Below, one piece after another: positions 1 to 24,784 of a stretch of DNA of 24,784 nucleotides (position 1 is the first letter of the stretch; each line of letters opens with the position of its first letter). The notes below the pieces were generated by a model. That model did not search any database and was not told where the DNA came from. It saw only the letters and a program-made list of their open reading frames with translations. The stretch is from a virus (taxonomy: Duplodnaviria; Caudoviricetes). The translations under genes and the position numbers were made by a program. The stretch lies in IMG/VR virus record IMGVR_UViG_3300037479_000127, positions 1 through 24,784 of that record. One strand, written 5' to 3'.

Positions 1-1010
1 CTGTACGGGCTCGTTCCCAACTCTGACAACGCCGAGGGGAACTCCCGCTCAATCTCCTCCAGGTACTTCAACGCGGTCTGAAGGTGTGACTGCTCCATCA
101 CCCGGTCCCGGCGCTCCGATGCCGAGAGCACCATCGCCACTCGAATCAGGTGTGCATCCTTCCTTCCCCAATACCCCGTCTGCTCTCCTTCCGGCACGTC
201 CATCTTGCGAATATAGGGTTCGTAGGTGTCGTAGTACCAATCCTTGAACCACCTCTCTCCCGCCTCCGTCACCTCGAACCTTCCGCGCATCCTCGCAATC
301 GCCCGAAGGTCTTTCTCCAGCTCCAACCGTAGTTCTCGACTCAGCTCAGGCGCCGCGTCCATCAACGACGCCCGGCGCTCGGTGTAGCTGCGATGGACAA
401 GCAGCAGCCGCCCGAAGAACCCTGCGGTCCGGGCCGCCTTGGGCAGCTCATGGGCGATCCCTCGCGGCGTGATGCACCCGAGCATTGTGATGCACGGCTG
501 CCACAGGTCGGCCTTCCACGACCGGAAAGCAACCGTGAAGCGTCCTTTCGGGCAGTCATTGAGTTGATTGATCTGCGTCGCGAGAGTCTCCGCGAACGCT
601 TCAGTTGTGAAGAGGGCTCCCAGCTCCTCTGCGAATATGAACCCCGCCGAGTTGACCCGGCGCCCTTCCGGATCTCGCAACGGCACCTTTTCTTCGTCCA
701 GCCGTTGCAGCGCAAAGATCAGCTCCTGGGGGGAGGTCTTCTTCGGCAACACGAACATCTGCCACGGTTCCAATACCCGAAGCAAGTCCACAGCCAAACG
801 ACCCGCCGTGGTCTTCTTCGTGACTGCGCTCTTGGAGACCAGCACAACCATCAACTGCCCTGGGTAGAGGAAGATGCGTCCGCCCAACGCAGGATACCAA
901 CATCGGCGCTCCAGTGCTGCCCCGAGAACCGCAATGCCGGCCCACTGATGGAAGATGCGAGGGGAGACCTGGCGCTCGGTGTAGGAGAGGTATTTCTCCA
1001 ACCAGCTCAC
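1..1010 (-). CDS. DUF3987-type AAA+ helicase-like replication protein (3' end runs off window)
   Basis: Not in the ORF track because it has no stop inside the window. Manual translation from GTG 1010 (GTG 1019 is an alternative): MSWLEKYLSYTERQVSPRIFHQWAGIAVLGAALERRCW...LYPGQLMVVLVSKSAVTKKTTA (degenerate Walker A)...FIFAEELG (Walker B-like)...ITMLGCITP...AGFFGRLLLV (Arg finger)...WFKDWY...RKDAHLIRVAMVLSAS. The frame is open to position 3 and lies just downstream of polA. Confidence 0.75.
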   Translation of the reverse strand, partial: MSWLEKYLSYTERQVSPRIFHQWAGIAVLGAALERRCWYPALGGRIFLYPGQLMVVLVSKSAVTKKTTAGRLAVDLLRVLEPWQMFVLPKKTSPQELIFALQRLDEEKVPLRDPEGRRVNSAGFIFAEELGALFTTEAFAETLATQINQLNDCPKGRFTVAFRSWKADLWQPCITMLGCITPRGIAHELPKAARTAGFFGRLLLVHRSYTERRASLMDAAPELSRELRLELEKDLRAIARMRGRFEVTEAGERWFKDWYYDTYEPYIRKMDVPEGEQTGYWGRKDAHLIRVAMVLSASERRDRVMEQSHLQTALKYLEEIEREFPSALSELGTSPY

Positions 1011-1019
1011 GCACGACAC

Positions 1020-1433
1020 TCACGCATTCGCTGCTGCTGCCCACGACTTTTCCAACGTTTCCCGTACTACCGTCCCGTTGAGTTCAAGCAGGTCACACAC
1101 CACCTCGAAATCGAATATATCCGTGCGGGACGTGGAGCGAATCCACTCTCGCGCCTCATCTCGACGACGTAGCTGCCCTCCACCCGGAATCGACCGGCTG
1201 AATCCTGTCCCCCTCCTCACCCTCCGTATCTTCCCTGGTGCTTTCTTGCCCGTGGCTGCACCACGGCCTCCCCCATCCTCCGCATCTTGTATTCCTGAGT
1301 ACAGCAACGCGACCAACAGTGCCCGTACACCACTCGAAATAGCCTGCGAGCGGCGTGCCATTTGCTCCGGCAACACCACGTCTTCCTCGAAAGGTACTCC
1401 TGTCGCGCTCCGGTCCCAACGGTCTCTCATCAT
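1020..1433 (-). CDS. Conserved hypothetical protein (LP-Q...LLxA(L/V)L...AxxWI...F-F--VCxxLxL pattern), possible transcription-related factor
   Basis: ATG 1433 overlaps the polA stop (ATGA). Protein MMRDRW...DVVLPEQM...RALLVALLYSGIQD...EAREWIRS...FDFEVVCDLLELNGTVVRETL. Confidence 0.65.
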   Translation of the reverse strand: MMRDRWDRSATGVPFEEDVVLPEQMARRSQAISSGVRALLVALLYSGIQDAEDGGGRGAATGKKAPGKIRRVRRGTGFSRSIPGGGQLRRRDEAREWIRSTSRTDIFDFEVVCDLLELNGTVVRETLEKSWAAAANA

Positions 1434-4045
1434 TGTCTCGTCTTTACCTCCTGTAAGGCCTTCTCGAACACCTCTCGACTCGGCAATGTCTTCCACTCTC
1501 GCATTCCATACCATGTCACGCCAAGCTTCACGCCAATCGGCATAGAGAGAGTCCATTCCCCGCCGGCTCCTGGGTACGTTCGCTCCTCTCCCATCTTCTC
1601 CGTGATGAACCGTGCGATGCTCCACGCATGCGACGGCGGTGTCGTCACGACCACCGAATCGTGTCCTTGCTGCACCAGCTTTGCCCCCGGCCACCGTCCT
1701 CGTCGGCGCTCGTCGTCGAACGGCAGTACCCCACCTTGATTGGTCAGGACGCCGACCTCGTGTTGTGGCAGCCATGCGTACCCTTCTTTATAATCTTCCT
1801 GCGACAGACGCAAACCACGGAAGTAGTATGGCCGACCCCAACTCCCCACGAGCTTTCCGTCCTCGATCATTTGCCTACGCACCCATGCGTGATACTCTCC
1901 CAACCCGCGTGTCGCTGCGTACATCTTTGCCAACCACTCGTCGCATTCGTCCGGGTCCAGAACCAGTCTTCCCTCGGTCTCTACCAGCGCGACCTCCGCC
2001 ATCCGCAGTCCCCCCATCCCGTAGTTGGCAGCATGCCGCACACGCTTCCCGAGCTGTCTCCGCTCAATCGCCTCCTTGTCTCCTGCTTGATACGCTGCCA
2101 GCAACTCCTCATACTCTACGTCAAATATCTTCCCTGCATTCAGCACATGCAAGTCCAGCTCGTATGGAGATGACCGTGCCAAGCGCAGGAGACGTGGATC
2201 CCCGCTCATCCCGTCCACGATCCGACTCTCGCCTTGGCTCTGGTCGAACTCCAACAAGACCTGTCCATAGTCCGCGACGAACATGCGTCGCAGGTCTGAA
2301 TGCCGATCCCGATTCTGGGCATTTACTCCACGATCCTCCAGTGTCTTACTCGCATGCAGTCGGCCAGTCTTTGTCGTCGGACTGTACCGTGAGCGAATGC
2401 GTCCATCATCATCCACCAACCCTGGTCGCACCTCTTGTGCAATCTTCGTATGCTCGCGGTACCCCAACACCAGTTGTCCCATCGGCCGCGCTTTCTTGTA
2501 CTTCCGCATGAGGCGCCGGATTGCCAGCTCGTCGGCCGTCCGTCTCCCCGATCCTCGCCGATAGAACGGCTGGCACTTCAAGGTGTCGTAGAAGTACGCA
2601 TTGACCTTCAGCGGTGACAAGCCCTTCTTCGCCACGAGATCGGTCCCTGCCAATCGTGCCATGTTCTCCCGGATCTCTGCGATGACATGCTGCTCGCGCT
2701 CCTCAATCCCCCGCCGCGCATCCTCGTCCACCGCAAAGCCAGTCTGTGTCAGACGCAAGCACGCTGCCGAGAGCCTGCGGTAATGGTCACGGTAGACCTG
2801 CATCATCCCGGCTGCTTGCAGTCGAGCCTGATATCGCGTCACCAACGCCCGCGTGTAGCACACATCCTTCCCGTTGTACTTCCAGCGGCGCTTCGGGTCC
2901 TTGATCGTCGTGCTCTTTCCCTCCTCCTTCGCCTCGTCCTTCCAGAACCGCACTCGTAAATCGCGAGAGGCACAGTATGCGAGACGATGCTGGTCTCTTG
3001 GATCCAAGCAATGATGCATTTGGTGCGTGTCCCACCGTACGTTCTCCACTCGCACCTGCTTCGTCCACAGCACGAAGAGATCGTAAAGGCCGAAATGAAG
3101 CGCCTTGGCAATCGGATGACGCAGCAGCTCCCTGGCAATCGCCCATGCCCACTGATGGCGCAGATCAAGTGTCAGGGACAGCCCTTCCTTCACCGAGAAC
3201 CCAATGCAATCTATGACGTGCCCCTTCGCCACCGTCTCAATGTCCACCGCGAGACACGCCTCTCGCCCTTCCCGCTTCCAGATGCGAGCTACGTCGGACT
3301 GGAAATCTTGTGCATCGCCGCGCGTCGGGTTCACGACATGCTCACATCGAGGGTCCAGTTGCAGCGACGGGAAGGTGGCATCCCCCCGAATGCGCTCCCA
3401 ATCCCCTCGCCACGCATCGAAGAAGTTTCCGGCACGCAGGATGAAAGCCGGGTGATATGTCGGGATGCACTTGAGCCGCTCACCATTTGGCGTCTTAACC
3501 GCAAACACGCTGCCACGCCAATTACTTATCTTGTCGCGCCAGGCTATTTGAGGCCCGTCCGGTGTCGCCCTGACGCGCCACTTCCCCTTCTTCGTGACCG
3601 GAAGCGGTGCGCGTCGCAGTGTATTGAGAGCCAGATTTCCCAACGGCACAACCACCATCGGGTTCAACTTCTCTATCCTCCTCCAACACTCCTCCTGCCA
3701 TCTCGCAACCGTTGCCGGTGTCAACTTCCACAATGCATTATCCGGTGGCCGTATCTCGATGACGTTCTCTATCCTCACATCCTCTCGTGGCAACCCGAAC
3801 GCCCGCAGACCTTCCCATTTGGCCTGCCCCGTCCAATCCCGTCCCTCCCAGAGAAAACGGCCGGCGGCCCCGATGAAGGGCACACCGGCCTGCTCCTCGT
3901 CCTTCCCGAGCGCCTCACCAAGTATGCACACAGGGGCGGCAAGCGGACCGATCCCGCCCACTCGCCGCCCCCGAGCACTCCCCCACGGTGTCTTCACGAA
4001 CTGATCCCTACTTGGTCGCCGCAGTGCTCCTTTCGATGAAGCCAT
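1430..4045 (-). CDS. polA: DNA polymerase family A with N-terminal family-4 uracil-DNA glycosylase and 3'-5' exonuclease domains
   Basis: UDG4 motifs GEALGKDEEQAGVPFIGAAG, NVIEIRPPDN and PTYHPAFILR. Exonuclease motifs AVDIET, HFGLYD and YNGKD. Polymerase motifs TKTGRLHAS, NAQN, motif A DQSQGESR, motif B RQLGKRVRHAANYG and motif C GHDS. Confidence 0.95.
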   Translation of the reverse strand: MASSKGALRRPSRDQFVKTPWGSARGRRVGGIGPLAAPVCILGEALGKDEEQAGVPFIGAAGRFLWEGRDWTGQAKWEGLRAFGLPREDVRIENVIEIRPPDNALWKLTPATVARWQEECWRRIEKLNPMVVVPLGNLALNTLRRAPLPVTKKGKWRVRATPDGPQIAWRDKISNWRGSVFAVKTPNGERLKCIPTYHPAFILRAGNFFDAWRGDWERIRGDATFPSLQLDPRCEHVVNPTRGDAQDFQSDVARIWKREGREACLAVDIETVAKGHVIDCIGFSVKEGLSLTLDLRHQWAWAIARELLRHPIAKALHFGLYDLFVLWTKQVRVENVRWDTHQMHHCLDPRDQHRLAYCASRDLRVRFWKDEAKEEGKSTTIKDPKRRWKYNGKDVCYTRALVTRYQARLQAAGMMQVYRDHYRRLSAACLRLTQTGFAVDEDARRGIEEREQHVIAEIRENMARLAGTDLVAKKGLSPLKVNAYFYDTLKCQPFYRRGSGRRTADELAIRRLMRKYKKARPMGQLVLGYREHTKIAQEVRPGLVDDDGRIRSRYSPTTKTGRLHASKTLEDRGVNAQNRDRHSDLRRMFVADYGQVLLEFDQSQGESRIVDGMSGDPRLLRLARSSPYELDLHVLNAGKIFDVEYEELLAAYQAGDKEAIERRQLGKRVRHAANYGMGGLRMAEVALVETEGRLVLDPDECDEWLAKMYAATRGLGEYHAWVRRQMIEDGKLVGSWGRPYYFRGLRLSQEDYKEGYAWLPQHEVGVLTNQGGVLPFDDERRRGRWPGAKLVQQGHDSVVVTTPPSHAWSIARFITEKMGEERTYPGAGGEWTLSMPIGVKLGVTWYGMREWKTLPSREVFEKALQEVKTRQ

Positions 4046-4199
4046 GCAGGAATTCCTGCACCGAGCGCCCTACCTTTGCACAGTGCCGCTTCAACCGCTG
4101 ACGCAGCTTGAAGGGAACTCGTACTATCACCACCACCAGCTCCTCCGGTGCATGCGCCGTCGAAGCCTTCCTTCGTGTGCTCTTCTTCGTCTTCGCCAT
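4008..4199 (-). CDS. Ribbon-helix-helix (Arc/CopG-like) DNA-binding protein
   Basis: 63 aa. A beta-strand (VVVIVRVP) is followed by helix FKLRQRLKRHCAKV, a G-R-S turn and helix VQEFLHGFIE. The start is coupled to the ssb stop (TGATG). Confidence 0.7.
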   Translation of the reverse strand: MAKTKKSTRRKASTAHAPEELVVVIVRVPFKLRQRLKRHCAKVGRSVQEFLHGFIERSTAATK

Positions 4200-4930
4200 C
4201 AGTCGTCCTCCTCCTCATCGTCTTCGTCGTCCTCGTCCGACGGCTTCCGTGACGTGGGCTTGGGCTCCTCGTCCTCCTCCTCCTCCTCTTCCACCTCCTC
4301 CGGCTTCGGCTTCCCCTTCTTCCCCTTCGGCTTCTCCTTCCTCTCCGTCTCCTCGTCGTCCTCCTCGACTGGCTGTCGGCTCCTGGCTCGCTTCCCGGCT
4401 GCCGTAGCCCCCTTCGCCTTCTTGCCACTCTTCCCACCACCAGCCGCCGTCGGTTGCTCAGGCGAGACGCCTATGTCGGGACAGTCCTCGTCGCTGGGGC
4501 GGAAAAACAGCCCGAGTTTGTTCCTCGCCGTTGCGCTGTCGTCGAACACGAGGTTGATGGGCGCCACGACCTGCTTCCCTACGGCCGCCTCCATCCACTC
4601 TTCATCGTCGTCGCTGAGCGGTGTTCCTGAGCGGACGAGCAGACGCTTGAGGCGTCCCGGTCCACTCTCGGTCCTACCGCTCCACGACTCCGGCCGCTTC
4701 GCCAGCGGGTCATCCGCGGTCCCGACCGTGATCCAGTCGCGAACCGTGCCACCGGCCAGCTTCTTCGGTTCCACTACCTTGACATCCACGATGTACATGC
4801 GACACCCTGGAGTCTTTGCACCTTGACCTGTCTTCGTCCGTTCGATGTTGGTGATCTCCAACAGCGCCCCGGTGCAAGCAGGCAAGGATCCCCTTTGCTC
4901 CTCCGTCTCATCGAAGAAGCTCTTTCCCAT
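4199..4930 (-). CDS. Single-stranded DNA-binding protein (DUF669-like) with long charged tail
   Basis: OB-fold-like N-terminal half (LPACTGALLEITNIERTKT...MYIVDVKVVEP...RLKRLL...AVGKQVVA) and a very acidic C-terminus (DEDDEDDEEEDD). GAGAGGAG RBS. Adjacent to a Sak4-like ATPase and a nuclease, the usual recombination module context. Confidence 0.7.
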   Translation of the reverse strand: MGKSFFDETEEQRGSLPACTGALLEITNIERTKTGQGAKTPGCRMYIVDVKVVEPKKLAGGTVRDWITVGTADDPLAKRPESWSGRTESGPGRLKRLLVRSGTPLSDDDEEWMEAAVGKQVVAPINLVFDDSATARNKLGLFFRPSDEDCPDIGVSPEQPTAAGGGKSGKKAKGATAAGKRARSRQPVEEDDEETERKEKPKGKKGKPKPEEVEEEEEEDEEPKPTSRKPSDEDDEDDEEEDD

Positions 4931-4952
4931 ACTGCGCTCCTCTCAGGTTCAG

Positions 4953-5072
4953 CCCGCCAGCCCCATGCCGGCGGGAAAATGGTGCAGAAAAGATGGGCGC
5001 GGGAGTGTTTCACACAGGGTAAGGGGGTCACCCCGTTGCAGGTTCTCCCTGCACACCATGCCCCCGCGCCCA
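4953..5072 (-). ncRNA. Candidate structured cis-regulatory RNA in the ssb leader
   Basis: A 10-bp stem (4994-5003 with 5063-5072) encloses three hairpins (5005-5015, 5024-5034, 5037-5053). A possible pseudoknot pairs 5054-5059 with 4979-4984. A further 9-bp hairpin at 4953-4975 has a G-U pair only on the minus strand. Confidence 0.45.
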
Positions 5073-5084
5073 CGCCTTACAGCC

Positions 5085-5891
5085 CTACGCCTTCTCGCCC
5101 TTCCCCGGCTCCTCGTCTACGGTCCCGAGAAGCCTGTAAGCGTTGTCCTTCCCGATCATGTCGAAGAGTGCCACATAGACCGGGCGCGGCATCACTCCCG
5201 CAAGAAAGGTACTCTTTCCCACATGCGGATCGCTGTAGATGCCGATGTGAACCGGCGGCCTGGCACCCTTCCCTCTCCATCCTTGCCACAGAAATTCCGG
5301 TTCGACCTTCCTTGGCACCAGCAAATCGTCCGGCAACCCGATGCAGGTTCCAGCCTGGTACTTCGCATTGCATTCTGTCTGAAGGTACCGGCGCCGTTTC
5401 CCGTCCTCTTCTTTGACGTGCATTCGGTATAGCTCCGGCCATGCAGCGGAAACCATCTTCGTCTCCTCCAGGCGTTTGCCTGGTACGAACGGCTGCCGCA
5501 CCATGGCCCCCTCGGCTTCGATCTTCCGTCGGTGAACGTGGAAGGCAACCCCGACGTTGCAGGGGAGAGCCGGAAGCTGAAGACAGAGCAGCTCCTCGAT
5601 GAGGTCCGCGGCACCTCCGTACCACTGCAAAGGATTCTCGGTGTCGGGGTTCAACTCGTACTGGTGCCATTTCCGAGCGCCCAAGGAAGCAAAGGACACG
5701 GAGTCGAAGATGAAGCTCGCCCACTTTCCCTGTTCCAACTCTTTGACGAAGACCTTGAGGTAGTCGAGTAGGCGCCCCACGCCATCCGTTTCCTCGACGA
5801 TTGGATTTTGGTAGTTGGCGACGCGAATCAGCAGCTTCCCGGTCGCATCCTTCACGTCGTAGTACGGTGTACTCCGTTTGTCCTTCTTCAC
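5085..5891 (-). CDS. Sak4/AAA_24-like P-loop ATPase (ssDNA annealing), circularly permuted
   Basis: Walker B SFIFDSVS (D at aa 63), NVGVAFH and RRYLQT...YQAG..IGLP, with Walker A HIGIYSDPHVGKSTF (K at aa 226). GAGGAGAGG RBS before a GTG start. Lies between the PD-(D/E)XK nuclease and SSB. Confidence 0.8.
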   Translation of the reverse strand: MKKDKRSTPYYDVKDATGKLLIRVANYQNPIVEETDGVGRLLDYLKVFVKELEQGKWASFIFDSVSFASLGARKWHQYELNPDTENPLQWYGGAADLIEELLCLQLPALPCNVGVAFHVHRRKIEAEGAMVRQPFVPGKRLEETKMVSAAWPELYRMHVKEEDGKRRRYLQTECNAKYQAGTCIGLPDDLLVPRKVEPEFLWQGWRGKGARPPVHIGIYSDPHVGKSTFLAGVMPRPVYVALFDMIGKDNAYRLLGTVDEEPGKGEKA

Positions 5892-5937
5892 CTGGCGCCT
5901 CTCCTCGTCTGCTATCTACCGAATGCTTGCGGCGAAG

Positions 5938-6966
5938 TCAAGCAGCTCCGGCAGTCCCGACTCCTGCATGCTCCAACGGTCTCCAGGGCTGCTCGGTGAA
6001 AGTCTTGGCAGCACCAGCCAGGCGTCCACTGCGACACCATTTCTGGAATGGGCAGAACCCGCATGCCCCATTGAAGCGTCCCTGCATCGGCAGCTCGCGG
6101 GCATCTTCGATGGTCCGCACTTGCCCGCGCAGCACGAGAAAGCGTCGAGTCAATCGCCGCGCCGTCGTCTCCCACGCATCCAGCTCGTGCGGCGTGCGCG
6201 TTACGGGGAACAACACATGCTCGGGATGATTGTTCCCGCACTCCGCATAGGTCGTCCCGTGCTGCTTGCACCGTCCGTTGCTGCTGGGAACCTCTCGCAG
6301 GTGAATGCCGTTGATGAACACGCCAGACAGCAGAAGATCCCGCTCTCGTGCAATCCACATCTGACCCGTGAACTGCGAACTGTTTTCCTGCCGTGACTTG
6401 AACCACTCTCCGGTGTTCGAGGTCGTCTTGTGGTCTACACTCCACAACCCGCCCGACTTGCGGTGTTTTCCAACCGCATCCAGTAGAGCGACCATCACGA
6501 CCATTGGAGGGCGCTTCGGGTCGTTCAGCTCCCATTCTTGCTGTACCCGTGCGAGCTTTCCCTCTCGCAGAACTCCCAAAGGAGCGGTCAAAGGCATCTC
6601 CACCTGCGCCGGGTTCACGAGAAACGGCCAATCCTGCAACGGATGCCTTTTCAACCAGAATGCTACGATCTTCTTCACATTCTGATATCGCAGCCGGTCA
6701 TCGGGCGGCACATGCTCCTTCGCCCATTGTCGGTACTCGTTAAGCCTTCCGAGTGCTTCCTCGGTCGAAGCACCCGAGAGCCATGCCGCGAGTACCTCAT
6801 GCACGGCGCTTCCCGCTCGCAGCTCTTTCGCTTCTTCTGCCGGTGCCAGGTGCAAGATGTGCCGCATCGCGACGAGCGTGTCGCACCGAGCCGCTGCTTC
6901 CAGCAACGTGTTATCGACTACCACGTCATCCGGTCGCACCATTACCCCCTCAGTTTCTCGTTGCAC
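5938..6966 (-). CDS. PD-(D/E)XK (Cas4/RecB-like) exonuclease
   Basis: GSAVHEVL, VEMPL, LLDAVG...VDHKTT and QFTGQ motifs. C-terminal CGFCPFQKWC plus an N-terminal Cys fit an Fe-S staple pattern. The start may be ATG 6942. Confidence 0.85.
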   Translation of the reverse strand: MQRETEGVMVRPDDVVVDNTLLEAAARCDTLVAMRHILHLAPAEEAKELRAGSAVHEVLAAWLSGASTEEALGRLNEYRQWAKEHVPPDDRLRYQNVKKIVAFWLKRHPLQDWPFLVNPAQVEMPLTAPLGVLREGKLARVQQEWELNDPKRPPMVVMVALLDAVGKHRKSGGLWSVDHKTTSNTGEWFKSRQENSSQFTGQMWIARERDLLLSGVFINGIHLREVPSSNGRCKQHGTTYAECGNNHPEHVLFPVTRTPHELDAWETTARRLTRRFLVLRGQVRTIEDARELPMQGRFNGACGFCPFQKWCRSGRLAGAAKTFTEQPWRPLEHAGVGTAGAA

Positions 6967-7210
6967 TTCTCCCTCCTACGTCCTCGATCCAGGCTTTTCG
7001 CAGTGCTTCCAAATCCAACAGGAGCCCAGGCAACATGTTCCCCTCAATCGTGGTCCACCCTGAGAGAAGGTTCTCCCGTGCTCTCACCAATGTGAGTGCA
7101 ACACGCACCAAGCCACCGCTCCAGTACAAGACGCTCCAAATACCCAAGCGCCATGCGATTTCGCGGTCTACCCGCGTCGGGTAGCTTCGGCTGGAGTCTC
7201 GCGCTGGCAT
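6950..7210 (-). CDS. Hypothetical protein
   Basis: GAGGAG RBS before ATG 7210. Fills the gap in the operon but overlaps both neighbours. Confidence 0.35.
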   Translation of the reverse strand: MPARDSSRSYPTRVDREIAWRLGIWSVLYWSGGLVRVALTLVRARENLLSGWTTIEGNMLPGLLLDLEALRKAWIEDVGGRSATRN

Positions 7211-7365
7211 GTACTGCACTCCTCGCGAATCTTATGCGTCGGAGCCCCACACCGTCCACATGCGGGGGACGTGGGGGAGTCACGCAGTCGATCCCGCACA
7301 GCAGCTACGGTTTTCCTGAATGCCTCACTTGCTGCTGCATCCGCTCCTCGAAACACCGATCGCAT
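7168..7365 (-). CDS. Small zinc-ribbon protein
   Basis: CGRC...CSTC motifs. AAAGGAG upstream. Confidence 0.5.
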   Translation of the reverse strand: MRSVFRGADAAASEAFRKTVAAVRDRLRDSPTSPACGRCGAPTHKIREECSTCQRETPAEATRRG

Positions 7366-7392
7366 AGTCGTAGTATGCTCCTTTCCGCAGGT

Positions 7393-7426
7393 CGTAATCG
7401 TTAACTCAACGTAGTCGTTAACTCAA
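7393..7426. repeat. 2 x 17-bp tandem repeat containing the TCGTTAAC box
   Basis: cgtaatcgttaactcaa followed by cgtagtcgttaactcaa. Overlaps the stop of the DUF5664 gene. Confidence 0.9.
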
Positions 7427-7770
7427 GGCCGACGCAGCAACAACTCATGCAAGTAGCCCATCGTGTTGAACAGCAACGCGCAAATGCTTTCTTCTGCCGC
7501 CCGCTGAGACTCGCGGTCTTCGTTTCGATGCCACGTCCACCACGCGAGGAAGTGTCGCCAGGCCGATTTCATGTACACCGCGCGCGGGATCCCTCGCTGC
7601 CAGTTGTCGCTTGCCCGCAACCTGCCATCGACCTGCACCCGATGCTTGTGCATATACTCGTTAAACCGCTGCACTACCAGCGGAGAGAGGAACCCCTCGG
7701 GATCGTGCTTTCCTTCCTCTCCGTTGCGCGTTGCACCCGTCTTGAAGGTACGCACGGTCCGAGTCTTCAT
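7423..7770 (-). CDS. dATP/dGTP diphosphohydrolase-like protein (DUF5664 type)
   Basis: RTFKTGATRN...GKHDPEGFLSPLV...DNWQRGIP...YMKSAWRH...ICALLFN. ATG 7770 has a GGAGG RBS. Confidence 0.8.
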   Translation of the reverse strand: MKTRTVRTFKTGATRNGEEGKHDPEGFLSPLVVQRFNEYMHKHRVQVDGRLRASDNWQRGIPRAVYMKSAWRHFLAWWTWHRNEDRESQRAAEESICALLFNTMGYLHELLLRRP

Positions 7771-7774
7771 GTTC

Positions 7775-7858
7775 CTACCTCCACAACAGCAGCAACACTC
7801 CGACCACCACGGCGAGAGCGGCAGCGACCATCGCCTGTATCTCTCCCGGATCATGCAT
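7775..7858 (-). CDS. 27-aa single-pass membrane peptide
   Basis: MHDPGEIQAMVAAALAVVVGVLLLLWR. The start is coupled to the upstream stop (TAATG). Below the ORF-track size cutoff. Confidence 0.5.
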   Translation of the reverse strand: MHDPGEIQAMVAAALAVVVGVLLLLWR

Positions 7859-8028
7859 TAGTACATACTCTCCTCAAACTCCGCAGTCTCCAGCGGTGCA
7901 AAAAGTTTGAAGTAGCACCAGGAGCACCACGGCGAACCTCGGTGCGGGAAGGGAAAGCACCGCGCCTCGCACACGAAGCAGCGGCCGAGGTCTCCAGCTC
8001 TCGGGTCGTAGTTTCTTTGTCGTTCCAT
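7858..8028 (-). CDS. 56-aa zinc-finger-like protein
   Basis: MERQRNYDPRAGDLGRCFVCEARC...PWCSWCYFKLFAPLETAEFEESMY. Tiles the operon exactly. Confidence 0.5.
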   Translation of the reverse strand: MERQRNYDPRAGDLGRCFVCEARCFPFPHRGSPWCSWCYFKLFAPLETAEFEESMY

Positions 8029-8032
8029 CTAT

Positions 8033-8155
8033 CTATACCCATCCTTCCCACACGGCGACGATTGCCACCACGGTTACGAGGAATCCAAGCAGGCACCAAG
8101 TCTCCGCCCGCTCCGCTTCGGTCCGCCCGATTGCACAGTCAATGGACGCTAGCAT
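8033..8155 (-). CDS. 40-aa membrane peptide
   Basis: MLASIDC...WCLLGFLVTVVAIVAVWEGWV. The start overlaps the upstream stop. Confidence 0.45.
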   Translation of the reverse strand: MLASIDCAIGRTEAERAETWCLLGFLVTVVAIVAVWEGWV

Positions 8156-8472
8156 GCGACTCTCGGACGTGTTGTTGTCGTGGTGGACACAGTCGGTATC
8201 GTCGTCGTAGACTTCCCGCACGTCGCAGGTACACACGCAAGCTGGTCCGCTACCACGTCATAGCATTGAACCCGTCGCGTCGGTTCTTCGTGCTCGCATG
8301 TTCGCAGCAACGTCAATACCATCACCCGCATGCAGCTTCCTACCGCTGGCAGCGTCCCGACGGGTTTTCCGTTGACGTGGAATACTGCACACGACGAAGG
8401 GGCTTCCGGCGTTGCCACCAGCATCGCCGTCAAAGCGCCCCATGCACACCATGCCAACACCGTCGTTTTCAT
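8149..8472 (-). CDS. Putative exported Cys-rich protein with Thr-rich tail
   Basis: ATGA overlap with the upstream gene. Signal-like N-terminus MKTTVLAWCAWGALTAMLVATPEA and tail STTTIPTVSTTTTT. Confidence 0.6.
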   Translation of the reverse strand: MKTTVLAWCAWGALTAMLVATPEAPSSCAVFHVNGKPVGTLPAVGSCMRVMVLTLLRTCEHEEPTRRVQCYDVVADQLACVPATCGKSTTTIPTVSTTTTTRPRVAC

Positions 8473-8648
8473 TCCTGCGACTCCTGCGGCTCCTGCGGCT
8501 CCTCGTGGCACTCGCATTCACACGGTTCCCAGCTCTCCACTGCCTCGACTTTACAACTGTCGTTTATCATCTCTATGAATCCCTCGCGAAAACCGGGGCA
8601 GTTTTTGCAAGCACAAGGGCACAATGCTTCGTGTTCGCAGTCGTTCAT
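8469..8648 (-). CDS. Small acidic Cys-rich protein (CxCxCH)
   Basis: MNDCEHEALCPCACKNC...CECECHEEPQEPQESQE. GGGAGG RBS. Confidence 0.6.
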   Translation of the reverse strand: MNDCEHEALCPCACKNCPGFREGFIEMINDSCKVEAVESWEPCECECHEEPQEPQESQE

Positions 8649-8787
8649 TACCGCCTCCCATACACGTTGACTCGCAGATTGACGTGATAGCCGTCCGTGG
8701 AACGCCACGGGGAATCCGCTTCACCCGGCACCACCTAACCGCAGCCGAGACACACGCAACCAGGTTCTCTCTTTCTTTGTCATCATC

Positions 8788-8997
8788 CTACCCTCCGAAA
8801 ATCCACGCCGCGAGCACCACGGACCCCACCGCAATCTCGACTATCCCACAGACAGTCAACACGGGATGACAACGACGGCGAGGCTCCGGTCGCAACGTTC
8901 GAGCGTACATTCTCGCCCATTCTTGCGCGCTTTCGTCGTCGCGGGGTAGGCGCACCATCCGAACCGGCAGCTTGCTTCCTTTCACAAGCATCATCAT
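8788..8997 (-). CDS. Hypothetical protein with C-terminal transmembrane helix
   Basis: GGAAGGGAG RBS. Hydrophobic C-terminus. Confidence 0.55.
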   Translation of the reverse strand: MMMLVKGSKLPVRMVRLPRDDESAQEWARMYARTLRPEPRRRCHPVLTVCGIVEIAVGSVVLAAWIFGG

Positions 8998-9013
8998 GAC
9001 TCCCTTCCGTCAT

Positions 9014-9047
9014 CACTCGTTAACTCAGGCCACTCGTTAACTCAGGC
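9014..9047. repeat. 2 x 17-bp perfect tandem repeat containing the TCGTTAAC box
   Basis: cactcgttaactcaggc twice. Overlaps the stop of the 9042-9302 gene. Confidence 0.9.
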
Positions 9048-9302
9048 GCGTCGCTCGAACAACCCATCCGCAAGCTGCTCCGCAATCACGTCCTTGATCT
9101 CTCGCTCCTCTTCTCCGTTCAACTCGACTTCCTCGCCCGCACGGTCGCTATCCTGCCGCGTCACCTTCCGTATGTCCACCGTGTAACCGCGGCCTTCCCC
9201 CGGTCCGCCACAGTCGTAGCTTGCCTCGAAATGGACATCCACGGGGATACTCTCACCATCGCGGGTAACGTAGGCCGTCGTTTCGCCCTTCTCGTTACTC
9301 AT
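9042..9302 (-). CDS. Acidic hypothetical phage protein
   Basis: MSNEKGETTAYVTRDGESIPVDVHFEASYD...EVELNGEEEREI. GAGGAGAGG RBS and ATGA overlap. Confidence 0.7.
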   Translation of the reverse strand: MSNEKGETTAYVTRDGESIPVDVHFEASYDCGGPGEGRGYTVDIRKVTRQDSDRAGEEVELNGEEEREIKDVIAEQLADGLFERRA

Positions 9303-9763
9303 GTTCCTCTCCTCTCGCCCTTGTGCTGCCACGCACCCTTGTGCTGCCACCACAGTTTCCAGGGGTATTCCACACACCCACTTCTGTCCCCGACGACTCC
9401 GCACGCGCATCTTGACGCATGGTACCTCGGCTTCACCCGCAACAGCCGCGCATGTGTCTGCCTCGGCGTTTCCTGCACTTCTGGCGGTCCCTCTCGCGGC
9501 TTGCGCGGTTGTCGCCACAACGGCCATAAGTAGATGCTCGCGCGCTTGACCCACTTGTCGAACGGGACGCGCGAGCTTCCCAGGTACGCCCGCAGTGACT
9601 TCACTCCTTTGCCGTGATGATCTACAAGCCCCGCGTCCCACCAATAGCACGGGTATTGGTGCTTGTACTGGTCCCGTGTACAGGAACACTTGGGTAAGCT
9701 ATCACGGTCGATCCGTCGCCGTTCCATCGCTAGCCGCGCCTTCTTCGCACCATGGCGGTTCAT
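9299..9763 (-). CDS. Basic hypothetical protein
   Basis: The ORF tiles the operon and contains CSC and CACG motifs plus a WQHKG duplication. The start is uncertain. Confidence 0.5.
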   Translation of the reverse strand: MNRHGAKKARLAMERRRIDRDSLPKCSCTRDQYKHQYPCYWWDAGLVDHHGKGVKSLRAYLGSSRVPFDKWVKRASIYLWPLWRQPRKPREGPPEVQETPRQTHARLLRVKPRYHASRCACGVVGDRSGCVEYPWKLWWQHKGAWQHKGERRGT

Positions 9764-9768
9764 GGGGT

Positions 9769-9903
9769 TCAGTGATGTACAGCACCAGCGATCATACGGG
9801 ACAGTACTCTCACTGCTGCCCCGCATCGCCGGCAGGTTTCTTCCCATCGCGAGTACAGCACGTCATGTGCCTTGCACCTATCGCACCACACATGCCAAAT
9901 CAC
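9769..9903 (-). CDS. Small zinc-ribbon protein
   Basis: GTGA overlap. WCDRC...TCRRCG. Confidence 0.55.
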   Translation of the reverse strand: MIWHVWCDRCKAHDVLYSRWEETCRRCGAAVRVLSRMIAGAVHH

Positions 9904-10238
9904 AGCTCGTCCTTCCTTTCCGGTTCCTCGCCGTTTGCCAGAAACACTACGCAATCGACGCAGGCGTTATGCCCGTGATACATCTTTTGCGTATCCGTGT
10001 CCACGTAATGCCATACCTCGAAATCCCCTCCAAGGACCGTGCCACAGATATCGCACCCCGACCGCGAAAAATGCGCTTCGTTTACTATCTCGCCATCTTC
10101 CCACGCCGCGGTGTACTCCTCCACTGTCTTCCCAAAGTCACTGGCGCATTCTTCGCATGCTGGCGCTCGTCCCGTGGATACTGCCTCGCATCCTGCAAGA
10201 TTGCGCGTGACTGCTTGCACGTATGCCGAGTCACTCAT
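9900..10238 (-). CDS. Conserved phage zinc-binding hypothetical protein
   Basis: Three CxxC pairs: CEEC, FSRSGCDICGTVLGGD and CVDC. Confidence 0.7.
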   Translation of the reverse strand: MSDSAYVQAVTRNLAGCEAVSTGRAPACEECASDFGKTVEEYTAAWEDGEIVNEAHFSRSGCDICGTVLGGDFEVWHYVDTDTQKMYHGHNACVDCVVFLANGEEPERKDEL

Positions 10239-10304
10239 CGTCCATCCCTCTCTCCCACCTTGGATCACTGTATGCTTGTCTCACCGCTCGCTCCTCATTG
10301 CTAG

Positions 10305-10379
10305 TCGTTAACCTTTGTGTAGTCGTTAACCTCTAGTCGTTAACCTACAATTCGTTAACCTCGTTAACCTCGTTAACCT
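10305..10379. repeat. Six TCGTTAACCT boxes, intergenic
   Basis: Copies start at 10305, 10323, 10337, 10352, 10361 and 10370. Confidence 0.95.
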
Positions 10380-10398
10380 GCATGCCCGTCGCCAGTCG

Positions 10399-10572
10399 TT
10401 ACGGCACCTCGTCCTCGCGACGCGCCCGCCGGTACTTCGCCACGTCGTCCGCCATGTCGAGAATTCGCTCACTGTCCCGGTAGCGCAGCAATGCAGCCCG
10501 GAGATTGTCACTCAACCGTGCATCCGTGCTCGGGTCACGGAGGATGCGCTCAATCCAGCTTCCAGGCTGCAT
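10399..10572 (-). CDS. Hypothetical protein
   Basis: MQPGSWIERILRDPST...LRAALLRYRDSERILDMADD. AAGGGGGG RBS. Confidence 0.55.
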   Translation of the reverse strand: MQPGSWIERILRDPSTDARLSDNLRAALLRYRDSERILDMADDVAKYRRARREDEVP

Positions 10573-10751
10573 GCTGCCCCCCTTCGTTCCGGCCCTTGCC
10601 ATACGCCTGCGTGCGCCGGGCATTCGGTGAATGTCAAATTCCCGCATCCGGGTTGGCATGGAAACGCCGCGCATCCACACCTGAAATCTACCCGGACCAC
10701 CGGATGGAAGCGCCCGATCCCGTACTTAGTCACCCCGCTAATTCCAAGCAT
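10512..10751 (-). CDS. Cys-rich paralog C (VxFxCGC...PGC...CxxH)
   Basis: MLGISGVTKYG...VVRVDFRCGCAAFPCQPGCGNLTFTECPAH. Confidence 0.7.
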   Translation of the reverse strand: MLGISGVTKYGIGRFHPVVRVDFRCGCAAFPCQPGCGNLTFTECPAHAGVWQGPERRGAACSLEAGLSASSVTRARMHG

Positions 10752-10938
10752 GTTTGCTCCCTTCGTCCATGCTCCGGCCCCAGTGCCGGTGCTCCTTGCA
10801 CCGACGGAACATCAGGCGATCACAACCAGGATGCTTACAGGTGTGCAGGATGCATCCGCAGCCGAAATCCACCCAAAAGCCGCGGTGTCCGCTCTCTTGC
10901 CCATCCCACCACGTCACCCTACGAATCCCCAAGTCCAT
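10738..10938 (-). CDS. Cys-rich paralog B
   Basis: MDLGIRRVTWWDG...WVDFGCGCILHTCKHPGCDRLMFRRCKEH. Confidence 0.7.
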   Translation of the reverse strand: MDLGIRRVTWWDGQESGHRGFWVDFGCGCILHTCKHPGCDRLMFRRCKEHRHWGRSMDEGSKHAWN

Positions 10939-11134
10939 GCCTGTCCCCTCCCCGGTTCTTGTGCTCTCTCTCGGCTGCCCGATGTGCCGAGCACCGGCTG
11001 AATGTCAGGTGCCCGCAACCCGGTTCGCAAGGGAACGCCGCACACCCGCACCGGAAATTTACCCGGACAACCGAGTGTAAACACCCGCGAAATCTTCTAC
11101 TCCCGTACTTAATCACCTCGCGGATTCCAAGCAT
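10919..11134 (-). CDS. Cys-rich paralog A
   Basis: MLGIREVIKYG...VVRVNFRCGCAAFPCEPGCGHLTFSRCSAH. ATG 11134 has a purine-rich RBS. Confidence 0.7.
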   Translation of the reverse strand: MLGIREVIKYGSRRFRGCLHSVVRVNFRCGCAAFPCEPGCGHLTFSRCSAHRAAEREHKNRGGDRHGLGDS

Positions 11135-11239
11135 GACCCTCTCTCTTTCCGGTGCCCAAGGCATTCGCTCAGCTGCCCCCACGGTTGGAGACTCCAAGCA
11201 TGTTTGCCTTGCCTCCCTTTTCTCCTTGCCCTTCCCCGT

Positions 11240-11268
11240 CGTAGCTCTTTGAAGAGTAGACCCGCCGT
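11240..11268. repeat. Inverted repeat, left arm (pairs with 12732-12760)
   Basis: cgtagctctttgaagagtagacccgccgt matches the reverse complement of 12732-12760 at 27 of 29 positions. Confidence 0.9.
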
Positions 11269-11308
11269 TCCTCTTAGCTAGGTTGTTGTTAGGTTGTTGG
11301 TCTTTCCC

Positions 11309-12709
11309 CTACGCCGCCAAGTACCGCACGGGCTCCCGGCGCACTATCCACGAAGCGATTGCTGCCTCCGCATCGCGCCGAACCGGCGTTGCTTCTCCCT
11401 GGATGTATCTTGTGAATCCCTGCGCCAGGTCGCTTCGTACGATGCGCGCCTTGTCCCGACGCTCGCTATCGAACGTCAATGCGAGGTGCTTGACTCTCTC
11501 TTCGGTTCGGCCTGGCAACACTCCGAGCAACGCGCCCCGGCGTGCCGTGAGCATGTACCGGAAGAACCCCGGCACTACTTGCTCCATTGGTACGAGGGCC
11601 GGCACTTCCATCTCTTCTTCGCGTGCCAGCCCCCATGCTTCGCACAGTGTGCGAATTGCTTGCGTTGCACCGTGCGCCATCGCAGTCAGGTCTAGCAGCA
11701 CCTGACCGCGATGCACTCGACTCACACTGGCTGTCGGGGCCTGGTACGTCCCGGCGTTCAAGCACGCCAGTATGATGATCCCTCCGCCGCCTGTCACTCT
11801 CCGTGTACCATTGTCGCGCCCTGCGAAGGATACGTAGCCTTCGAAAGGTTCCCCTACTGCTTGTTCTTGCACCGGCGTGGGCGTAAAGACGCTTGCCCTC
11901 AATTCCCACGTTGTGGTGACCGGATCGTAGCTGAATGATCCTTTTGCCTCGTGAGGTAGCTCTCGCAGTATGTCTGGCAGCACTTCCGGTGCGTCGGCTT
12001 CGCTGTACTTCGTGGAGGTGACTGCAAAGATATCCCCCAAGCCCCACCTCGCGCGGATCTTGATCGGAAGATCGGCAAAGCGACGGCACTCGCGTGCCAT
12101 CACATCCAGGATAGCATCTCTGTCTAATGCTTTCCACGTTCGCACCGTCTCGGCTGGCACGTCTTCTTCGCCGTGCCCTGCCCCGGCGATGCGGTCCCGC
12201 AACCCGAGTACGTACCCTAGCGCGGGTGAGTGCATGCGCGCGAGCAAGCCACGAATGGCCTGCTCCTGCATCTTTAACCCGTTGAAGGTCAATGCTCCGT
12301 TGATGGCTAACGACTTGCCAAGCTCGCCGGCCGTGGTCACGATGCTTTCGCGCTTTTCGGCCTGGATGCGCTCGATTAGCGCATCGGCCGCTTCGCGCAA
12401 CGGTTGCTTTGCGGCGTGCTCGCGTGCTCGGGCTTCCTGACGGCGATACCCTACCTCCGCCATCCGTGTTCCCGTGTCGTACAACTGACCTTTCGTGTTC
12501 TCGATTCCGACCTTGGCACGCAGTTGCTCGATCCGTGCCTTCGCGGTCGGATCTACCACTTGCTGCGAAAACGTACTGACTTCCTTCGTGACCTTGCTCT
12601 CGCCTGACACCCACGGCCCTAGCCGCTGGATTGCATCGGCGAGTACCGATTCCCATGTGCTTTCGTCGGCCACATGGGTTTCCCCCTTGTGGTGGATGAT
12701 TACTTTCAT
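11309..12709 (-). CDS. DUF932-like protein
   Basis: FAVTSTKYSE, SFAGRDNGT...IILACLNA and RVHRG motifs. The start is moved to ATG 12709 (MKVIIHH), which has a GGAAGAGG RBS. Confidence 0.7.
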   Translation of the reverse strand: MKVIIHHKGETHVADESTWESVLADAIQRLGPWVSGESKVTKEVSTFSQQVVDPTAKARIEQLRAKVGIENTKGQLYDTGTRMAEVGYRRQEARAREHAAKQPLREAADALIERIQAEKRESIVTTAGELGKSLAINGALTFNGLKMQEQAIRGLLARMHSPALGYVLGLRDRIAGAGHGEEDVPAETVRTWKALDRDAILDVMARECRRFADLPIKIRARWGLGDIFAVTSTKYSEADAPEVLPDILRELPHEAKGSFSYDPVTTTWELRASVFTPTPVQEQAVGEPFEGYVSFAGRDNGTRRVTGGGGIIILACLNAGTYQAPTASVSRVHRGQVLLDLTAMAHGATQAIRTLCEAWGLAREEEMEVPALVPMEQVVPGFFRYMLTARRGALLGVLPGRTEERVKHLALTFDSERRDKARIVRSDLAQGFTRYIQGEATPVRRDAEAAIASWIVRREPVRYLAA

Positions 12710-12731
12710 ACGCTTGTTCCTCTTCCGGGGG

Positions 12732-12760
12732 ACGGCGAGTCTACTTTTCAAAGAGCTACG
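12732..12760. repeat. Inverted repeat, right arm (pairs with 11240-11268)
   Basis: acggcgagtctacttttcaaagagctacg. Confidence 0.9.
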
Positions 12761-12866
12761 GGCGAGCGGACTCGATTCCCTTCGCGCAACCTTGGCGTGC
12801 CGTCGCCTGCGTTCAGCCTGTCGTTTCTCGCTCACCTGCGTCAGCACGCGCCGTGCCAATCGTACC

Positions 12867-13523
12867 TTACGCATTCTCGGGCTCTTTCCGGCTGGTGACC
12901 GTTGCATTATTGCCGATCATGTCACTATTGCAACGGACAGGTCGGCCGCATCGCACGCAACCGTCCTTGACCTGCGCTCGCTTCCACTTCTTGAGCACGG
13001 TGCGGTACCGGCACCGTAGCGTGCCATCCACCATGACGTGCAAACCTTCCCATTGCCATCCGGCGCCACGCCGGAACCGGGGCCGTCGGGTCTTCGTGGT
13101 ATCGTACCACGCAATGTGCCCTTGTGTTCCTCGCCGGCCACGCAACGCTTGATACTCTTCCCATTCCTGCGGCGTTGCTACGTGTTCCAGCACACGGCCG
13201 CACACGAAGCACGCTTGACCTACTCGCTCCCCGTAGTCCAAGTTGTAGGTGTGGTCACTCGTACGTGTGCGATGCCGTGGCGGTACCGTTTGAGCCACGC
13301 GCGCAACGTGCGCCAGCTTCTCCGCTTCGCGTGACCACCGCCGGCCGGTGCGGTACTCGCACACGAAGGTCCCGTCCGCCAGGCGACGATGCTTCCCAAA
13401 CCAGTGCCAGCGGCGATCTTGCTGCCCCCGTCGCCCCGGCGGGCCTTGTTGTTCGCCCACGAAGTCAAAGAGGCACTCTTCCCGGCCATGCCAGTAGCAA
13501 ACGCCTGTCCAGTAGCATTGCAT
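12867..13523 (-). CDS. Basic Trp/Cys-rich hypothetical protein (first gene of the left arm)
   Basis: Long ORF with CFVCGR and CVRCGR motifs. No clear RBS, so the start is uncertain. Confidence 0.45.
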   Translation of the reverse strand: MQCYWTGVCYWHGREECLFDFVGEQQGPPGRRGQQDRRWHWFGKHRRLADGTFVCEYRTGRRWSREAEKLAHVARVAQTVPPRHRTRTSDHTYNLDYGERVGQACFVCGRVLEHVATPQEWEEYQALRGRRGTQGHIAWYDTTKTRRPRFRRGAGWQWEGLHVMVDGTLRCRYRTVLKKWKRAQVKDGCVRCGRPVRCNSDMIGNNATVTSRKEPENA

Positions 13524-13699
13524 GAATTCGGAGTGTAGCAAGAGGAAGACGGGAGCACAATCGAGGTTCGCGAACGGCGCAGCAAGCCACGCGGTTCAAT
13601 GAGCCACATGCCCCGCCGTCTCTCCCTTTGCCTTTGAGGTTCTCGGGTCAATTGTGGTATTGCTTCTCCGGTCGTCTCAAGCCGTCTCAACCCTCTCCT

Positions 13700-13768
13700 G
13701 TCCGTCCGTCCGTCCGTTCCTCTCTCTATATAAATATATATATATATATATTATATAGGGTATACCCT
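13700..13768. other. Candidate replication origin or strand-switch region
   Basis: (GTCC)x4 at 13700-13715, a 31-bp pure A/T tract at 13727-13757 and the palindrome AGGGTATACCCT at 13757-13768. Coding strand and purine skew switch here. Confidence 0.5.
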
Positions 13769-14260
13769 GTGGAGAGGGGGGAGAATGTGGGTATTGAACG
13801 CGGTCGTATGGGAGCGAGAGCGCAGTGCGGGGGGCAATGTGGGGATTGGGGAGAATTACAATTGGTCAGAGACGGGGATAGGCAGGGGGGGAAGGTGGGG
13901 TTTGTGGCTTATTGAACGGTTGGAGCCGGACGGGGGCAAGTGGGTTTGTGCGAGGGGGAGAGGGGTAGGATTGTGAAAATTGAGCGGACGGGTACGGGGG
14001 AGGGGAGGAAGATTTCTAGCAAGGTAGCAACATACAGTGACGCGAGGGTGGGAATGGCTTGGGCGAGCTGCGCGGTGCGACCCAAGATTGGGTCGCATGG
14101 AACTCCCGCCCCGATACAGTGGACGCAGAAGAAGGGTGGTGGAGTGGGACTCCCCGAACGCCACGGGCGCGCATGGCAATGTGGAGATTGCAGGGGCGGC
14201 AGGGCGCGCGGCAGGTCGGTTGACACACTTCGCGGAGTGGGGTAGCGTGAGACGGAGAGG

Positions 14261-14524
14261 ATGAAGAGAAAGCGGAAGACGGGGGTGATGCTGGCGCGGG
14301 AGGCTGGCATCCCTGCGGGCAGGGCGTTCCAAGGTGAACGGGTCATCAACGCGACGCTGTGGAATGTCGCCAGGGCCTTGCGGTGGTTGGAGCCGAGATT
14401 GCGGTGGCGCGGGTTGGAGGACGGGGCCGAGTGCTGCCGGTGGGATGTAGGGTGCTACGCGCGACTTGCACGGGAGCATGCGGAGTACGTCGCAGCCAAC
14501 CTTCATGCCACGGACAAGAGGTGA
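14261..14524 (+). CDS. Hypothetical protein
   Basis: GGAGAGG directly before the ATG. Ends 4 bp before the RyR-domain gene. Confidence 0.55.
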   Translation: MKRKRKTGVMLAREAGIPAGRAFQGERVINATLWNVARALRWLEPRLRWRGLEDGAECCRWDVGCYARLAREHAEYVAANLHATDKR

Positions 14525-14528
14525 GTGT

Positions 14529-14876
14529 ATGACACCAGCGGAGATTGCTGCCATCTGCCACGAGGCCAACCGGGCGTACAGTCAAATCCTGGGCGACGAT
14601 CCGCAGGTGCCGTGGAAGGACGCACCCCGGTGGATGCAGGCACGCATCATCCGGGGAGTGGAGCTGGTTCTCCGCCACCCGGAGATGACTCCAGAGGCGC
14701 TGCACGCAGCGTGGTGCCAAGATCGCCAGGCGGACGGGTGGGTCTACGGAGCGACGAAGGACGAGGTGGCGAAGACTCACCCCTGTCTCGTTCCCTACGA
14801 TCAACTGCCAGAGGGGCAGCGGCGGAAGGACCGGCTCTTTGGGGCAATCGTACGGGCACTCGGCAGCCAACCGTGA
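14529..14876 (+). CDS. Phage RyR-domain protein
   Basis: IAAICHEANRAY...HAAWCQDRQADGWVYG...KTHPCLVPYDQLPEGQRRKDRLF. Confidence 0.88.
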   Translation: MTPAEIAAICHEANRAYSQILGDDPQVPWKDAPRWMQARIIRGVELVLRHPEMTPEALHAAWCQDRQADGWVYGATKDEVAKTHPCLVPYDQLPEGQRRKDRLFGAIVRALGSQP

Positions 14877-15160
14877 CAACGAACGACGCTCGAACTCGCT
14901 ACTTCCAACGAGTCGGACGAGCGCGCGCCGGGCCGGACGTGTGGCAGGAGATCCACGAGCCACGAAGGACGACGGAGGAGATCATCGTGTTGCAGAGGGT
15001 CGAAATGAACGAGATTCGGCCATGTGGAGTGGGCGGGTGTCCGGTCCTGGTCTTGGGTAGACAGCCGTGTGAGACGCATCGCCCGAAGATGCGATGTTGG
15101 ACGTGCGGGAAGCCCATGCGAGTGGAAGCAGAGCATCTCGCGTGCCGGGGAAGCGCCTGA
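14873..15160 (+). CDS. Zinc-binding hypothetical protein
   Basis: GTGA overlap. CGVGGC...CETH...CWTCGK. Confidence 0.55.
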   Translation: MTTNDARTRYFQRVGRARAGPDVWQEIHEPRRTTEEIIVLQRVEMNEIRPCGVGGCPVLVLGRQPCETHRPKMRCWTCGKPMRVEAEHLACRGSA

Positions 15161-15200
15161 TGCGGCCGGGGCGCCGAAGGGATCGGCCAGGGGATCGGCC

Positions 15201-15425
15201 ATGACCTACACGACGATCCCAGGGCCGTGGGCCGGGCTGCCCCTGTCCCTGCCTCTCTTTTTCATGGCGCGCGAAGAGCCCCTCACGCTCTTCGGGTCCC
15301 CGGTGATGTGCTGTACGAAGCTGGCTTTTCCCTTCATGACCTTCGTCGCCTTCCTCTGCGGGTGCTGGCGCCTGGATCTCCCCTGCGAAACGGTGCTGGC
15401 GAGGTGCGCGGCGTGCAGCCGATGA
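15201..15425 (+). CDS. Cys-rich hypothetical protein
   Basis: MTYTTIPG...VAFLCGCWRLDLPCETVLARCAAC. Confidence 0.4.
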   Translation: MTYTTIPGPWAGLPLSLPLFFMAREEPLTLFGSPVMCCTKLAFPFMTFVAFLCGCWRLDLPCETVLARCAACSR

Positions 15426-15452
15426 AGGGTGGCCCCGCGAAGGAGCGCCAGC

Positions 15453-16136
15453 ATGTGGACCCCGCTCTCTGAAACCCATGAAGAGGGCACCGACCTCTTC
15501 GCACCGACACTCCCCTCCGAGCGCGAAGCGACCCTCGGTCCGCGCCCCGATGGCCTCCGCCCGCGCGAGTACATGGTGCTCGGCAAGGTCTTCGAGGGGA
15601 AGAAGGTCGCGCAGATCGCCGCGGAGATGGGCGTCTCGACAGCGACGGTCTCGACCATCCTCGGCAAACCGCAATTCAAAGCAGCGGTGCAGATGGTCGA
15701 GGCAGCGATTGTCGAGCGGATTGCGCGGGGGGAGTTCGGCGTGCTGGCGATTGCGAAGGCGAACGCAAACGGCGCGATTCGTCGGGTGGTCGGACTGTCG
15801 AAGCTCAGCCAGGATGACCGGGTGCGGTTGAATGCCAACCTCAAGCTCATTGAATTGGCGGGCATCAGGCCACCTGCGCCGCAGGTCGTCGAGAGCAAGG
15901 AGCGTCTGATTGACGCGATGACGGCTGAGGAGGCAAGGGAATTCGCGGCGACGGGTCTCTTCCCTGCACGTTTCCGGGACCAGCTCGCTCGCCTGGCGGT
16001 GAGTGTGGTCGAAGAACACGAGAAGCGGCGGTGGCAGCCCAAGGTTGAGATGCAGGCCGGGGAAGTGATAGGACAGGAACCAGCGCGGGAGATGCCGGCC
16101 GAGGTGGTGGCGGAGGACGAGAAGGAGGACCGTTGA
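15453..16136 (+). CDS. HTH protein, probable terminase small subunit
   Basis: HTH GKKVAQIAAEMGVSTATVSTIL and a TerS-like segment DDRVRLNANLKLIELAG. AAGGAG RBS. Lies upstream of TerL. Confidence 0.65.
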   Translation: MWTPLSETHEEGTDLFAPTLPSEREATLGPRPDGLRPREYMVLGKVFEGKKVAQIAAEMGVSTATVSTILGKPQFKAAVQMVEAAIVERIARGEFGVLAIAKANANGAIRRVVGLSKLSQDDRVRLNANLKLIELAGIRPPAPQVVESKERLIDAMTAEEAREFAATGLFPARFRDQLARLAVSVVEEHEKRRWQPKVEMQAGEVIGQEPAREMPAEVVAEDEKEDR

Positions 16137-16285
16137 TGGTGGACTATGGCTACGACGACGAGGACGTGTACGAGTGGATGGACAGGCAACCCATCTACCC
16201 CATCTCCCCCGACTGCAACCGCGAGGAGCATCGCCGATGCGCCGACGACGAGTGCCGGTGCGGATGCCATGACGACGGACCGTGA
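16136..16285 (+). CDS. 49-aa acidic CxCxCH protein
   Basis: TGATG overlap. MVDYGYDDEDVYEW...DCNREEHRRCADDECRCGCHDDGP. Confidence 0.55.
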   Translation: MVDYGYDDEDVYEWMDRQPIYPISPDCNREEHRRCADDECRCGCHDDGP

Positions 16286-16389
16286 GGGTGCTCCCCGCTG
16301 AGGACGACGTGGAGAGTATCGAGGAGGTGGAGGTGTTTCCGCCACACACGCCCACATCATCCTCATGAGTCCTGCGGAAAGGAGACCCC

Positions 16390-16728
16390 ATGGCATTCGA
16401 CCGACAAGACGACCGTTTTCTCTACCAGGTGCTTCTCGACAACGCGGTGGCTACCACGGATGGTTCGTGGGTGTCGCTCGCAGGACGACATCCCGTCACC
16501 GTCAGTATTGAGGGGACGTTCGTGGGCAGTGTCCAGGTGCTCGTGTCGAACAACCCTCGACAACCCCTCGACAGCTTCAACGACGTGCCGGTGTTTGGCG
16601 GTCTCACCCACACCGCGCCCGCCGCCATGACCGTCGATGCGGCCTACCAGTGGATCAAGGTCCGCGTGTCGGCCTATACGTCGGGCAGCATCTCGGCGTT
16701 CATGCTCGGAGGGCCGGGACCGTGGTAG
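16390..16728 (+). CDS. Small beta-sandwich virion-type protein
   Basis: AAAGGAG RBS. The VSIEGTFVGSVQVLVSN...WIKVRVSAYTSG pattern resembles the protein at 23975-24379. Confidence 0.7.
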   Translation: MAFDRQDDRFLYQVLLDNAVATTDGSWVSLAGRHPVTVSIEGTFVGSVQVLVSNNPRQPLDSFNDVPVFGGLTHTAPAAMTVDAAYQWIKVRVSAYTSGSISAFMLGGPGPW

Positions 16729-18599
16729 CACGCACGCTGCTCCTGCTTCTCCTCCTCGCGCTGCCGGCCCACGCCCAGATCATCCACGAGGCGGGGCGCC
16801 ACGTCTGGCCCTTCGGTCAGATGCAGATTGGCCCGGTGGCGTTCGCGAGTCTCGGCACGACGTGCGCGAGTGGGAATCAGACCTATTGCCCCGATTGCTC
16901 CGTGGGCACTCCCTGCACCGGCGGAGGCTCGGGCGCCTATGCCTCCTGTGTTGGGGGATCGTGGACGTGCATGGCCGGAACGCCCGCCGGCACGGTCGAT
17001 GTCAAAGCCTTTGGTGCTCGGGGAGACGGCACGACCGACGACACCCTCGCCGTGCGTGCTGCGATCACGGCCGGCGCCGGGAAGATCGTCTTCTTCCCTC
17101 CCGGCACCTACCTCATGCGGCCCAACCCCAACAGCGTCACGATGCAGGTGGTGGAGAGTGGGACGCTCATCGTAGGCATCCCCGGCTCGTCCATCCTCAA
17201 GATGGGCGACGGGGCGATGTCCCTGGGGAACCCCGGTCAGCTCCTCGGGAACGTCAACACCGCCGGTGGTCGGGTCGATATCACCGTGCGCGGCATGACG
17301 TTCGATTGTAATGCTCGCGGGAACCCAGGCGCACTCTCGGCCGGTTTCGACGCCTCGACGTTCGCGCCGCAGTGCATCTCCATCGCGCGGTTGACCAACT
17401 TCGTCTTCGACGCCAACCAAATCCTCGACGCGAAGTACGCCGCCCTGACCATCGCGGCGAGCAGCAATTCGATGTTCTTCAACAACCTCGTGTATCGAAG
17501 TGGGCAGGGGTACTGTGACGAGGTGGCCGACAAGCCGTGCGACACGGGAGCGGACTGCACCGGGTCGTGCGTCAAGCCGAATGGAGACGGGATCACGGTC
17601 TTCGGCAGTACGAATACGCTCGTGCAGGGCAATCAGTTCATCAACACCGGAGAAGGGACCTTCTGCCAGCATTCCCTCTCCACCCCCTTCGCAGCCAATC
17701 GAATCTGCAACGTCGTGGGAAATACGGTCGCGTACTACGACGCGAGCGAGATTTGCACGGGGAGCGGAAAGCCCTTTGCGTGCTGCACGGGAGCCCGGAC
17801 GGGCAACGGGGCCTTCGGGACGGTTGGAAACAGCTTGTGCGTCAAAGGGCAGGCGCTCGGAAGCTCCCTTGGCATCCTCGCCAACTTCGGAACCATCGTA
17901 GACAACACGATCCGCAACGGGAACCAAATCAGCGTGCAGGCCCTCGCGGCGAGCACCGACTTCCCGACGACGGACATCACCGTCGCCAATAATGTGAGTG
18001 TGGGAGAACTGGCCGCTTCCGGTCCGGGTGGGTGCATCATTCTCCTGGCGAACATCACCTCGACAACGGCTCTCAAGAACATCACGGTTCGGGGGAACCG
18101 ATGTGATACGACGGAGGTGGCGGGAGTGATGCTGCGAAGCACCAATGCGGCGGGCACCGTGACGATGGAAGATGTCGTCGTGGCCGAGAATGACCTGACG
18201 AAGGTCTGCCAGAACCTCGTGGACTGCGCCGGGATCTACGTGGACAAGCTCGGGGCCGGTGCCCTCGCCCTCAATCGACTTCGCATCTCCCGGAACAACC
18301 TCTTCGACTCTCCGCAGGATGGCGTCAAGATGGAGGGGACCTTGACCGACGTGGTCCTCATGGACAACGACCTCGACACGATCACGGGGGCCAAGTACAA
18401 CTTCACGGCTTCGGCGTCGGTCTTCGTGAGCGACTTCAGCTCGGGGCTCGTCTTCAACGACCTGAATGCAGCCTCCTTCGCCACCGCGACCAACGGCTCG
18501 ACGGTCTACTGCTCCGATTGCACCATCACGAATCCGTGTGCCGGGGCGGGGACGGGAGCCATCGCCAAGCGTCTCAATGGAGTGTGGGTGTGCAACTAG
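16722..18599 (+). CDS. Right-handed beta-helix (pectate lyase 3-like) tailspike/depolymerase-like protein with signal peptide
   Basis: VDVKAFGARGDGTTDDT...VFFPPGTY motif and N/G-rich beta-helix repeats. GTG 16722 has a GGAGG RBS and gives MVARTLLLLLLLALPAHA-Q. Confidence 0.8.
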   Translation: MVARTLLLLLLLALPAHAQIIHEAGRHVWPFGQMQIGPVAFASLGTTCASGNQTYCPDCSVGTPCTGGGSGAYASCVGGSWTCMAGTPAGTVDVKAFGARGDGTTDDTLAVRAAITAGAGKIVFFPPGTYLMRPNPNSVTMQVVESGTLIVGIPGSSILKMGDGAMSLGNPGQLLGNVNTAGGRVDITVRGMTFDCNARGNPGALSAGFDASTFAPQCISIARLTNFVFDANQILDAKYAALTIAASSNSMFFNNLVYRSGQGYCDEVADKPCDTGADCTGSCVKPNGDGITVFGSTNTLVQGNQFINTGEGTFCQHSLSTPFAANRICNVVGNTVAYYDASEICTGSGKPFACCTGARTGNGAFGTVGNSLCVKGQALGSSLGILANFGTIVDNTIRNGNQISVQALAASTDFPTTDITVANNVSVGELAASGPGGCIILLANITSTTALKNITVRGNRCDTTEVAGVMLRSTNAAGTVTMEDVVVAENDLTKVCQNLVDCAGIYVDKLGAGALALNRLRISRNNLFDSPQDGVKMEGTLTDVVLMDNDLDTITGAKYNFTASASVFVSDFSSGLVFNDLNAASFATATNGSTVYCSDCTITNPCAGAGTGAIAKRLNGVWVCN

Positions 18600-19369
18600 A
18601 GAAGCCAGCGGGCCTGCGTCTCGACCTCCCTGTCGAAGCGGAACAGCATCTCCGCGCGACCGCCCGCCTGCGCGCCCTACGTGCCGAGAACGAAGCGCGC
18701 TTCGGGCAGCATCCCTGGCCCTTCCTCTGCGATGCGGTCTACACCCTCGATCCCTTCGCCCGGCAGGAGAAGGGAGGAGGGATACGGAAGTACCCAGGAG
18801 CGACGACGCGCGACCCGGCTCCGCACTGCTCCTGTGTCGAAGGCGGATGCGTCAACTACCTGCATCACATCGTCAACATGTGGTACACGTACCCGCGCAC
18901 CGTCTGGCCGAAGTCGCGCCGTCTCCTCACCTCCTGGACCATGATCGCACTCCATGTGTGGCTCGCTCGCTATCGGCCGGCGCAGATGATTGCCTTCGTG
19001 AGTCAGAAGCAAGGGCAGAATGAGGATGAAGGAGCCGCCGAGCTGGTGAAGCGCGCCCGCTTCATCGAAGACCACCTGCCGGTCGAGGTGCAGCCGCGCG
19101 AGACCCATCGAACGTGGTGCCGGATCTACTATCCGCACAACGGGAGCACGATTCTCGGCATTGCCCAGGGACAGAACCAGCTCCGGCAGCTCGCCATTAC
19201 GGCGTGGTTCGCGGACGAGTTCGCCTTTTGGGAGCGCGCAGGCGAAACCTACGCGGCCAGTATCCCGGCACTGGAAGGAGGAGGGAGGGTCGCGCTCGTC
19301 TCGACAGCAAACCCAGGCTTCATGAAGCAACTGGTGTACGATCAGTGGCATGTGGGGGGAAAATGCTAG
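18590..19369 (+). CDS. terL: Terminase large subunit, N-terminal ATPase part
   Basis: Walker A variant PKSRRLLTSW, Walker B AWFADEFAF and coupling motif VSTAN. GTG 18590 has a GGAG RBS. Confidence 0.85.
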   Translation: MQLEKPAGLRLDLPVEAEQHLRATARLRALRAENEARFGQHPWPFLCDAVYTLDPFARQEKGGGIRKYPGATTRDPAPHCSCVEGGCVNYLHHIVNMWYTYPRTVWPKSRRLLTSWTMIALHVWLARYRPAQMIAFVSQKQGQNEDEGAAELVKRARFIEDHLPVEVQPRETHRTWCRIYYPHNGSTILGIAQGQNQLRQLAITAWFADEFAFWERAGETYAASIPALEGGGRVALVSTANPGFMKQLVYDQWHVGGKC

Positions 19370-19710
19370 TCAAAACACCACCGATGTTCCACACGGCGTC
19401 GGCGGTCGAGCTGCGAGAGCGTGTACGGACCACGCTGCGTGAACGCGCCGCCGCTCGCGCCGCCGCTCGCACGATGCGACCGCCCGAGCCGCCTCCTCGG
19501 TACGATGACGTGTTTCTGGAGGGGCAGGCGTGGCTTGATGCGCTGGCCGAGGAGGAAACTTGCCTTCTCAGCCACATGCGTATGTTGCAAGAGAAACTCG
19601 ACCTCGGCCTCTACGGCTTCGAGCGATTTTGGATGCAGGTTGCCATCGCCGTGCTCTTCTCGGGTCTACCGGCGAATCATGTGCTTTTCCAAGACTCCCT
19701 CTACCCATGA
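19363..19710 (+). CDS. Hypothetical protein
   Basis: The ATG overlaps the TerL-N end, and the stop has an ATGA overlap with the next gene. Confidence 0.6.
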   Translation: MLVKTPPMFHTASAVELRERVRTTLRERAAARAAARTMRPPEPPPRYDDVFLEGQAWLDALAEEETCLLSHMRMLQEKLDLGLYGFERFWMQVAIAVLFSGLPANHVLFQDSLYP

Positions 19711-20009
19711 AAACTCACCTCTCCTCGACCTCGGAGCAAGTTGGACGGTGGACCGCACCGAAGGACGAGGTGCGTCCTGTTCCACCCGTCGCACCCATCG
19801 GCCGTCTGCACGATGGCGAGGCGGTCTTCGTCGGGCAGTGGCAAGCCGATACCCCCCGTGCGGTGCTCCTCTATCTTTTCGAGCCTGGCTGTCTCGTGTG
19901 GATTCCCTGGACCATGTTCCGCAGCGACGACGTGCAAATGCCTGGGGAGGCTGGGCGCTTCGTGGCGTCTGCTCGCTGGATGCAGAGGAAGCTCGATGTC
20001 TATGCCTAG
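19707..20009 (+). CDS. Hypothetical small beta-barrel-like protein
   Basis: DTPRAVLL...VWIPW...W pattern. ATGA overlap. Confidence 0.6.
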   Translation: MKTHLSSTSEQVGRWTAPKDEVRPVPPVAPIGRLHDGEAVFVGQWQADTPRAVLLYLFEPGCLVWIPWTMFRSDDVQMPGEAGRFVASARWMQRKLDVYA

Positions 20010-20166
20010 CAACAACAGTCGTGCCGATGACTTCTGCCCTCGCTGCGGCGATCTCGTGCTCATTGTGGATGTGCGAGGTATCCCATGGCTTCTCTGCGAG
20101 GCGTGCGCGGTGGTGGCTCGGCAACGCCCTCGCCCCGTGAATCCCGCCCGTGCTTCCGGCCGCTAG
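19996..20166 (+). CDS. Zinc-ribbon protein
   Basis: FCPRCG...LLCEAC. GAGGAAG RBS. Confidence 0.6.
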   Translation: MSMPSNNSRADDFCPRCGDLVLIVDVRGIPWLLCEACAVVARQRPRPVNPARASGR

Positions 20167-20175
20167 CTGCCCCTC

Positions 20176-20204
20176 TTGCTCCCTGTCCCTCTCCGTGCTA
20201 GCCT
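20176..20204 (+). promoter_or_regulatory. Candidate sigma70-type promoter
   Basis: TTGCTC, a 17-nt spacer, then TAGCCT with an extended -10 TG. It lies in the only sizeable intergenic gap between the TerL halves and is followed by an AAGGAGG RBS. Confidence 0.5.
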
Positions 20205-20225
20205 CCCAGGCAACAAGGAGGCTTT

Positions 20226-20561
20226 ATGCCAGCAACCATCTCCTCGTCCGGCACCTTCACCAATCTCTCGACCGTGCTGGATGCTGCGCGCTCCAACGCG
20301 ATTGGGAACGAGCCTCGGCTCGAAGGTGCGAAGGACCTCTTCGCCGGTGGTCTCGGCATCAACCTCGAAGTGCTCAAGACGATGGAGGGGGTTCAGCTCG
20401 ACGAGCTGCGTCAATTCATCCAGCTCGTCGCAAACGCCTACGGGCTCCTCTTCTGGCCTGCCGCTCACCTCGTCTACATCCTGCTCAAAGCCTACATCCA
20501 GACCAAGAGCGACACCGTACTCGGGGACGAGCGCGGCACTCGCCTCTACGTGCAGTCCTAG
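20226..20561 (+). CDS. Hypothetical protein, paralog 1
   Basis: AAGGAGG RBS. MPATISSSGTFTNL... Confidence 0.75.
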   Translation: MPATISSSGTFTNLSTVLDAARSNAIGNEPRLEGAKDLFAGGLGINLEVLKTMEGVQLDELRQFIQLVANAYGLLFWPAAHLVYILLKAYIQTKSDTVLGDERGTRLYVQS

Positions 20562-20570
20562 GAGGATTCC

Positions 20571-20894
20571 ATGCCAGCTATCATCACTGCCACCGGCACC
20601 TTCTCCGGTCTCGACAATCAGAACCCCGAGAGCCAGGCCCCCGGTGCTGAGGTCAACGAAGTCATCTCGACCCACCGGGATACCGTCGAACAGCGATTCC
20701 AGCCTCGCGCGCTCGACATCGTCAACTCCTTCCCGCGTGACTTCGATGGCTTGCAGGAGGTGATGCAATTCGTCGGCATCTTCGCCCAGGCGTACAGCAT
20801 CTCCAGCCCCGCGGCCGTCCATCGCATCAAGAACATCCTCGAAGCCTTCCAGCAGACGCTCGAATTGACGGAGCAGCGGGTCTACACACCGTAG
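20571..20894 (+). CDS. Hypothetical protein, paralog 2
   Basis: AGGAGG RBS. MPAIITATGTFSGL... Confidence 0.75.
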   Translation: MPAIITATGTFSGLDNQNPESQAPGAEVNEVISTHRDTVEQRFQPRALDIVNSFPRDFDGLQEVMQFVGIFAQAYSISSPAAVHRIKNILEAFQQTLELTEQRVYTP

Positions 20895-20900
20895 TGGACC

Positions 20901-21869
20901 ATGGAGCCTCTCCCGCGCACCCCGCGCCGCGGGATCGAGCAGTGGCAGAACCCGCGTAACGGCCTCGTCGTCGTCCAGCTCCACTACACCGCCGACGCTC
21001 GCAAGACCTCCCCCGAGTGGAAGTCCCAGGCGTCGGCCAACATGCACCCTCGCGATTGGCGCCGCGAGTACGAGATTGACTGGACGGCGGCGAAGGGCGA
21101 GCCCGTGGTGCCCGAGTACCAAGAAGCGAAGCACTGTCGAGTCTTTCCCTGGGACCCTTCCCTTCGCCTACTCCGCTTCTGGGATTTCGGCTACGTCTCC
21201 CCCGTCTGCCTCTTCGCCCAACTGACTCATTTCGGCCAGTTGCGTGTGCGCCGCGAGCTGGCCCCATTCAACACTCCCCTCAACCAACTGCTCGACGCCG
21301 TGGAATCGGTGACCGTGGAACTGGGCGGTCGAGACGCGCTCCTCGCCCAGCGCGATGCGTGGGATGCTGGCGGCAAGGATGTCGAGGAGCGCCCAACGGC
21401 GTTCGACGCTGGGGACCCGGCAGCAGAGAATCAGACCGACCTCGGGTCGAGTGCAGAGGTCCTGGGTGCTCGGGGTCTCATTCTCCACACCACACGGCCT
21501 GGGACCGAGGTCTCCTATGCAAACCTTCGCGCCCGCTTCTTGCGCGACGTGATGGAGCCGGGGGTTGGACCGCAACCCGCCGTTCTCATCCACCCCGAAT
21601 GCCCTTCCCTTCGCGCCGCTCTTGCCGGCGCCTTCTACCTCAACCCTCTTCCGCCCTATCGTCCCGTGAAGACCCACCCCGAGAAAGACCTGGTGGATGC
21701 ACTCCGGTATGGGGAGGACAACCTCCGCGCTCTCATCCCGTCCCAGGACGCTCGCTGGAAGCAGATGGCTGTGCTCGACCAACGCGAGATGCGGTCGGCG
21801 CCGGTCCCCGCGGACGAGTGGGCTGCACATCAGCGGGCCATGTGGGAGAACATCGTGGGAGGGATGTAG
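20901..21869 (+). CDS. terL: Terminase large subunit, C-terminal part (lid and RNase H-fold nuclease)
   Basis: LHYTAD...WRREYEIDW, RFWDFGY, GDPAA and DLVDALRYG motifs. Confidence 0.85.
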   Translation: MEPLPRTPRRGIEQWQNPRNGLVVVQLHYTADARKTSPEWKSQASANMHPRDWRREYEIDWTAAKGEPVVPEYQEAKHCRVFPWDPSLRLLRFWDFGYVSPVCLFAQLTHFGQLRVRRELAPFNTPLNQLLDAVESVTVELGGRDALLAQRDAWDAGGKDVEERPTAFDAGDPAAENQTDLGSSAEVLGARGLILHTTRPGTEVSYANLRARFLRDVMEPGVGPQPAVLIHPECPSLRAALAGAFYLNPLPPYRPVKTHPEKDLVDALRYGEDNLRALIPSQDARWKQMAVLDQREMRSAPVPADEWAAHQRAMWENIVGGM

Positions 21870-21871
21870 AC

Positions 21872-22297
21872 ATGAAGCGCAGTCGCCTCCACGCTCAGTT
21901 GCGCCGGCATGAGGGCTGGAAGTTGAAGCCCTACCGAGATACTACAGGCAAACTGACAATCGGCTGCGGGCGCAATCTCGATGATGTGGGGCTGAGTGAT
22001 GACGAGGTGCAGTTGCTCCTCGATCATGACATTACCCGCGTCTGGCAGGAGTGTGTTGCCAACATCGAGGGCTTCGGGGCACTGGACGACGTTCGACAGC
22101 ACGTCCTCCTCGACATGTGTTTCAACCTGGGTCTGTCACGGCTTCTCCACTTCGTGAAGCTGCTCGCTGCGGTCGCCCGTCGCGACTTTGACGACGCAGC
22201 GCGTGAGATGCTCGACAGTCGGTGGGCAACGCAAGTCGGGGACCGCGCACAGACCCTTGCACAGATGATGCGGACAGGCGTAGAGTCTCCGGCATGA
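21872..22297 (+). CDS. Endolysin, T4-type lysozyme (GH24)
   Basis: HEG...PYRDTTGKLTIGCGRNL (E-D-T triad), DMCFNLG and EMLDSRWATQVGDRA. Confidence 0.92.
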   Translation: MKRSRLHAQLRRHEGWKLKPYRDTTGKLTIGCGRNLDDVGLSDDEVQLLLDHDITRVWQECVANIEGFGALDDVRQHVLLDMCFNLGLSRLLHFVKLLAAVARRDFDDAAREMLDSRWATQVGDRAQTLAQMMRTGVESPA

Positions 22298-22509
22298 ACC
22301 CGCTCGAACTGTGGCGCGCGTGGCGCCTCTGGGGAAAGGTGAAAACCATGGACAAGAAGGCTCTCATCAAGCTCGGCGTCGCCGCCGTCGTCGCCGCGGT
22401 TTCAGCCGCGGGTGCCCAATTCACGACCTCCGATGTCGTCAATTGGTCGGCGGTCCTCTCAGCCGTCATCACGACGGTCGTCGCCTACGTGCAGAAGCCT
22501 CCGCAGTAG
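22294..22509 (+). CDS. Putative holin
   Basis: Two hydrophobic segments. ATGA overlap with the lysozyme. A second in-frame Met is at 22348. Confidence 0.6.
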   Translation: MNPLELWRAWRLWGKVKTMDKKALIKLGVAAVVAAVSAAGAQFTTSDVVNWSAVLSAVITTVVAYVQKPPQ

Positions 22510-22512
22510 TCG

Positions 22513-22737
22513 GTGTTCACCGAGCAGCTCGTTTCCACCCTCCTCGTCGGCATCGCGACGGGGGTTGGTGCTCTCGTCGGCGTCGTCTGGCGTCTGGGTA
22601 CGCAGGTCGCGCGGCAGAACGGAAACGTAGCCATGCTCCTGTCAGACCTGCGGGAACACAAGACGCAAGATCGAGAGGATTTCCTGCGTCTCCACCAACG
22701 CCTGGATGACCTCTCGACACCTGCCCGAGGCGTGTGA
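22513..22737 (+). CDS. Membrane protein (TM plus coiled coil), holin/antiholin-like
   Basis: N-terminal TM followed by ...EDFLRLHQRLDDL. Lies in the lysis cassette. Confidence 0.6.
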   Translation: MFTEQLVSTLLVGIATGVGALVGVVWRLGTQVARQNGNVAMLLSDLREHKTQDREDFLRLHQRLDDLSTPARGV

Positions 22738-22769
22738 TAGGCTCCAGGGCGAAAGAAGGAGGACTCTCC

Positions 22770-23195
22770 ATGCTGCGATGTCTCGCTTCCCTGCTGGCAG
22801 CCTTGCTCGCAACGTCCGCGCTGGCCGGCACACCTCGCCACAACTTCAACTACTCCAACGATGCGGAGCAGAACTCCAACCTTGACAAGGTGGACACGAA
22901 GCTTCCTACCGGCAACGTCGTTACCAGTTTCCGCCACAACGGGAACGGGACGACCCTCGACTTCGCCTCGGCAGCGGCCAACACATGCTCGACGGACCTG
23001 ACCGTCGCGATCACTGGTGCAGCCCTGGGCGACGTGTGCAGTGTCGGCGTGCCCAACGGCTCTGTCAACACGGGCTCATCCTTCACCTGCTGGGTCTCGG
23101 CCGCCAACACGGTTTCGGTCCGCCATTGCAACACGTCGGCCGCTGCCAACGACCCGGCCTCCGGCACCTTCAAGGTGCTCGTCGAGCAGCAGTAG
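22770..23195 (+). CDS. Signal-peptide-bearing fibre/decoration-type beta-sandwich protein
   Basis: AAGGAGG RBS. MLRCLASLLAALLATSALA-G, then LDFASAAA...GAALGD...WVSAANTVSVR...DPASGTFKV. Confidence 0.7.
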   Translation: MLRCLASLLAALLATSALAGTPRHNFNYSNDAEQNSNLDKVDTKLPTGNVVTSFRHNGNGTTLDFASAAANTCSTDLTVAITGAALGDVCSVGVPNGSVNTGSSFTCWVSAANTVSVRHCNTSAAANDPASGTFKVLVEQQ

Positions 23196-23207
23196 GAGGA
23201 GGAGAGC

Positions 23208-23627
23208 ATGCTATCGCGTCTTCTGCCTACCATTGCAGGCTGTCTTCTCCTGAGTTGGACCCTCGCGGAGGCCCAGCAACGCTGCTTCCCTGAAATCACC
23301 TGCCGCGTCACCGCTCCTCCTTCGACCGAGACCATCGCAGCCGGTGCGACCATCACGGCCGACGCATGTGGGAGCGTGAAGAACGTCACCGCCTCCGCTC
23401 CGGTCACGACGAGCACCACCAACACCTTCTCCGCTCCGGAGACGGGCAGTGCCGGATGCGTGATGACGGTTTGCAACCAGGGTACCAACACCATCACCCT
23501 CGACTCCAACGCCAACTTTCCAGGAAGCGGTGCCGCGAACGTCGCTCTCACGGCCGATGACTGTGTGGTCGTGGCGCAGACCGGCACCCGCTGGATGCAG
23601 GCGTCGGCCGTCCTCTCCAACAACTAG
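23208..23627 (+). CDS. Signal-peptide-bearing Cys/Thr-rich fibre-tip-like protein
   Basis: GGAGGAGGAG RBS. MLSRLLPTIAGCLLLSWTLAEA-Q, then G..MTVCNQGTNTITL...LTADD...GTRW. Confidence 0.7.
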   Translation: MLSRLLPTIAGCLLLSWTLAEAQQRCFPEITCRVTAPPSTETIAAGATITADACGSVKNVTASAPVTTSTTNTFSAPETGSAGCVMTVCNQGTNTITLDSNANFPGSGAANVALTADDCVVVAQTGTRWMQASAVLSNN

Positions 23628-23632
23628 AGTCC

Positions 23633-23839
23633 ATGCCTGGGATCGAAGCCACGATGCGCGAGTTCAAGAAGGGCTCGTTGCACTCAGGAAAGCCTGGCAA
23701 GGGGAAGGGGAAGAAGGTCAAGACGCGCGCACAAGCCATCGCGATTGGGCTCTCGCAGGAGCGCAAGATGGGCAAGAAGGTGAAGCCACCTCCGCGTGGG
23801 TCTGCTGCCTACCGTCGTGAGATGGCGAAGAGGTACTGA
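23633..23839 (+). CDS. DUF6496-like small basic protein
   Basis: MREFKKGSLHSG...KKVKTRAQAIAIGLSQER. Confidence 0.8.
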   Translation: MPGIEATMREFKKGSLHSGKPGKGKGKKVKTRAQAIAIGLSQERKMGKKVKPPPRGSAAYRREMAKRY

Positions 23840-23973
23840 TGGGACACACCTACAAGGAGATGAAGTACCAGGGGAAGAAGGGCGGGAAAGTGAAGGACCG
23901 GAAGATGCTCATGCGGATGACCGGCACGCGCGGCGAGAAGATGCGCCACCGCGAGATGATGAAGAGGGGGTAG
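23839..23973 (+). CDS. 44-aa Lys/Arg/Met-rich basic protein
   Basis: TGATG overlap. MGHTYKEMKYQGKKGGKVKDRKMLMRMTGTRGEKMRHREMMKRG. Confidence 0.55.
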   Translation: MGHTYKEMKYQGKKGGKVKDRKMLMRMTGTRGEKMRHREMMKRG

Positions 23974-23974
23974 G

Positions 23975-24379
23975 GTGGCGGTCCGCACCCCCACCATCGT
24001 CTACGTTGGCGATAACGTTCGCCGCGTGACATGGAGTGGTCTCCTGAACGGTGACACCGGCCTCGGCTGGGAAGCCTGGGACGAGCACGAGCGTCGCATG
24101 ATCCAGGTAACGGGCACGTTCGGTGCGGGCGGCAACGCGCGCATTCAAGGCTCCCTCCTGGTCTCTCCCAACCAATCGGAGACGGCCACCGCCGAAGCGG
24201 ACTGGCACCGTCTCCACGACGATTCCGGTAATGACCTCGACTTCAACGGGGTGGCTCCGAACGTTCGTATCGAGCGCATCGAGGAAGGCCCGGCCTGGGT
24301 CCGTCCCGCGGTCACGGCGGGCGACGGCACGACGAACCTCACCGTTACCCTCATCACCTATCGTCAGGGACCTCGATGA
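23975..24379 (+). CDS. Beta-sandwich virion-type protein
   Basis: VTWSGLLNGDTG...IQVTGTFGAGG...IQGS...W...PAWVRPAVTAGDGTTNLTVTL. Confidence 0.72.
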   Translation: MAVRTPTIVYVGDNVRRVTWSGLLNGDTGLGWEAWDEHERRMIQVTGTFGAGGNARIQGSLLVSPNQSETATAEADWHRLHDDSGNDLDFNGVAPNVRIERIEEGPAWVRPAVTAGDGTTNLTVTLITYRQGPR

Positions 24380-24784
24380 AGCATCCCATCGGTGAGAGTG
24401 CCCTGCATGCCTTCGCTCGAACCATCGAGGAATCCCTGGCTCTGGTGGAACGAAAGGCCGAGTTGGAGCGGGACATCTCCGAGGCCCAGCGCCGCCATGC
24501 GGCGGTGATTCAGGACATTGCCACGAAGGAAGGGCATCTCGCGGATCTCCAGGCCACCATCGCTGCCACCCGCGAGCAGCTCGATCACGAAACGGAGCGC
24601 CTCACGCTCGAACGAGCTGCACATGAAGCGGCCCTCGTCACCATGGCTCGTCAACGGGATGCTGCCGAAGCCGAGTGGGTCGCCCTGACTCAACGTGAGC
24701 ATGATCGTGTGGCTGCCGAGTTCGCTTCCGAGCAGCGCCGGCTCTCCGAAGAGGTGAACGCTCTCACGGCCGAGCACGACCGCC
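24376..24784 (+). CDS. Coiled-coil protein (partial, runs off window)
   Basis: ATGA overlap. MKHPIGESALHAFARTIEESLALVERKAELERDISEAQRR... is open to the window end and is not in the ORF track. Confidence 0.65.
   Translation, partial: MKHPIGESALHAFARTIEESLALVERKAELERDISEAQRRHAAVIQDIATKEGHLADLQATIAATREQLDHETERLTLERAAHEAALVTMARQRDAAEAEWVALTQREHDRVAAEFASEQRRLSEEVNALTAEHDR

Follow-up and report, generated by a model that had tools for sequence, protein, structure and literature searches.

The closest described relatives of the protein considered here are the Sak4 proteins of phages, for which a catalytic glutamate after strand 2 and an arginine finger supplied by a C-terminal hairpin are reported as signatures (PMC8093625). 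Among solved structures the best match is the Sak4 protein of Staphylococcus phage 52A (8RC5), which likewise consists of the RecA core only, with both a Walker A motif and a Walker B motif, and in which K229 and R231 are described as acting in trans; in that protein, however, Walker A (Lys41) is N-terminal, whereas ours lies at residues 220-227 of 268, and the trans-acting K229/R231/H232 site of the 52A protein contrasts with the lack of a K-x-R finger and the presence of an extra beta-hairpin in the protein presented here (PMC11846896). Healer, i.e. Gp63 (DUF669) and Gp64 (Sak4-like) of Pseudomonas phage Phi47, is reported in a study that describes repair of CRISPR breaks by a Sak4-like and DUF669 pair; it resembles our locus in bringing together a Sak4-like protein, a DUF669-like SSB and a Cas4-type exonuclease, and differs in the P/Q-rich tail of its SSB, that of our candidate being acidic, and the main text of the study makes no mention of permutation (PMC13687109). 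HK620 Sak4 is reported to anneal with ATP and to be stimulated by its own SSB (PMC5928155), and a Walker A mutant of PA73 Sak4 is reported to have remained active (PMC2896510, PMC5499656). The HK620 and PA73 proteins are like ours, as known from sequence, in profile matches, in size and in the position of the gene ahead of a DUF669-type SSB gene, but the order of elements in our protein is permuted.

As a rule, natural circular permutations are infrequent, ancient and one-off, so that neither their route nor their cost can be studied. YlqF/RbgA, RsgA, NOA1 and LSG1 are naturally circularly permuted P-loop GTPases, and the GTPase permutation is one old, fixed event. Unlike these GTPases, the protein described here belongs to the RecA/ASCE class, and in its Sak4 subfamily the order varies among close relatives and the cut points differ. 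The gene lies at positions 5085..5891 (minus strand) of the window, by which we mean the whole of a linear virus record of 24,784 bp that is approximately 56% complete. A first-pass annotation of this DNA had proposed a circularly permuted Sak4/AAA_24-type ATPase, probably functional, in which the native termini had been joined and new ones opened between strand 2 and Walker B. Here we examine this proposal, together with the distribution of permuted and normal-order relatives.

Results

Architecture of the permuted gene

The open reading frame at 5085-5891 (minus strand) is unbroken, begins with GTG and encodes a Sak4-related RecA-fold ATPase of 268 aa, an assignment based on ORF, profile, BLASTP and model evidence. 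A Shine-Dalgarno-like element, GAGGAGAGG (5898..5906, minus strand), recognised from its sequence only, places GAGGAG (5906-5901) 9 nt ahead of the start codon, in agreement with the intact frame and ribosome-binding site claimed at first pass. No repeats were found flanking the gene or the junction described below. Between the genes for the ATPase and the SSB, a 154-nt spacer (4931-5084, minus strand) is predicted to fold as a long hairpin with several branches (z -2.3; of 200 shuffled sequences, 3 were equally stable), which is possibly regulatory.

Within the protein Walker A (220-227 of 268) comes after Walker B, an order opposite to that of standard Sak4/AAA_24 proteins. Residues 1-205 (5277..5891, minus strand) comprise a beta-hairpin insert, Walker B, a strand whose last residue is H118, loop regions and the block that is natively C-terminal: the hairpin (residues 4-27, 5811..5882, minus strand; predicted strands 9-14 and 20-26) forms the new N-terminus, and is followed by the Walker B strand SFIFDS (residues 59-64, with D63; 5700..5717, minus strand), the strand NVGVAFH (residues 112-118) and RRYLQT (residues 167-172). 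At a junction of residues 206-210 (5262..5276, minus strand) the chain passes from the native C-terminus into the native first strand, and residues 211-257 (5121..5261, minus strand) represent the native N-terminal block, now C-terminal, containing strand 1, Walker A, a helix, strand 2 and a short helix; the P-loop SDPHVGKS occupies residues 220-227 (K226; 5211..5234, minus strand) and the strand after it residues 238-244. The motifs D63, NVGVAFH and RRYLQT were accordingly located ahead of K226, as the first-pass annotation had it, and its placing of the new termini stands in a refined form, the cut falling after the helix that follows strand 2 and before the beta-hairpin.

Comparison with a normal-order relative, P0025, approximately 47% identical to the window protein, resolves the domain into two collinear blocks. 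By BLASTP, residues 4-205 match 76-278 of P0025 (48%, E 2e-62) and residues 211-263 match 18-74 (47%, E 9e-14), and a profile-profile comparison pairs residues 1-205 with 76-278 (probability 100, E 8e-61). When all 268 rotations of the window protein were compared, the best started at 206-211, moving residues 206-268 to the front raising the local score by 116 against a gain of at most 21 when the moved segment was shuffled 200 times; the rotated protein and P0025 then form one continuous alignment, in which the domain is covered once and the link is five residues long. The joining of the native termini, and the in silico rearrangement that had been suggested as a check upon it, are thereby borne out. 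Rotation brought no gain against the distant ZCSE2 Sak4, because only the Walker B block aligns locally with that protein. Positions 4-30 of Pfam AAA_24 (PF13479) align with residues 215-242 (E 5e-4, 20.3 bits, cut-off 27), a score that falls short of the threshold because the match to the profile is split in two, and positions 78-242 of PHROG 124 (Sak4-like) align with residues 22-190 (E 1.8e-8); the normal-order sisters P0025 and P0046 match PHROG 124 in a single piece (E 1e-13 and 3e-20, respectively). NCBIfam gave no match to the window protein, and a sequence search of solved structures returned nothing significant. We conclude that the gene at 5085-5891 (minus strand) is confirmed as a true circular permutant, in which two collinear blocks have been swapped and the native ends are connected by a short link.

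Homologues and predicted fold

A database search returned 24 matches among 561 candidates, i.e. the query, 21 proteins of the same order and two of normal order, and a search with P0025 gave 11 matches, of which ten were normal-order proteins and one a further permutant, so that homologues of both orders, for which a search had been recommended at first pass, do exist. The 21 same-order homologues (47-66% identity, one of them N-truncated) derive from Logan, ENA and JGI assemblies; the same order occurs on contigs of 20-53 kb, and a 42.8-kb IMG/VR contig (L002) repeats both the element order and the operon of the window. One 3,154-nt Logan contig spans 4904-7500 with zero differences, but the run concerned (contigs, not reads) may be the window's own source, for which reason the 21 homologues constitute the real control. 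Since the order is common to these 21 other proteins, that of the window is no misassembly. Cultured phages in GenBank match at most residues 13-205, at <30% identity. When viral, metagenome and genome contigs were searched by peptide pattern for members of the window's clade, one locus (L002) or none came up, and no RNA datasets carrying the window's DNA were present among the matches listed.

An AlphaFold2 model based on the 21-sequence alignment was obtained with pLDDT 82.4 and pTM 0.85, with pLDDT values of 86-95 per block of ten across residues 211-260, i.e. the moved block. Among 48,161 solved chains the top match to this model was 8RC5 (Z 7.2, rmsd 4.1, 155 aligned), which covers model residues 8-207 on chain positions 57-258 only, all of them after the 52A Walker A Lys41; this Z score is middling by the tool's scale and tied with those of RAD51C-XRCC3 (7.0) and MurF (6.7), and the top rows comprise Sak4, RAD51 paralogs, RecA and RadB. 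Foldseek gave weak RAD51-paralog rows only against the PDB (best E 0.05) and, against viral models, 9 rows with E <=0.001, in which AAA_24/Sak4-type proteins match a portion of the chain; the top clusters in an Atlas structure search were AAA_24. The model of normal-order P0025, of lower confidence (pLDDT 58.5), aligns continuously from the Walker A region (8RC5 24-259, Z 9.3; RadB 1-206, Z 9.6), with Z 9-11 against Rad51/RadB/DMC1. Judged from these models, the window protein likely folds like its normal-order relatives, and we infer that K226 lies close to D63 in an intact active site and that the native ends adjoin in the fold.

Recurrence of the permutation

When 1.84 billion representatives were searched there were 227 matches, the best 150 of which were listed. 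Among the 180 relatives collected in all, 66 are permuted, 102 normal and 12 partial, the permuted share (66/180) being inflated because the query is itself permuted. An order-neutral motif scan identified 9 permuted among 37 classifiable loci (164 fetched; seven contigs were already in the earlier set), and a viral scan that was likewise order-neutral showed the permuted order at 4 of 11 subfamily loci, versus 0 of 69 more distant loci. Normal order is that of the majority, so the permuted order is not the family norm, in keeping with the first-pass annotation, and a literature search within freely accessible main texts found no description of a permuted Sak4.

Cut points were analysed in 62 permutants, four fragments having been dropped. 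The chain is opened before the hairpin in 42 of the 62, of which 25 belong to the window's group, and in the hairpin turn in 12, a further 4 being ambiguous between these two positions; the cut falls just before the Walker B strand in 3 and right after the P-loop helix in 1, a single sequence on a 1.9-kb contig. Between fixed profile positions the junction amounts to 4-14 residues, with a median of 8, in the 45 of 62 permutants where it could be measured.

For the construction of trees every permutant was rotated to normal order. FastTree, with 165 rows, gave 30 order changes, 11 of them forced by strong branches. IQ-TREE, with 51 rows that were chosen after seeing the FastTree tree and are enriched for mixed pairs, gave 13 (11 forced; 10 under a mixture model) and rejected a single permuted clade (p 1.5e-70). 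In an unselected DNA-locus set of 11 permuted and 29 normal members, four of the latter added as proteins, there were 4 order changes, 3 of them forced, and a single permuted clade was again rejected (p 2.4e-5). Such order changes count gains and losses together, the two not being separable in these trees. The trees show that element order has switched on several occasions in the subfamily, the cuts lying in three or four distinct loops.

Trees built separately from the Walker A and Walker B blocks have six permuted/normal sister pairs in common, and P0038/P0040 is an example of close sisters that differ in order, with 67-72% identity in the two blocks. The Walker A-block tree has 46 columns, no strong branch and 1 forced change. 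We weighed one origin followed by swapping of blocks and set it aside, as those six pairs are present in the tree of either block, with the proviso that the Walker A block has too few columns to force much. The normal-order group P0025-P0034 nests among the permutants of class A, the window's class, with support 99/99; reversion of this group to normal order is nevertheless not shown, class A monophyly (16 rows) not being rejected (p-AU 0.136; also 0.39).

Intermediates were sought in several ways. Tandem or fused forms were absent from 7,996 candidate proteins of 498-2000 aa, which is weak evidence, lengths of 470-497 aa falling outside the word-index search, and none of the 41 loci with a family match held two family ORFs. 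Terminal redundancy beyond chance was found in none of 164 proteins and in no permutant, and A-B-A or B-A-B genes were found neither among the 180 family proteins nor among the 498-2000-aa candidates or the fetched loci. One normal-order protein, P0084 (445 aa), bears an unrelated 190-residue N-terminal extension and no ATPase duplicate.

Conservation and Sak4 signatures

Conservation was read from alignments of 21, 10 and 30 sequences. Invariant columns in the 21 permuted sequences number 34 and occur in both blocks, and D63, S64, Q171, H215, G225, K226, D244, G247, K248 and D249 are retained in 21/21; H118 is kept in at least 90% of permuted homologues. The protein consists of the RecA ATPase core alone, with 268 aa versus the ~250 expected for Sak4, but both Sak4 signatures are missing from it. 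The glutamate two residues past the strand-2 aspartate is absent, the window protein having D244-M-I246 where ZCSE2 Sak4 has D-A-E, and so is the K-x-R arginine finger, the K-C-R of ZCSE2 aligning to residues 179-185, where neither residue occurs. Read by eye, a K-x-R finger is present at the aligned place in 0/21 permuted and 0/30 normal-order sequences, and the catalytic glutamate is likewise missing from that position in normal-order relatives. As both signatures are missing in either order, their absence is a mark of the subfamily and not an effect of the permutation.

Downstream of D244-M-I246, K248 and D249 are invariant, and this shifted acidic residue may substitute for the missing catalytic glutamate. 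The subfamily is characterised by the lack of a K-x-R finger, a conserved G-K-acidic motif after strand 2 and the extra beta-hairpin, and may, to go by its sequences, use a catalytic arrangement unlike that of other Sak4 proteins. With the arginine finger and the usual glutamate position missing, ATP hydrolysis is uncertain; moreover, as the PA73 Walker A mutant was active, conservation of K226 is no proof of ATP-driven annealing. The earlier judgement that the protein is probably functional is thus favoured by conservation, but qualified by the absence of two textbook Sak4 catalytic signatures across the subfamily, and the window protein most likely works like Sak4 without being a textbook member.

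Operon context

Upstream of the ATPase gene lies a gene for a PD-(D/E)XK exonuclease of the Cas4/RecE type (5938..6966, minus strand; PF12705 E 1.8e-12, PHROG 1218 E 4.5e-13), and downstream a candidate DUF669-like SSB gene whose product has a long acidic tail (4199..4930, minus strand; Atlas match by predicted structure to a DUF669 cluster, TM 0.68), consistent with the nuclease-Sak4-SSB module recognised at first pass. The SSB candidate itself has no Pfam or PHROG match; its orthologue in L002 (phmmer E 6e-62) shows a weak DUF669 match under the cut-off, and its homologous neighbours score 15-22.5 bits for DUF669, for which the cut-off is 21. Also downstream are a ribbon-helix-helix gene and, in the same operon direction, a gene in which a uracil-DNA-glycosylase-like domain is fused ahead of a family A DNA polymerase (UDG-PolA; 1430..4045, minus strand), a fusion that follows the module in L002 and L013 as well. 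Among loci selected because their flanks were available, 8 of each order, the upstream nuclease was present in 6/8 permuted and 7/8 normal-order loci, as was the downstream homologue of the SSB candidate (6/8 and 7/8; E <=1e-3, 16-protein set).

Elsewhere in the window, 7423-7854 (minus strand) gives a weak match, under the cut-off, to a dATP/dGTP diphosphohydrolase N-terminal family (E 2e-4), which, taken with the UDG-PolA fusion, might point to metabolism of modified bases. A 17-nt element containing GTTAAC stands twice, head-to-tail, at 7393-7426, upstream of the replication genes; its two copies are 94% alike and form a possible operator. The large terminase is seemingly split into an ATPase-like part at 18518-19369 (plus strand; PHROG 2 positions 272-414, E 5e-6) and a nuclease-like part at 20901-21869 (plus strand; PHROG 2 positions 412-588, E 5e-4), approximately 1.5 kb apart, and the ORFs between them have no significant Pfam match.

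Discussion

The explanation we favour, and regard as probable, is that the gene encodes a natural circular permutant whose fold is likely that of its normal-order relatives and which, with the exonuclease and the DUF669-like SSB as partners, likely anneals single-stranded DNA; the window protein is probably a real, working permuted Sak4-type variant. Under this proposal the native ends, being neighbours in the fold, would have allowed an in-frame tandem or partial duplicate to be tolerated, and deletion of the outer parts of the duplicate would have left a working gene in the same operon slot. The neighbouring nuclease would then resect DNA ends, the DUF669-like SSB would coat the single strand, and the ATP-bound Sak4-related protein would pair complementary strands for the repair of breaks and for recombination-dependent replication. 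In its effect on function the permutation is most likely near-neutral.

Beyond this, we suggest tentatively, as an idea with a reasonable though less than even prospect of being correct, that chain order is a switchable state: ten or more independent permutations, in three or four loops and sometimes back, would have resulted from crossing-over between alleles of the two orders, which the recombinase could itself promote. A mechanism fed by recombination in this way, in which a single crossover of a permuted (B-A) allele with one of normal order (A-B) produces an A-B-A or B-A-B gene, in frame, that is trimmed to normal order or to a new cut, would let order spread and revert within the subfamily; it refines rather than replaces the favoured explanation, and we view it as conceivable but doubtful. 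The scatter of permutants over the tree, their concentration in one subfamily (4/11 loci versus 0/69 distant ones) and the location of cuts within both blocks would all suit it, and a duplicate made in one step by such a crossover could explain the high frequency of permutation. The normal-order P0025-P0034 group nested among class A permutants (99/99) would also suit it, although that nesting is not forced (p-AU 0.136); the searches yielded no intermediate and no terminal redundancy beyond chance in 164 proteins, and the six sister pairs found in both block trees fit whole-gene descent, not block swapping.

The missing arginine finger and usual catalytic glutamate position, in both orders, could instead mean that the protein is a folded ATP- or DNA-binder but no ATP-hydrolysing annealase, i.e. 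a RadB-like mediator or scaffold whose relaxed catalytic interface is the reason why permutation is tolerated. We consider this unlikely, given that the Walker A lysine, the Walker B aspartate and an invariant D-x-x-G-K-D after strand 2, which could substitute, are kept, and that the gene holds the annealase slot between nuclease and SSB. It is improbable, too, that permutation was selected for an altered surface that escapes host anti-recombinase defences: Sak4 proteins are reported as targets of Stl2 and AbiK/AbiA (PMC11846896, PMC8093625), and repeated origin is what an arms race would produce, but a fold-preserving permutation alters little surface, and permuted and normal-order forms persist side by side. 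There remains the reading, to which we give almost no credence, that the window's order is an assembly artefact or the gene dead. The sole run containing the DNA may be the window's source, and many of the scattered permutants are on contigs of 1.4-5.8 kb, 4 of the 10 checked being single sequences; nevertheless, 21 diverged homologues from three sources have an identical junction position, the 42.8-kb L002 contig carries the same order and operon, the frame, start signal and neighbours are intact, and the cuts fall in loops. For the order in the window, an artefact is ruled out by the independent homologues.

Repeated permutation is the part of these findings that a specialist would find surprising. 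Because close permuted and normal-order sisters exist, together with several cut points, a RecA-fold ATPase is available in which the duplication-deletion model can be tested directly, as can the question whether permutation is neutral. The permutants chart the loops at which the RecA core tolerates opening, the permutation explains why profile annotation misses or under-scores such genes, and the loci provide candidate new annealase-SSB pairs for recombineering. If chain order does prove to be switchable, the subfamily would constitute a natural permutant library of one P-loop enzyme, with normal-order sisters as controls.
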